This document shows, one piece after another, positions 1 through 64,000 of a DNA stretch of 64,000 nucleotides. Source of the stretch: an uncultured Alphaproteobacteria bacterium (GTDB lineage Bacteria; Pseudomonadota; Alphaproteobacteria; Rhodobacterales; Rhodobacteraceae); contig CAWKBV010000001.1 in NCBI GenBank assembly GCA_963847935.1, positions 602,448 through 666,447 on the forward strand, written 5' to 3'. The translations under genes were made by a program, and so were the position numbers. Position 1 is the stretch's first letter. Each line of letters starts with the position of its first letter. The notes beneath the pieces were generated by a model. It worked only from the letters and a program-made list of their open reading frames with translations. It did no database searches and was not told the DNA's origin.

Positions 1-180
1 AGAAAATGGGCGGAAACTAAGGCCGACAGGTGGCAACATCAGCGCCGATGGTTTCGATTCCGTTGACATTCGGCCACGCGATCGCCATTGCCTTTCCTGC
101 CCTACTTGCCGCACGTGACGGCTGCGCGATAACCGCCCGAGCGCCCGGGCCAGTGAGAGACGCAAGGGATCACACGCGCG

Positions 181-594
181 ATGCGACAGTTCGAGTACAA
201 GGTTTTACCTGCCCCCGACCGGGGTGAGAAAGTGAAGGGCGCGAAGACCTCGGGCGACCGCTACGCGCAGGCGCTCACCGGCGTACTGAATCGCATGGCG
301 CGCGACGGCTGGGACTATGTCCGCGCCGAGATGCTGCCGTCGGAGGAACGCAGCGGTCTGACGCGCCGGACCACCGTCTATCACAACGTTCTCGTTTTCC
401 GCCGTGCGCTCGCCACCGATGCGGAACAGGCGCCCGCGCCGCGCCAACTGACCGCGGACGCGCCAAGCGGCAACGCTCCGCGCGTCGTTGCGACGACAGC
501 CACGACATCTGCGAAGCCTGGGCCGAAAGTTTCGGCCGAGAGCGCGGGTTCGGCGGAGACAAAGGCGGATGGTGAGGGCGACGGCGTCGCATAG
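181..594 (+). CDS. DUF4177 domain-containing protein with Ala/Pro/Thr-rich C-terminal tail
   Basis: 137-aa ORF. N-terminal 'FEYKVLPAP' ... 'DGWDYVRAE' ... 'VLVFRR' pattern typical of DUF4177. Low-complexity tail. Confidence 0.7.
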   Translation: MRQFEYKVLPAPDRGEKVKGAKTSGDRYAQALTGVLNRMARDGWDYVRAEMLPSEERSGLTRRTTVYHNVLVFRRALATDAEQAPAPRQLTADAPSGNAPRVVATTATTSAKPGPKVSAESAGSAETKADGEGDGVA

Positions 595-828
595 CTGTCA
601 ACAGTAGTCGCCGACCGGGAAAACCGTCGCGCGGCCGGAGATCGAGATTTCGGGCCGGACGGCAGTCCGCAGATTGGAATATTACTTAATATTTTCAATA
701 TATTAAGTGCAATTCGCCGACCATTTCGCCACGTCTTGGCCGCGTTGACGCCACATTTCCGCCACTATTTCCTTGCTGCGGGCGCGGGTCCCGGCAAGAT
801 GGGTCCCCATGCCAGGGTGGGGTATGCC

Positions 829-1167
829 ATGTATGAATACAAGTTTCTGCCAGCTCCGAAGCAGGTCAAACGGGGTGAGTTGACCCTGAACGATTCCGAC
901 GCGCTGACACGGACCCTCGACAGCGAGATCAATCTTGTCGTCGGGATCGGATGGGAATTCCTGCGGACCGAACGCGTGCCGGTCAGGCGCCGGTGGCTCT
1001 TTCTGCCGCTGACCCGTCAGCAGGATTTCCTGATCTTCCGCCGGCCATTGACAGAAGCGGAAACACCCTACATCCCCGAGACGCCGTGCGCGCCGTCGGT
1101 TCGCCCGCGCAGGGTACAACTGCGGGGCAGCGCGGCCACGGCGCGGCCCATCGCCGCGCCCGCCTGA
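829..1167 (+). CDS. DUF4177-like protein (paralog of the upstream gene)
   Basis: ATG at 829 gives 'MYEYKFLPAPKQ...GWEFLRTE...FLIFRR', parallel to the ORF at 181-594. The longer ORF from 736 has an implausible N-terminus. Confidence 0.6.
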   Translation: MYEYKFLPAPKQVKRGELTLNDSDALTRTLDSEINLVVGIGWEFLRTERVPVRRRWLFLPLTRQQDFLIFRRPLTEAETPYIPETPCAPSVRPRRVQLRGSAATARPIAAPA

Positions 1168-1170
1168 GCG

Positions 1171-1425
1171 TCAGCCGAGATCCAGCGCCAGTGCATGGAC
1201 CCGCCCCACAAGGCCGGGGCCAAGCGCGGCGTGAACCGCGCGATGCCGCTGAACCCGCGTCATCGGACCGAGCGATGACGCACGCATCACGACCCTGAAG
1301 TGACTTTCGCCGCCGTCCCGGAACCCGGCGTGACCGCGATGCGCCTCGCTTTCGTCAATGATTTCAAGGTGCGTGGGCGCGAAAGCCTTGGTCAGCCGTG
1401 TCCGCATCTCTTCGCTCACTGCCAT
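1171..1425 (-). CDS. bolA: BolA family protein
   Basis: 84-aa ORF 'LEIIDESEAHRGHAG...SHFRVVMRA..F.GM.RVQRHR.V' matches the BolA fold signature. Confidence 0.75.
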   Translation of the reverse strand: MAVSEEMRTRLTKAFAPTHLEIIDESEAHRGHAGFRDGGESHFRVVMRASSLGPMTRVQRHRAVHAALGPGLVGRVHALALDLG

Positions 1426-1509
1426 TTTTCAACTCGCCCCCTTCAAAGCGCCACGAAATGCCCTAAACTGTCCGCCCCGAGTCGAAAAGACAACGGATGA
1501 GGCCAGAGC

Positions 1510-2139
1510 ATGACACGACCCGATCCATTCGGTTTCGACATTTCCGCGAAATCGGACAAGAAAAAGCGCACCAAGGGCCGCCGCGGCATGTCCGGCGCGT
1601 TCGAAACGTCCAGCCGCGCCTGCGACCATCCAGGCTGCGAGGAGGCGGGCCAGTACCGTGCGCCGAAATCGCCGGACCACCTCGACGAGTATTTCTGGTT
1701 CTGCAAGGACCACGTCCGCGAATACAATCTCAAATGGAACTTCTTCCAGGGATCGAATGAGGACGACTTCCAGAAGTTCATGGAGAAGGATCGGGTCTGG
1801 GGGCGCGAGACAAAGCCGTTCGGCAAGCCCGGCACCGAGGACCGGGCCTGGGCGCGGCTCGGCATCGAGGACCCCATGGAGATCCTCGGCGACAAGGCGA
1901 CACAGAATCCCGGCCGGTCGCTGGGCCGCAAACTGCCTCCGACCGAACGCAAGGCGCTGGAAATCCTCGAGGCGAGGGACAGCTGGACCAAGGTCGAGAT
2001 CCGCAAGCAGTACAAGTCCCTGGTCAAGGATCTGCACCCGGACATGAACGGCGGCGACCGCTCCGACGAGGACCGCCTTCAGGAAGTCGTCTGGGCCTGG
2101 GACCAGATCAAGGAAAGCCGGAATTTCCGCGACGCATGA
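1510..2139 (+). CDS. J-domain (DnaJ-like) protein with N-terminal Cys/His cluster
   Basis: C-terminal J domain with HPD tripeptide ('YKSLVKDLHPDMNGGD'). N-terminal 'CDHPGC...FCKDH'. Confidence 0.75.
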   Translation: MTRPDPFGFDISAKSDKKKRTKGRRGMSGAFETSSRACDHPGCEEAGQYRAPKSPDHLDEYFWFCKDHVREYNLKWNFFQGSNEDDFQKFMEKDRVWGRETKPFGKPGTEDRAWARLGIEDPMEILGDKATQNPGRSLGRKLPPTERKALEILEARDSWTKVEIRKQYKSLVKDLHPDMNGGDRSDEDRLQEVVWAWDQIKESRNFRDA

Positions 2140-2143
2140 AGAA

Positions 2144-2168
2144 GCCCGGGAGGTGATGCCTCCCGGGC
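2144..2168. terminator. GC-rich hairpin between convergent genes (J-domain gene / cytochrome c peroxidase)
   Basis: GCCCGGGAGG-tgatg-CCTCCCGGGC, a perfect 10-bp stem. No clean U-run on either strand. Confidence 0.4.
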
Positions 2169-2222
2169 TCCGGTCTGCGGCCCTGGGGTTTGACGGATTG
2201 ACCCGGACCGCCTACCGACCGT

Positions 2223-3518
2223 TCACTCGTCGTCGAGTGTCTTGAGGAAGGCGACGAGATCGGCCTCTTCGTCGGCCGTCAGCTTGAGGTCGCCAAGTTC
2301 GTCCTTGTTCACGGTTGCCGGGATTTCGGCAGAGGGCCAGCAGTTCTGCTGCATTGCCTCGGCCTCCGTCGCCCAGTCATCCTTGCACGCGGGTAACACA
2401 TCGCGGGTGTTGTAGAAGTGCACGACCCCTTCCAGCGTCTTGAAGTAGCCGTTGTGCATATACGCCTTGCGCGCGTCTGCCGTGACGCCCTTGGTCAGGT
2501 TGCGCAGCGTCGGTACCTGCTGCCGGCCCATGTTCTCATCGGCATAGCTTGCATAGACCAGATCGGTCTTGAGAAAGCCGCCCAATCCCGGATCGACGTA
2601 AGCCTTGCCTTCGGGATTGGCGCCAGTCTGCGCGTAGAACGGATTGTCGCGGTTGCGCGGCACGCCGAGATTGTCGAAGGTCCAGTCGGTCAGAACCGCG
2701 GGCCTTCCGGACGTGCTGGGCGTCAGCACATGGCACGCCGCGCAATTTCCCTTCTTCTCGTCCTTGAAGATATTCAAGCCCGCCAGTTCGGTCTTGGACA
2801 ATTCACCGGTTCCGCGCACCCAGTGGTCGTAGCGCGAATCGAACCTGTCCACTTCCGAGGATTTCTCGAAGGCGGAAATTGCCTGCGCGATCTTGCCGAA
2901 GACGTCGTCCACGGCAGCTTCCGTATCCTCGTCGCCGATCTCGATCTTGGCGTCGGGATCGGCGCATTGGGCTGCCAGATCCTCCGGGAACGCAATCTCA
3001 GGCAAGTCCTTCCCCCAGATCGCGGCGAGCATCGCCGGAAAGTCGTTTTCTCCGCGCGGATGCATGACCCGCTCGACGACACAGGCCGCATGCGGCATTC
3101 CCATCTCCAGCGGGTTCAGGAACGGACCTTGTGCCTGATCGGCGGTCGGATTGCCGAGCAGCTTTCCGGTCGCCCTACCGTCCAGGAATGCGCCGCCGAC
3201 AAAGGTGATGTCGCCATCATCGACGATGTGGTGAAGCACCGGGGATTCCGAGGCATATGCCATCGACGGCGGCTTCCGGTTGCCGAAACGCCCTTCGACG
3301 GACCCCTCGACCACCGCGCCGGCGGCGTTGAAATCCGCGTGCGGGCTGGTGAAGCCATGATCCGGATCGTGGCAGGACGAGCAGGACTGGTTTCCATTGA
3401 TCGACAAACTGCTGTCGAAGAACAGAGCCTTGCCCAGAACTTGCTCCGGATCGAGTTGCGCCGCATGTGCGGCAAAAGCGGAACCGAGTCCCGCGACCAT
3501 ACCGAGGATCACCCTCAT
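2223..3518 (-). CDS. di-haem cytochrome c peroxidase family protein (periplasmic)
   Basis: 431-aa ORF with N-terminal signal peptide and two c-type haem motifs (CSSCH and CAACH). Confidence 0.85.
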   Translation of the reverse strand: MRVILGMVAGLGSAFAAHAAQLDPEQVLGKALFFDSSLSINGNQSCSSCHDPDHGFTSPHADFNAAGAVVEGSVEGRFGNRKPPSMAYASESPVLHHIVDDGDITFVGGAFLDGRATGKLLGNPTADQAQGPFLNPLEMGMPHAACVVERVMHPRGENDFPAMLAAIWGKDLPEIAFPEDLAAQCADPDAKIEIGDEDTEAAVDDVFGKIAQAISAFEKSSEVDRFDSRYDHWVRGTGELSKTELAGLNIFKDEKKGNCAACHVLTPSTSGRPAVLTDWTFDNLGVPRNRDNPFYAQTGANPEGKAYVDPGLGGFLKTDLVYASYADENMGRQQVPTLRNLTKGVTADARKAYMHNGYFKTLEGVVHFYNTRDVLPACKDDWATEAEAMQQNCWPSAEIPATVNKDELGDLKLTADEEADLVAFLKTLDDE

Positions 3519-3754
3519 GCCTTACCCCTTTCCTGTCCGACCCACCCGCCGGATCGGTTATCTGATAATTTTTGTCAACTATAAATGTCGACAGCTAGAC
3601 GCCTTCCAAACGCGAAAATTCGCACGCATACGTGATACAACTTTAGTTATATTACACGAAAATAAACGAAAGTGTGATCAGGAATAGCTGCCTGGCGCGT
3701 TACAGTAACCCACGAAAAATTGCCATTGTTGACGGTTGACCGGTATCGGCATGC

Positions 3755-3782
3755 AAAAACCCGCGCCGGTGAGGGCGCGGGT
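3755..3782 (-). terminator. Rho-independent terminator downstream of msrB
   Basis: On the minus strand: ACCCGCGCC-ctcacc-GGCGCGGGT followed by TTTTT, 40 nt after the msrB stop. Confidence 0.7.
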
Positions 3783-3821
3783 CCGAGCGGTGGGGACGCT
3801 CCAATTCGGGAGCGGGCGCTC

Positions 3822-4289
3822 TCAGGCGGGCCGGAAAGTCATCGCCAGTCCGTTCATGCAGTAGCGCTTGCCGGTCGGTTTCGGCCCATCATTGAAGACA
3901 TGCCCGAGATGACCGCCGCAGCGGCGGCAGTGAACCTCGGTTCGGCGGCCGAGAAGGCCCCAATCCGCCTTCGTCTCGACCGCGTTCGGCAGCGGTTCCC
4001 AGAAGGACGGCCAGCCGGTGCCGCTTTCGAATTTCGTCTTCGAGGAATACAGCGCCAGTTCGCAGCCCGCACAGACGAATGTACCTGCCCGGTGCTCGTC
4101 GTTCAGCGGACTGGAGAAGGCCCTTTCGGTATCCTCCTCGCGCAACACGCTGTATTGCGCCGGCGTCAGGAGCTTGCGCCACTCTGCTTCGGTCTTGGTG
4201 ACTTCGAAGGCTTCGGCGGCACGCACCATGCGTGGCCCGAAGGCCAGAGCGGCCGCGCCCGCCATCAAGATATTGCGCCGTGTCGTCAT
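3822..4289 (-). CDS. msrB: peptide-methionine (R)-S-oxide reductase MsrB with twin-arginine signal peptide
   Basis: ATG at 4289 is preceded by GGAGGA. 'MTTRRNILMAGAAALAF..AAEA' is a Tat-type signal. SelR motifs: 'CAGC', 'CRRCGGHLGHVFNDGP', 'RYCMNG'. Confidence 0.85.
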   Translation of the reverse strand: MTTRRNILMAGAAALAFGPRMVRAAEAFEVTKTEAEWRKLLTPAQYSVLREEDTERAFSSPLNDEHRAGTFVCAGCELALYSSKTKFESGTGWPSFWEPLPNAVETKADWGLLGRRTEVHCRRCGGHLGHVFNDGPKPTGKRYCMNGLAMTFRPA

Positions 4290-4539
4290 TGTTCCTCCGA
4301 TCTCCGCCCATGGGGCAATTCGCCGCCAGTATGCCGCGAAAGCATGTTTCAAAGGGTAAAACTTCAGCCGCCCCCACTCGCATTTGCGTGACCGAAAAGG
4401 CGCTTATGCGCGACCCGCGCTCGCCTCGTCCGGTTCTCTTCGGACGCGCGGGAGTGACCAAGCAACGGACCTCCCCTTGAACCCTCCGCCAATCTCCTTC
4501 ATCAAGGCCCGGTGACGCCCGGTACGGGTTCCGGGCGCG

Positions 4540-5532
4540 TTGACCATGGCGGACCCAATGCTCGATCTGAACGCGAAACCGACCGAAGAAATCTCCGTGC
4601 GCGAGGTTTTTGGCATCGATACCGAGATGAAGGTGAAGGGTTTCGCCGAACGGACCGAACGCGTGCCCGACATCGATCCGACCTACAAGTTCGACCCGGA
4701 CACCACCTTGGCCATCCTCGCGGGCTTTGCCTACAACCGCCGTGTGATGATCCAGGGCTACCACGGCACCGGCAAATCGACGCATATCGAGCAAGTCGCG
4801 GCGAACCTGCAATGGCCCTGCGTGCGGGTGAACCTCGACAGCCACATCTCCCGCATCGACCTCATCGGCAAGGACGCGATCAAGCTCCGCGACGGCAAGC
4901 AGGTGACGGAGTTCCACGAGGGCATCCTGCCCTGGGCGCTCCGCAACCCCGTCGCCATCGTCTTCGACGAATACGATGCCGGCCGCGCCGACGTGATGTT
5001 CGTGATCCAGCGGGTGCTCGAACACGACGGCAAGCTGACGCTTCTCGACCAGAACGAGATCATCACGCCGAACCCCTGTTTCCGCCTGTTCGCCACCTCC
5101 AACACCGTCGGCCTTGGCGACACGACCGGCCTGTACCACGGCGTCCAGCAGATCAACCAGGCGCAGATGGACCGCTGGTCGATGGTGGCGACGCTGAATT
5201 ACCTTTCTCACGACGCCGAGACCGCGATCGTGCTGGCCAAGAACCCGCATTACAACACCGACAAGGGCAGGAAGCAGATCGCCCAGATGGTGACGGTCGC
5301 GGACCTGACGCGGACCGCCTTCATGAACGGCGACCTCTCGACCGTCATGTCGCCCCGCACCTGCATCAACTGGGCCCAGAACGCCGAGATCTTCCGCAAC
5401 ATCGGCTATGCGTTCCGGCTCACCTTCCTCAACAAGTGCGACGAGCTGGAACGGCAGACCGTCGCCGAGTTCTACCAGCGCTGCTTCGACGAGGAATTGC
5501 CGGAAAGTGCTGCGAGCCAGAGCATAAGGTGA
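4540..5532 (+). CDS. cobS: cobaltochelatase subunit CobS (AAA+ ATPase)
   Basis: 330-aa ORF with '[13 protein letters not shown]' P-loop and '[13 protein letters not shown]' Walker B. Lies upstream of cobT. Confidence 0.9.
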
Positions 5533-5969
5533 TGGCAGGGCGAGGATTGGCACTTGCAAGCCTGTTATGCTGGTTTGCAAACGTTCAAATCACTCTAGGA
5601 CAATCCGTTGAACTGGTTCCGATCATCGACTCGGTGACTAACGGCGGCTCCACTGCCTATTCACTGCAACGCTGCGCTGCTCTTTTTGATACCATGATGC
5701 GCAACGGCGACAATGGAAAGCTAAGTGCGTCCGAAACCTCGGAACTCAAAAAAGATTACGATCTGTTCGTCGCCATGCTGATTTCCGCTAGTGCGGAAGA
5801 CTTGGGAACTGAAAAATCAGAGTATGACCTGCTATATGAAGTAGGTGGAATATCAGAGCTGTACCAGCAAAGGTTCACGAAGAACGAACTGGCTTCCGGG
5901 CATCCTTGGAAACACGATGCTCTTTGGAACAAAGATCACAACTTGTGTAAGGCGATCGGAAAACAATGA
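5532..5969 (+). CDS. hypothetical small exported protein in a low-GC insert between cobS and cobT
   Basis: ATG at 5532 overlaps the cobS TGA (TGATG), and its TGA overlaps the cobT ATG (ATGA). 145 aa with signal-like '[23 protein letters not shown]'. Hand-counted GC is 43-48% against 60-63% in the flanks. No family recognised. Confidence 0.5.
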
Positions 5970-7834
5970 CCCAACGCTCCGACAACCCCGCTGACCCGTT
6001 CAAGAAGGCGCTCGCCGAGGCCACCAAGACCATGGCGGACGACCCCGAACTTACGGTTTCCTATTCCGTCGATCCGCCGGGCATGGCGGGCGATGCGATA
6101 AGGTTGCCGCAGGTCTCGCGCCGCCTTACCCGCGACGAGGTGCTGATCGCGCGCGGCACGGCCGACGCCTTCGCGCTCCGCCACCGTTATCACAACGAAC
6201 GCGTCGCCTCGAAATACGCGCCGCAGGGCCAGATGGCGCGCGACCTCTACGAGGCGATGGAGACGGCGCGGTGCGAGGCGGTAGGCGCCCGCGACATGCC
6301 CGGCACGCTCGGCAATATCGACGCGAAGATCGGCGCGGAGGCGGAGCGCAGGGGTTACGGCTCCATCCGCCAGGCGCAGGACGCGCCCCTGGCGCAGGCG
6401 GCGGGCTACCTCGTCCGCCACCTCGCCACCGGGCGCAAGATGCCGGGTGCCGCGCAGAACGTCATGGACCTCTGGCGGCCCTTCATGGAGGAGCAGGCGG
6501 GCGGCACGCTCGACCATGTGAAGGACGTCCTCGCCGATCAGGCCGCCTTTGCCCGCCTCGCCCGCCAGGTCATCAAGGACCTCGGCTACGGCGACCAGTT
6601 GGGCGATGACCCCGACATGGAGGACGAGGACGACGGCGACGCAGCCGAGACCGAGGAAGAGGACAGCACCGACAGCCAGGAAGGTCAGGAGGAACCGGAC
6701 GACAGCGAAGCCTCGCCCGAACAGAGCCAGGACCAGCAGGACGACCAGAGCGAGGCGCAGGTCTCCATGGACGAGCTCTCGGACATGGAAGACGGCGAAG
6801 AGGCGGAACTGCCCGAAGGCGAGGCTCCGCTTGAGCCGCCGCCCCCTGCGCCGCATTCCGACGCCGACCCGAACTACACCGTCTATGCCACAGATTTCGA
6901 CGAGGAGATCAAGGCCGAGGACCTCGCCGAACCGGCCGAACTGGAACGCCTGCGTGCTTATCTCGACCAGCAGTTGGAGCCCTTGAAGGGTGCTGTCAGC
7001 CGCCTTGCCAACAAGCTCCAGCGCCGCTTGCAGGCGCAGCAGAACCGCTCCTGGGAATTCGACCGCGAGGAAGGCATCCTTGATGCCGGCCGTCTTGCCC
7101 GCGTCGTGGCCAACCCGACGACGCCCCTGAGCTTTAAGGTCGAGAAGGACACCGAGTTCCGCGATACCTGCGTGACGCTTCTGCTCGACAATTCCGGGTC
7201 GATGCGCGGCCGCCCGATTTCCATCGCCGCGATCTGTGCCGATGTCCTCGCCCGCACGCTCGAACGCTGTCAGGTGAAGGTGGAAATCCTCGGCTTCACC
7301 ACCCGCGCCTGGAAAGGCGGGCAGAGCCGCGAGAAATGGCTGGCCGAGGGCCGTCCGCAGCAGCCGGGGCGGCTCAACGACCTGCGCCACATCATCTACA
7401 AGGGCGCGGATTCGCCCTGGCGGCGGACGCGGCCCAACCTTGGGCTGATGATGAAGGAAGGCCTTCTGAAGGAAAATATCGACGGCGAGGCGCTGGAATG
7501 GGCGCACCGGAGGATGCTCGGCCGACCCGAGCAACGCAAGATCCTGATGGTGATCTCGGACGGCGCGCCGGTCGATGATTCAACCCTGTCCGTCAACCCC
7601 GCGAATTACCTCGAAAAGCACCTCCGCGACGTGATCGCGATGGTGGAGCGCAAGAAGGCGATCGAGCTCATCGCCATCGGCATCGGCCATGACGTGACCC
7701 GCTACTACCAGCGTGCCGTGACCATCACCGATGTCGAACAGCTTGCGGGCGCGATGACCGAACAACTCGCGAGCCTTTTCGACAGCGACCCCCGCGCACG
7801 GGCGCGGGTGATGGGGATCAGGCGCGCGGGTTAG
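5966..7834 (+). CDS. cobT: cobaltochelatase subunit CobT (acidic linker plus vWA domain)
   Basis: 622-aa ORF with a long Asp/Glu-rich centre and a C-terminal vWA MIDAS motif 'LLLDNSGSM'. Confidence 0.9.
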
Positions 7835-7918
7835 GGGCGCTTGCCCCCGACCCCGTATCGCGGCAAGGTGGCGGCACGGGCGCCTCAAGGGGCGTCCTTT
7901 TCGTGAAAGGTCCGCCCG

Positions 7919-9728
7919 ATGTTCCAGAGTTTCGAGACGACATCAAACCCCGAACAGGGGCCGCCACGGCTCGCGGCCCTGCGCGAGGTTCTGGCGAAAG
8001 CGGGTTTCGAGGGCTTCATCGTGCCTCGCGCGGACGCCCATCAGGGGGAGTATGTCGCGCCGTCAGACGAACGGCTGTCCTGGCTCACCGGCTTCACCGG
8101 ATCGGCGGGGTTTTGCATCGTCCTGCCGAAACGGGCGGGCGTCTTCATCGACGGGCGCTATCGAACTCAGGTGAAGGCGCAGATCGACCTCGACGCCTTC
8201 ACCGCGGTGAACTGGCCCGAGGTGAAGCCCGCCGACTGGCTGAAAGAACATCTGCCCGAGGGCGGGCGGATCGCCTTCGATCCCTGGCTGCATACCGGCA
8301 AGGAGATCGGCGACCTTGAAGCCGCGCTTGACGGCTCGGGCATCGCGCTCTGCCCGTCCGACAACTTCGTCGATGCCGTCTGGGCTGACCGCCCCGCCCC
8401 GCCGCTTGGCCCGGTCAGCGTGCAGCCACTCGACCATGCGGGCGAAAGTGCCGCCGACAAATGCGCCCGTCTCGCGGCGGATCCTTAGGGCGGCCGGGCA
8501 GGCGGCGACAGTACTGACGCTGCCGGACTCGATTTCCTGGCTTCTGAACATCCGCGGCGCGGATATCGAGCGGAACCCGGTCGTGCAGGCCTTCGCGATC
8601 CTGCATGACACGGCCCGCGTCACGCTCTTCGTCGCACCCGAGAAGCTCGACGACGCGGTCCGCGCGCAGCTTGGTCCCGACGTGACGCTCCGCCCGCCTT
8701 CGGCCTTTGCACCGGCACTCCGCACGCTGCGCGGGCCCGTCCGGGTCGACGCTGCGACCGCGCCGATCGAAGTCATGCGGGAACTGGACGAGACCGGCAT
8801 CCCCGTCACGAACGCCCCCGATCCCTGCCTGCTGCCGAAAGCACGCAAGAACGCCGCCGAGATCGCCGGAATGCAGGAAGCCCATCTTCGCGATGGGGCC
8901 GCGATGGTCGAGTTTCTCGCCTGGCTCGATGCGGCGGCACCGGAGGGCGGGCTGACCGAGATCGACGTGGTGACAAAGCTCGAGGGCTTTCGCCGTGCCA
9001 GCAATGCGCTGAAAGAGATCAGCTTCGAGACGATCTGCGGCAGCGGCCCCAACGGTGCTGTGATCCACTACCGGGTCACCCGCGACACCAACCGGACCCT
9101 CCAACCCGGCGAGATCGTGGTGATCGATTCCGGAGGCCAGTACGTTGATGGCACGACCGACATCACCCGCACCGTCGCCATCGGTCCGGTGGACCCGGAG
9201 GCGAAGGCCGCCTTCACCCGCGTCCTGCAAGGCATGATCGGCATATCCCGGCTGCGCTGGCCGAAGGGCCTCACGGGTGCCCATCTCGACGCCATCGCGC
9301 GCTATCCGCTCTGGCTCGCCGGGCAGGACTACGACCACGGCACCGGCCATGGCGTCGGCTGCTACCTTTCAGTGCACGAAGGCCCGCAGCGCCTCAGCCG
9401 CGCGACAGACGTGCCTTTGGAACAAGGCATGGTGCTTTCCAACGAACCGGGTTACTACCGCGAAGGCGCCTTCGGCATCAGGATCGAAAACCTCGTTCTC
9501 GTGCGCCAGGCGTCCGACCTTCCCGGTGGCGATGCGCATCGCAAGATGCTTTCGTTCGAAACCCTGACCTGGGTGCCCATAGACCGGCGGCTGATCGATA
9601 CCGACGCATTGTCGGGGGCCGAGCGCGACTGGCTCAACGCCTACCACGCCGAGGTCTTTTCCCGCATCGGGCCGCGCGTGTCCGAAAGCGCCTGCAACTG
9701 GCTGGCCTCCATAACCGGCCCGCTTTGA
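7919..9728 (+). pseudogene. pepP: Xaa-Pro aminopeptidase (M24B, aminopeptidase P family), frame broken near 8465-8490
   Basis: The N-terminal domain is in the ORF at 7919-8488. The remainder ('LPDSISWLLNIRGADI...', 'HGTGHGVG', 'NEPGYY') is in the ORF frame starting at 8316. The span is 3n+1 nt. Confidence 0.8.
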
Positions 9729-9785
9729 CACGAAGCTGTCACGCGGCAGGTTAAAATGGGCCGCCGCCCCAAGAAGGAGACGACG

Positions 9786-10127
9786 ATGGCTGACCACATC
9801 CGCATCCGCCCGGCCGAAGGCACCTGGAGCGTGCGCGCGGGCGACGCGATCCTCGCCGAAACGGCGCGCGCGCTGGAACTGACCGAGGGGGACTATCCTG
9901 CGGTGATCTACTTCCCGCGCGAGGATGTCGCGATGGCCTTCTTCGATCAAAGTGCGCGGACCTCTGCCTGCCCCTGGAAGGGCGAGGCGGAGTATTTTAC
10001 GATTGCAGCGAAAAGCGGGCCGATCACCGATGCCGCCTGGAGCTATCCCACCCCAAAGGCCGGGGTGGCCGCGATCGCAGGACATATCGCCTTCTATCCC
10101 GACAAGGCCACGATCGAACGCATCTGA
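9786..10127 (+). CDS. DUF427 domain-containing protein
   Basis: 'MADHIRI...' start with GGAG upstream. Characteristic 'CPWKGEAEYF' motif. Confidence 0.75.
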   Translation: MADHIRIRPAEGTWSVRAGDAILAETARALELTEGDYPAVIYFPREDVAMAFFDQSARTSACPWKGEAEYFTIAAKSGPITDAAWSYPTPKAGVAAIAGHIAFYPDKATIERI

Positions 10128-10181
10128 CGCCAGTTCTGCCGCAAAGACCTGACTCGCTTTCGCGGAAACCCTTGGGGCCGC

Positions 10182-11957
10182 TCAACTCCGGTAGTCGCGC
10201 AGCACCGACGCCGCGATGGAATCGCGGGTGAGCACGCCGATCACGTTCTCCGGACGCGGCAGCGTCTTGGCCGGCAGCACCAGAAGTGCGGTATGGCCGC
10301 GATCAGCCATGTTGGTCATGGCATTCTGAAGGAAGCTCGATTCCTGGACGTATCCGACGGGATGGATCAGCGGGCCATGACGCTTCGTCGGGTCTTCGGG
10401 ATGGACGCGGACGATTCCGACGACGTTCCGGCCCTCGACGATCACCGCGTACTGTCGCTCCGCGCCCAACTGGGTATCGACCGTGCCGCGCTCACCAAGA
10501 TCGGATTTCTCGATCACCGCTATGGCCGGCTCCATCATCTCCTTGATCTGGCGGATCGCAAACATGTGCGACCGGCTTTCGCGCGGGATGCGGTGGCCGC
10601 GCCGGGTCAGCTTCAGCGTGTAGATGTCATCGGACGACAGTTGTCTGCGAACGCCAAGCGCCACCACGACCGCGATAATCGCCGCCACCGTGATCGTGTA
10701 GTCTCCGGTCATCTCGAAAATCATCATGATCGACGTCAGCGCCGCCCCGGTCGAGGCGCCGACGATCCCCGCCATGCCGATCAGAGCGAACGTGACCGAG
10801 TGAAAACCGAGATGCGGGAACATCAGATCGAGCGTCGCGCCGAAAGCGCCGCCCAGAGCCGCGCCAAGGAAGAGCGAGGGCGAGAACACGCCGCCCGACG
10901 CCCCGGCGCCGAGGCTGATCGATGTCGCGAGCATCTTCAGCACGAAGAGCAAAAGCAGGAACCCCGGCGCCGCCAGTTGCCCGGTCAGGATCGCCTCGAT
11001 CGTCGCATAGCCGACGCCTGCGGTGTGATACATGCCGGTGGTGAGCAGAAGCACATACATCAGGACACCGAGCGACAGCATCCCCGCTGCGTTCTTCAGA
11101 TAGGGATTGGCCTTCCAGTCGTCGAAGACATCCTCGATCCGGTAGAGACCGCGCACGAAGATCGTCGCGGCGACGCCGGTGACGAGGCCGAAGATCACGT
11201 AAAGCGGCAGCATGTCGACCGACAAGGGCACGAAAAGCTCCGGCCGCTCATGCGCGGCGACAAGGAAGGCGGGCGCCATGCCGAAGGCGAGCCGCCCGAC
11301 ATAGGTCGCGGTCCCGGTGGCCAGCACGACCGGGATCAGCGTACGCGCGCTGAATTCCGGCAGCATGAGTTCCACCGCGAAGAGAACCGCCCCAAGCGGC
11401 GTGTTGAATGTCGCCGCGATGCCCGCGCCGGCGCCCGCCGCGACCAGTGTGATGACCTGCCAGGTCCGCAACCGGAAGATTTGCCCCAGCACCGACCCGA
11501 TGCCGGAGCCGATCTGTATGATCGGGCCTTCGCGTCCAACCGAGGCGCCAGAACCGATCGACATGGCCGAGGCGAGCGACTTGATGATTACGACCTGCGG
11601 CCGGATCCTGCCGTTGCGGTAATAGATCGCATCCATCACCTCGGGCACGCCATGCCCTTTCGCCTCGGGCGCGTAGCGCCGGACGAGCCACAGCACGATG
11701 GCCCCGCCTATGACCGGCGCGAAGATCACCAGCGGCCCGAACGGTGCGGGTGGGGTCGGAATGTTGGCGTCGTAAAACGTCGAAAACTCGCCGAGGAAGA
11801 AGAGGTTGTGGATGATCGAGATGAGGTATCGGAGTGCTATGGCGCCAAGGCCGGTCACGACCCCGATGGCGATGGCGAGGAACGAGAGCGTGATGACAGA
11901 GGCTCGACGATTTTCCGGTTCGTGCTCGGCAAGTTCGGTCGGCGAAGTTTCGTTCAT
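10182..11957 (-). CDS. ClC-family chloride channel/antiporter with C-terminal CBS pair
   Basis: 591 aa, multi-TM, with selectivity motifs 'GREGP' and 'GGVFSPS' and a soluble C-terminal CBS-like region. Confidence 0.85.
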   Translation of the reverse strand: MNETSPTELAEHEPENRRASVITLSFLAIAIGVVTGLGAIALRYLISIIHNLFFLGEFSTFYDANIPTPPAPFGPLVIFAPVIGGAIVLWLVRRYAPEAKGHGVPEVMDAIYYRNGRIRPQVVIIKSLASAMSIGSGASVGREGPIIQIGSGIGSVLGQIFRLRTWQVITLVAAGAGAGIAATFNTPLGAVLFAVELMLPEFSARTLIPVVLATGTATYVGRLAFGMAPAFLVAAHERPELFVPLSVDMLPLYVIFGLVTGVAATIFVRGLYRIEDVFDDWKANPYLKNAAGMLSLGVLMYVLLLTTGMYHTAGVGYATIEAILTGQLAAPGFLLLLFVLKMLATSISLGAGASGGVFSPSLFLGAALGGAFGATLDLMFPHLGFHSVTFALIGMAGIVGASTGAALTSIMMIFEMTGDYTITVAAIIAVVVALGVRRQLSSDDIYTLKLTRRGHRIPRESRSHMFAIRQIKEMMEPAIAVIEKSDLGERGTVDTQLGAERQYAVIVEGRNVVGIVRVHPEDPTKRHGPLIHPVGYVQESSFLQNAMTNMADRGHTALLVLPAKTLPRPENVIGVLTRDSIAASVLRDYRS

Positions 11958-12118
11958 GGTACCTGACTGGCGGTTGTGGCGGCTCGGCGTGACCTGTAAG
12001 ACATCGTTGGTCCGGCCCCAAGACCGGGAGTCGCGTCCCTGCTACGCTTTTGCCGGGCCGGATGCAAACCTGTATGCCCCGGCACCGGACCGGTCAAGAA
12101 ATGCGAAAAGGAGCCGTC

Positions 12119-12679
12119 ATGGTCCAGTTCGGCCTCAAAGGTTTTCGACATCCCACGAGGACGGAGTGGATCGCCACGGGCGCCTCGCTTTTCGCCGTTA
12201 TCGTCTATCTTCTGATCCTGCGGTCGCTCGATCATCGCGCGGAAAGCTATTTCCAGGATCTCAGAGAGGGCGATCCCGCCACCTACCTGACGCAACTGCG
12301 CGAGGCAAAGGGCTTTGCAGCCTATCTGCCGGAATATGCCGAACTCGACGGGTTCGGCGAATACCGCCCGCAACCGCCGAGTTTCCTCGTCGGGCGCTGG
12401 ACCATGCGGACCGAAATGCTGCGTCTGACACCCGGACAGGCGCCGGCGACCTGTATCAACTCCGCGACCTTCGATTTCGGCCTTTTCCTGACGGTGGAAT
12501 CGGGCGGCGTCGCCCTGCCCGTCCAGTATCGCCTGAACGGTGACGTGGTCGAGATGCGGACGCGCGGAGATGCCGTCTTCCCGATCAAGCTCGTCAGCTA
12601 CGGCGCCCAGCTCGACCATATCCAATTCACCCCTCCGGGCCACAAGGTGCCGGTCTATGCGTATCTATGCGGCAGGTAG
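12119..12679 (+). CDS. hypothetical membrane-anchored protein
   Basis: ATG at 12119 is preceded by AAGGAG. One TM segment ('ATGASLFAVIVYLLILRSL'). No recognised domain. Confidence 0.5.
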   Translation: MVQFGLKGFRHPTRTEWIATGASLFAVIVYLLILRSLDHRAESYFQDLREGDPATYLTQLREAKGFAAYLPEYAELDGFGEYRPQPPSFLVGRWTMRTEMLRLTPGQAPATCINSATFDFGLFLTVESGGVALPVQYRLNGDVVEMRTRGDAVFPIKLVSYGAQLDHIQFTPPGHKVPVYAYLCGR

Positions 12680-12683
12680 ACCG

Positions 12684-14060
12684 ATGTCGCGCGACCTGGC
12701 CCTTTCGGAACTCGCGGCGCTCCTCGGTCCGCGTCTCAACCGATCGTCGGGTGATCTGAAAGAGCACGCTCGGAACGAAGCCTGGTTCCCCGAAACCCCG
12801 CCCGATGCGGTGGCCTACCCCGAGACGACCGAGGACGTCGCCGCCATCGTCACCATCTGCGCTCGCCACGGCCTGCCCGTCACGGCTTGGGGCACCGGCA
12901 CCTCGCTCGAAGGCCATGCGCTGGCGATCAAGGGCGGCATCAGCCTCGACCTGGCCCGCATGAACCGCGTGCTTGAAGTGCGCGCAAGCGATCTGCAAGC
13001 CGTTGTGCAGCCGGGGCTTACCCGCGAGGCGCTGAACGCCGAACTGCGCGCCACCGGCCTGATGTTCCCGATCGATCCCGGCGCCAATGCCTCGCTCGGC
13101 GGCATGGCGGCGACGCGGGCGTCGGGCACCACGGCGGTCCGCTACGGCACGATGCGCGACAACGTGATGGCGCTCGAAGTGGTGCTCGCCGATGGCCGCG
13201 TCATCCGCACCGGATCGGGCGCGCGCAAATCCTCCGCCGGCTATGACCTCACCGCGCTCTTCGTCGGCTCCGAGGGGACGCTCGGCATCATCACCGAACT
13301 GACGCTGCGGCTCCATGGCCAGCCCGAGGCGATCACCGCCGCCGTCTGCGCCTTCGAGACGTTCGAAGCCGCCGTCGACACCGTTATGACGACCATCCAG
13401 ATGGGCATCCCGATGGCCCGGATCGAGTTCGTCGACGAGACCACGGCGCGCATCTTCAACGGCCAGAACGGCACGCACCTGCCCGAAAAGCCGCACCTGA
13501 TGGTCGAATTCCACGGCTCCGAAACCGCCGCCGCCGAGGATGCGCGGCGTTTTGGTGAGGTCGTCGCGGACATGGGCGGCGCGCATTTCGACTGGGCGAC
13601 TACGACCGAGGACCGCAACCTCCTCTGGAAGATGCGCCACGGCGCCTATCCTGCCTGCATAGCCTCGCGCCCCGGCTGCATGGGGCTTGTCACCGACATT
13701 TGCGTGCCGATATCGCGGCTGGCCGAAGCGGTGCGCGAAACCCGCGCCGACATCGCCGCGTCGGGCGTCCCCGGCCCGATCCTCGGCCATGTCGGAGACG
13801 GCAATTTCCACGCGATCCTGCTGATCGAACGGGGCAACGACAATGAGCTGAAAACCGCCAAGGCGCTCGCCCGCCGCATGGCGGAACGCGCGCTGAGGCT
13901 CGGCGGAACAATGACGGGCGAACACGGGGTCGGCATGGGCAAGAAGGATCTGATGGCGATGGAACATGGTGATGCCTGGGAGGTCATGGCGCGGATCAAG
14001 CGCGCGCTCGACCCCGACGGAATCCTCAACCCCGGCAAGATCGTGGAGGTCGCGCAATGA
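12684..14060 (+). CDS. FAD-linked oxidase (GlcD / D-lactate dehydrogenase family)
   Basis: ATG at 12684. FAD PCMH-type region 'VTAWGTGTSLEGHA' and C-terminal 'GTMTGEHGVGMGKK'. Confidence 0.8.
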   Translation: MSRDLALSELAALLGPRLNRSSGDLKEHARNEAWFPETPPDAVAYPETTEDVAAIVTICARHGLPVTAWGTGTSLEGHALAIKGGISLDLARMNRVLEVRASDLQAVVQPGLTREALNAELRATGLMFPIDPGANASLGGMAATRASGTTAVRYGTMRDNVMALEVVLADGRVIRTGSGARKSSAGYDLTALFVGSEGTLGIITELTLRLHGQPEAITAAVCAFETFEAAVDTVMTTIQMGIPMARIEFVDETTARIFNGQNGTHLPEKPHLMVEFHGSETAAAEDARRFGEVVADMGGAHFDWATTTEDRNLLWKMRHGAYPACIASRPGCMGLVTDICVPISRLAEAVRETRADIAASGVPGPILGHVGDGNFHAILLIERGNDNELKTAKALARRMAERALRLGGTMTGEHGVGMGKKDLMAMEHGDAWEVMARIKRALDPDGILNPGKIVEVAQ

Positions 14061-14446
14061 CCGTCCCGTCCCCCGATCAACTGCCGCGTAGATTCGCCGC
14101 CGCATGGTCGGCGCGTGACGCCGAGCAGATCGCGGCGCTTTTCGCCGAGGATGCGGACCTTCTTTCTCTGACCGGCCGCTGGGCCGAGGGGCGCAAGGCG
14201 ATCACAGAGACCTTCGCGGGCGAACTTGCGGGTGCATTCCTGCGGGCCAAGCTCGTCACCGGCCGCGTGAAACTCCGCGACCTCGCGCCCGGCGTGGCGC
14301 AGGTGATGCAGCGCTTCGTGCTTTCGGGCATCCTGAACCCCGACGGCAGCGATGCGGGCCGCGTCGGCGCGATCCTCTCCGCCGTTCTGGTCGAGGGGCC
14401 GGAGGGCTGGACCGTCGCGGCGGCGCAGTTCACCGCCGAGGCGTAG
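14057..14446 (+). CDS. NTF2-like (SgcJ/EcaC / DUF4440-type) protein
   Basis: 129 aa, ATGA overlap with the upstream oxidase. 'FAAAWSARDAEQIAALFAEDADL' is typical of SnoaL/NTF2-like folds. Confidence 0.6.
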   Translation: MTVPSPDQLPRRFAAAWSARDAEQIAALFAEDADLLSLTGRWAEGRKAITETFAGELAGAFLRAKLVTGRVKLRDLAPGVAQVMQRFVLSGILNPDGSDAGRVGAILSAVLVEGPEGWTVAAAQFTAEA

Positions 14447-14512
14447 GCGCCGCAACGGCACACCACCCAGCCCCGGACCTGATCCCGGGCCGCGCCGATC
14501 CCCTTTATCCGC

Positions 14513-16156
14513 TCACGCCCTCAACAGCACCCGCGCCGCTTCCCGCGCGGCCTCGGTGATGTTCTCGCCCGACAGCATCCGCGCGACCTCGTCCACCCGT
14601 GCGGCATTATCCAGCGCCGTCACGGTCGAGGTCGTCATGCCGCCTTCGATGCGCTTCTCCACCCGCCAGTGATGCCCGCCGCGCGCGGCGACCTGCGGCG
14701 AATGCGTCACGACCAGAATCTGCGCGCCCTCGGCCAGCCGCTCAAGCCGCCGCCCGACCGCATCTGCCGTAGCGCCACCGACACCCCGGTCGATCTCGTC
14801 GAAGATCAGTGTCTGGCCACCCTGCCCCCGCGCGAGACAGACCTTGAGCGCCAGCAGGAACCGCGAGAGCTCGCCTCCCGAAGCGATCCGGTTCAATGGC
14901 CCCGCCGGTGCGCCGGGATTGGTGGCGACGGTGAATTCCACCTGATCGCATCCTTCAGGGCCCGCCTGGCCCGACGTTATCACCGTGGCGAAATGCGCGC
15001 GCTCCATCTTCAGGGGGGCCAGTTCCGCCGCGATGGCGGTATCGAGCCGCCCCGCCGCCTCCCGCCGCGATGCGCTGAGGACAGCCGCCGCCGCATCATA
15101 GGCCGCCTCCGCCACCTCGACCGCTGCCCGCAGTGCCTTGATATTCGCCGCACCGCCATCCAGCGCCTGCAACCGACCGCGCAAATTCCCGGCAAACCCG
15201 CCGAGATCGTCGGCCAGAACCCCATGCTTGCGCGCCAACCCCCGGATCGCGAACAAACGCTCCTCGACGCGTTCCAGCTCGTGCGGATCAAAGGACAGCA
15301 CATCCAGCGCCCGCTCGACGCCGTCCGCCGCCTCGCCCAGTTCGGTGATCGCCCGTCCCAACGCGCCGATCGCCTCGTCGAGCGCGCCCTCCGCTTTTTC
15401 CGCCGCCCCGTCCAGCCAGCGCGCGGCGTCGGCCATCATCCCCTCGGCACCCTCCGGCCCCAATGCCTGATACGCCCGCGCCACATCCTCGCGAATCCGC
15501 GCGGCGCCCTGCATCAGCCGGCGGCGGGCATCGAGTTCCGCCTCCTCGCCCGGCTGAGGGTCCAGAAGGTCCAATTCCCCGACCGCATGGCGCAGGTAGT
15601 CCTCCTCGGCCCGCATCTCGGAAAGTTTCGTTTCGGCCGCCGCCAAAGCCGTCCGCGCAGACGCCATCGCGGTCCAGCAGGACCGTACCGCGCCAACGTC
15701 AGCCCCCGCGAACGCATCGAGCAGAACCCTGTGGCCGCGCGGATTCAAAAGCCCCCGATCGTCGTGCTGCCCGTGCAGTTCCACCAGGGCATCGGACAAG
15801 GCCCGCAGAACCTCGCCCGAGGTGCGGCGGTCGTTCACCCAGGCGGTCTTGCGTCCGTCGGCGGCATTGATCCGCCGCAGGATCAGACCGTCCCCCGCCT
15901 CCAGCCCTGCGTCTTCCAGAACCGCCCGCGCCGGATGCCCCTCCGGCAGATCGAAGGCCGCCGTCACCTCGCCCTGCGCCGCGCCGGCGCGGACAAGTTC
16001 CGCCCGACCACGCCAGCCCAGCACGAAGCCGAGGCAATCGAGCAGGATCGACTTCCCCGCCCCGGTCTCGCCGGTCAGAACGTTGAGACCCGGCTGGAAC
16101 GCGAGGTCCAGCCGGTCGATCAACAGCATGTCGCGGATTTCCAGCGACCGAAGCAT
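14513..16156 (-). CDS. recN: DNA repair protein RecN
   Basis: 547 aa with 'GETGAGKS' Walker A, a coiled-coil centre, 'SGGELSR' and 'LIFDEIDRGVGG'. Confidence 0.9.
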   Translation of the reverse strand: MLRSLEIRDMLLIDRLDLAFQPGLNVLTGETGAGKSILLDCLGFVLGWRGRAELVRAGAAQGEVTAAFDLPEGHPARAVLEDAGLEAGDGLILRRINAADGRKTAWVNDRRTSGEVLRALSDALVELHGQHDDRGLLNPRGHRVLLDAFAGADVGAVRSCWTAMASARTALAAAETKLSEMRAEEDYLRHAVGELDLLDPQPGEEAELDARRRLMQGAARIREDVARAYQALGPEGAEGMMADAARWLDGAAEKAEGALDEAIGALGRAITELGEAADGVERALDVLSFDPHELERVEERLFAIRGLARKHGVLADDLGGFAGNLRGRLQALDGGAANIKALRAAVEVAEAAYDAAAAVLSASRREAAGRLDTAIAAELAPLKMERAHFATVITSGQAGPEGCDQVEFTVATNPGAPAGPLNRIASGGELSRFLLALKVCLARGQGGQTLIFDEIDRGVGGATADAVGRRLERLAEGAQILVVTHSPQVAARGGHHWRVEKRIEGGMTTSTVTALDNAARVDEVARMLSGENITEAAREAARVLLRA

Positions 16157-16189
16157 TCCAGCCCCCGCAGGGTGCGCTTCAGCGCACCG

Positions 16190-17029
16190 TTACAGCCATT
16201 CGCCCTTGATGACCTGACGGTAGACCTTGGCCAGCCAGTTGTCGCCCTTCGGCTTGAGCTCAAGTCCCTGCTTGGTCAGAAGCTTGTAGGCGTCATCATA
16301 CCAGACCGTCGACTGGAAGTTGTAGCCAAGGATCGCACCCGCCGTCTGCGCCTCGTCCGTCAGGCCGAGCGAGAGGTAGCATTCGATCAGCCGGTAGAGC
16401 GCCTCGGGCGTCTGGCTCGTCGTCTGATACTGCTCCACCACGACGCGGAACCGGTTGATCGCTGCGGAATAGTGCTGCTGCTTGAGATAGAAGCGCCCGA
16501 TCTCCATCTCCTTGCCCGCGAGATGGTCGAAGGCGAGGTCGAACTTGAGGATCGCCGATTTCGCGTATTCGCTGTCGGGATATTCCTCGATCACCGCGCG
16601 AAGGGCCTGCAGCGCCTGGAATGTCAGGCCCTGATCGCGGCCGACATCGTCGATCTGGTCGTAGTAGCTGAGCGCAAGCAGGTATTTCGCATAGGCCGCG
16701 TCTTCGTCGGCCGGATAGGTGTCGATATAGCGCTGCGCGGCGGTCCGGCTTTCCTCGTATTTCCGGTCCTTGTGGTAGCTATACGCCTCCATGATGAGCG
16801 CGCGCTTCGCCCATTCGGAATACGGATAAAGCCGCTCGACTTCCGAGAAGTATTTCACCGCCTCGTCGGACTTGCGGTTCCGCTCAAGCTGGAATTCGCC
16901 GAGCTTGTAGATTTGCTCGGCGTTCATCTGTTCGAGATCGGGTTCCTTGCTGCGGCTCCCGCAGGCCGCGATTGCCCCGACCAGCACAAGGCCGCCGACA
17001 AGATTTGCCGCTCTTTTGGCCCGACCCAT
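16190..17029 (-). CDS. bamD: outer membrane protein assembly factor BamD (TPR lipoprotein)
   Basis: Start at 17029 gives 'MGRAKRAANLVGGLVLVGAIAAC' (lipobox). TPR-like repeats. Conserved position next to lpxC. Confidence 0.85.
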   Translation of the reverse strand: MGRAKRAANLVGGLVLVGAIAACGSRSKEPDLEQMNAEQIYKLGEFQLERNRKSDEAVKYFSEVERLYPYSEWAKRALIMEAYSYHKDRKYEESRTAAQRYIDTYPADEDAAYAKYLLALSYYDQIDDVGRDQGLTFQALQALRAVIEEYPDSEYAKSAILKFDLAFDHLAGKEMEIGRFYLKQQHYSAAINRFRVVVEQYQTTSQTPEALYRLIECYLSLGLTDEAQTAGAILGYNFQSTVWYDDAYKLLTKQGLELKPKGDNWLAKVYRQVIKGEWL

Positions 17030-17167
17030 GACCTGCCTACCCCGTCTACTGCTTTCCGTTATCCCCACCCCACAGAGCGTCATTCCCACTCCTACGCCGG
17101 GATCGGTTCGACTTGTCCTAGCACAGAAAAATACGGTGCGCAAAACGCCATTCGCGCGCCAGCGCTG

Positions 17168-18088
17168 TCAGGCGACGGCAGGGATATCGGACTTGGCGAT
17201 GCTGCTTCCGGGCAACAGGCGCTGACGCTCGGCATCGCATTCGGTAAGTCGGAAGGCGTCGGGCCGCGCAAAGAGCGCGCGCAACAGCCGGTTGGTCATC
17301 GCGTGGCCGGCCCGGTTGCCGGTGTAGCGGCCGAGGATCGGCGCACCGGCGAGCGCGAGATCACCCAGCGCATCGAGCATCTTGTGGCGCACGGCCTCGT
17401 CCCGGTGGCGGAAACCGCCGGGCGTCAGGACGCGGTCGCCATCGACGACGACCGCGTTGTCATAGGTGCCGCCGAGTGCAAGGCCGTTGTCGCGCATGAA
17501 GTCCACATCCGCCTGACGGCAGAAGGTGCGGCAATCCGACAGTTCGCGCAGGAAGGTGCCGTTGGCCATGACCAGGCGCTTGCGCTGCTGGCCGATCGCC
17601 GCGTCGCTGAACTCGATGGCGAAATCGATCTCCAGCGTCTCCGCCGGTTCAAGCCGGGCGAAGGCCTCGCCCTCGCGCACCTCGACGACTTCGAGCACTT
17701 CGAAGCAGCGCAGCGCCGCGTCCAGAACACGGATGCCGCGCGCGAGAATACCCGTCGCAAACGGCGCGGCAGACCCATCGAGGATCGGCACTTCCGGTCC
17801 ATCGATCTCGATCAGCGCATTGTGGATGCCGCAGCCCGCAAGCGCCGCCATCACATGTTCGATGGTGGAAACCTGAACACCGGCGCCGTTTTCGATGATG
17901 GTGCAAAGCCGCGCATTCGGCACGGCATTCCACCGCGCCGGAACCATCTGGTCCTTGCCGATCACGTCGGTGCGGCGGAACCAGATGCCATATTCGGCCG
18001 AGGCGGGGTGAATCGTCATCCGCGCGCGGCGGCCCGAATGAAGCCCCGTTCCCGTGAAAGTCACCGCTGATTTGATCGTGGTCTGCAC
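17168..18088 (-). CDS. lpxC: UDP-3-O-acyl-N-acetylglucosamine deacetylase
   Basis: 306 aa with 'GTGLHSG' and 'STIEHVMAAL...ILDGSA'. Confidence 0.95.
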   Translation of the reverse strand: MQTTIKSAVTFTGTGLHSGRRARMTIHPASAEYGIWFRRTDVIGKDQMVPARWNAVPNARLCTIIENGAGVQVSTIEHVMAALAGCGIHNALIEIDGPEVPILDGSAAPFATGILARGIRVLDAALRCFEVLEVVEVREGEAFARLEPAETLEIDFAIEFSDAAIGQQRKRLVMANGTFLRELSDCRTFCRQADVDFMRDNGLALGGTYDNAVVVDGDRVLTPGGFRHRDEAVRHKMLDALGDLALAGAPILGRYTGNRAGHAMTNRLLRALFARPDAFRLTECDAERQRLLPGSSIAKSDIPAVA

Positions 18089-18247
18089 TTCCGCCTGTAG
18101 CCCGTTATGGGCCCCTCATTGTTGCAGCCATGAGGTAAAGGCGCGGGCCGCATATCTCAACTCACTCTTTGCAACGGAATGTAACAATGATGCTGCAATG
18201 CGGCGCGAACCCGTCAAGGGCCGGAAAGACATTCCGCAAGGCGCTGA

Positions 18248-18279
18248 TAAAAAACAGAAAAGGCCGGGAAGCCCCGGCC
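18248..18279 (-). terminator. Rho-independent terminator downstream of ftsZ
   Basis: Minus strand: GGCCGGG-gctt-CCCGGCC followed by TTTTCTGTTTTTT, 24 nt after the ftsZ stop. Confidence 0.75.
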
Positions 18280-18303
18280 CTTTCGATAACATGTGACCTA
18301 GCG

Positions 18304-19974
18304 TCAGTTTGCCTGGCGGCGCAGGAAGGCGGGGATTTCGATCCGCTCCTGATCTGGGTCGGCCTCCGGTTCTTCGTCATAAGACGAGCTGGCCCTGGGC
18401 TGTTGACGCATCGCAGGCTGGGTCCGCGCGGTGGCTGCGGGCGCGCCCTGGTCGCCATGACCCGCCATCCGGTTGAGCAGCGTGTTGATCCCGAAGCGCG
18501 GCTTTTCCGCCATCCGCGAGGGATGCGTACCGGCGGTCGCGGGACGCGGGGCCTGACCGGAGGCCGGCGCCTGCGGTTGCGGCGCCGCGGCGGGGCGCTG
18601 CTGGCTGCCCGTCCCTGGCTGGCGGTTGACGGCAGCCTGCAGGCGGGCAAGCGCTTCGGGCGTCGGAGTGCCCGGCGAGCGTGGACGCGGCGCCACGAAG
18701 CTTTCCGCCTCATCCTCGACATGGAGCGCTTCCGGCGCCGGCCTGGCCTCTGCCGGACGGTAGACCGGCGGCGGCAGATCGTCATCGGCGCCGTCGTCGT
18801 CGAAGAGCGTGCGCGGCGCCGGGCGGGCCGGCTCTTCCCGCACGGGCGCGGCTTCGCTGCGATCCTCACGGGTCGTATGAAATGCGTTGTCCGCCTCGCG
18901 CGCCGTTTCGGTCAGCGCGGCGGCCGGACGGTCCGCCGCATGTTGCGCCGGGGCTGCCAGCGGCTCGGCCATGCGCCGGCGCGGCGTCGGGACTTCGGCG
19001 TGCGACAGGGAGGCGTCGATGCCGGTCGCCACGACCGACACGCGCATAGTGCCTTCCATCACATCGTCAAGCGTGGAGCCGACGATGATGTTGGCCTCCG
19101 GGTCCACCTCCTCGCGGATGCGGTTCGCCGCCTCGTCCAGCTCGAAGAGCGTCAAGTCCGTGCCACCGGTGATGTTGATGAGCACGCCCTTGGCGCCCTT
19201 CAAGCTGATCTCGTCCAGAAGCGGGTTGGCGATGGCCTTTTCGGCCGCCTGCACCGCGCGATCCTCGCCCGAGGCTTCGCCGGTACCCATCATCGCCTTG
19301 CCCATCTCGTCCATCACCGCGCGGACGTCGGCGAAGTCGAGGTTGATGAGACCCGGGCGCACCATCAGGTCCGTGACGCCCTTGACGCCCTGATAGAGGA
19401 CATCGTCGGCAAGCGCGAAGGCTTCGGTGAATGTGGTCTTTTCGTTGGCGAGGCGGAAGAGGTTCTGGTTCGGAATGATGATGAGCGTATCGACGACCTT
19501 CTGAAGGGCTTCGATGCCCTCCTCGGCCTGCCGCATCCGCTTGCCGCCCTCGAACTGGAACGGCTTGGTGACGACGCCGACGGTCAGGACACCCAATTCG
19601 CGCGCGGCCTGCGCGATGATCGGCGCCGCCCCGGTTCCGGTGCCCCCACCCATACCGGCCGTGATGAAACACATGTGTGCGCCCGCGAGGTGATCGACGA
19701 TCTCCTCGATCGTCTCCTCTGCGGCGGCGGCCCCGACCGACGGGCGCGCGCCCGCGCCAAGGCCCTCGGTGACGCGGACACCCATCTGGATGCGCGCCTG
19801 CGAGTGGCTCTGCTGAAGCGCCTGCGCGTCGGTATTCGCCACCACGAATTCGACGCCCTCAAGCTGCTTCTCAATCATGTTGTTGACGGCATTGCCGCCC
19901 GCACCGCCAACCCCGAAGACCGTGATCCTGGGCTTGAGATCGTCACGCTCTGTCATCGTCAAATTCAATGCCAT
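18304..19974 (-). CDS. ftsZ: cell division protein FtsZ (long Pro/Ala-rich linker)
   Basis: Start 'MALNLTM..' at 19974. '[12 protein letters not shown]', tubulin signature '[10 protein letters not shown]', C-terminal peptide '[10 protein letters not shown]'. Confidence 0.95.
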
Positions 19975-20153
19975 TTCTTTTCCGCCTGTTCCGCCTGTCG
20001 TTTCCCCGGTTGTGGCCGGGCCCCTCATCCGCATTGCAGCGATTCTAATGGGGACTTCGTCTCAGGTCACCCAAAATCGCCGTATTTATACAAAATCTGG
20101 TGTAATTTGCCAACTCTTAAGCGGTATCTTGCCGAAACATCAACATCGTGTGA

Positions 20154-21485
20154 TTACCAGTTGTCTTTAAACCATTTCATCGCCCTGCGCAGGGAACGGG
20201 CCGGGTAACGCTCGGCCGGAATCTCGAAATCCCACCACTCGTCCTGCGGGTGGGCGGCGAAAAGACAAAGCCCGACGGTTGAACCGAACGACGGGCCAGT
20301 CGCCGCCTGCGGCAACCCCTGAACGCGAAGCGGACGGCCGAGTCGCACGTTCTGGCCGAGGATTCGCGCCGCCAGCATGTCGAGGCCGGGGATCTGGCTT
20401 GCGCCCCCGGTCAGCACGATCTGCTGGCTCGGCAACTGGTCGAATCCGGCGGCATCGAGGACCGTGCGCACCTCTTCGAGGATCTCCTCGACGCGCGGCC
20501 GCATGATGCCGATCAGCTCGGTCCGGCTGACCTTCCTGCGATCCTTTTCCCAATCGCCGCAATCCGCGCCGATCTCGATCATCTCGCGGTCGTCCATGCC
20601 GGTGGCGTGAATGCCGCCATGCATGGTCTTGATCCGTTCCGCCACCGCCATCGGCACCCTGAGGCCCTTGGAAATGTCCGAGGTCACATGATCGCCGCCA
20701 AGCCGCACGCAATCGGCAAAGATCATGTGCTTCTTGAAGAAGATCGATATGCCGGTCGCGCCGCCACCCATGTCGATGCAGGCCGCGCCAAGCTCCTGCT
20801 CGTCCTCGACAAGGCTCGCAAGGCCCGAGACATAGGCCGACGAGGCGATGCCCGCGATCTCCAGATCGCACCGCTTGATACAATAGAGCAGGTTCTGCAC
20901 GGCCGCCGTGTCGATCGTCAGCAGGTGCATGTCGGCGGCAAGTCGCGTTCCGACATGACCGCGCGGATCGCCGAAACCGGACCGGTGATCGATGGCGAAG
21001 TTCACCGGATGGGCATGCAGCACCTCGCGCCCCTGCCCGAAATCCGGCACGTCGCAGGCGGCGAGTACACGCGCCACGTCCTGCTCGCTGACCTGCCCCT
21101 CTTCGAGACGAATTTCCCCCGCCAGTCCGTAACTGCGGGGCTGCGCGCCCGAGAAACACGCGATGACGTGATCGACCCGCGTCTGCGCCATCTTCTGCGC
21201 GGCCTGAACGGCGGTACGGATCGCGCGTTCCGTCTCCTGCATCGCGTCGATCTCGCCGAAGCGCACCCCTCTCGACCGCGTCGTCGCAGCCCCGATCACC
21301 CGGAACTGCAATTGCCCCGCCAGCGAACCAAGCCCGTCCTCGCGGATATTCTCGCTCGGGTCGAACTTCAGGACGAGGCAGGCGATCTTCGACGTGCCGA
21401 CATCGAGCACCGCGACAAGTCCGCGTTGAAGCGCGGCCCGCCGCATGTTCCGCATCGCCCTCTGGGACTGGTAAAGATCGGTCAT
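20154..21485 (-). CDS. ftsA: cell division protein FtsA
   Basis: ATG at 21485 ('MTDLYQSQ'). Actin-like ATPase motifs 'VLDVGTSKI' and 'IDMGGGATGIS'. Confidence 0.95.
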   Translation of the reverse strand: MTDLYQSQRAMRNMRRAALQRGLVAVLDVGTSKIACLVLKFDPSENIREDGLGSLAGQLQFRVIGAATTRSRGVRFGEIDAMQETERAIRTAVQAAQKMAQTRVDHVIACFSGAQPRSYGLAGEIRLEEGQVSEQDVARVLAACDVPDFGQGREVLHAHPVNFAIDHRSGFGDPRGHVGTRLAADMHLLTIDTAAVQNLLYCIKRCDLEIAGIASSAYVSGLASLVEDEQELGAACIDMGGGATGISIFFKKHMIFADCVRLGGDHVTSDISKGLRVPMAVAERIKTMHGGIHATGMDDREMIEIGADCGDWEKDRRKVSRTELIGIMRPRVEEILEEVRTVLDAAGFDQLPSQQIVLTGGASQIPGLDMLAARILGQNVRLGRPLRVQGLPQAATGPSFGSTVGLCLFAAHPQDEWWDFEIPAERYPARSLRRAMKWFKDNW

Positions 21486-22399
21486 TGTGCGGCCACTCCG
21501 GTAATCTGACTGGTAAGAAATTCTTCGGCGGCAGTGCCCAGACGAAGCGTCGGACGCTGCGGATTGCGCACGTCCACGAGCGTGATGTCGCGCGCCATCA
21601 TGTCCTGCGCGCTGTCGAGCGCGATGACACGCTGAAGCGCCAGCACCGGATCGTCCTCCGGCAGCAGGATGCGCTGGCCGCGGTCCAGAACCACGTCCCA
21701 GCGCCGGTCGCCGACCCGGACGAGGCCACGGATACGCTTTTCCACCGGCCCCGCGGCGGCGAAAAGGCTCAGCGCCTCGGCGACATGCTGATCGGCCTTG
21801 TCGCCCGCGATCACGGGCAGTTCGGGCCGCGCCGCGCGATCGAGGAGCGTGGCCACCCGGTGCCCAGTATGGTCGAGCATCTGAAGCCCGTAGGCGCTTC
21901 GCCACAGGATCTCGGGCTGCCTTTCGGTCACATGGACCTCAAGCACGCCGCCCTTGCGGATCACCAGATCGGCCGAGGCGACCGCGTCGATCTGCTCGAT
22001 CGTCGCCCGCATCGCCGGCAGGTCCAGCCTGAACGAAGAGACCGGCAGTGCCACTGGCAGCATCGACCGGATCGCCCGTTCTACCGGCCGCGACGCGCCA
22101 TCGACGGCCATCATGCCGATCATGAATTCCGGCCGCTCCTCGATACTGGTGCGCAGATCGGCATAGGTTTTTGCGATCGCCGCGCGGCGGCCCTCGTCCG
22201 ACAACCAGATCGCGACCGCCGAAATCGCCAGCACGCACGGCAGGCCCACCCGCATCGCGAGCCGGAAGCGCGGGGTCAGCCAAAGCCTCTCGATCTTGTA
22301 GGACAGCCGCGACGGGGCGGGATCGCGGCGTTCGCGCCGCGCCTGCTCGCGGTAACGGCGGCTCGCGCCACCAAGCGGTCGCCCGCCTAGCGCCCGCAT
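21482..22399 (-). CDS. ftsQ: cell division protein FtsQ
   Basis: Single TM followed by a POTRA-like region. Stop overlaps the ftsA start. The start is uncertain (ATG at 22399 or TTG at 22426). Confidence 0.85.
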
Positions 22400-23310
22400 G
22401 ACGCATCCTCCACGATCCACCTGCAAAGCTCGGGAAAGCCGATCCCGCCGAACGCCGCCTGTTCGTTCGCAAGCGAGGTCGGCGTCATGCCGGGCTGGGT
22501 GTTGATCTCGAGAAGGTAAAGTCCGGCGAGCCCGCGATTGTCATCCCACCGGAAATCGCAGCGGCTGACGCCCCGGCATCCCACGGCACGATGCGCCCGC
22601 AGCGAATAGTCCATGCAGGCATCCGAAATTTCCGCTGGAATATCCGCCGGGCAGACATGCCGGGACGCGCCCGGTGTGTATTTCGCGTGGTAATCGTACC
22701 AGCCCTGCGTCACCAGTTCCGTCACGCAGATCGCATGATCGCCGAACACGGCGCAGGTCAGCTCCCGCCCCGGCACATAGCTTTCCACCAGCATGTGCTC
22801 GGGCATCCCGGGATCGAGCTTCGGCGGCCCGTTCGCCGCCTCGTGCACGATATAGACACCGACGGAAGACCCTTCGTTGTTGGGCTTCACGACATAGGGC
22901 GGCGCCATCACATGCCGCGACTGGATTTCGGAGGCGCAGGCGATCCGGCCTTCGACGACCGGCAGCCCGGCTGCCCGGAACACCTCCTTCGACCGCGTCT
23001 TGTCCATCGCGATCGCCGAGGCGAGCACACCGGAATGGGTGTAGGGAATAGCCATCCATTCCAGCAGCCCCTGAACGCAGCCATCCTCGCCCCAGCGGCC
23101 ATGCAGGGCGTTGAAACAGACATCTGGCTTGATCTCGGCAAGGCGCGCGGCCAGATCGCGGCCGGCATCGACCTCGTCCACCTCGAAACCCGCCTCCCGC
23201 AGGGCGTTGGCGCATTCGCGCCCGCTGGACAGGGACACGTCCCGCTCTGCGGAACGTCCACCCATCAGTACCGCCACTTTGGGGGCTGTCCTGCTCGACA
23301 CACCCGCCAC
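22387..23310 (-). CDS. ddl: D-alanine--D-alanine ligase
   Basis: 307 aa, GTG start. '[16 protein letters not shown]', ATP-grasp fold, 'EINTQPGMT'. Confidence 0.95.
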
Positions 23311-23458
23311 GTTTTGCCTTTCAGCCCCGGTTGATCCGGGTTGCTGCGCCCACTGTAGCGGCTTCGACTAAATCGCAAAAGCCCTTTTTCATTCGGCTGT
23401 TGCGGGGACGCCGCGCCTCGCCTATCTCCACCTGAGATTGCGCGAAAGGCCCCCCTCC

Positions 23459-24124
23459 ATGCTCGACTGGCAAAGCCTCGTACGGGAGTTCATCATCCTT
23501 TTCGTGGTCATTGACCCGGTGGGGTCCCTGCCGGTCTTCCTCTACGTCACCGCGAACGTGCCGCGAAGGCTCCATACCCGGCTCGCGATCCGTGCGGTGG
23601 CGGTCGCTGCGCTCGTCCTCCTGGCGTTCCTCGCGGGCGGCCAGATCCTCATGGAATCCATCGGGATGCGCCTCGGCTCCTTCCAGATCGCGGGCGGGAT
23701 CATCCTCTTTCTCTTCGCGCTCACCATGATCTTCGGAGAATCGAAACCGGAATCCGAGATCGAGCAGGCGGAGCGCAACCATCTCGACGGCGCGGTCTTT
23801 CCGCTCGCCATGCCCTCGATCGCCTCGCCGGGCGCCATGCTCGCCGTGGTGATCCTGACCGACAACCACCGCAATTCCTTCGCCGATCAGGCGGTGACGG
23901 CCGGTCTTCTTCTGCTTGTGCTGATCCTGACACTTGGCCTGCTTCTGGCTGCGGCCCGCCTGCACCGGCTTATCGGACGCACCGGCGCCTCGATCATCAG
24001 CCGCGTCATGGGGATCATCCTTGCCACGGTCGCCGTCAACTCGGTGATCGGCGGCCTTTCATCCGTCGGCCTGATCGACGTGCCCGCCCCCGCCGACGCG
24101 CCGCTCAGCGCACCGGCGAACTGA
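23459..24124 (+). CDS. MarC/UPF0056 family integral membrane protein
   Basis: ATG at 23459. About 6 TM segments with 'VIDPVGSLPVFL' near the N-terminus. Opposite strand to the dcw genes. Confidence 0.8.
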   Translation: MLDWQSLVREFIILFVVIDPVGSLPVFLYVTANVPRRLHTRLAIRAVAVAALVLLAFLAGGQILMESIGMRLGSFQIAGGIILFLFALTMIFGESKPESEIEQAERNHLDGAVFPLAMPSIASPGAMLAVVILTDNHRNSFADQAVTAGLLLLVLILTLGLLLAAARLHRLIGRTGASIISRVMGIILATVAVNSVIGGLSSVGLIDVPAPADAPLSAPAN

Positions 24125-25045
24125 TCAGCGCCGCCCCACCCGGATCACTTCCCAGTGCAGGTCATGCCCGCTCGTGGCCTTGACCCGTGTCCGCACCAAT
24201 TCGCCCAGATCCTCGAGATCCGCCGCCGTCGCCGTGCCGGTGTTGATGAGGAAATTCGGATGCTTCGCGCTCATCTCCGCCCCGCCGAGCCGATGCCCCC
24301 GCAGCCCCGCCGCGTCGATCAGCGACCAGGCCTTGAGGTCATGCACATCGTCGGCGCAGCCGGTCGAGGAAAACCCCGCCGGATTGCGGAAGGTGGACCC
24401 GGCGGATCGGTCCCTGACCGGCTGCGACGCGTCGCGCCGGGCCAGTTGATCGGACATTCTCGCTTCAAGCTCCGCCGGATCGCCCGCCGCCCCATCGAGG
24501 ACCGCCTCGACGATCACCGCACCCTCGGGCAGGGTCGAGGAGCGATAGCCGAAGCCCGCCTCGTCCTTGCCGATGGTCCGCACCGCCCCGTCCCGCAACA
24601 CCACCGTGGCCTGAACGAAGTGATCGGCGGTATAGCTGCCATAGCACCCCGCATTCATCCGGACCGCGCCGCCGATCGCGCCGGGAATGGTCCGCAGGAA
24701 GGTCAGGTCCACCCCCGCCTGCGCCGCCCTCCGCGCCACATGCGCATCGAGCGCCGCCGCCCCCGCCGTCATCCGGTTGCCCGCGACCGCGATCCCGTTG
24801 AACCCCCGCCCGAGCCGGATCACCACACCCCCGATGCCGCCATCCCGCACGATGAGGTTCGACCCCACCCCCATCGGAAAGACCGGCACATCGGCGGGGA
24901 GGGCCGCGAGGAACGCCGAGAGATCGTCCCGGTCCGCAGGCTGAAAAAGCCACTCCGCCGGCCCGCCGACACGGAGCCAGGTCAGATCGGCCAAAGGCCG
25001 GTCCGGCGTGAGCGTGCCACGCACGGGGGGAAGCGTCAGGGTCAT
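24125..25045 (-). CDS. murB: UDP-N-acetylenolpyruvoylglucosamine reductase
   Basis: ATG at 25045 ('[10 protein letters not shown]'). '[12 protein letters not shown]' and '[10 protein letters not shown]'. Confidence 0.9.
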
Positions 25046-25287
25046 GGAAGGCTGGTTAATTCGCGAGAGGCAGGGCCGCAAGCCCGAACGGACAGCCCGC
25101 GCCACTCCGCCCGGAATCAAGGCGCGGCACGCGCCGCCGGGCAGCGCCCGACCGCCCCCCGGGCGGGCGCTTCTGCAACGCCGGTTATCCGCACCACCGT
25201 TCGGCGGGGCGGCACCATAAAGCACCCTGAACCACCCGCTGGGCGCCCACCCGCGGTCGGGCACTGCCCTGTGTTGCACCCGCCAAA

Positions 25288-26568
25288 TCAGGGTTTGATC
25301 GCGTCTATCGCGATCTTAACCGCATCGACCATCTTCTTGCTGCCGAAGAGAACCAACCCGGCAGCCAAGGCATAAGGCTTCGTGACCCCGATCAGCGGCA
25401 ACATCGCCGTAGTCGCCCCAACCAATCCGAACCGATAGGCGGAATCCACCAATTCATCGGCATTGGTCCTCGGCCATTCCGTGAACTTGCGAATAAATAG
25501 CCGGGAAAGCTTCTCTGCCTTTTCCGCATCCGAAAGGCTCATTTCAGCCGTCTCGGGAACGAGCGCTCTTAGCCCTTCCACACTCCGATAGAGCGTGGTG
25601 AGCACACCGATTTGCCGCTTTGCCTCATCGGCATCGTCCTCATCACGATAGTTGCGAAGCCGCTGCAATCGCTCAATCTCAAGCGTAATAAGACCCAGAA
25701 CCGCGTCAAATGTTGGCGGTAGTTCAAAGCGATGCGTTGAGAATGCTCGTCGCACCTTCGCGACGTCGGCAGATGCGCCCGCAGGAAGCGCTGCAACCTG
25801 TTGCCCCAGGGCAGGTTCGATGCTGGGGCGGTTGTCCTCCTCGATCTCCCGGATCGCCTCCGCGACCGCCTCCGGCCCCTGCTGCCAAATCTCATCCGAG
25901 ATCAGCGCGACCCTTTCCTGCAAAGACCAAGGCAACGGTTTGCCCGACACCACCCCATCCCACCAGCGCAGCCAAAAGATAAAGGCAGGATCGGCCTCCC
26001 AAATCGCCCTCATCTCTCTATCGGCCTTCTGAAACCAGCCGGGCGCACCAGTTGACCAGAGCGAGGTCTCAAGCAAATCCGCATCGGCTTCCAAGAGGCG
26101 AGCATCTTCCCGCACTTGCGCCCAAATCCCATCTGCGTCTTCCGCCGCGCGCGCCGTGCCATCAACGACACGCGCTACGTCTCCCCTCATGTAGTTCGTG
26201 TCGCTTCTGGCGCCGAAGGCAATATCCGCCGCTCCCAACGTGACATCCGGAATGATGGCTAGCAGGACTTCGCCCGCGTCTCGCGCTAAATTGGAAGCCT
26301 TCTTCATCGCAGCGGAGTTGGGCGGCGGCGAGGGAAGCCGGTCCAACTGATGGACAAGTCCGGTAGCGACCCCCGTAAGATTGAGACGCTGGAGCGGAAG
26401 CGACGTCAGATCATTCTTGAGCGCCCAGCCGTCCCGCATCGCCCGGCCATAGAGGGGAAGAACGCGGCACACAGTCCTTTGTGAAATTACAACCGGCTCA
26501 TGAGGTGCACGCCACTGCACCCACCCTTGCAGACTCTCTTCGTCCCGTATCTCGTCCGCCTTCACCAT
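25288..26568 (-). CDS. hypothetical protein (426-aa orphan, atypical composition, C-terminal hydrophobic hairpin)
   Basis: ATG at 26568 ('[11 protein letters not shown]'). Many A/T-ending codons. Hand-counted lines are mostly 48-58% GC. C-terminus '[30 protein letters not shown]'. No family recognised. Confidence 0.55.
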
Positions 26569-26615
26569 CCCCCGCACTCTCCCCGAAACCCCTCGCCCCA
26601 GCAAGCGGAACGCGT

Positions 26616-26659
26616 CTGTACGTCCGGTGTACGGGATGTGCACGCCCGGTGCACGCCTC
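26616..26659. repeat. four tandem, exactly phased 11-bp direct repeats (consensus GTGYACGYCCG)
   Basis: CTGTACGTCCG / GTGTACGGGAT / GTGCACGCCCG / GTGCACGCCTC at 26616, 26627, 26638 and 26649. They lie 48-91 nt upstream of the orphan start. Confidence 0.6.
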
Positions 26660-26666
26660 CGAACGC

Positions 26667-26915
26667 TCAGATTCGGCGCCTGCCCCGCACCCGCCGCCAG
26701 AGGTGGATGAGCGGCCAGCGCAGGATCGAGGCTCCGGCGCCGAGCACGATCAGGCCGATCCAAGGGCCGTTCTGAAGCGTCACCCAGCCAAGGATCGGAA
26801 TGCCGAAGCCGATCAGCCAATAGGCCGCGCGCCAGTGCTTGTCGCGCGACGGCAGGACCGCGATCAGCGTCGCGGCGATGGCCCAGAGGCAGGCGAGGAC
26901 GATCGAGCCATTCAT
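26667..26915 (-). CDS. DUF2484 family small membrane protein
   Basis: 82 aa, 3 TM, basic C-terminus. Paralogous to the next gene. From memory, such pairs occur between murC and murB in Rhodobacterales. Confidence 0.65.
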   Translation of the reverse strand: MNGSIVLACLWAIAATLIAVLPSRDKHWRAAYWLIGFGIPILGWVTLQNGPWIGLIVLGAGASILRWPLIHLWRRVRGRRRI

Positions 26916-27181
26916 GCCCTCTCATCCTCCTCGGGCCGCTTCGGATGCTGACCCATCGCGCGTTTTGCAAGGTAAATCAATGGCCTGCGGAACATCGAGA
27001 GAAAGACCGCGAAAATGCCGAGGCCCGCCCAGATGCCGTAGGTCATGGAAAGCGAGACGATCAGAACCGGCACCAGGCCGAGCAGGACCAAGCCGGGCGC
27101 ATATTGCCGCCGCATCGGCAGAAGCGCCACGATGGCGGCCCCAAGCACCCAGAGGCAGGCCGTTATGCCAGCCCAGCTCAT
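26912..27181 (-). CDS. DUF2484 family small membrane protein
   Basis: 89 aa. '[15 protein letters not shown]' parallels 'ACLWAIAATLIAVLP' of the neighbouring gene. Overlapping stop/start with murC and with the paralog. Confidence 0.65.
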
Positions 27182-28590
27182 GCGCCGAGTCGCGCCGGAA
27201 GGGCGTTTGCCCAGGTGGATATGGTGCCTGCGCCAAGGCAGACCACAATATCTCCGGGCTTTGCCTGTTCCTTGACCATCCGCGCGAGATCCGCCTCATC
27301 CAGAATGGCCCGCACATGGCGGTGGCCGTGGCGGATCAGGCCGGCGACCAGATCGTCGCGGCTCGCACCGGGGATCGGGTCCTCGCCCGCGGCATAGACC
27401 TCGGCGATGGCGACCACGTCCGCCTCGTTGAAGCAGGTGCAGAAGTCCTCGAAAAGATTGGACAATCTGGAATAGCGGTGGGGCTGGTGGGCGGCAATCA
27501 CGCGGGCGCCGGGGTTGCCCTCCACCGCCTGCCGCGCGGCCTTGAGGACGGCGGCGATCTCGACCGGGTGGTGGCCATAGTCGTCGATGATGGTGACGCC
27601 GCTCAGCACTTCGCCAACCTTGGTGAAGCGCCGGTTGACGCCGCCAAAATTGGCCAGCGCCTCGCGGATCTCGTCCTTCTTCATGCCAAGGTGCCGGGCC
27701 ACCGCGACGGCGGCCAAGGCATTGGAAACGTTATGATCCCCCGGCATCGGCAGGGTGCAGCCCTCGATCATCTGGCCCTCGGCCGAAAGCGCGATATCGA
27801 AATGCGCGACCCCGGCCTTGTACTTCAGATTGACCGCCCGGACGTCCGCCTGTGCGTTGAAGCCGAAGGTCACGACACGCCGGTCGGTGACGCGCCCGAC
27901 CAGCGCCTGAACCTCCGGATGATCGGTGCAGCAGACCGCGAGGCCGTAGAACGGGATGTTGCTGACGAAGTCGTAGAACCCGTTGCGCAAATTCTCGATC
28001 GTGCCCCAGTGCTCCATATGCTCAGGGTCGATGTTGGTCACGATGGCGATGGTCGCGGGCAGGCGGTTGAAGCTGCCGTCGCTCTCGTCCGCCTCGACGA
28101 CCATCCACTCGCCGGCACCCGCGCGGGCGTTCGAGCCATAGGCGTGGATGATGCCGCCATTGATGACGGTCGGATCGAAGCCACCCTTGTCGAGCAGTGT
28201 CGCCACCATCGTCGTCGTCGTCGTCTTGCCGTGCGTCCCGCCGATGGCGACGTTCGAGCGAAGCCGCATCAGTTCCGCAAGCATCTCGGCCCGCCGCACC
28301 ACCGGCAGGCCGCGCTTGCGCGCCTCTTCCAGTTCCGGGTTGCCTTTCTTGATGGCCGAGGAAACCACCACCACCGCCGCATCGCCGATATTCTCGGCGC
28401 TCTGCCCTTCGAAGAACATCGCGCCCAGCTTGACCAGCCGTTCGGTGATCTTCGACGCTTTCGCATCCGATCCCTGCACCGGGTAGCCAAGCGTGATGAG
28501 AACCTCCGCGATGCCCGACATCCCGATGCCGCCTATCCCGACGAAATGGATGGGGCCAAGCTCTCCGGGCAGTTTGGTGGCGGCGTTCAT
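27178..28590 (-). CDS. murC: UDP-N-acetylmuramate--L-alanine ligase
   Basis: 470 aa with '[18 protein letters not shown]' and 'GTHGKTTTT'. Confidence 0.95.
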
Positions 28591-29684
28591 GCGGTCTTTC
28601 TTTCGGTCAGGTTGAGGACCATCTCGACAAGGCGGTCCGTCGCGTCGGGCGTCCCGTAGCCAAGCGCGGATTGCGCCATGCGCGTCGCGGCTTTGGGGTT
28701 CTCAAGGATTGCGGCGACATGCCCCGTGAGCGTAGCGGCGTCAAGCCGGGATTCCGGGATGAGGACGGCTGCCTCGGCGTCAACGAGGCCTCGGGCATTT
28801 GCCGTCTGGTGATCGTTCGCCGCGGCGGCGTAGGGGATAAGGATCGCAGGCCGCCCGACGATGGAGATATCGGCGACGGAAGATGCGCCGGAGCGCGAGA
28901 TCACCAGTTGCGCCTCGCTCAGGCGGCGGGGAATATCGGTGAAGAAGGGTGCAACCTCGGCCCGGATGCCGGCTTTCGCGTAGGCCGCAACGACGCGGGC
29001 CTGATCCTCGGCGCGCGCCTGATGGGCGACTTGGACATTGGCGCGCAGGGCCTCGGGCAGCGCCGCCAGCGCCTCGGGCACCATGTCCGAAAGGATGCGC
29101 GCGCCCTGCGAGCCGCCGATGACGAGGACGTTCATCGGGTAATCGCCGGGCGGGATGTAGGGTGCGCCGAAGCGTTCGAGGATGGCGGCGCGGACAGGAT
29201 TGCCGGTGAAAGTACCCTTCGCCCCCTGCGGCAGGTCGGTCGGCCAGGTGCCACAGGCGATGGCGTCGACGCGCTTGGCGAAAAGGCTGTTGACCGTCCC
29301 GAGGACGCCGTTCTGTTCATGGATCATGCGCGGGATGCGCAGCAACGTCGCGGCCGACAGCGCGGGGATCGTCGGATACCCGCCGAAACCGACCACGGCG
29401 GCGGGCCGGTCGCGCCGCATCGCGGCCACCGCACCTACGATACCGCCCGCGATGCGGAACGGGACCAGAGCTTTCGCCGCGATCCCGCCGCGCGCGAAGG
29501 TGGCTGAGGCGACCTCCTCGATCACCACCACCTTCGGAAAGGCTCCGGCATAGCGGGCGCCCCGCGCATCGGTTGACAGCTTCACCCGCCAGCCACCTGC
29601 CACCATCATCTCGGCCAGCGCCTGAGCAGGGAACATATGCCCCCCGGTCCCGCCGGCGGCGATAAGCAGCAGCGGGGCGGCCAT
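28587..29684 (-). CDS. murG: UDP-N-acetylglucosamine--N-acetylmuramyl-(pentapeptide) pyrophosphoryl-undecaprenol GlcNAc transferase
   Basis: 365 aa, '[16 protein letters not shown]', GT28 family. Confidence 0.95.
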
Positions 29685-30850
29685 TACCGCCCCCGCTTGA
29701 TGAGGTAGTCCCCGAGCTTCCCCTGCGGCCGCGACCGCGTCAGCGCCAGTAGCATCCCGAGCGCGATACCCGAAGCGATGACCGACGACCCGCCGTAGCT
29801 CACGAAGGGCAGCGTCATGCCCTTGGCGGGCAGAAGCCGGACCGCAACGCCCATGTTGATAAGCGCCTGAACACCGAACGCGCAGGCGAGACCGGCACCC
29901 GCGAGGCGGATGAAGGGATCACGCTCCCGCATCAGACGGAACAGCGAGCGGCCAGTAATCGTAGCATAGAGTGCTATGATGACGAGCACGAGGATCAGCC
30001 CGTATTCCTCGGCCGCGACGGCGATGATGAAGTCGGTATGGGCGTCCGGCAGCGACCATTTCACCGTGCCTTCGCCCACGCCCACGCCGAAGAAACCGCC
30101 GGACTGGATCGCGTCGGTCGCATAGCCAATCTGGGTGCGCGGATCCACCTCGGAGGACAGGAAGCCGTCGATCCGGCGCGCGAAATGCTCGGACGCGTCA
30201 TAAGCGGCCATGCCGCCCGCCACGACGATCCCGCCTATCACGGTCAGAAGCGTGATCGGCGCACCGGCGACGAAATACATGACGCCCCAGGCGAACATCA
30301 CGAGGCTCGCCTGCCCGAAATCCGGCTGGAAGGCAAGGAAGAGAACCACCGTCACCGCGATGAAGAAGGAATAGAGGCGGCCGGGCGGGCCGTTGATCTC
30401 TTGCGCCGCAGCCATGAGCCAGGCGCACATGATGACGAAACAAGGCTTGAGGAATTCCGAGGGCTGGAAGCTCGCGAATCCCAGCGAATACCAGCGCGTT
30501 GCGCCCTTGCCGAAATCGGTGCCGAAGATCGGCAGAAGCATCATCGCCACCATCGAGAGCAGGAAGCCCAGAACCCCCATTCGGCGCACCATGTCGGGCG
30601 ACATCATCGAGATCAGGACCATCGCGAAAAGCCCCACCCCGCCGAAGAACGCCTGCCGCGTAACATAGTAGAAGGGCGGCAGCCCGTTCTTCTCCGCGAG
30701 CGGCACCGACGCCGCGAGGCCGAGGAGAAGACCGATGCCGAAGAGCACCAGAACGCCGGCCAGCGACCAGCGATCAATCGTGCGCCACCAACGGGGAAGG
30801 ACCGGCTCGCCCGCACGCACGGGCATGGTGCCGAACACCATTTCAGTCAT
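29684..30850 (-). CDS. ftsW: SEDS-family peptidoglycan polymerase FtsW
   Basis: 388 aa, about 10 TM, '[17 protein letters not shown]'. Confidence 0.9.
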
Positions 30851-31296
30851 GGGACTACCGCTCTCACTGCCTCAACTCGCCCGTTTGCCGGGTCTGGGGC
30901 GGACTGTAGCGCGGATTACCGTGCGGTGCTAGGAAAACCTCGCCGCGCGGGGGCGATCGATGCGCGCCTTTCCTCCGCGACCGGCGCTCGAAAACATGGC
31001 GACCAGCGCGCTTCGCGCGCGTCGAAATGACCTTCGCAGAGCGTATTGAAAAGGGCGGCGTGCCGATAGGTCGCTGGTGGACCGCGACGTCCATGCACGG
31101 GAGGCGCGCCCAAGGGTGAAGCGCCCCTGCAAATGGGACAGAAGCTCGACTGCCGTTGCGTTGGCTGCGGCGTGAAATCGGGAAAACCGCCGCATTCTTC
31201 GTACCATTGCGCCCGATTGACATGCAGGGGCGGATTCCCGGTCAGAACGCGCAGCCTTGCCGCTTCGTTCCGTGCATTGACAATTTCGCGGTCTTT

Positions 31297-32706
31297 TCAC
31301 GCCTCTTGCGTGATGAGTGCCTGAACCCGCGCCGTGAAATCCTCGCCCCGCTTCTCGAAATCCGGATACTGGTCGAACGACGCGGCCGCCGGCGCAAGAA
31401 GGACCACCTCTCCCGCCTCGGCCTCTTCCGCCGCGCGGGCGACGGCCCGCTCCATCGTCTCGCAGATCTCGTGCGGCGTCTCGCCCAATTCCAGCGCGAA
31501 ATCGCGGGCGGAATGGCCGATGAGATAAGCCTTCACGACCGAGTGCAGATAAGGCACCAGCCCCGCGATGCCGCCATCCTTGCCCAAGCCTCCGGCGATC
31601 CAGCGGACCTTCGGGAACGCCTGAAGCGCCTTGGCCGCGCTGTCCACATTGGTGGCCTTCGAGTCGTTGACGAAACGGATGCCGCCCCTCTCGCCGACCA
31701 ACTGACTCCGGTGTGGCAGGCCCGCGAAACTGTGCAAAGCCTGTTCGATCACCTTGGGCGCAAGGCCAAGGGTCCGGACGGCCGCGTAGGCGGCGCAGGC
31801 ATTCTGATGGTTGTGGGCGCCCGGCAGCCCCTTGACCTCGCGCAGGTCGATGGAAGCCACCTGCCGCCCCTTCCGCCATTCGGCGAGAAAGCCCTTCCGT
31901 GCGAAAACCGACCAGCCCTCGCCGTCGAGCTTTCGTCCCGAGGAGATGCGGATCACCCTGTCATCCGCCGGCCCTTGCGCCATCTGGTTGGCAAGAAAAC
32001 GCCCTTCGGCCTCGTCGATGCCGATGATTGCACGGTCCGGCCCGCCCTCGACGAACAGCCGGCGCTTGGCGGCGAAGTAGCCGCCGAGTCCGCCGTGGCG
32101 GTCGAGATGGTCGGGAGAGAGATTGGTGAAGACCGCGATGTCGGGTGTCAAGGCGCGGGCGAGATCGGTCTGGTAGGAGCTGAGTTCCAGCACCACGACC
32201 TCGCCATCCGCGGCGGGGTCGAGATCGAGCACGCCGCGCCCGATATTGCCCGCCATCTGCGTCGGCCGTTCAGCCTCGCGGAGAATGTGGTGGATCAGCG
32301 CGGTCGTCGTCGATTTGCCGTTCGATCCCGTCACCGCGACGACCTTGGGCGCGCGGTCCATCTGTTCCCAGTCCTCGGTCGCCCAGGACCGGAAGAAAAG
32401 GCCGATGTCGTTGTCGACCGGAACCCCCGCGTCCATCGCGCGGGCGATCAGCTTGTTCGGCTCGGGGTAAAGATGCGGGATGCCCGGCGAGACGATCAGC
32501 GCCGCGACCCCGGCCCAAGCGTCGGCCTTCGTCAGATCGGTCAGCGCGAAACCCGCCGCCTCGGCCTTCTCGCGCGCCTCGGCGCTGTCATCCCAAAGAC
32601 AGGGCTCCGCGCCCCCCGCCAGAAGCGCGCGCGCCGCGGCGAGGCCGGACCGCCCAAGACCAAGCACCGCCACCTTCTGGCCGTGAAATCCCTGGACCGG
32701 GATCAT
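31297..32706 (-). CDS. murD: UDP-N-acetylmuramoylalanine--D-glutamate ligase
   Basis: 469 aa with '[17 protein letters not shown]' and '[10 protein letters not shown]'. Confidence 0.95.
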
Positions 32707-33055
32707 TCCGCTGCACTCCGCTACATCCTGCCAGGATGGGTTATACCGTTCGCGGCGCGGTTTCCAGCCCTGCGCATCGCGCCGACCACTGGAGCTGAAG
32801 TTGCGAAAAGTTCCGCGCGCTGCGAAGTTCTGCGGATTGAAGGTCCGGCTGGTGGTCGCCTCGGCTATTGTTTTCGGAAGGATTTTGACCGCACTGGGCT
32901 CCGGCGTTCGGACCCGGGATTCGCCCGTATCCAGACCAATTGGGTGATGCGGCGGGGTTTACGCCTGCAAGAATGGTCCCTAAGTTTAAGCGATCGCGAG
33001 AACCCGCGCCCGGCGCGGCCTCAGAATTCACCCAGACATATCCCGAAAGGACGCC

Positions 33056-33484
33056 ATGACAGAAGTCAAATCAGGCGACACCGTGCGTATCCACTATACC
33101 GGAACACTGGCCGACGGCACCCAGTTCGACAGCTCCGAAGGCCGCGACCCCCTGGAGTTCACCGTCGGATCGGGCCAGATCATTCCCGGTCTCGACCGGG
33201 AACTGCCGGGCATGGAGGTGGGCGATAAGAAGACCGTCAGCATCACCGCCGACGACGCCTATGGCCCGCACAATCCCGGTGCCACGCAGGCCGTTCCGCG
33301 TGAGCAGATCCCGCCGGAAGTCCCGCTCGAGATCGGCACCGGGCTCCAGATGCGCACGCCGAACGGGCAGACCGTGAACGTGACCGTGGCCGCGGTTACG
33401 GATGACACCGTGACGCTCGACGCCAACCATCCGCTGGCGGGCAAGGAACTGACTTTCGATTTCGAAGTCGTCTCGGTCGACTGA
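33056..33484 (+). CDS. FKBP-type peptidyl-prolyl cis-trans isomerase (SlyD-like, with IF insert)
   Basis: 142 aa with 'VRIHYTGTLADGTQFDSS' and 'DANHPLAGKELTFDFEVV'. Confidence 0.85.
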   Translation: MTEVKSGDTVRIHYTGTLADGTQFDSSEGRDPLEFTVGSGQIIPGLDRELPGMEVGDKKTVSITADDAYGPHNPGATQAVPREQIPPEVPLEIGTGLQMRTPNGQTVNVTVAAVTDDTVTLDANHPLAGKELTFDFEVVSVD

Positions 33485-33486
33485 GC

Positions 33487-34158
33487 CTACCAGTCGATGG
33501 GTTGCCGGTCGCGGAAGAAGCCGCCCGTCGGCCCCTCATCGGGAAGCAGCGCCAGCCAGATCGCGGTGGCGGCGGCTTCCTCCGGGCCGCGCGGGGCGCC
33601 CGCGCCGCCCATCCGCGTCGCGACCCATCCGGGGCACATCGCGTTGACCTTGACGCCGGGCGGCAGGTCGCGCGGCAGCGCCTTCGTGAGCGCGTTGAGC
33701 GCGGCTTTGGCGACGCCGTAGGCTCCTGGCCCGCCGAGGCCCGCCGCGAAGCTGCCCCAGCCCGAGGACAGGTTCACGATCCGGCCCCAGCCGGTGTCGC
33801 GCCAGTGGTGAACGTTCGATCGGATGAGGTCGAGCGGCCCGCTGACCATCACCTGCATCGCGATGTCGAAATCGCTGTCTCGGTCAAGCAGGGAGACATC
33901 GCGAAGGACGCCCGCGTTGTTGACGAGGATATCGAAACCACCCGCCCGCGTCATGGCCGCGAAGTAGCTGTCGGGGTCCTCGAGATCGAGAAGGGTCCAG
34001 TCGCAGCCGAGCGCCTCCGCAGCCTCGGCGCCAGCCCTCGGATCGCGTGCGCCGATGGTGACGCGGCAGCCTTTCGCCAGAAGCCCTGCCGCGATGGCGC
34101 GTCCGATCCCCCGATTGGCCCCTGTGACAAGGGCCGTGGGATGACGGGGACGTGTCAT
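33487..34158 (-). CDS. short-chain dehydrogenase/reductase (SDR)
   Basis: ATG at 34158 ('MTRPRHPTALVTGANRGIG', the TGxxxGIG motif). Catalytic 'YGVAKAAL'. Confidence 0.8.
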   Translation of the reverse strand: MTRPRHPTALVTGANRGIGRAIAAGLLAKGCRVTIGARDPRAGAEAAEALGCDWTLLDLEDPDSYFAAMTRAGGFDILVNNAGVLRDVSLLDRDSDFDIAMQVMVSGPLDLIRSNVHHWRDTGWGRIVNLSSGWGSFAAGLGGPGAYGVAKAALNALTKALPRDLPPGVKVNAMCPGWVATRMGGAGAPRGPEEAAATAIWLALLPDEGPTGGFFRDRQPIDW

Positions 34159-34716
34159 CGATGTCTCCGCACTCTCCGGACAGTTTCCGCCCCGGCGATG
34201 GCCGCGATGGTGATCCCCAGCACCAGCCCGAGATGATGGGGGAGCGCGACGCGCCCGAATGCCTTTTCGATCGCATGGCCGGCGCCATAGCCGATCGCCA
34301 CGAAGAGATGCGCCCAGACCGTGACCGCCAGCGATATCGAGAAGCGCAAAGCGCAGCGCGGGCACTCCGGCCGATCCGATCGCCAGAGCGCCCAGCGTCT
34401 TCATTCCGTAGACGAAGCGGAAGCCGAGGCAGAACAGCACCGGACGCGCGACGATCCGGGCCAGAAGGCGCTGCGCCTCGGATCGGGAGAGCGCGCGCCG
34501 GACGGTCACGAAGCGTCCGGCATGGCGGCCGAGGCGGAATATCAACTGGTCGATGGCGAAGGCCCCCGCCGCCACGACCAGCGCGGCCCCCTCGAATGAG
34601 ACGATGTGCCTGTGCGCCAGCACGCCGCCGAAGATGGCGACGCCCTCGCCCTCGGCCATCGCGCCAAGGAAGAGACCGGGCAATCCCCAGTCCGACAGGA
34701 CGTTCTCAAGCGTCAT
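34155..34716 (-). pseudogene. DedA/SNARE-associated family membrane protein, frame broken near 34310-34340
   Basis: The N-terminal two thirds are in the frame of ORF 33487-34716 (up to 'VPALRFALLDIAGG'). The C-terminus ('AVTVWAHLFVAIGYGAGHAIEKAF') is in ORF 34155-34349. The span is 3n+1 nt. Confidence 0.7.
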
Positions 34717-34766
34717 AATTGGACCTCTGCGGGAAGGGTCGCACCCGCGGGCGGTGCGCGCAAGAC

Positions 34767-35849
34767 TCAGCGGACCTTCAGCGTCGCAAGACCGATCAGC
34801 GCAAGGATCAGCGAGATTATCCAGAAGCGGATGACGATCTGCGGCTCCGCCCAGCCCTTCTTTTCGAAATGGTGGTGGATCGGCGCCATCAGGAAGACAC
34901 GCTTGCCGGTGCGCTTGAAATAGGCGACCTGGATGATGACCGACAGCGCCTCGACCACGAAGAGACCGCCGACGATGGCCAGCACGATCTCGTGCTTGGT
35001 TGAAACCGCGATCGCGCCGAGCGCGCCGCCGAGGGCGAGCGATCCGGTATCGCCCATGAATACGGCGGCGGGGGGCGCATTGTACCAGAGAAACCCCAGC
35101 CCCCCGCCGATCAGGGCGGCCGTGAAGACGAGGATCTCGCCGGTGCCCGGGACATAGTGAAGCCCGAGATATTCGGAGAAATTCGAGTTGCCCACGAAAT
35201 AGGCGATAATCCCGAACGTCGCCGCCGCGATCATCACCGGCATGATGGCGAGCCCGTCGAGTCCGTCGGTCAGGTTTACGGCATTGGCCGCGCCGACGAT
35301 GACGATCATCGCGAAGGGCACGAAGAGATAGCCGAGATTGATGAGGACGTTCTTGAATACCGGCAGGGCAAGCTGACTGGTCAGGTCGGCGGGATGCACA
35401 TAGGCCGCCATGGCCCCGGCGATGGCGGCAACCAGCAGCCCCAAAAGCATCCGCACCCGCGATGACACACCGCGCGTGTTCTGCTTCGTCACCTTGGCAT
35501 AGTCGTCGGCAAAACCGATCAGGCCGAAGCCGTAGGTGACGAAAAGAACGATCCAGATATATGGGCTGTCGAGCCGCGCCCAGAGGAGCGTCGAGAAGAG
35601 CAGCGCCGACAGGATCAGCAAGCCCCCCATGGTCGGCGTTCCCGCCTTGGTGAAGTGGCTCTCCGGCCCGTCGTCACGGATTGGCTGTCCCCTTTTCTGC
35701 TTGCGCCTGAGCAGGTTGATGAGCGGCTTGCCGAAGAAGAAACCGAAGAGCAGCGCGGTGAAGAAGGCGGCACCCGCGCGAAAGGTGATGTAGCGGAACA
35801 GATTGAAGACGTCGCCGCCCTCGGCAAGGCCGGATAGCCAGTAAAGCAT
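34767..35849 (-). CDS. mraY: phospho-N-acetylmuramoyl-pentapeptide transferase
   Basis: 360 aa with 'FADDYAKV' and '[13 protein letters not shown]'. Confidence 0.95.
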
Positions 35850-37298
35850 CTATTCTGTCCCCTGAGCGGCGCCCGCGCCCGGTTGCCCGAGTTTCTTCAG
35901 CGCGTCAACAACAAGACTTACCTTCGACCCCTTGGAGCCCTTGATCAGCACGATGTCGCCGGCATCGGCGATATGGTGGACTTCGGCGGCCATGTCCGTC
36001 GCGGTTTCATGCCAGCCACCGCGCTTGCGGGGGGGAAGCCGTTCCCAGAGGGCGCGCATCCTGCGCCCGACGCAGTACACGGTATGAATGCGGTCCATAG
36101 CCGGGTGATCCGCGATGGCGGCGTGCAGCGCGGCCTCGTCGCGGCCAAGTTCCAGCATATCGCCCAGCACGGCAATGCGGCGACCTTCGAGGATGCGGCC
36201 GATCCCGTCGCGCGGTTCGGCGGCGGCCAGAACATCGAGCGCGGCGGACATCGAGGCGGGGTTGGCGTTGAAGGCGTCATCGAAAAGCTCGAAGCTGAGC
36301 GCCTCGTCGACGATGTCGAGATAGATGCGTTGGCGCGCGCCGCGCCCGGCGGGCGGCGTCCACTGGCCGAGGTCGCAGGCTGCGAGCGCGGGATCTGCGG
36401 CCAAAGCGTCCGCAACGGCGAGAACACCCAGCGCGTTCATGGCGAAATGCCGCCCCGCCGTCTGGACCTTGAACAGCAGAGGTTGACCGCGCCGGACAGC
36501 CTTCACCACGGTCCGGTCCTGCGTCAGCGTGATCTCCCCGGCGCGGTAGTCGTCGTTCGCGCCGGTGCCGAATGTCAGGACCTTCGCCCCCGCGTTCCGC
36601 GCGGCGTCAAGCAGAATCGGCGTCACATCAAGACCCGTAGGTACGACCGCCACCCCGTCCGGCTCCAACCCTTCGAAGACCGCGGCCTTTTCTCGGGCGA
36701 TTCCCTCGATATTCTCGAAGGCTTCGAGATGCGCGGCGGCGACCGTGGTGATCATGGCGACATGGGGCCGCGCGAGACGTGCAAGCGGCGCGATCTCGCC
36801 TGGATGGTTCATGCCGATCTCGATCACCGCGAAATCGGCGTCCACTGGCAGCCGCGCCAGCGTGATCGGCACGCCCCAATGGTTGTTGAAGCTTGCCTCG
36901 GCGGCGTGGACCTTGCCCTGCCCGGCGAGAACCGCGCGCAGCATTTCCTTGGTCGAGGTCTTGCCGACCGACCCGGTGACGGCGACAACCTTGGCCTTTG
37001 ACCGTGCGCGCCCGGCCGCGCCAAGTGCCGTCAGACCGTCCAGGACATCGGGCACGATCAGCAGCGGATCATCTTCGGTGCAGCCTTCCGGAATGCGTGA
37101 AACAAGAGCCCCCGCTGCGCCTTTCTTCAAAGCGCCGGCCACGAAGTCATGCCCATCGCGGACATCTCTAAGCGCGACGAACAGGTCGCCGGGTTGCAGA
37201 CTTCGCGTGTCGATGGAAATGCCCGTCGCCTCGAACGCCCTGGTCACGCGTCCTCCGGTGGCCCTTGCGGCAGCGTCCGAGGTCCAGAGCACCGCCAT
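35850..37298 (-). CDS. murF: UDP-N-acetylmuramoyl-tripeptide--D-alanyl-D-alanine ligase
   Basis: 482 aa, 'AVTGSVGKTSTKEM'. Abuts mraY and overlaps the murE stop. Confidence 0.9.
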   Translation of the reverse strand: MAVLWTSDAAARATGGRVTRAFEATGISIDTRSLQPGDLFVALRDVRDGHDFVAGALKKGAAGALVSRIPEGCTEDDPLLIVPDVLDGLTALGAAGRARSKAKVVAVTGSVGKTSTKEMLRAVLAGQGKVHAAEASFNNHWGVPITLARLPVDADFAVIEIGMNHPGEIAPLARLARPHVAMITTVAAAHLEAFENIEGIAREKAAVFEGLEPDGVAVVPTGLDVTPILLDAARNAGAKVLTFGTGANDDYRAGEITLTQDRTVVKAVRRGQPLLFKVQTAGRHFAMNALGVLAVADALAADPALAACDLGQWTPPAGRGARQRIYLDIVDEALSFELFDDAFNANPASMSAALDVLAAAEPRDGIGRILEGRRIAVLGDMLELGRDEAALHAAIADHPAMDRIHTVYCVGRRMRALWERLPPRKRGGWHETATDMAAEVHHIADAGDIVLIKGSKGSKVSLVVDALKKLGQPGAGAAQGTE

Positions 37299-38780
37299 CA
37301 GATGCGCCCCTCAAGGGCCGCGACAGCGACACTCGCCTGTTCAGCATCATCGAAGGGATAGACGTCTGTGCCCACGATCTGGCCCGTCTCATGGCCCTTG
37401 CCTGCGATCAGTAGCGCGTCGCCCGGCATAAGCGCGTCGACACCGCGCAGGATCGCCTCGGCGCGGTCGGCAACCTCTGTCGCCTCGGGGCAACCAACCA
37501 TCACCTCGGCGCGGATTGCGGCCGGGTCCTCGCTGCGCGGGTTGTCGTCGGTCACGATGACCAAATCGGCGAAAGCCGCCGCCGCCTCGCCCATCAGGGG
37601 TCGCTTCAACCGGTCACGGTCGCCGCCCGCGCCGAAGACGACGACGATGCGGCCAAGGACATGCGGACGCAGCGATTGCAGCGCGGAGGCGAGCGCACCC
37701 GGCTTGTGCGAATAGTCGACGAAAACGGTCGCGCCATTGTCGCGCTTCGCGGCAAGTTCCATGCGCCCCCGGACGGTGGTCAGGCCATGCAGCGTGGCAA
37801 AGACCGCCTCGGGCTCCTCACCAGCGGCTATCGCAAGACCCACCGCCGCCAACACATTTTCCACCTGGAAGCCGCCGATCAGCGCGAGCCGCGCCATATG
37901 CGCGGTGCCGCCGTAGCTGAAACGCAAATCCTGCCCGGTCGCATCGAACCTCTGCCCCGCGATGCGCAGATCCGCCGCCGGATCGCGCCCCACGGTGATG
38001 AGCGTCTGACCCCTGTCCCGCGCGATGCCCGCCATCTCGCGACCACGGGCTTCGTCGATATTGATGACGGCGATGCCGTCCTCGGGCAGCACACGGGCGA
38101 AAAGCCCGGCCTTGGCGGCGAAATAGTCATCGAAATTGGCGTGGTAGTCGAGGTGGTCCTGGCTGAAATTGGTGAACGCCGCTGCCTTGAGCCGCACCCC
38201 GTCGAGCCGCCCCTGATCGAGCCCGTGCGAAGAAGCCTCCATTGCCGCGTGGGTAATGCCCGCATCCGCCATTTGTCGCAGGACGCGGTGAAGGGTGATC
38301 GGCTCAGGCGTCGTGTGCGCCAAGGGTGCGGTGAAATCGCCAAGCACGCCCATCGTGCCCAGATTGGCCGCGGGGCGGCCAAGCGCCTGCCAGATCTGGC
38401 GTGTGAAGGTTGCGACCGAAGTCTTGCCGGAGGTGCCGGTAATCGCCACCATCACCTCGGGCTGGCGCCCGAACCAGAGCGCCGCGGCGAAGGCCAGCGC
38501 CTGACGCGGGTCCTCTGCGACGACGAGTGCCGCGTCGGATGCCCTCAGTTCAGCCTTTGCGATCTCGGCGCCCTGCCGATCGGTCAATACCGCCGCAGCA
38601 CCCATGCGCAAAGCGTACTGGATGAATTCCCCACCATGCACGGTCGTCCCCGGCAGGGCCGCAAAAAGATCGTCCCGGCTTGACCTGACGGCTATCGACG
38701 GAAAGTCCGGTCACCCATGCGTTGCGACCGCCCTGCGCAGTCAGTCCAAGCTCTGCCAGTGTCTTCGTCTCTGCCGCCAT
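37298..38780 (-). pseudogene. murE: UDP-N-acetylmuramoyl-L-alanyl-D-glutamate--2,6-diaminopimelate ligase, apparent 1-nt frame break near 38665-38680
   Basis: The N-terminus 'MAAETKTLAELGL...GLSVDSRQVKPG' is in ORF 38550-38813. The rest ('DLFAALPGTTVHGGEF', 'ITGTSGKTSV', 'DNPRSEDP') is in the frame of ORF 37298-38641. The span is 3n+1 nt. As murE is essential, a sequence error is the likely cause. Confidence 0.85.
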
Positions 38781-38809
38781 GCCGCGCCCCCTTGGCGCTT
38801 CGGCGCCCG

Positions 38810-40591
38810 TCAATTGCGAACGCGTATTACTTCAGCCTGCGAGACCTGTTCAAGCTCGGGCCGCATCCCAAGAAGCGGCGCCGCACGGCGGATGATCTCC
38901 GCCCCTACGGGCACGGCGGTCCAACCCGCCGTTCGGCGCGGCTCGGTCCCCGAAGTCTCTACCGGCTCGTCCAGCGACACGACAAGGACATATTTCGGCG
39001 CATCGGTTGGAAAAACCGAAGCGAAGGTCGCGATCACCTTGTCCTTGTAATATCCACCCGTCGGCTTCGGTTTGTCGGCCGTCCCGGTCTTGCCACCGAC
39101 CGAATAGCCCGGAACCTCGCCGAAACTCGCCGTGCCGTGCGAAACGACTGCACGCATCATGTCGAGCAATTCGCGCGCGGTGTGTTCGCTCATGACGCGC
39201 TCACCCTCTTGGCGGTGTGCGGTCTTGAGGATGGTTGGCGTAATCCGTGTGCCCCCATTCGCGATCGTCGCATAGGCGGCGGCCAGATGAAGCGGACTGG
39301 CCGACATGCCGTGACCGTAGGAAATGGTCATGGTCGAGATTTCGGACCAACGCTTGGGCAATAACGGGCGGCCGGTCGGTGCTTCGGCCAGCTCGATCGG
39401 GGTCGCGTCAAAAAGTCCAAGCGATTTCAGGAACTTCTGCTGGCGATCGCCACCGATCATCTGCGCGACATGGGCGGTGCCGATGTTCGAGGATTTTACG
39501 ATGACGTCGGTGACCGAAAGCTGCTTGCCGTAGTTGTGGAAGTCGTGAATGCGGTATTTGCCCCAGACCATCGGGCTTTTCGTGTCGACCATCGTATCGG
39601 GATTGACGATGCCAAGCTCCAGCGCCTGCCCTATGGCAAAGACCTTGAAGGTCGAGCCGAGTTCATAGACCCCCTGTACCGCGCGGTTGAAAAGTGGGCT
39701 GTCCCCTGGACTGCCCTTCAGAAGCGGCGTCGGTCGCGTGTTCGGGTCGAAATCGGGCAACGAGGCCATGGCAACGACTTCGCCCGTCTGGACGTCCATC
39801 AGGATTGCCGCTGCGGCCTTGGCGTTCATCAGCTTCATGCCACCATAGAGCACATCCTCGACCGTGGACTGCACGGTGAGGTCCAGCGACAGTTGCAGGG
39901 GCGCGCCACCATTCGCCGGATCGCGCAGCCAGGTGTCGAAGGTCTTTTCGACGCCCGCCGTTCCGACGACTTCGGCTGAGCGGACGCCTTCGCGGCCAAA
40001 ACTCGCGCCGCCCAGCACATGCGAAGCGATCGCTCCGTTCGGGTAAAGCCGCATCTCTCGCGGACCGAAGAGAAGGCCGGGATCGCCGATTTCATGTACC
40101 TGCTGCATCTGTTCGGGCGATATCTTCTTCCTCACCCACAGGAACTTGCGCTTGCCGGTAAGGTCCTTCTTCAGCCTTGCTGCATCGAGATCGGGGAATA
40201 TCTTGACGAGTTTTTCGGCCGCGCCCTCGGGGTCGACCATAAGCGGTGGCTGGGCATAGAGCGAATGGGTGACCAGGTTCGTCGCCAGGATCCGCCCCTC
40301 GCGGTCGACGATATCGGCGCGCTGAGCCACGATGGCGGCGCCACCCGAGACACTCACAGGTTCGGTCGGTTCGGTCGCCGCCATCAGCCCCATGCGCGCG
40401 CCCACCACCGCAAAAGCCGCAAAGAAGGCGATCCCCATGAGCAGCAGCCGCCCCTCGGCCATCAGCCGCGAACGGTCGCGCATCTCCTCGTGACGGATCC
40501 GGATATTCTCACGCTCGATCACGTCGGGGTTTTCACCCTTGGCGCGGGCAGAGAGGATACGGGCGAGTGGACGAAGCGGAATCCGGGTCAT
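38810..40591 (-). CDS. ftsI: peptidoglycan D,D-transpeptidase FtsI (class B PBP)
   Basis: ATG at 40591 ('MTRIPLRPLAR'). Motifs 'GSTFKVFA', 'KSSNIG', 'GKTGTA'. The longer 756-aa ORF extension is non-protein-like. Confidence 0.9.
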   Translation of the reverse strand: MTRIPLRPLARILSARAKGENPDVIERENIRIRHEEMRDRSRLMAEGRLLLMGIAFFAAFAVVGARMGLMAATEPTEPVSVSGGAAIVAQRADIVDREGRILATNLVTHSLYAQPPLMVDPEGAAEKLVKIFPDLDAARLKKDLTGKRKFLWVRKKISPEQMQQVHEIGDPGLLFGPREMRLYPNGAIASHVLGGASFGREGVRSAEVVGTAGVEKTFDTWLRDPANGGAPLQLSLDLTVQSTVEDVLYGGMKLMNAKAAAAILMDVQTGEVVAMASLPDFDPNTRPTPLLKGSPGDSPLFNRAVQGVYELGSTFKVFAIGQALELGIVNPDTMVDTKSPMVWGKYRIHDFHNYGKQLSVTDVIVKSSNIGTAHVAQMIGGDRQQKFLKSLGLFDATPIELAEAPTGRPLLPKRWSEISTMTISYGHGMSASPLHLAAAYATIANGGTRITPTILKTAHRQEGERVMSEHTARELLDMMRAVVSHGTASFGEVPGYSVGGKTGTADKPKPTGGYYKDKVIATFASVFPTDAPKYVLVVSLDEPVETSGTEPRRTAGWTAVPVGAEIIRRAAPLLGMRPELEQVSQAEVIRVRN

Positions 40592-40947
40592 TGCGTCTGG
40601 CCCTCGGCCGCAGCGATGGCGGCGGCGGTTTCGATCGGGTTTGTAATCGGCGGAAGCGCGAGATCGGGATATGTGACGGCGGCGACTTCCCCGAACTGTT
40701 CGGGATTGAGGGGCAAAAGGCCGAGACGCGGGAAGTTGATATCGGCAAGTTCGCGCAGCCGGTCCGGGCGGTTGAGATAGGCCCATTCGGCATTGAGCAC
40801 CGAAAGCGATTCCTTCAACTGCCGGATTTCCTGCTGAAGGTCCTTCACCGTCGAGATTTCGGCCTGTGTCCGGTAGTTTTCCCGGTAGGCCCAAAACGCC
40901 AGGCCCATGACCGCCAGACCGGAGAGGAACAGCATCAGGTTGCGCAT
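40588..40947 (-). CDS. ftsL: cell division protein FtsL (alphaproteobacterial type)
   Basis: 119 aa with one N-terminal TM and a coiled-coil. ATGA overlap with ftsI. Lies between rsmH and ftsI. Confidence 0.75.
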   Translation of the reverse strand: MRNLMLFLSGLAVMGLAFWAYRENYRTQAEISTVKDLQQEIRQLKESLSVLNAEWAYLNRPDRLRELADINFPRLGLLPLNPEQFGEVAAVTYPDLALPPITNPIETAAAIAAAEGQTQ

Positions 40948-41942
40948 CAGGAATGTCCCCCAAGAGCAGGTTTGGGCAGGCCGAGTGCAGCGCGGTCCGC
41001 GCGGCCGGCAGGCGCATCGGTGCGGATGCCGACGCGGAGCTTCGCCGAACGGGCGCGCGGGTTGGTGGCCAGCTCGTCATCGTCCGGACCTATCGCGCGG
41101 CGACTTTTCAGCGTGAAGGCGGGTACTTGTTGCACGCGGGCCGGGGCATAGCGGCTGCCTTGCCCCTCGGAGCCGGAACGAAGCTGGAAGAACCGCTTCA
41201 CAATGCGGTCCTCGAGCGAATGGAAGGTGACGACGGCCAGTTGCCCGCCGGGCTTGAGCGCACGTTCGGCGGCCTCCAGCCCCTCGGCCAACTGGCCGAA
41301 TTCGTCGTTCACCGCAATGCGGATCGCCTGAAAGCTGCGGGTCGCGGGATGGCTCTGCCCCGGCTTCGGGCGCGGCAGGCAGCGTTCGATGATCTTTACC
41401 AGTTCCAGCGTGCGTCCGAATGGCCGCGACGCGACGATGGCCCGCGCGATGCGGCGCGATGCGCGCTCCTCGCCATAGTGGTAGAGCACATCGGCGATCT
41501 CGGTCTCCGACGCGGTGTTCACGAAATCCGCCGCCGTCGGACCGGTATCGCCCATGCGCATGTCGAGGGGGCCGTCCTTCTGGAACGAAAAGCCGCGCTC
41601 CGCCTGGTCGAGTTGCATGGACGAAACGCCGAGGTCCAGCACCACGCCGTCGACCGGATCATCCGCAAGCTCGTCAAGCTCGGAAAACGTGCCCTCGACC
41701 AGCCGCAGCCGGTCGCCGTATTCTTCCGCCCATTCCTCGGCCATGCGGAAGACGGATGGGTCGCGGTCGATGCCGATAACCGCATCGGCCCCGGCGGCGA
41801 GCAGGCCGCGCGCGTAACCGCCGGCGCCGAAGGTGCCGTCCACCCAGATGCCGGAAACCGGGGCCACCGCCTTCAGAAGCGGTCCGAGCAGGACGGGGAT
41901 ATGTGGGTCGGGACTGTTTTTGCGGGCTGCGGCAGCTGCCAT
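40947..41942 (-). CDS. rsmH: 16S rRNA (cytosine1402-N4)-methyltransferase
   Basis: 331 aa with 'HIPVLL' and '[12 protein letters not shown]'. Confidence 0.95.
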
Positions 41943-41945
41943 CTC

Positions 41946-42452
41946 TCACCCTTTCGGCGGAAGGGGTGGCAGGAGGCTGCGGGGATCGAGATCTTCGGGA
42001 TACTGCTCGGAAAGCCTGCGGCTGCGTGGCGTGCCCTTCTTCTCGTAGGTCTCCGGGTTCCAGATGAGGAAATAGTCGCCGGCAGAGATGAAGAACGCTT
42101 CGTTCTTCAGCCCGATCTTGTCGCGGTATTTCTGCGGGATGGTCAAGCGGCCGTCGTCGTCGATCTGCGCCTCGAAGGACTGGCCGTACATGCGTTCTTC
42201 GTTGAGCAGGCGGCCGGGAGAGCCGCGCTGCATCAGGGAAATCTGTTCGTCGATCTCGTTGACGGCGTCCATCGAATGGACTTCGAGCCAGTTCTGGCTC
42301 TCGGGTCCGTAGACGATGACGATGTTGGGGCGAAGGCCGTCTTTCCAGTCGGGATCGGAAGCTTCGATGACGCGGCGGAACGGGGCAGGAATGGATACGC
42401 GGCCTTTCGCGTCCACCTTGAAGGTATCTGAGCCTCTGAACCTGCGTGCCAA
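41946..42452 (-). CDS. mraZ: division/cell wall cluster transcriptional regulator MraZ
   Basis: 168 aa with duplicated SpoVT/AbrB-like motifs 'VDAKGRVSIPAPFR' and 'IDDDGRLTIPQKYR'. Confidence 0.95.
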   Translation of the reverse strand: MARRFRGSDTFKVDAKGRVSIPAPFRRVIEASDPDWKDGLRPNIVIVYGPESQNWLEVHSMDAVNEIDEQISLMQRGSPGRLLNEERMYGQSFEAQIDDDGRLTIPQKYRDKIGLKNEAFFISAGDYFLIWNPETYEKKGTPRSRRLSEQYPEDLDPRSLLPPLPPKG

Positions 42453-42526
42453 CGGCCCGCGCTCCCGTCACTGTCCTCCCCCCAAACACACCGAATTTTT
42501 CGGTAACCGGAGCCGTGAAACGACAA

Positions 42527-42562
42527 CGGCGGATCGGGCTGCTGCCACTGCCCGATCCGCCG
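42527..42562 (-). promoter_or_regulatory. perfect 13-bp GC-rich hairpin in the mraZ 5' leader
   Basis: CGGCGGATCGGGC-(10 nt)-GCCCGATCCGCCG, 75-110 nt upstream of the mraZ ATG. On the mraZ strand it is followed by TTGTCGTTTC. Confidence 0.5.
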
Positions 42563-42729
42563 CCCTCGTCCCATCTCTGGGTCTGTCCGGCTGCGCATGC
42601 CACCTGGGGGGATGTCTGCTCGCTTGCGCGCCGGATCTCTCTGGTTCGATGAAAGCGGGTGCCTGTATGAAACCTGACTTTGCCTTTGGGTCTTGATGCC
42701 CGTCTGAGCCCGTCCTCATCTGTACGAAC

Positions 42730-42755
42730 AGGGATGGCATGGGATTTTATGGGAA
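42730..42755 (+). promoter_or_regulatory. three (A/T)GGGA boxes at exact 10-bp spacing (MraZ-box-like)
   Basis: aGGGAtggcaTGGGAttttaTGGGAagc. GGGA starts at 42731, 42741 and 42751, about 280-300 nt upstream of mraZ on the strand opposite mraZ. Confidence 0.5.
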
Positions 42756-42909
42756 GCAATAAAAATCTTTGCGCGATCTCCACAACATGCTGCCGTTCAA
42801 GGCCGTTGAAAACAGTATGTAGTGGTGACTTCCACTCCAAATTTGGCTCTTATAGCGTTCACTTAATCTATAACCACTAAATATAGAGTCGGATGAAGGT
42901 TAAGCTTCA

Positions 42910-42925
42910 TTCCCATGTTTTCCCG
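42910..42925 (-). promoter_or_regulatory. two (T/C)GGGAA boxes at 10-bp spacing (MraZ-box-like)
   Basis: Plus strand TTCCCAtgttTTCCCG (42910, 42920). On the mraZ strand this reads CGGGAAaacaTGGGAA. Confidence 0.45.
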
Positions 42926-43044
42926 AATTTTTCAATTTTTTCGACATGTCGACAGCCTTATCACCTCCGCGGAGCGAAGAATCACGCTATTTCACACTGA
43001 TTCACGGCCGAGTGATTCGCGCTCGACAAGACCGCAGAACGCAA

Positions 43045-43090
43045 TTCCCGTGCGTTCCCGTTATGGAGAAAGCTTTCCCGTGATTTCCCG
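43045..43090 (-). promoter_or_regulatory. four CGGGAA boxes in 10-bp register (MraZ-box-like), directly downstream of the apbC stop
   Basis: Plus strand TTCCCG at 43045, 43055, 43075 and 43085. All are in one 10-bp register, with the 43065 slot empty. Confidence 0.45.
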
Positions 43091-43102
43091 AAAGCGCCTT
43101 GC

Positions 43103-44176
43103 TCAGGCCAACCCGCCCGCGACAAGCCGCTCGGCGAGACGGGCATAGGCCCCGGCCATCGGCCCATCACCAAGGGCAATCGGCGTCCCCGCATCGCCCG
43201 CCAGGCGGATTTCGATGCTGAGGGGCACCTCGCCCAGAAAGGGCACGCCGATCCGGTGCGCTTCGGCCGCGACGCCGCCGTGGCCGAAAAGATGCGCCTC
43301 ATGCCCGCAATTGGGACAGATGTAGGTGGACATGTTCTCCACCAACCCGAGGATCGGCGTCTTGAGCTTGCCGAACATGTCGATCGCGCGCCGCGCGTCG
43401 AGAAGCGCCACGTCCTGCGGCGTCGATACGACGATGGCGCCCGTCAGATGCGTGCGCTGGCAAAGGGTCAACTGCACATCGCCCGTCCCCGGCGGCAGAT
43501 CGACGATCAGGATGTCCAACTCGCCCCAGATCACCTGCCCCAACATCTGCTGGAGCGCGCCCATGAGCATCGGCCCGCGCCAGACGACGGCTTCGTTCTC
43601 TTTCAGCATGAGGCCGATCGACATCATCGTGACGCCATGCGCCTGAAGCGGGATGATCGTCTTTCCATCCGGCGAGGCGGGGCGTTTCGAGACCCCCATC
43701 ATCCTCGGCTGTGAGGGACCGTATATATCAGCATCGAGCAGACCCACGCGCCGCCCCTGCCTTGCCAGCGCCACGGCGAGGTTGGACGACAGCGTCGATT
43801 TCCCCACCCCGCCCTTGCCCGAGGCGATGGCGATGATGCGGTCGACACCGCTTACCCGTTGCGGCCCGGCCTGCGGCGTCGGATGGCCGCCGATCTTGAA
43901 GCTCGGCGGCGCGGCCGGTTTCGGGGCAGGTCCATGCGCGGTCAGCACGATGGACACCGATACTACCCCCGGAATAGCGCGAACCGCCGCCTCGGCGGCC
44001 TCATGCAAAGGCCCCATCGCTTGCGCCGCTTGCGGGTCGGGCGCCTCGATCACGAAGCGAACGGCACCGGAATCGACTGTCAGCGCGCGGATCAGATCGG
44101 CCGAAACGAGGTCTTTTCCGCCGGGAAGAGAGATTTGCCGCAAGGCATCGAAGATCTGCTCGGGTGTCGGTTCCAT
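43103..44176 (-). CDS. apbC: Fe-S cluster carrier ATPase (Mrp/ApbC/NBP35 family)
   Basis: ATG at 44176 ('MEPTPEQI'; an alternative TTG lies at 44194). N-terminal DUF59-like region, '[11 protein letters not shown]' P-loop, 'CPNCGH'. Confidence 0.9.
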
Positions 44177-44422
44177 GGTGTCGCCTTTCTCCAACCGCCC
44201 AAAGATTAGGCGGGCTGTCCAAGTTCAGAATGTCCCACCGGGCATATGCAACAGATTTATGCAAGCTGCCGTAACGGAACGCAAATTTTTGCCCTTCGGC
44301 CATGCAGATGCTGCATGGCAGCATTGTTTTCGCAGGGTATTGTGCAGCTGCAGCATTAGGCTCATGTTAGCCCCAACGGCGATAGAAAAATCGCAGACAG
44401 AAACAGACCAAGAGGCATCGAC

Positions 44423-44638
44423 ATGGCTTTTGCAAACGTAACACGCGGCGGCGAATGGGGACTGATCAACCAGTTCAACGCCTCCGTCGCAAAACTCAAC
44501 GACCAACGCCGCCGCTACAGGGTTTACCGCCAGACGATCGGTGAACTCAAGGCGCTGAACGATCGTGATCTCGCCGATCTGGGGATCGCCCGTTCGATGA
44601 TCGAGTCCATCGCGATCGAAGCTGCCTACGGCAAATAA
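44423..44638 (+). CDS. DUF1127 domain-containing small protein (CcaF1-like)
   Basis: 71 aa with hallmark 'LKALNDRDLADLGIARSMIESIA'. The CCUCCUCCC hairpin array follows immediately. Confidence 0.85.
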   Translation: MAFANVTRGGEWGLINQFNASVAKLNDQRRRYRVYRQTIGELKALNDRDLADLGIARSMIESIAIEAAYGK

Positions 44639-44645
44639 GAGTTTA

Positions 44646-44716
44646 CCCGGGGCTCCTCCTCCTCCCTGAGCCCCGGACCCAAGCGGCAACGCCACCTCCT
44701 CCCGGCAGTTGCCGCT
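44646..44716 (+). ncRNA. CcsR-like sRNA unit 1 (two hairpins, CCUCCUCCC in each loop)
   Basis: Hairpins at 44647-44676 (CCGGGGCT/AGCCCCGG) and 44683-44715 (GCGGCAAC/GTTGCCGC). The motif is at 44658 and 44695. Unit boundaries are approximate. Confidence 0.7.
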
Positions 44717-44747
44717 GACGACAGGGTCCTCAGGACCCAGAAGAACA

Positions 44748-44822
44748 CGGAAACCTCCCTCCTCCTCCCTGGAGGTTCCGTGAAGAAGAGCGGCGGTCCC
44801 CTCCTCCTCCCTGGGACCGCCG
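44748..44822 (+). ncRNA. CcsR-like sRNA unit 2 (two hairpins, CCUCCUCCC in each loop)
   Basis: Hairpins at 44748-44780 and 44792-44821 (GGCGGTCCC/GGGACCGCC). The motif is at 44761 and 44803. Confidence 0.7.
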
Positions 44823-44887
44823 TATCTTCCCTCCCCCGGCGATGCGCCGGACGACATTCGGGCCTGAACGGCCCAACGGAATACGAA

Positions 44888-44957
44888 CCGCCCTCTCCTC
44901 CTCCCTGGGCGGAACGTAGTGAAGACGGTGGCAGCTCCTCCTCCTCCCTGAGCTGCC
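44888..44957 (+). ncRNA. CcsR-like sRNA unit 3 (two hairpins, CCUCCUCCC in each loop)
   Basis: Hairpins at 44888-44912 (CCGCCC/GGGCGG) and 44930-44957 (GGCAGCT/AGCTGCC). The motif is at 44897 and 44940. Confidence 0.7.
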
Positions 44958-44983
44958 ACCGCACCTTCACACACATACGTTGC

Positions 44984-45054
44984 GCCCCCTCCTCCTCCCT
45001 GGGGCGAGCGTTCAGACGGCGGTCCCTCCTCCTCCCTGGGGCCGCCGTTTTTTT
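44984..45054 (+). ncRNA. CcsR-like sRNA unit 4 (two hairpins; the second doubles as an intrinsic terminator)
   Basis: Hairpins at 44984-45006 (CGCCCC/GGGGCG) and 45018-45046 (GGCGGTCCC/GGGGCCGCC), followed by TTTTTTT (45048-45054). The motif is at 44991 and 45028. Confidence 0.75.
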
Positions 45055-45117
45055 ACTTTCATGGACAGAGGACGCGGATTATCGTCCCGGCCTGGCCATA
45101 TCTCCGGGAGGCGCGCG

Positions 45118-45705
45118 ATGGCTGAGGCTGATCGCAGGGTCGATGTCTTTTTCACCAAGCAGAAGAACTGGCAGGGCGAGTTGGTTGCCCTGCGCGCAAT
45201 CCTTCTGGACAGCGGCCTGACTGAGGAGTTCAAGTGGCGCTCGCCCGTCTACACCTTCGATGGCGGCAACGTCGCCATCGTCTGGGGCTTCAAGGACCAT
45301 GCCGCACTTGGCTTCTTCAAGGGCGTGCTTCTGAAAGACCCGGCCGGCATCCTCGTCGCGCAAGGTGAGAATTCGCGTTCCGCGCGCGTCGTCAAGTTCA
45401 ACAGCGTGGCGGAGATCACGGCGCTGGAAGCCACGATCAAGGACTACCTCCGCGAGGCGATCAAAGTGGAGAAGGCCGGGCTGAAGGTTGACTTGCCGAA
45501 GGACGATCTCGATTATCCATCTGAACTCGTTGACAAACTCGACACGGATGCTGAGTTCCGCACGTCGTTCGAAGCGCTGACGCCGGGGCGGCGGCGGAGT
45601 TGGGTCCTGCATGTCTCGCAAGCCAAGCAGGCCGAGACGCGGGCGTCGAGGATCGAAAAGGCCGCGCCGAAGATCTTCGAGGGCAAGGGCTTCAACGAAC
45701 GCTAG
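45118..45705 (+). CDS. YdeI/OmpD-associated (DUF1801-type) family protein
   Basis: ATG at 45118 ('MAEADRRVDVFF'). 'FKWRSPVYTFDGGNV' and C-terminal 'PGRRRSWVLHVSQAKQAETRASRIEK'. Confidence 0.75.
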   Translation: MAEADRRVDVFFTKQKNWQGELVALRAILLDSGLTEEFKWRSPVYTFDGGNVAIVWGFKDHAALGFFKGVLLKDPAGILVAQGENSRSARVVKFNSVAEITALEATIKDYLREAIKVEKAGLKVDLPKDDLDYPSELVDKLDTDAEFRTSFEALTPGRRRSWVLHVSQAKQAETRASRIEKAAPKIFEGKGFNER

Positions 45706-45711
45706 GCGGCC

Positions 45712-48068
<2,357 letters not shown>

Positions 48069-48171
48069 GCGCGCCAATCTAGACACATCGCGATCCGAAT
48101 TAAAGACAAGTTCACACTCTGTTCCGCATAGACCGCTGGACTTTCGCGCGGTGCCTGAGAAGAAAGGCGGC

Positions 48172-49306
48172 ATGGACCTGCATCAGCGCTATCCAGCGAT
48201 TTCCGACCTGAGGGCGCGCGCCCGGCGCAGGATGCCGTGGTTCGTCTGGGAATATCTCGAAAGCGCCACCGGGTCCGAGGCGACTCAGCGGCGCAATCGG
48301 GAAAAGCTCGATGAGGTGACGCTCAGCCCGTCGATTCTGCATGGCGAGTTCACGCCCGACCTCTCCGTCGAGATGTTCGGACAGACCTATCCCTTGCCCT
48401 TCGGCATCTCGCCCGTCGGCATGTCGGGCATCTTCTGGCCCGATGCGGAACGCCTTCTTGCCACCGCCGCGGCCACGGCCGACCTGCCCTATGGGCTTTC
48501 CACCGTCGCCGCGCAGACGCCGGAGGCGATCGCGCCGCATCTGGGCCAACACGGCTGGTTCCAGATGTATCCACCGCGCGATCCGGGTATCCGCACCGAC
48601 ATACTGAAACGTGCCAAGGATGCCGGGTTCTCGACGCTGATCCTGACCGTGGACGTGCCCGTGGCCAGCCGCCGGGAACGCCAGACCCGCTCCGGCCTGA
48701 CCCAACCGCCGCGCTTGACCCCACGGCTTCTGGCGCAAGTCCTGATGTGTCCCGAATGGGCGCTCGGCACGCTCCGCCATGGGATGCCACGGATGCGGCT
48801 GATGGACAGCTATGCCGATACGTCCGTAAAGACCTCCTCGACCGCGCACGTCGGCTATCTGCTCAGGACGTCGCCCGACTGGGACTATGTCAAATGGCTG
48901 CGCGACAGCTTGGGACGGGCCGTTCCTCATCAAGGGCGTGCTGCGCGCCGACGATGCCGCCCGGTTGCAGGACGAAGGCGTGGATGCGATCTGGGTCTCG
49001 AACCACGCCGGGCGCCAGTTCGACGCCGCCCCGGCCTCGATCGAGGCGCTGCCCGCGATCCGCGCGGCGACGACGCTGCCGATCATCTTCGACAGCGGCA
49101 TCGAGGGTGGGCTGGACATGCTCCGCGCCATCGCACTCGGCGCGGATTTCGTGATGATGGGCCGCGCCTGGCACTATGCTCTCGCGGCCCTCGGCGAGGC
49201 CGGACCGGCGCATCTCATCGACATGCTGAAGCTCGACCTCATCTCCAACATGGGGCAGCTTGGCGCGCGCAAGCTGACCGATGTGCGCGGCTGCCTGATC
49301 GCCTGA
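48172..49306 (+). pseudogene. FMN-dependent alpha-hydroxy acid dehydrogenase (L-lactate dehydrogenase LldD-like), frame broken near 48905-48915
   Basis: The N-terminal part ('PFGISPVG', 'DWDYVKWLRDS') is in ORF 48067-49473. It continues as 'WDGPFLIKGV...VSNHAGRQFD...DSGIEGG' in ORF 48887-49306. The break is at AGCTTGGGAC, and the span is 3n+1 nt. Confidence 0.8.
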
Positions 49307-49469
49307 GCCGTCGCTTTCGGCGGAATTGCTTCGTTCCCGCGTCAGATTGCCGGGCGGCGGCGTATATCACCAACGCAATGATTCAGAATTCTGTCGTTGC
49401 GTCGACCCAGGCCATTGCGCCGCAACGCAGCATCGCTAATCTGCATCCCGCGAAACGGGGGAGTCCGGC

Positions 49470-52400
49470 ATGACCGAGTTCAAGAAGATCCTTGTGGCCA
49501 ACCGCGGCGAGATCGCGATCCGGGTGATGCGGGCGGCAACGGAACTCGGCAAACGAACGGTCGCGGTCTATGCCGAGGAGGACAAGCTTTCCCTCCACCG
49601 CTTCAAGGCGGACGAGGCCTACCGGATCGGCGAGGGGCTTGGCCCGGTCGCGGCCTATCTCTCGATCCCCGCCATGATCCGCGTGGCGAAGGACTGCGGC
49701 GCGGATGCGATCCATCCGGGCTATGGACTCCTGTCCGAAAACCCCGATTTCGTCGATGCCTGCGACAAGGCGGGCATCGCCTTCATCGGACCCAAGGCCG
49801 CGACGATGCGCGCGCTCGGCGACAAGGCATCGGCCCGTCGCGTGGCGATCGAGGCGGGCGTGCCGGTCATCCCGGCGACCGAGGTTCTTGGCGACGACAT
49901 GGACCTCATCCGCAGGCAGGCGGCGGAGGTCGGCTATCCGTTGATGCTCAAGGCGTCCTGGGGTGGCGGCGGGCGCGGCATGCGGCCGATCCTCGGTGAA
50001 AAGGAACTGGCCGAGAAGGTCCGCGAGGGGCGGCGCGAGGCCGAGGCCGCCTTCGGCAATGGCGAAGGGTACCTCGAAAAGATGATCGAGCGCGCCCGCC
50101 ATGTCGAGGTGCAGATCCTCGGCGACAAGCAGGGCGAGATCTTCCACCTCTACGAGCGTGACTGCACCGTCCAGCGCCGCAACCAGAAGGTCGTCGAACG
50201 CGCCCCCGCGCCCTACCTGACCGATGCGCAACGCGCCGAGGTCTGCGACCTTGGCCGTCGCATTTGTGCCCATGTCGGCTACGAATGCGCGGGCACGGTC
50301 GAGTTCCTGATGGATATCGACACCGGCGCCTTCTACTTCATCGAGGTCAATCCCCGCGTCCAGGTCGAACACACCGTCACCGAGGAAGTGACTGGCATCG
50401 ACATCGTGCAGGCGCAGATCAAGATCGCCGAGGGCAAGACGCTTCCCGAGGCGACCGGCGTCGCGCGGCAGGAGGATATCCACCTGCGCGGCCATGCGCT
50501 GCAATGCCGGGTCACGACCGAGGACCCGCAGAACAACTTCATCCCCGATTATGGCCGCATCACCGCCTACCGCTCGGCCACCGGCAACGGCATCCGGCTT
50601 GACGGCGGCACCGCGTATGCGGGTGCGGTCATCACGCGCTATTACGACTCGCTTCTGGTGAAGGTCACGGCCTGGGCGCAGACGCCCGATCAGGCGATCA
50701 AGCGGATGGACCGCGCGTTGCGGGAATTCCGCATCAGGGGCGTCTCGACCAACATCGCCTTCGTCGAGAACCTTCTGCGCCACCCGGCTTTTCTGGCGAA
50801 CGAGGTGACGACGAAATTCATCGACACGACGCCCAGTCTCTTCGATTTCAAGAAGCGCCGCGACCGGGCAACGAAAATCCTGACCTATATCGCCGACATC
50901 ACGGTCAACGGGCATCCTGAGACGGCAGGCCGCCCGAAACCCCATGCCGAGGCGCGTCAACCGAAGGCACCGGCGACCGAAAAGTCTCCGATGAAGGGCA
51001 CCCGCGACCTTCTGAACGAAAAGGGTCCGCAGGCCGTGGCCGACTGGATGGCGGCCCAGAAGAAGCTGCTTTTGACCGACACCACGATGCGCGACGGGCA
51101 CCAGTCGCTGCTGGCGACGCGGATGCGGTCGATCGACATGATCCGCGCGGCGCCGGTCTATGCCGCGAACCTGCCTGAGTTGTTCTCCGTCGAATGCTGG
51201 GGCGGCGCCACCTTCGACGTCGCCTACCGCTTCTTGCAGGAATGTCCCTGGCAGCGTCTCCGCGATCTGCGCAAGGCGATGCCCAATATCATGACGCAGA
51301 TGCTGCTGCGCGCCTCAAATGGCGTCGGCTACACCAACTACCCGGATAACGTTGTTCGGTCCTTCGTGGCGCAGGCCGCGAAAACCGGCATCGACGTGTT
51401 CCGTGTGTTCGATTCCCTCAACTGGGTGGAAAACATGCGCGTCGCGATGGATGCCGTGATCGAGGCCGAAAAGCTCTGCGAGGGTGCGATCTGCTACACT
51501 GGCGACATCCTCAACCCCGACCGCGCGAAGTATGATCTGAAATACTACGTCGCCATGGGCAAGGACCTGAAGGCGGCCGGTGCGCATGTCCTCGGCCTGA
51601 AGGACATGGCGGGACTGTTGAAGCCCGCCGCGGCCCGCATTCTCTTCAAGGCGCTGAAGGAGGAGGTCGGCCTGCCGATCCATTTCCACACGCATGACAC
51701 CTCCGGCATCGCCGGCGCCACGATCCTCGCCGCCGCCGATGCGGGGGTGAGTGCCGTCGATGCCGCGATGGACGCCTTTTCGGGCGGTACGTCGCAGCCC
51801 TGCCTCGGTTCCATCGTCGAGGCCATGTGCCATACCGACCGCGATACCGGCCTTGATATAAAGGCGATCCGCGAGATTTCGAACTACTGGGAAGCCGTCC
51901 GCCACCAGTACCGCGCCTTCGAGTCCGGGCTGGAGGCGCCCGCCTCCGAAGTCTACCTGCACGAAATGCCCGGCGGCCAGTTCACCAACCTCAAGGCGCA
52001 GGCGCGTTCCCTCGGGCTGGAAGAACGCTGGCACGAGGTCGCGCAGACCTATGCCGACGTGAACCGCATGTTCGGCGATATCGTGAAGGTCACGCCCTCC
52101 TCCAAGGTCGTGGGCGACATGGCCCTGATGATGGTGGCGCAGGGCCTGACTCGCGCCGAGGTCGAAGACCCGAGCGTGGACGTGGCCTTCCCCGAGAGCG
52201 TGGTCGACATGATGCGCGGCAATCTCGGCCAGCCGCCGGGCGGCTTCCCGGAGGGTATCCTCACGAAGGTGCTGAAGGGCGAAAGACCCAGGACCGAACG
52301 CCCCGGCATGCATCTGCCGCCGATCGATCTCGAAAAGACACGGCAGGAAGTCTCGAACGAACTCGACGGCTTCAAGATCGATGACGAGGATCTGAACGGC

Positions 52401-52910
52401 TACCTGATGTATCCCAAGGTCTTCCTCGACTATATGGGCCGCCACCGCCTTTACGGACCGGTGCGCACCCTGCCAACGAAGATCTTCTTCTACGGCATGG
52501 AACCGGCCGAGGAGATCAGCGCCGAGATCGACCCCGGCAAGAAGCTGGAGATCAGGCTGCAGGCCGTAGGCGAGACCGACGACAATGGCGATGTGAAGGT
52601 CTTCTTCGAACTGAACGGCCAGCCGCGCGTGATCCGCGTTCCGAACCGAATGGTCAAGGCCACCACTGCGCAACGCCCGAAAGCGGCGGAAGGCAATCCC
52701 AACCATATCGGCGCACCGATGCCGGGGTCCATCGCGTCGGTCGTGGTGACGGCGGGCCAGAAGGTGAATGCGGGCGATCTGATGCTGACAATCGAGGCGA
52801 TGAAGATGGAAACCGGCATCCATGCCGACCGCGCCGCGACCGTGAAGACGGTCCATATCCATCCCGGCAGCCAGATCGACGCCAAGGACCTGCTGATCGA
52901 ACTGGAGTGA
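49470..52910 (+). CDS. pyc: pyruvate carboxylase
   Basis: 1146 aa with biotin carboxylase, carboxyltransferase and a C-terminal biotinyl domain 'TIEAMKMETGI'. Confidence 0.95.
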   Translation: MTEFKKILVANRGEIAIRVMRAATELGKRTVAVYAEEDKLSLHRFKADEAYRIGEGLGPVAAYLSIPAMIRVAKDCGADAIHPGYGLLSENPDFVDACDKAGIAFIGPKAATMRALGDKASARRVAIEAGVPVIPATEVLGDDMDLIRRQAAEVGYPLMLKASWGGGGRGMRPILGEKELAEKVREGRREAEAAFGNGEGYLEKMIERARHVEVQILGDKQGEIFHLYERDCTVQRRNQKVVERAPAPYLTDAQRAEVCDLGRRICAHVGYECAGTVEFLMDIDTGAFYFIEVNPRVQVEHTVTEEVTGIDIVQAQIKIAEGKTLPEATGVARQEDIHLRGHALQCRVTTEDPQNNFIPDYGRITAYRSATGNGIRLDGGTAYAGAVITRYYDSLLVKVTAWAQTPDQAIKRMDRALREFRIRGVSTNIAFVENLLRHPAFLANEVTTKFIDTTPSLFDFKKRRDRATKILTYIADITVNGHPETAGRPKPHAEARQPKAPATEKSPMKGTRDLLNEKGPQAVADWMAAQKKLLLTDTTMRDGHQSLLATRMRSIDMIRAAPVYAANLPELFSVECWGGATFDVAYRFLQECPWQRLRDLRKAMPNIMTQMLLRASNGVGYTNYPDNVVRSFVAQAAKTGIDVFRVFDSLNWVENMRVAMDAVIEAEKLCEGAICYTGDILNPDRAKYDLKYYVAMGKDLKAAGAHVLGLKDMAGLLKPAAARILFKALKEEVGLPIHFHTHDTSGIAGATILAAADAGVSAVDAAMDAFSGGTSQPCLGSIVEAMCHTDRDTGLDIKAIREISNYWEAVRHQYRAFESGLEAPASEVYLHEMPGGQFTNLKAQARSLGLEERWHEVAQTYADVNRMFGDIVKVTPSSKVVGDMALMMVAQGLTRAEVEDPSVDVAFPESVVDMMRGNLGQPPGGFPEGILTKVLKGERPRTERPGMHLPPIDLEKTRQEVSNELDGFKIDDEDLNGYLMYPKVFLDYMGRHRLYGPVRTLPTKIFFYGMEPAEEISAEIDPGKKLEIRLQAVGETDDNGDVKVFFELNGQPRVIRVPNRMVKATTAQRPKAAEGNPNHIGAPMPGSIASVVVTAGQKVNAGDLMLTIEAMKMETGIHADRAATVKTVHIHPGSQIDAKDLLIELE

Positions 52911-52983
52911 GCCTGCGCGGGTTAGCGGCAAATTAGGAATCGCCCCTCTAGTCTTGTCGCGGGGATCAAAAGGGGTGAACGAC

Positions 52984-53313
52984 ATGAACCGCAGCTCGGA
53001 CGAAGCTTTCGAGGCCTTTCTTGTGGAAGACGTGATTCTGACCTTGAGCACCGTGCGCGGCGCGATCGGCTGGCTCGGTGACGAAACCGGCTGTCCGCCC
53101 GCCCAGCGGGCCGCGTGCTGCGCGCGCATCGAGCGGCAGATCGGCACACTGGAGGAGCGCGCCCGCGATCTGTGGCGTCGGCTTCGGGCGGCGCCATTTC
53201 ACCCTGTCGAAGCGGCGGAGGGGGAGATAATCAACCTCTTCGACTTGACCGACGGCGACGAGCGTTGCCGCCATGAAGCGGCTTCCTTGCATACCCATCG
53301 CGCTTGCGCCTGA
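52984..53313 (+). CDS. hypothetical protein
   Basis: ORF with host-like composition. No recognised domain. The start (ATG at 52984 or TTG at 52954) is uncertain. Confidence 0.35.
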   Translation: MNRSSDEAFEAFLVEDVILTLSTVRGAIGWLGDETGCPPAQRAACCARIERQIGTLEERARDLWRRLRAAPFHPVEAAEGEIINLFDLTDGDERCRHEAASLHTHRACA

Positions 53314-53437
53314 GTAGCGTCGGGCAATGGCGGAGCATTCCGGCTCCGCCGCGACGAAGCGCAAAAACTCGCGCGGCGCCGCGATTTTCCTCTTGCAGCC
53401 GCCCGGCAGAGTTAATAAGTCCCCCTCACCCAAGGAT

Positions 53438-53512
53438 GCGGGCGTAGCTCAGGGGTAGAGCATAACCTTGCCAAGGTTAGGGTCGTGAGTTCGAATCTCA
53501 TCGCCCGCTCCA
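53438..53512 (+). tRNA. tRNA-Gly (anticodon GCC), CCA encoded
   Basis: Cloverleaf folded by hand: GCGGGCG acceptor, anticodon loop TTGCCAA, T-loop TTCGAAT, 3' TCCA. 75 nt. Confidence 0.95.
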
Positions 53513-53537
53513 ACTTCCCGGAAGGGAAAGCTCGAAT

Positions 53538-53565
53538 GGCCGCCGCAAGGCGGCCTTTTGCTTTT
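53538..53565 (+). terminator. Rho-independent terminator after tRNA-Gly
   Basis: GGCCGCC-gcaa-GGCGGCC followed by TTTTGCTTTT. Confidence 0.75.
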
Positions 53566-53716
53566 CGGCGTGGCCCCAATCCCAACAACCGCGACCAGAT
53601 CGTCACGAACTGCGCGCCTTGGGTTTGCGGGCGGCACGGCCCGGTGCTAAGCGGTTCTCAACGTCACGAATCCGTCATCCGGTCCGGCTCGGGACCCGAT
53701 CGAGAAGGACCCGCAC

Positions 53717-54736
53717 ATGGCCAGCATGACCGAACCGAAGCTGATTTCGGGCAATTCCAACCGCCCCCTCGCCAATTCCATTGCCCGACGCATGTCGATG
53801 CACCGGGGCATGAACGTCGGCCTCGTCGATGCCCGCGTCGAGCGCTTCAACGATCAGGAAATCTTCGTCGAGGTCTTCGAGAACGTGCGCGGCGAGGATA
53901 TGTACATCATCCAGTCGACGTCGAACCCGGCGAACGACAACCTGATGGAATTGCTGATCATGACCGACGCGCTGCGACGCTCCTCGGCGAACCGGATCAC
54001 TGCGGTCATCCCCTATTTCGGCTATGCCCGCCAGGATCGCCGCGCCAAGGCGCGGACGCCGATTTCGGCGAAGCTCGTCGCCAACCTCATCACCGAGGCG
54101 GGGGTCGATCGGGTCCTGACGATGGACCTCCACGCCGCACAGATCCAGGGCTTCTTCGACATTCCGGTCGACAACCTCTATGCCTCTCCGGTCTTCGCGC
54201 TGGATATCGAGCATCACTTCAAGGGCAAGCTCGACAAGGTGACCGTGGTTTCGCCTGACGTTGGCGGTGTCGCCCGTGCCCGCGAACTGGCGCAAAGGAT
54301 CGGATGCGGCCTCGCCATCGTCGACAAGCGCCGCGTCAAGGCGGGCGAAATTGCCGAGATGACGGTGATCGGCGACGTCTCCGGCCAGACCTGCATCATC
54401 GTCGATGACATCTGCGACACGGCGGGTACGCTCTGCAAGGCGGCCGAGGTACTGATGGAGGCCGGCGCGAGCGAAGTGCATTCCTACATCTCGCACGGTG
54501 TCTTGTCTGGCCCGGCGGTCGAGCGGATCACCAATTCGGTGATGAAGAACCTCGTCATCACCGATTCCATCGAACCCACCGCCGAGGTGAAATCCGCCAA
54601 GAACATCCGCATCGTGCCCACCGCGCCGATGTTCGCGCAAGCCATCATGAACATCTGGTCGGGTACCTCGGTCTCGTCGCTCTTCGACGCGGAAACCCTC
54701 AGCCCGATCTACGAAGGCATGTACAGCCGGGGCTGA
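53717..54736 (+). CDS. prs: ribose-phosphate pyrophosphokinase
   Basis: 339 aa with '[11 protein letters not shown]' and PRPP-binding '[13 protein letters not shown]'. Confidence 0.95.
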
Positions 54737-54745
54737 TCGGAGCCG

Positions 54746-54827
54746 TCCCCACGCCCGGGATCGAACCGGGAAGCCCAAGGGCGAGAGATTTTAAGTCTCC
54801 TGCGTTTACCAGTTTCGCCACGTGGGG
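54746..54827 (-). tRNA. tRNA-Leu (anticodon TAA), long variable arm, CCA not encoded
   Basis: Minus strand CCCCACG-TG-GCG..GG..CGC. Anticodon stem GGAGA/TCTCT with loop CTTAAAA, 13-nt variable arm, T-arm CCCGG-TTCGATC-CCGGG, acceptor CGTGGGG plus A. Confidence 0.9.
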
Positions 54828-54883
54828 CGACGGCTCCGGACCGGGTGATAGCAGCGCCGCCGATGCCGATCAATCGGCGGCGG

Positions 54884-55348
54884 TCACAACCCCGCCTCCT
54901 TCACCGCCTCCATCGCCACATAGGTCGAGGTCGAAGCGACGTGGGGCAACGTCGAAATCCGTTCGCCCAACACCCGGCGGTAGTCGTTAATGTCCCCCGT
55001 CCGGACCTTCATCAGGTAGTCGAATCCCGCCGCCATCATGTGGCATTCCTCGATCTCCGGGACGCCGCGCACAGCCTTGTTGAATGCCTGCAAGGCCGCT
55101 TCGCGCGTGTCGGTCAGCCGCACCTCGACATAGGCGACATGGGCGAGGCCCATGCGGATCGGGTTCAGGACCGCGCGATATCCCGCGATGACGCGGCTCT
55201 CCTCCAGCCGCTTGACGCGCGCCTGAACCGGCGTCTTGGTCAAGCCGACGCGACGGGCAAGCTCCGTCACCGGCATCCGGCCATCCTCGGAGAGCGCGCT
55301 GAGAATCGCGCGGTCGTAGCGGTCGAGATCGGGAAGTTCGTCTGGCAT
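54884..55348 (-). CDS. putR: Lrp/AsnC family transcriptional regulator (PutR-like, divergent from putA)
   Basis: HTH 'LDRYDRAILSALSEDGRMPVTELARRVGLTKTPVQARVKRLEE'. Start is ATG at 55348, with an alternative at 55360. Confidence 0.8.
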   Translation of the reverse strand: MPDELPDLDRYDRAILSALSEDGRMPVTELARRVGLTKTPVQARVKRLEESRVIAGYRAVLNPIRMGLAHVAYVEVRLTDTREAALQAFNKAVRGVPEIEECHMMAAGFDYLMKVRTGDINDYRRVLGERISTLPHVASTSTYVAMEAVKEAGL

Positions 55349-55356
55349 ATCAAGTT

Positions 55357-55429
55357 CCAATTAATTGGGCATTTAGCCTATTATTTTTACCACAATCAGG
55401 CAAACAGCCTTGTCAATCAAGCCTATTAT
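55357..55429. promoter_or_regulatory. putR-putA divergent control region: 12-nt palindrome plus two copies of AGCCTATTAT
   Basis: CCAATTAATTGG at 55357-55368. AGCCTATTAT at 55375-55384 and 55420-55429. AT-rich in a GC-rich genome. Confidence 0.4.
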
Positions 55430-55452
55430 GGTCCGATCACGCGGAGGACATC

Positions 55453-58400
55453 ATGCACGATCTCTGGACGGCCATCGAAACCGGTTCGCTCACCCCTGAA
55501 ACCGACCTCGTCACAGGTCTCATCGCCTCCGCGAATCTCTCGCCCACGGATCGGGGCCGCATCGCCGATGCCGGCGCAGGGCTCGTCCGCCAGATCCGCG
55601 CCGATGTGCGCCCCGGCCTGATGGAGGTCTTCCTCGCCGAATACGGGCTTTCGACGGAAGAGGGTATCTCGCTCATGTGCCTTGCCGAGGCGCTTCTCCG
55701 CGTCCCCGACGCCGACACGATGGACGCCCTGATCGAGGACAAGATCGCGCCCTCGGACTGGGGCAAGCATCTCGGCCATTCCGCGTCCTCGCTCGTCAAC
55801 GCCTCGACCTGGGCGCTGATGCTGACCGGCAAGGTGCTCGATGATCAGGAGCCGGGCATCGCCGGCCACTTGCGCGGCGCAATCCGTCGTCTGGGCGAAC
55901 CCGTGATCCGCCGCGCCGTGCGTCAGGCGATGAAGGAGATGGGTCGGCAATTCGTCCTGGGCGAGACCATCAACGCCGCGATGGAGCGCGCCGCGAAGAT
56001 GGAGGCGCAGGGCTACACCTATTCCTACGACATGCTGGGCGAGGCCGCGAGGACCGCCGAGGATGCCGAACGCTATGCCGTCTCGTATTCCAAGGCCATC
56101 GCCGCCATCGCCCGCGCCGCGAAAAGCGACGACATCCGCGCCAATCCGGGCATTTCCGTCAAGCTTTCGGCGCTTCATCCCCGCTACGAGGTCGCGCAGG
56201 AGGCCCGCGTGATGGAGGAGCTGGTCCCGGTTACCCGCGACCTCGCCCGGCAGGCCGCCCGCGCGAAGATGGGATTCAACATCGACGCCGAGGAAGCTGA
56301 CCGGCTGACCCTGTCCTTGAAGGTGATCGAGGCGGTGTTGGCCGACCCTGAGCTGGACGGCTGGGACGGCTTCGGCGTTGTCGTGCAGGCTTACGGTCGC
56401 CGTGCGGGCAAGGTGCTCGACTGGCTGCACGCGCTGGCTGCGAAGCACGATCGCAAGATCATGGTCCGGCTCGTCAAGGGCGCCTACTGGGACGCCGAGA
56501 TCAAGCGGGCGCAGGTCCTGGGGCTTGCCGATTTCCCGGTCTTCACCCGCAAGGAAGCGACCGATGTCAGCTACATCGCCAATGCGAAAAAGCTCCTTGC
56601 CATGACCGACCGCATCTACCCCCAGTTCGCCACCCACAATGCCCATACCGTCGCGGCCATTCTCGACATGGGGCGCGGCAAGCCTTTCGAGTTCCAGCGC
56701 CTGCATGGCATGGGCGAACGCCTCCACGACATCGTGCTCAAGCGCGAGCAGACCCGCTGCCGCATCTACGCGCCGGTAGGCGCGCATCGCGATCTTCTGG
56801 CCTATCTGGTCCGTCGCCTGCTGGAGAACGGCGCCAACTCCTCGTTCGTCAACCAGATCGTCGATGAGGATGTACCCGCCGAGGACGTCGCCGCCTGCCC
56901 GCTCGACGCGGTCGAGGCGATGCTGCCGGGCCTCTCGAACCGCACGATCGCCAGGGGCCCCGACCTTTTCGCGCCGGAACGCGGTAATTCCGAAGGCTTC
57001 GACCTCACCGACGCCCCCACCCTCGCCCGGATCGAGACCGCGCGCGAAGCGCATGCCAAGGCGCACCTGACGGCCCAGCCGCTCCTCGCCTGCAAGGTCG
57101 CGGGCCGCGCGCCGAAGCCGGTCGTGAACCCCGCCACGGGCGCCAGGATCGGCACCGTGATCGAGGCAACCACCGCGGATGTCGACGGCGCCCTTGCCGC
57201 CGCGAAGCCGTGGAACGCCCCGGCCGCCGAACGCGCCAAGATCCTCGACCGCGCGTCGGACCTCTACGAGGAGAACTTCGGCGCGATCTTCGCCATCCTC
57301 GCGCGCGAGGCGGGCAAGAACCTGCCGGACGCCGTCGCCGAACTGCGCGAGGCGGTGGATTTCCTGCGCTACTATGCGGCGCAATCGTTGGCGCTGAGCC
57401 GCAAGCCGGTCGGGATCTTCACCTGCATCAGCCCATGGAACTTCCCGCTCGCCATCTTCTCCGGGCAGATCGCGGCGGCGCTTTCGACCGGCAATGCGGT
57501 TCTGGCGAAACCCGCCGAACAGACCCCGCTCATCGCCGCCTTCGCGGTGGCGCTCCTGCACAAGGCGGGCGTCCCCGCCTCGGCCCTGCAACTCCTGCCC
57601 GGCGACGGCGCGACGGTCGGCGCAAAGCTCACCTCCGATCCCCGCATCGGTGGCGTCTGCTTCACCGGCTCGACCGAGACCGCGCAGACCATCCGCCGCG
57701 CGATGGCCGAAAACCTCGCCCCCGGCGCGCCCTTGATCGCCGAAACCGGCGGCCTCAATGCGATGATCGTCGATTCCACAGCGCTTCCCGAACAAGCGGT
57801 GCGCGACATCGTCGCGTCGTCCTTCCAGTCGGCAGGCCAGCGCTGCTCGGCGCTCCGCTGCCTCTACGTGCAGGAGGACATCGCCCCCCATTTCACCGAC
57901 ATGCTCTTCGGCGCGATGGAGGAACTGACGCTGGGCGACCCCTGGCAGCTCTCGACCGATGTCGGCCCCGTCATCGACGCCGAGGCCGAGTTCGGGCATC
58001 CGCGCCCATGTCGAACAGGCACGAAGGGAAGGCCGGCTGCTGCGCGACGTACCCACCCCCAAGGGCGGCCATTTCATCGCCCCAAGCGTGATCCGCGTGA
58101 ACGGCATCAAGGACATGGAGCGCGAAATCTTCGGCCCCGTCCTGCATGTCGCCACCTTCGCGGCCGAGAAACTGCAAAAAGTCATCGACGACATCAATTC
58201 AACGGGTTACGGCCTGACCTTCGGCCTTCACACGAGGATTGACGGCCGTGTCCAGGAACTGACCGAAGCGCTCCACATCGGCAACATATATGTCAATCGC
58301 AACCAGATCGGCGCGGTTGTCGGCTCCCAACCCTTCGGCGGCGAGGGGCTCTCCGGCACCGGCCCGAAGGCAGGCGGTCCGGACTACCTCCACCGTTTCA

Positions 58401-58897
58401 CCGCCGCCGACGCGCCCGAAACAGAAACCGGCCATCCAGACGGAAAGGCAGACCCCGCCAAGGTCCAGGCGGCGCTGAACAACGCCTCCACGGCGCAGCC
58501 GCTCTCCACCCTGGACCTGCCCGGCCCCACCGGCGAGTCGAACCGCCTGACGCTCTCGCCCCGCCCGCCTCTCCTCTGCCTCGGTCCCGGACGGGCTGCC
58601 GCCGAGGCGCAGGCCCGTGCCGTAGAGTCATTGGGCGGCCGGGCGACCCCGGTCCCCGGCGCGATCGATCCCGAGACGCTCACCACGCTCGAGGGCTTCT
58701 CGGCGGTCATCTGGTGGGGCGACGACGCCACGGCGCGCGCGCTTGGCCAAGTCCTGGCGTCGCGCAAGGGCCCGATCCTGCCGCTCATCACCGCCATGCC
58801 GGATCGCGGCCATGTCGTACATGAACGCCACGTCTGCGTCGACACGACCGCCTCGGGCGGCAACGCCGCCCTTCTGGCCGAGGCCGGTTCCGCTTGA
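55453..58897 (+). pseudogene. putA: bifunctional proline dehydrogenase / L-glutamate gamma-semialdehyde dehydrogenase PutA, frame broken near 57975-57998
   Basis: ORF 55453-58242 carries the PRODH and ALDH motifs ('FTGSTETA', 'GQRCSALR') up to 'VGPVIDAEA'. It continues as 'GIRAHVEQARREGRLL...EIFGPVLHV' in ORF 57959-58897. The span is 3n+1 nt. Confidence 0.9.
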
Positions 58898-58928
58898 CCA
58901 AACCACACGGATCGGGAAGCGTAATTCC

Positions 58929-59672
58929 ATGTTCCCGATCCGCGACCACAACCCATCCGAACGCACGCCTTTCGTGCTCTACGCCCTGATCACGATCAAC
59001 GTGCTGATCTTCTTCCTGCAACTGCCATATATGGGCAATGACCGCGCGCTTGCGGGCTTCTGGGCCGACCGCGCGCTCTATCCTGCGATCGTCACGCAAT
59101 ACGGGGACTATACCGGCATCTTCACCTCGATGTTCCTTCATGCCGGCTGGATGCATATCGCCGGCAACATGCTCTTTCTCTGGATTTTCGGCGACAACCT
59201 CGAAGACCAGATGGGCCATGTCGGATTCCTGATCTTCTACCTCGCCGCGGGCGTCGCCGCCGCCGTCGCCCATATCGCCGCGGCACCCGACTCGACGGTG
59301 CCGACGGTCGGCGCTTCGGGCGCCATCGCCGGCGTGATGGGCGGTTATCTCCTGATGTTTCCAAAAGCGCGAGTCGATGTCCTCGTCATTTTCGTCATCT
59401 TCTTTCGGGTTTTCGCGCTACCAGCCTGGGTCATGCTCGGCCTCTGGTTCGGGCTTCAGATCTTCGGCGGGCTGAGCTCACCGGTCGAGGGCGGCGGCGT
59501 GGCGTTCTGGGCCCATGCGGGCGGCTTCATTGCCGGGATCGCGCTGACGATACCCATCTGGCTCAGGCGTGGCGGCGCGGCCTACTGGCTGCGGAACCAT
59601 GGCAAGCCACCGCACCCCGACGCGGTCTATTCCGCATCCTCGATCCCCACCGTCCGCCGCAGGAGACGCTGA
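58929..59672 (+). CDS. rhomboid family intramembrane serine protease
   Basis: ATG at 58929 ('MFPIRDHNP'). Catalytic 'GASGAIAG' and 'HAGGF'. Confidence 0.85.
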   Translation: MFPIRDHNPSERTPFVLYALITINVLIFFLQLPYMGNDRALAGFWADRALYPAIVTQYGDYTGIFTSMFLHAGWMHIAGNMLFLWIFGDNLEDQMGHVGFLIFYLAAGVAAAVAHIAAAPDSTVPTVGASGAIAGVMGGYLLMFPKARVDVLVIFVIFFRVFALPAWVMLGLWFGLQIFGGLSSPVEGGGVAFWAHAGGFIAGIALTIPIWLRRGGAAYWLRNHGKPPHPDAVYSASSIPTVRRRRR

Positions 59673-59674
59673 CC

Positions 59675-60058
59675 ATGCTGCCCGAACTCAGGACACCGCA
59701 CCGCGCCGCTTGCCATTGCGGCGCGGTCAAGCTTGAGGTCACGCTGCCCGATGGCTTCGCAAGCGCCCGGCGCTGCGACTGCTCGTTCTGCGCCCGGCGC
59801 GGCGCCATCGCCGTCACCGCCCCGCTCAATGGGGTGAAAGTGGTGGAGGGCGCCGACAACCTCACGCTCTACACCTGGAACACGGGTACGGCGAAGCACT
59901 ACTTCTGCAAGACGTGTGGCATCTACACCCACCATCAAAGGCGGTCGAATCCCAACGAATATGGCGTCAACGTCGCCTGCCTCGAAGGCGTCAACCCGCG
60001 CGACCTCGGCCCCGTGGAATGGACCGACGGGGTAAATCACCCGTCTGACCGGACCTGA
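59675..60058 (+). CDS. GFA (glutathione-dependent formaldehyde-activating/CENP-V) family protein
   Basis: 127 aa with Cys clusters 'CHCG', 'CDCSFC' and 'CKTCG'. Confidence 0.8.
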   Translation: MLPELRTPHRAACHCGAVKLEVTLPDGFASARRCDCSFCARRGAIAVTAPLNGVKVVEGADNLTLYTWNTGTAKHYFCKTCGIYTHHQRRSNPNEYGVNVACLEGVNPRDLGPVEWTDGVNHPSDRT

Positions 60059-60133
60059 TTTCATCTTGCCGAAAAAACCCTTCGGGGGTGAATTGCCGCG
60101 CCAGCGGCAAGAGGGGGCAGACAGCCCCCTTTC

Positions 60134-60925
60134 TTATTCCGAGGCCCGCAGAACCTTGGCGGTCTGGGCGAAGATCTCACCGTTCCCAGCGATGATCGAC
60201 CCGCTTTCGAAGATATCGCGCCCTTTGCGCACCGCCTCGGCGAAGCCGCCCGCCTCGCGCACCAGGATCATCCCCGCCGCCATGTCCCAGGGATGGATCT
60301 CACGCTCCCAGAAGGCGTCGAACCGCCCGGCCGCGACATAAGCGAGGTCGAGTGCCACGACGCCCCAGCGCCGCACACCGGCCGTCGCGGGCATCAACTG
60401 CGCGAGGTCGCGCATCGTGGCGGGCAGCGTCTTTTTCGTGCCAAAGGGAATGCCGGTCGACAACAGCGCCTCGGACATCGACTTGCGGCCCGAAACGCGG
60501 ATGCGGCTCTCGTTCATCCAGGCGCCCTGACCCTTCTCGGCGACGAACATCTCGTCCTTCGCGGGATCGAATACGACGCCGGCCACGATCTCGCCCTTGT
60601 GTTCCAACGCGATGGAAATCGCCCAATGCGGCAGCCCGTGGAGAAAGTTCGTCGTTCCGTCGAGGGGATCGACGATCCAGCGCCGCGTCGGATCGGCGCC
60701 ATCGGCGGCGCCGGTTTCCTCGCCCAGCCAGCCATAGGTCGGGCGCGCATCCATCAACTCGTCGCGGATGATCTTTTCCGCCGCCAGGTCGGCACGGCTG
60801 ACGAAATCGCCCGCCCCCTTGACCGAAACCTGAAGGTTCTCGACCTCGCGGAAATCCTTCACGAGGGCGCGGCCCGCCTTGCGGGCGACCTTGATCATCA
60901 GGTTGAGATTTGCGCTGCCTTGCAT
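60134..60925 (-). CDS. suhB: inositol monophosphatase family protein (SuhB-like)
   Basis: 263 aa with 'WIVDPLDGTTNF' and 'WDMAAG'. Confidence 0.85.
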   Translation of the reverse strand: MQGSANLNLMIKVARKAGRALVKDFREVENLQVSVKGAGDFVSRADLAAEKIIRDELMDARPTYGWLGEETGAADGADPTRRWIVDPLDGTTNFLHGLPHWAISIALEHKGEIVAGVVFDPAKDEMFVAEKGQGAWMNESRIRVSGRKSMSEALLSTGIPFGTKKTLPATMRDLAQLMPATAGVRRWGVVALDLAYVAAGRFDAFWEREIHPWDMAAGMILVREAGGFAEAVRKGRDIFESGSIIAGNGEIFAQTAKVLRASE

Positions 60926-61010
60926 TGCCGGCCTCCGGGGATCAGGGGGCGGCTATACGCAAGCTGCGCGCCGATGTGAAGGGCTATTCGGGTCCGGCTG
61001 GTGCCTTGTG

Positions 61011-61778
61011 CTACGGGTTTGCCATGACAACCGCCCGACGTTGCAGCACCGTGCGCAGAAGCGTCGGCCGGTCCGTCATCACCGCATCGACGCCCATATC
61101 CAGAAGCCGTTCCATCTCGGCCTCATTGTCCACCGTCCAGACATGAACCTGAACGCCCCGCGCATGTGCCGCCTTCACGAAGCGCCGGGTAACGACGGGA
61201 ATGCCCCTGAAGTGAGTCGGGACCTGAACGCAAGGGAAGTCCGGCACCGCGACCGGCAGCCCCCACCCGGCGAGCCAGAGCCGAGCCACGCCGGAATGCG
61301 CAGGCGACCAGCAGAGATCCGGGCCGAGCAGATCGCGCAACCTCTGGACATATTCCGCCTCGAACGCGCCGACGCAGACGCGATGCAGCGCATCCGCACG
61401 CAGGATCGCGTCCGCTATCGGCTGCACGGCCCCGGCCGATTTGGGTTCGAGGTTCACAAACAGGTGCGGCCATTCCTCGAAAACCTCATGGAGAAGCGGA
61501 ATCGCCTCACCACCCTTCGTCCGGCGCTTCGACAACTCCTCCCATGACACATCCGCCACCCTCTCGGGATCGCCCGTCATCCGCTCCAGCGTGTCGTCGT
61601 GAAAGATCACCGCAACGCCGTCCCGCGTCGCCTGAACGTCGGTCTCGATATGGGTGTAGCCCAGCCGCACCGCGTGGGCGAAGGCGGCCATCGTGTTCTC
61701 CTCGGCCTCAAGCGATCCGCCCCGATGCGCGAAGGCGATCGGGCGGGGATGGTCGAGGAAAGGCCAGGGTGTCAGCAT
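61011..61778 (-). CDS. glycerophosphodiester phosphodiesterase family protein
   Basis: 'IAFAHRGGSLEAEENTMAAF' and 'IETDVQATRDG'. Start taken at 'MLTPWPF' (61778); the longer ORF runs to 61832. Confidence 0.8.
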   Translation of the reverse strand: MLTPWPFLDHPRPIAFAHRGGSLEAEENTMAAFAHAVRLGYTHIETDVQATRDGVAVIFHDDTLERMTGDPERVADVSWEELSKRRTKGGEAIPLLHEVFEEWPHLFVNLEPKSAGAVQPIADAILRADALHRVCVGAFEAEYVQRLRDLLGPDLCWSPAHSGVARLWLAGWGLPVAVPDFPCVQVPTHFRGIPVVTRRFVKAAHARGVQVHVWTVDNEAEMERLLDMGVDAVMTDRPTLLRTVLQRRAVVMANP

Positions 61779-64000
61779 CCGCTTCGGGTCAGGAAATATC
61801 CGGTCTGGCCGGCGGCGATCGGTTCGAGGCATCGTGGAATCTGGTCCGAGACAAAGCCGTTGAGCAACAGGCCTATATCACGCCGCGCCTCGGGCACGTC
61901 GAACACATTCTTGTGGTTGATCCAGTCGCTTTCGTCGGAGCTCTCCAAGGGCGTGGTATCCACCGTCATCGCGTCGGCGCGGACGAAGCGGCCCTGCCCG
62001 CCCTGGCCCAGCCGTGGCTCGCCGGGGTTCATAACCTCGGTCGAGATCTTCAGCGCAACGTCATTCGCCGAGACATAAAGCGTGAGGTGGTCGGACACGG
62101 ACCGGAAACTGCTGTAATGCCCGTCGAAGCGAACCGCGTCGATGTCGGGGGCCGCCAGGATCAGATTTGCCAGACCGAAGGGTCCGAGCGCCTGCGATGG
62201 GTCCCCGCAGCCGCCCGACATCAGATCGAACAGGTAGCCTCCCATGCTGTGCGCCACAACCTGGACATGGTCGGCGCCGAAGGCGTCGCCGATCTGGCGC
62301 AGGATGCCCAGGAAGGCAACGCAGCTGGCATCCGCCATCACCTTGTCATGACTATAGGCGAGCTGGATTTCCGAGCCGGTATTCCAATGGAGCACGGTTT
62401 CCGCCCCGGACGCCCAGGACAGGAGGATGGGCACCGCCTTGACCCTGCTGCGGTTCGCGAGAAGCGCGAGCCGCGCCGCCGCCTCGTCGAAGGAATTGTT
62501 GAAGCCGTGGATGAAAACCACGGCGTCAGCGATCCCGTTTGCCTCGGCTTCGCGCTTGAGATCCGCGAGAAAAACATCGGGCGCCGCGTTTTGGGGGTTG
62601 GTTTCGGGATTGCTGATCGACAGGCCGCGTTCCATCGCGCAATTCGTCAGCGGCAGGGTGCAAAGGGCATCCTCCGTCAAGGTGCGGGGCGGCGCGTCGG
62701 GGTCAAGCTGGGTGCGGATCACCGTGTTCGTGACGCCGACATGCAGCGTATCGTCCTTGCGGTTTTCATATCCCCGTCCGTCCGCGTCGGGGACGCGGTT
62801 CGTGACGTACCAGACCGGCGTCGGGCGGCACTGATCGGCATCATGGGCGCAGGTTCCTTCGAGGATATTGTCGAAGTCGTCCTGATAGCGGCCCTCCGGG
62901 TCGCTTGCCATTCCGTTCAGCGCATAGAGGTATTGCTGGTCTGGGTCGTCCGTGCGCTGCGCAAGCGCGACATAGGCATTCGGCGCGCCGAGTTCCGCGG
63001 CGTCGCGCAGCGCACCCATCGCCTGCGCGGTCGAAAGTCCGAGGTCGAGATCGGGATTGTCGAGCGCAAGGATGCCGGACTGGGCCAAGGCGTAGGGATC
63101 GACGGTTGCCGCGCTGCGATAGGCGTCAAAGGCCGTCTGGACATTGCCTTCGGCGTTGGCGATATCGCCGATGTAACGGCCCGCCGTAACGGCGGATGAA
63201 GCCTTGATGCGGGAGAAGACGTCACTCCTTTCGCCATCGGTCCGCGCCGTCTGGTAGGTCTGGTAGAGCGCCGAGACGTTCCCCTCTCCGGCCGCGTGCG
63301 TCACGGCTGCGACAACCGCCGGGTCGGCCAGCGTGCGTCCCTCGTCATTCACGAGATAGTCGACCAGAAGCGGGGCCGCCTCGACGTCGTTTGTCGCGGC
63401 AAGGGTCAGATACTCCCTCGCCCGATCCGCGCCGCCCTGGTCGAGCAAGCCGATGCGGAACGCGTTGCCAAGCTCAAGCGCCGCGCTTGTCCTGACTGCC
63501 GGGTCCGCCGCGCCCAGCGCCTGCGACAGGTAGACCTGCGCTTCCGCCGTGTCGCGCCGCCCGCCGATGCCGTAAAGTCGCGCCCGTCCGGCGAGGACGG
63601 CGGCCTCCGGCGCGCCCGCATCGGCGGCGCGACGGTAGATTTCGACCGCCGCTGCCGCGTCGCCGTCGACCAACTCGGTCACCAGACCGCGACGAAAGAT
63701 GCCCTCCGCACTTCCGCCCATCCGACCCGTCGCGTCGCGCAAGGCGTCGTCGCTGATCGATCGGTTTCCCCGGGCCCAAAGCGAAAGCCCCTGGTCGAGC
63801 GTCCGGACGTCGACATTCGGAGCGCTGCGCAGCCGCCGCTCGATGCCGCCCGCCTCGTCCCGGACCGGCGGGAGCAGGCGCTGGAGGTCCGGCGCGACAG
63901 TCGTCGCATCCCCCGCGGCGGCATCAAGGCCCAGCGCTCGGGGCAGGGCGATCGGCCGATCGAGGTTCAACCGCCGGCTGTCCTGCGCTGCCGCGGAATG
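61772..64000 (-). CDS. Sel1-like repeat protein fused to a DUF900-type alpha/beta hydrolase (5' end may lie outside the window)
   Basis: The C-terminal half has 'VVFIHGFNNSF' and the nucleophile elbow 'VVAHSMGG'. The N-terminal half has Sel1/TPR-like 'A..YL..A...G...A' repeats. The frame stays open to position 64000. Confidence 0.7.
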   Translation of the reverse strand, partial: HSAAAQDSRRLNLDRPIALPRALGLDAAAGDATTVAPDLQRLLPPVRDEAGGIERRLRSAPNVDVRTLDQGLSLWARGNRSISDDALRDATGRMGGSAEGIFRRGLVTELVDGDAAAAVEIYRRAADAGAPEAAVLAGRARLYGIGGRRDTAEAQVYLSQALGAADPAVRTSAALELGNAFRIGLLDQGGADRAREYLTLAATNDVEAAPLLVDYLVNDEGRTLADPAVVAAVTHAAGEGNVSALYQTYQTARTDGERSDVFSRIKASSAVTAGRYIGDIANAEGNVQTAFDAYRSAATVDPYALAQSGILALDNPDLDLGLSTAQAMGALRDAAELGAPNAYVALAQRTDDPDQQYLYALNGMASDPEGRYQDDFDNILEGTCAHDADQCRPTPVWYVTNRVPDADGRGYENRKDDTLHVGVTNTVIRTQLDPDAPPRTLTEDALCTLPLTNCAMERGLSISNPETNPQNAAPDVFLADLKREAEANGIADAVVFIHGFNNSFDEAAARLALLANRSRVKAVPILLSWASGAETVLHWNTGSEIQLAYSHDKVMADASCVAFLGILRQIGDAFGADHVQVVAHSMGGYLFDLMSGGCGDPSQALGPFGLANLILAAPDIDAVRFDGHYSSFRSVSDHLTLYVSANDVALKISTEVMNPGEPRLGQGGQGRFVRADAMTVDTTPLESSDESDWINHKNVFDVPEARRDIGLLLNGFVSDQIPRCLEPIAAGQTGYFLTRSGC

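Follow-up and report, generated by a model that had tools for sequence, protein, structure and literature searches.

A probable orthologue of the Rhodobacter sphaeroides ccaF1-ccsR1-4 operon in an uncultured Paracoccaceae bacterium

The sequence, fold and comparative analyses led us to conclude that a DUF1127 gene and the eight tandem hairpins following it very probably represent an orthologue of the ccaF1-ccsR1-4 operon of Rhodobacter (Cereibacter) sphaeroides, whose transcript would be processed into four trans-acting sRNAs. The locus lies in the window, i.e., the whole 64-kb stretch of DNA analysed, to which all coordinates refer. The reference is R. sphaeroides 2.4.1 RSP_6037 with RSs0680a–d (Berghoff 2009, Billenkamp 2015, Gruetzner 2021 PMC8034643), for which co-transcription of ccaF1 with CcsR1–4, processing by RNase E, and binding by CcaF1 have been described (PMC8034643). 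The initial annotation of the window had proposed homology with R. sphaeroides CcsR1–4 and CcaF1, and this is supported by the protein, the Rfam tiling, the synteny, the promoter, and the transcript length. It had also regarded the locus as probably not new; the published cuckoo census already contains '2222' clusters beside DUF1127 genes. The locus is already known in kind: it is an ordinary counterpart of a described stress operon and raises no new question. It comprises the following features.

44299–44319, no strand assigned: palindrome GCCATGCAG-ATG-CTGCATGGC with the core GCCATGC-N7-GCATGGC, found as an inverted repeat in the terminator scan
44340–44367, plus strand: candidate RpoH promoter (sigma-32-type, RpoHI/RpoHII), with the -35 element TTG at 44340–44342 and the -10 element CTCATGT at 44361–44367
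44410–44415, plus strand: AAGAGG, read from the sequence as the Shine-Dalgarno sequence of the DUF1127 gene, whose ATG follows 7 nt downstream
44423–44638, plus strand: probable ccaF1 orthologue, encoding an arginine-rich 71-aa DUF1127 protein (PF06568); stop codon TAA at 44636–44638
44641–44720, plus strand: CcsR-type unit 1, hairpin 1 at 44647–44676 and hairpin 2 at 44682–44716; Rfam CcsR1 match of 41.2 bits covering model positions 1–83 of 83
44724–44738, plus strand: motif-less spacer hairpin GGGUCC-uca-GGACCC, supported by the minimum free energy (MFE) fold and conservation in orthologues
44743–44828, plus strand: CcsR-type unit 2, hairpin 3 at 44752–44777 and hairpin 4 at 44790–44823; CcsR1 match of 52.8 bits, window E-value 4.4e-10
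44836–44850, plus strand: motif-less spacer hairpin CCGGCG-aug-CGCCGG in the MFE fold, preceded by the C/U-rich CUUCCCUCCCCC
44860–44874, plus strand: motif-less spacer hairpin GGGCC-ugaac-GGCCC in the MFE fold, conserved in five orthologues
44879–44967, plus strand: CcsR-type unit 3, hairpin 5 at 44888–44912 and hairpin 6 at 44926–44961; CcsR1 match of 32.2 bits, window E-value 5e-4
44975–45054, plus strand: CcsR-type unit 4, hairpin 7 at 44983–45006 and hairpin 8 at 45014–45050; CcsR1 match of 47.2 bits, window E-value 2e-8

The array begins 3 nt past the DUF1127 stop codon on the same strand. The loop motif CCTCCTCCC starts on the plus strand at 44658, 44695, 44761, 44803, 44897, 44940, 44991, and 45028, and the spacing between successive copies is 37, 66, 42, 94, 43, 51, and 37 nt; every one of these coordinates, as recorded in the initial annotation, agrees with the sequence. 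The hairpins form four pairs, and CCUCCUCCC is present as an exact 9-mer in all eight loops. Nine copies of the motif occur in the window against 0.91 expected, eight of them inside the array, and none of 100 shuffled windows contained nine copies. The perfect stems of hairpins 1–8 measure 9, 9, 7, 11, 6, 12, 6, and 13 bp. Their summed length is 73 bp, compared with 28.7 ± 4.1 bp (maximum 48) when the 3′ flanks were shuffled, and the mean stem of 9.1 bp for the true arm pairs fell to 4.6 bp when the 3′ arm was swapped from another hairpin. The MFE of positions 44639–45060 is -213.4 kcal/mol, compared with -149.7 ± 5.6 kcal/mol for the shuffles (z = -11.4), and the MFE fold recovers all eight motif hairpins together with the three small motif-less hairpins (44724–44738, 44836–44850, and 44860–44874) that had been noticed earlier between the units. 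Hairpin 8 is also an intrinsic terminator, whose U7 tract, read from the sequence, was found at 45048–45054, where the initial annotation had placed a T7 terminator after the last hairpin. The simple terminator scan missed it because the scan accepts only loops of 3–8 nt.

The stems had been described as differing in sequence and nevertheless complementary, and their covariation greatly exceeded that of the shuffled and slid controls. In a MAFFT alignment of 20 units, which was fitted to no structure, paired cells amounted to 96.5%, compared with 83.0 ± 1.4% in the shuffles. Cells changed on both sides numbered 37, compared with 11.3 ± 2.4 in the shuffles, and this number was reached in none of 500 shuffles; the covariation score of 0.468 dropped to 0.06–0.13 when the partners were slid. 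Comparison of five collinear orthologous arrays showed compensatory changes at 13 pairs with invariant loops, and 58 distinct 5′ arms were counted among 74 motif hairpins from ten loci. The layout of a DUF1127 gene followed by an array is common to loci L001–L008 (L004, whose array is collinear with that of the window, is the locus of Defluviimonas denitrificans DSM 18921, a cultured relative), L010, L013, and L018–L020 of our comparison. Loss of the array in DUF1127-bearing relatives had been named in advance as one outcome that would count against a functional array; in fact, all seven full-length relatives and all three Cereibacter loci retain it.

Cuckoo RNAs are defined by two to four adjacent hairpins with CCUCCUCCC in each loop and variable stems (Reinkensmeier & Giegerich 2015, PMC4615179), and the region displays exactly these properties, i.e., adjacent motif-loop hairpins whose stems are variable in sequence but complementary. 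The Infernal search with Rfam models suggested in the initial annotation gave a divided answer: four covariance-model matches to CcsR1 (RF02791) were obtained, but none of them reaches the gathering score. The four matches are consecutive and full-length, they coincide with the four two-hairpin units, and their whole-window E-values are 4e-10, 2e-8, 1e-6, and 5e-4. Over the array, every Rfam family stays below its gathering score, the CcsR1 units scoring 32–53 bits against the required 65.3. In the Cereibacter azotoformans control, CcsR1 passes with 106.2 bits and the genuine CcsR2–4 fail at 51.6–54.1 bits. Since genuine Cereibacter CcsR2–4 fail as well, the sub-threshold scores reflect the narrowness of the RF02791 model and do not imply non-membership; unit 3, at 32 bits, scores below every Cereibacter control unit. 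What the RF02791 threshold delimits is the set of CcsR1 orthologues in the reference clade and not the family as a whole. In the Wenxinia array (L008), which has 15 motif hairpins, no Rfam match was found at E ≤ 1e-4. 6C RNA (RF01066) scored 19–29 bits over the window array (E = 0.17–8), below its gathering score of 47, and sX13 (RF02232) scored 18 bits, below 50; the E-values of the 6C matches of 27–29 bits and of the sX13 match are 0.17–0.8. These weak matches reflect shape alone, and the region is a member of neither family. 6C from Actinobacteria and sX13 from Xanthomonas share with the array the principle of C-rich loops pairing with G-rich or Shine-Dalgarno-like sequences, but neither family is related to it; both come from other phyla or classes and carry different loop motifs, 6C consisting of two hairpins with CCCC loops.

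The protein encoded upstream of the array matches PF06568 over residues 29–61 of 71 (E = 6e-11, 42.3 bits against a cutoff of 23.3). It aligns without gaps over 70 of 71 residues with its R. sphaeroides counterpart (P0176 in our set; accessions including ABA78248.1), with 53% identity and 70% positives (E = 8e-24), and both proteins consist of 71 residues, as does CcaF1. The profile gave 5213 matches; of the 120 best listed, all that carry a name belong to Paracoccaceae. The AF2 model of the protein is all-helical with three helices (pLDDT 82). Binding of RNA by CcaF1 is described for R. sphaeroides (PMC8034643), and a resemblance to Smaug/SAM domains has been reported. A Foldseek search of the PDB with the AF2 model gave nothing at E ≤ 0.001, the best match having an E-value of 2.8 and the p63 SAM domain appearing only at E = 3.6 with a probability of 0.11, and a PDB sequence search with the DUF1127 protein found no solved structure of a related sequence.

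The predicted transcription unit also resembles that of the reference. The candidate RpoH promoter would place the transcription start at A44376, which gives a predicted 5′ UTR of 47 nt. The G of TTG and the A of CAT are 22 nt apart, which matches the published spacing of -34 to -12 (Dufour 2012). Each of eight loci (the window, L001–L004, and L018–L020) has a single TTG-N19-YYATNT pattern upstream of the gene, and the promoter block is nearly invariant across genera with identical spacing. According to work cited in PMC8034643, the R. sphaeroides ccaF1-ccsR locus is RpoHI/HII-dependent. No sigma-70-like site was found upstream of the ccaF1 orthologue or within the array, and the reading of TGGCAGCATTG as a sigma-54 site was rejected, its spacing departing from GG-N10-GC. 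The only terminator in the operon is that at the end of the array. The operon thus appears to possess a single RpoHI/RpoHII-type promoter before the ORF and a single terminator after the last unit. The predicted transcript (44376–45054) is 679 nt long and includes a 3′ UTR of approximately 416 nt, whereas a precursor of 680 nt, of which CcsR1–4 occupy approximately 400 nt, has been reported for R. sphaeroides (PMC8034643).

The gene order in the window, mrp on the minus strand, the ccaF1 orthologue and the array on the plus strand, one further gene, and uvrD on the minus strand, has the identical frame in Cereibacter: mrp/apbC is divergent upstream, uvrD is convergent downstream, and in both cases the dcw cluster with its mraZ leader follows beyond mrp. 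Between the array and uvrD lies a gene for DUF1801/OmdA in the window and for BenE in Cereibacter. No database record matched the window protein exactly; the nearest relatives are uncultured Paracoccaceae and Defluviimonas/Albidovulum. The source organism is a member of Paracoccaceae (previously called Rhodobacteraceae), as is the reference organism. The window also carries an Rfam match to Atu_At1, a family named for Rhizobiales; a Rhizobiales origin was rejected, since Paracoccaceae is indicated by the synteny and by every protein relative.

Taken feature by feature, the window locus shares with the R. sphaeroides operon four two-hairpin units in the 3′ UTR that open with GUUU right past the stop codon, and with the R. 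sphaeroides and Cereibacter arrays the motif in all loops, the motif-less hairpins between units, the RpoH-type promoter spacing, and the mrp/uvrD flanks. There are also some differences. The 5′ UTR is shorter than the 67 nt of Cereibacter; the eighth cuckoo hairpin itself serves as terminator, whereas Cereibacter has a separate motif-less terminator hairpin after CcsR4; and the stem sequences are almost wholly different. Clusters of the '2222' type beside DUF1127 genes (CIN1) are typical of Rhodobacteraceae, and the census records them in R. capsulatus and R. sphaeroides ATCC 17025 (PMC4615179). The window shows no structural difference from this CIN1 neighbourhood; its genome is that of an uncultured organism and could not have been covered by the 2015 census. 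[quoted passage not shown]

The division into four two-hairpin units should be weighed against other ways of cutting the same array. It is unlikely that the eight hairpins are cut into three- or four-hairpin sRNAs (HP3 or HP4 of the ar14/NfeR1 type) or into a mixture, all within the same RNA family. NfeR1 (ar14, SmrC14) of Sinorhizobium meliloti shares with the array the loop motif, the modular hairpins, and the superfamily, and the best ar14 (RF02344) matches, 53.8 bits at 44877–45016, 51.2 bits at 44921–45053, and 43.3 bits at 44740–44859, are about level with those of CcsR1 but below the gathering score of 58.8. In addition, only 7 nt separate units 3 and 4, and mixed clusters of the types '22223' and '24' occur in Rhodobacteraceae (PMC4615179). 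However, the ar14 matches overlap one another as well as the CcsR1 units, they do not cover the array as consecutive units, and some hairpins fall to none of them. The stems alternate between short and long (9/9, 7/11, 6/12, and 6/13 bp), an alternation also seen in the two-hairpin CcsR consensus, the units of the window align one-to-one with Cereibacter CcsR1–4, and the motif-less hairpins sit exactly between the proposed pairs. The ar14 RNAs, which consist of three hairpins and come from Rhizobiales, belong to the same superfamily but are not the best description of the two-hairpin units of the array.

In a second group of alternatives, discrete trans-acting sRNAs are not the main product of the array. 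We consider it very unlikely that its chief role is in cis or that of a decoy, either as a stabilizer or terminator of the ccaF1 mRNA or as an unprocessed sponge for CcaF1, Hfq, or G-rich RNAs. The single terminator and the absence of internal promoters would suit such a role, as would the lack of a convincing target in the window and the finding that R. sphaeroides CcaF1 binds the CcsR1–4 precursor and that its overexpression lowers the CcsR levels (PMC8034643). On the other hand, a stabilizer or a terminator does not need a 9-nt loop that is invariant eight times and conserved across genera, and discrete, RNase E-dependent CcsR1–4 species acting on flhR mRNA are known in R. sphaeroides, according to reports cited in PMC8034643. 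Least probable, and extremely unlikely, is that the region is protein-coding or consists of REP-like extragenic palindromes without specific function. Overlapping ORFs are indeed present (249 and 116 aa on the minus strand, 146 and 241 aa on the plus strand), and on the minus strand the motif reads GGGAGGAGG, a perfect Shine-Dalgarno sequence from which the 249-aa and 116-aa ORFs start 13–14 nt downstream. Nevertheless, the many 1- and 2-nt indels between orthologous arrays would break any reading frame, and the stem substitutions are compensatory while the loops are invariant. The array motif is strictly strand-specific and clusters only beside DUF1127 genes, and the copy in the rest of the window has no hairpin around it. 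On these grounds both the coding and the REP-element readings were rejected.

We therefore return to the operon of four CcsR-type sRNAs and presume, by orthology with R. sphaeroides, the expression, processing sites, unit boundaries, CcaF1 binding, and targets of the window locus. Under heat or oxidative stress, the sigma-32-type (RpoHI/RpoHII) promoter at 44340–44367 would fire near A44376 and yield an RNA of approximately 679 nt that consists of the CcaF1 message and the 3′ UTR of approximately 416 nt and ends at hairpin 8 with its U7 tract. RNase E would cleave linkers that are single-stranded and contain U, such as GUUUAC past the stop codon, and CcaF1 bound to the precursor may modulate this cleavage. 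The 5′ start of unit 1, GUUUAC, resembles the published RNase E site of CcsR1, GUUUCC; for the published sites CUCUUC and ACUUC only loose likenesses are found in the linkers (AUCUUC at 44824–44829, ACAUUC at 44855–44860, and CCUUCAC at 44963–44969). Four sRNAs of approximately 80–90 nt would be released, each with two hairpins displaying the anti-Shine-Dalgarno-like CCUCCUCCC in their loops. Together with Hfq, these loops are expected to pair with G-rich, Shine-Dalgarno-like sites of mRNAs, such as flhR in R. sphaeroides, and the pairing would reduce translation or stability and thereby shift C1 and pyruvate metabolism under stress. Only R. sphaeroides and a handful of other species are known to produce stable small cuckoo transcripts that depend on RNase E and associate with Hfq. 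A search of the 64-kb window for GGGAGGAGG-like sites before start codons found no convincing target site, and three one-mismatch sites (1637 on the plus strand, 23198 and 42483 on the minus strand) are of no evident significance and are not proposed as targets.

The value of the locus lies mainly in annotation, as it is real and functional-looking, yet invisible to standard pipelines. Since no Rfam family reaches the gathering score, a pipeline run would report nothing at the array, and a gene caller misled by GGGAGGAGG on the minus strand could report the spurious 249-aa and 116-aa ORFs instead. The fact that RF02791 misses the sister units CcsR2–4 and the Wenxinia array suggests that CcsR/cuckoo arrays are probably under-annotated across Paracoccaceae. 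The window adds one more lineage in which the protein, the promoter, the array, and the flanks are conserved, in agreement with published work that regards the ccaF1-ccsR operon as ancestral in the family.

The spacer hairpins and the palindrome are the only parts of the locus that go beyond the description in the literature consulted. The motif-less hairpins probably shield the 3′ ends of units 1–3, which have no terminator of their own. More speculatively, we suggest as a doubtful possibility that both are functional modules of their own: the spacer hairpins would serve as dedicated 3′-end protectors or as guides for RNase E and CcaF1 that set the relative yields of the four sRNAs, and the palindrome would be the operator of a further regulator that gives the RpoH-dependent promoter a second input or couples it to the divergent mrp gene. 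The palindrome at 44299–44319 precedes the -35 element by approximately 20 nt, and the window, L001–L004, and the Cereibacter loci all have the same core; it may be an operator or part of the divergent mrp promoter. As to conservation of the spacer hairpins, the stem at 44836–44850 is invariant in five orthologues and is therefore uninformative on covariation. The orthologues of the hairpin at 44724–44738 show compensatory changes of GC to AU and CG to UA at alignment columns 97/107 and 98/106. Counterparts of the motif-less spacer hairpins are also seen in the Cereibacter array.

The initial annotation placed a DUF1127 gene and eight motif-in-loop hairpins at 44423–45056, and the sequence is as claimed there. 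There are nine copies of the motif CCTCCTCCC in this 64-kb stretch, always on the plus strand; 0.91 copies are expected per whole window, and nine were reached in none of 100 dinucleotide-preserving shuffles. All eight array positions were confirmed (44658, 44695, 44761, 44803, 44897, 44940, 44991, and 45028). Every array copy lies in a hairpin loop, and the stems pair without mismatch over 9, 9, 7, 11, 6, 12, 6, and 13 bp, respectively. The summed stem length is 73 bp, as compared to 28.7 ± 4.1 bp (maximum 48) with the 3′ flanks shuffled, and the true arm partners pair over a mean of 9.1 bp, as compared to 4.6 bp when a 5′ arm is combined with the 3′ arm of another hairpin. The minimum free energy of 44639–45060 is −213.4 kcal/mol (−149.7 ± 5.6 in shuffles; z = −11.4). 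The corresponding fold holds all eight motif hairpins and the three small motif-less hairpins proposed between the units (44724–44738, 44836–44850, and 44860–44874), and the seven-T run was likewise found directly after hairpin 8 (45048–45054). Elsewhere in the 64-kb window, no relaxed form of the motif lies in a hairpin. The ninth exact copy (46990–46998, plus strand) is within the uvrD gene and not in a hairpin; the uvrD mRNA, on the minus strand, thus carries GGGAGGAGG, the perfect complement of the sRNA loops. One such extra copy in the window is no more than chance would give, and no credible sRNA target site was found within these 64 kb.

A protein search of species-representative genomes gave 17 loci, 15 of which are named Paracoccaceae, Rhodobacterales, or close relatives; the exceptions are an unclassified alphaproteobacterial MAG and a contig binned as Gemmatimonadales. 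The array is kept wherever the protein match is full-length: each of the seven such loci has one directly 3′ of the gene and on its strand, with 7–8 exact motif copies in the four closest loci (L001–L004) and 3, 3, and 11 in the others. The array-less loci gave only partial protein matches of low identity, probably to DUF1127 paralogues. Hairpin by hairpin, the four closest arrays line up collinearly with that of the window, including the three motif-less hairpins, and among these five arrays 13 predicted pairs show double-sided changes and the loop motifs are all invariant. The many 1- and 2-nt indels between the window array and the four closest arrays rule out a coding reading of the array.

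For a closer comparison, 20 two-hairpin units (four each from the window, L001, L003, L004, and Cereibacter) were aligned with plain MAFFT, not fitted to any structure. Standard pairs were found in 96.5% of cells (83.0 ± 1.4 in shuffles). Double-sided changes affected 10 of the 12 pairs and 37 cells, a cell count (11.3 ± 2.4 in shuffles) matched by none of 500 shuffles, and the covariation score was 0.468, as compared to 0.06–0.13 with the 3′ partners slid by 1–3 columns. Covariation well above the shuffled and slid controls supports the earlier view that stems differing in sequence yet complementary reflect selected RNA structure. In ten loci, 58 distinct 5′ arms are found among 74 motif hairpins, and the loops take essentially two forms, CUCCUCCUCCCU and ACCUCCUCCC. 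This is a real feature, and it is under selection.

An Rfam search, suggested with the initial annotation, was negative at gathering thresholds, with no match reported over the array region, and positive by E-value. When E-value thresholds replaced gathering scores in a further search of this region, the CcsR1 model (RF02791, "Conserved CCUCCUCCC motif stress-induced RNA 1") gave four consecutive non-overlapping matches on the four units, each covering model positions 1–83 of 83:

CcsR1 matches in the array (whole-window E values)
44641–44720, plus strand: unit 1, 41.2 bits, E = 1.2e-6
44743–44828, plus strand: unit 2, 52.8 bits, E = 4.4e-10
44879–44967, plus strand: unit 3, 32.2 bits, E = 5.3e-4
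44975–45053, plus strand: unit 4, 47.2 bits, E = 2e-8

All four are below the CcsR1 gathering score of 65.3, and overlapping array matches to the three-hairpin model ar14 (RF02344; 43–54 bits) are below its gathering score of 58.8. As a control for the CcsR1 shortfall, the same search was applied to the reference-clade locus of Cereibacter azotoformans, whose DUF1127 protein shares a 90%-identity cluster with the R. sphaeroides protein. CcsR1 scored 106.2 bits there, and the genuine CcsR2, CcsR3, and CcsR4 scored 52.6, 54.1, and 51.6 bits, close to the best units of the window. The RF02791 threshold is therefore tuned to the reference-clade CcsR1, and failing it says little about membership. 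This agrees with the argument of Reinkensmeier and Giegerich (PMC4615179) that covariance models perform poorly on the cuckoo family of motif-in-loop hairpin sRNAs, and with the array of Wenxinia saemankumensis (L008), for which Rfam gave no match whatever at E ≤ 1e-4. Much larger arrays follow the DUF1127 gene in L008 (2666–3463; 15 motif hairpins, each with a motif copy) and in Limimaricola sp. (L007; 2743–3194; 11 motif hairpins). Judging from spacing and stem length, the former appears to consist of five three-hairpin units and the latter of roughly 3+4+4 hairpins; the 2015 census recorded three-hairpin cuckoo RNAs in Rhodobacteraceae only as single copies in a few members (PMC4615179).

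The practical value of these results lies in annotation, as the array is missed by Rfam thresholds and its opposite-strand motifs are read as perfect Shine-Dalgarno sequences before spurious ORFs. Two minus-strand ORFs of 249 aa (44225–44974) and 116 aa (44626–44976) lie over the DUF1127 gene and array, and the loop-motif complement 13–14 nt before their starts resembles an ideal ribosome-binding site. Both were rejected as genes on account of frame-breaking indels among orthologues.

The ORF at 44423–44638 encodes a 71-aa protein matching Pfam DUF1127 (PF06568; 42.3 bits, E = 6e-11). A profile search gave 5213 relatives; of the best 120 listed, those that carry a name are Paracoccaceae. The R. 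sphaeroides protein P0176 (accessions include ABA78248.1), which falls in the Cereibacter cluster, has 71 aa, matching the length reported for CcaF1 (RSP_6037), and aligns with the window protein without gaps (53% identity, 70% positives, E = 8e-24). In the AlphaFold2 model of the window protein, residues 20–70 are confident (mean pLDDT 82) and form three helices. A resemblance to Smaug/SAM has been published for CcaF1; Foldseek of the model against the PDB gave nothing significant (best E = 2.8; a SAM domain at E = 3.6), and a PDB sequence search found no solved structure among the relatives. The Cereibacter locus reads rsmH-mraZ-(long leader)-mrp (minus strand), followed by ccaF1, the array, and benE, with uvrD convergent beyond benE. 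In the window, mrp (43103–44194, minus strand), with the same mraZ leader beyond it, is followed by ccaF1, the array, a DUF1801/OmdA gene (45118–45705, plus strand), and a convergent uvrD. The protein match and the common gene order argue for orthology, not just similarity; judged from sequence, the window locus is the orthologue of the reference ccaF1-CcsR locus.

The intergenic region 5′ of ccaF1 is conserved far above neutral and can be aligned with Cereibacter despite the proteins being only 53% identical. RpoHI/RpoHII promoters have an invariant TTG at −36 to −34 and critical A, T, and T at −12, −11, and −9 (Dufour et al.), positions implying 22 nt between the G of TTG and the critical A. 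The window has TTG at 44340–44342 and CTCATGT at 44361–44367, with exactly this spacing. TTG-N19-YYATNT occurs once 5′ of the gene in the window, in L001–L004, and in the three Cereibacter loci, and the predicted +1 is an A each time. In the window, +1 would be A44376, giving a 47-nt leader, a 679-nt transcript through the U-tract, and a 416-nt array; the R. sphaeroides precursor is 680 nt, with a CcsR1–4 portion of about 400 nt (PMC8034643). No sigma-70-like promoter was found anywhere in 44150–45200 and no U-tract follows units 1–3, which favours a single transcript and subsequent processing. Upstream of the −35 element, the block TGCAAGCTGCCGTAACGGAACGCAAA (44262–44287) is kept in the window's own clade only, and the palindrome GCCATGCAGATGCTGCATGGC followed by AGCATTG (44299–44326) is conserved in Cereibacter too. 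No known motif was recognised within the conserved blocks (44262–44327), which may act as operators of ccaF1 or of the divergent mrp.

In R. sphaeroides, the operon is transcribed under stress from an RpoHI/RpoHII promoter, maturation is modulated by CcaF1, which binds both CcsR1 and the precursor, and CcsR levels fall without Hfq (PMC8034643). By orthology, stress transcription of this kind and CcaF1-modulated maturation would also operate in the window. GUUUAC (44641–44646), directly after the stop codon, occupies the position of the R. sphaeroides CcsR1 RNase E site, and single-stranded U-containing linkers are found at 44824–44829 (AUCUUC), 44855–44860 (ACAUUC), and 44963–44969 (CCUUCAC); these are plausible candidate processing sites. 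Motif-less hairpins separate the units of the Cereibacter array as well and are thus a shared feature; they may shield the 3′ ends of units having no terminator of their own. We found no description of these hairpins in the papers on ccaF1-CcsR and cuckoo RNAs that we consulted.

The CcsR1 matches, P0176 identity, synteny, and promoter spacing thus support the proposed homology to the R. sphaeroides CcsR1-4/CcaF1 cluster. The window differs from the reference locus in the gene between array and uvrD (DUF1801/OmdA versus benE), in the leader (47 versus 67 nt), and in the terminator, which is the eighth cuckoo hairpin itself rather than a separate motif-less hairpin. These differences are minor. 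Being adjacent to the DUF1127 orthologous group, the locus belongs by definition to the CIN1 neighbourhood of cuckoo RNAs. Two-hairpin clusters are the predominant form in Rhodobacteraceae, and "2222" clusters are recorded for R. capsulatus and R. sphaeroides ATCC 17025 (2015 census, PMC4615179); multiple CcsRs in the 3′ UTR of a DUF1127 gene also predominate in this family (Gruetzner et al., PMC8034643). The initial judgement of a probable homolog that is not new was borne out: the locus is an orthologue of a system already described in the same bacterial family, and "2222" clusters were already in the 2015 census.

Downstream of the array, the uvrD-like helicase (45712–48173, minus strand) is split over three reading frames:

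46776–48173, minus strand: uvrD fragment, UvrD N-terminal helicase domain
46334–47257, minus strand: uvrD fragment, first half of UvrD_C
45712–46116, minus strand: uvrD fragment, PcrA/UvrD tudor domain

In Cereibacter, the orthologue is one protein of ~785 aa, and the split reflects either a pseudogene or assembly indel errors. In the latter case, single-base errors are possible elsewhere in the window, including the C-runs of the array.

Two other non-coding elements lie in or near the dcw cluster. A block of about 240 nt (42517–42759, minus strand) between mrp and mraZ (41946–42452, minus strand) is almost invariant among the window, Defluviimonas (L004), and Cereibacter (L019), with a fold z of −3.6, and matches no Rfam family. 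A strong terminator-like hairpin (GGCGGAUCGGGC...GCCCGAUCCGCC) followed by U-rich sequence closes the block about 65 nt before mraZ, and the block fits the R. sphaeroides UpsM sRNA and extended dcw 5′ leader in position and description (Weber 2016, PMC5089854). A match to Atu_At1 (RF02496, "Rhizobiales sRNA"; 88.3 bits, above the gathering score of 60) lies at 31126–31232 (minus strand), in the 450-nt gap between murD (31297–32706, minus strand) and ftsW (29684–30850, minus strand) of the dcw cluster. Since the host genome belongs to Paracoccaceae, the Rfam family reaches beyond Rhizobiales, and a location within the dcw operon points to a cis element rather than an independent sRNA.
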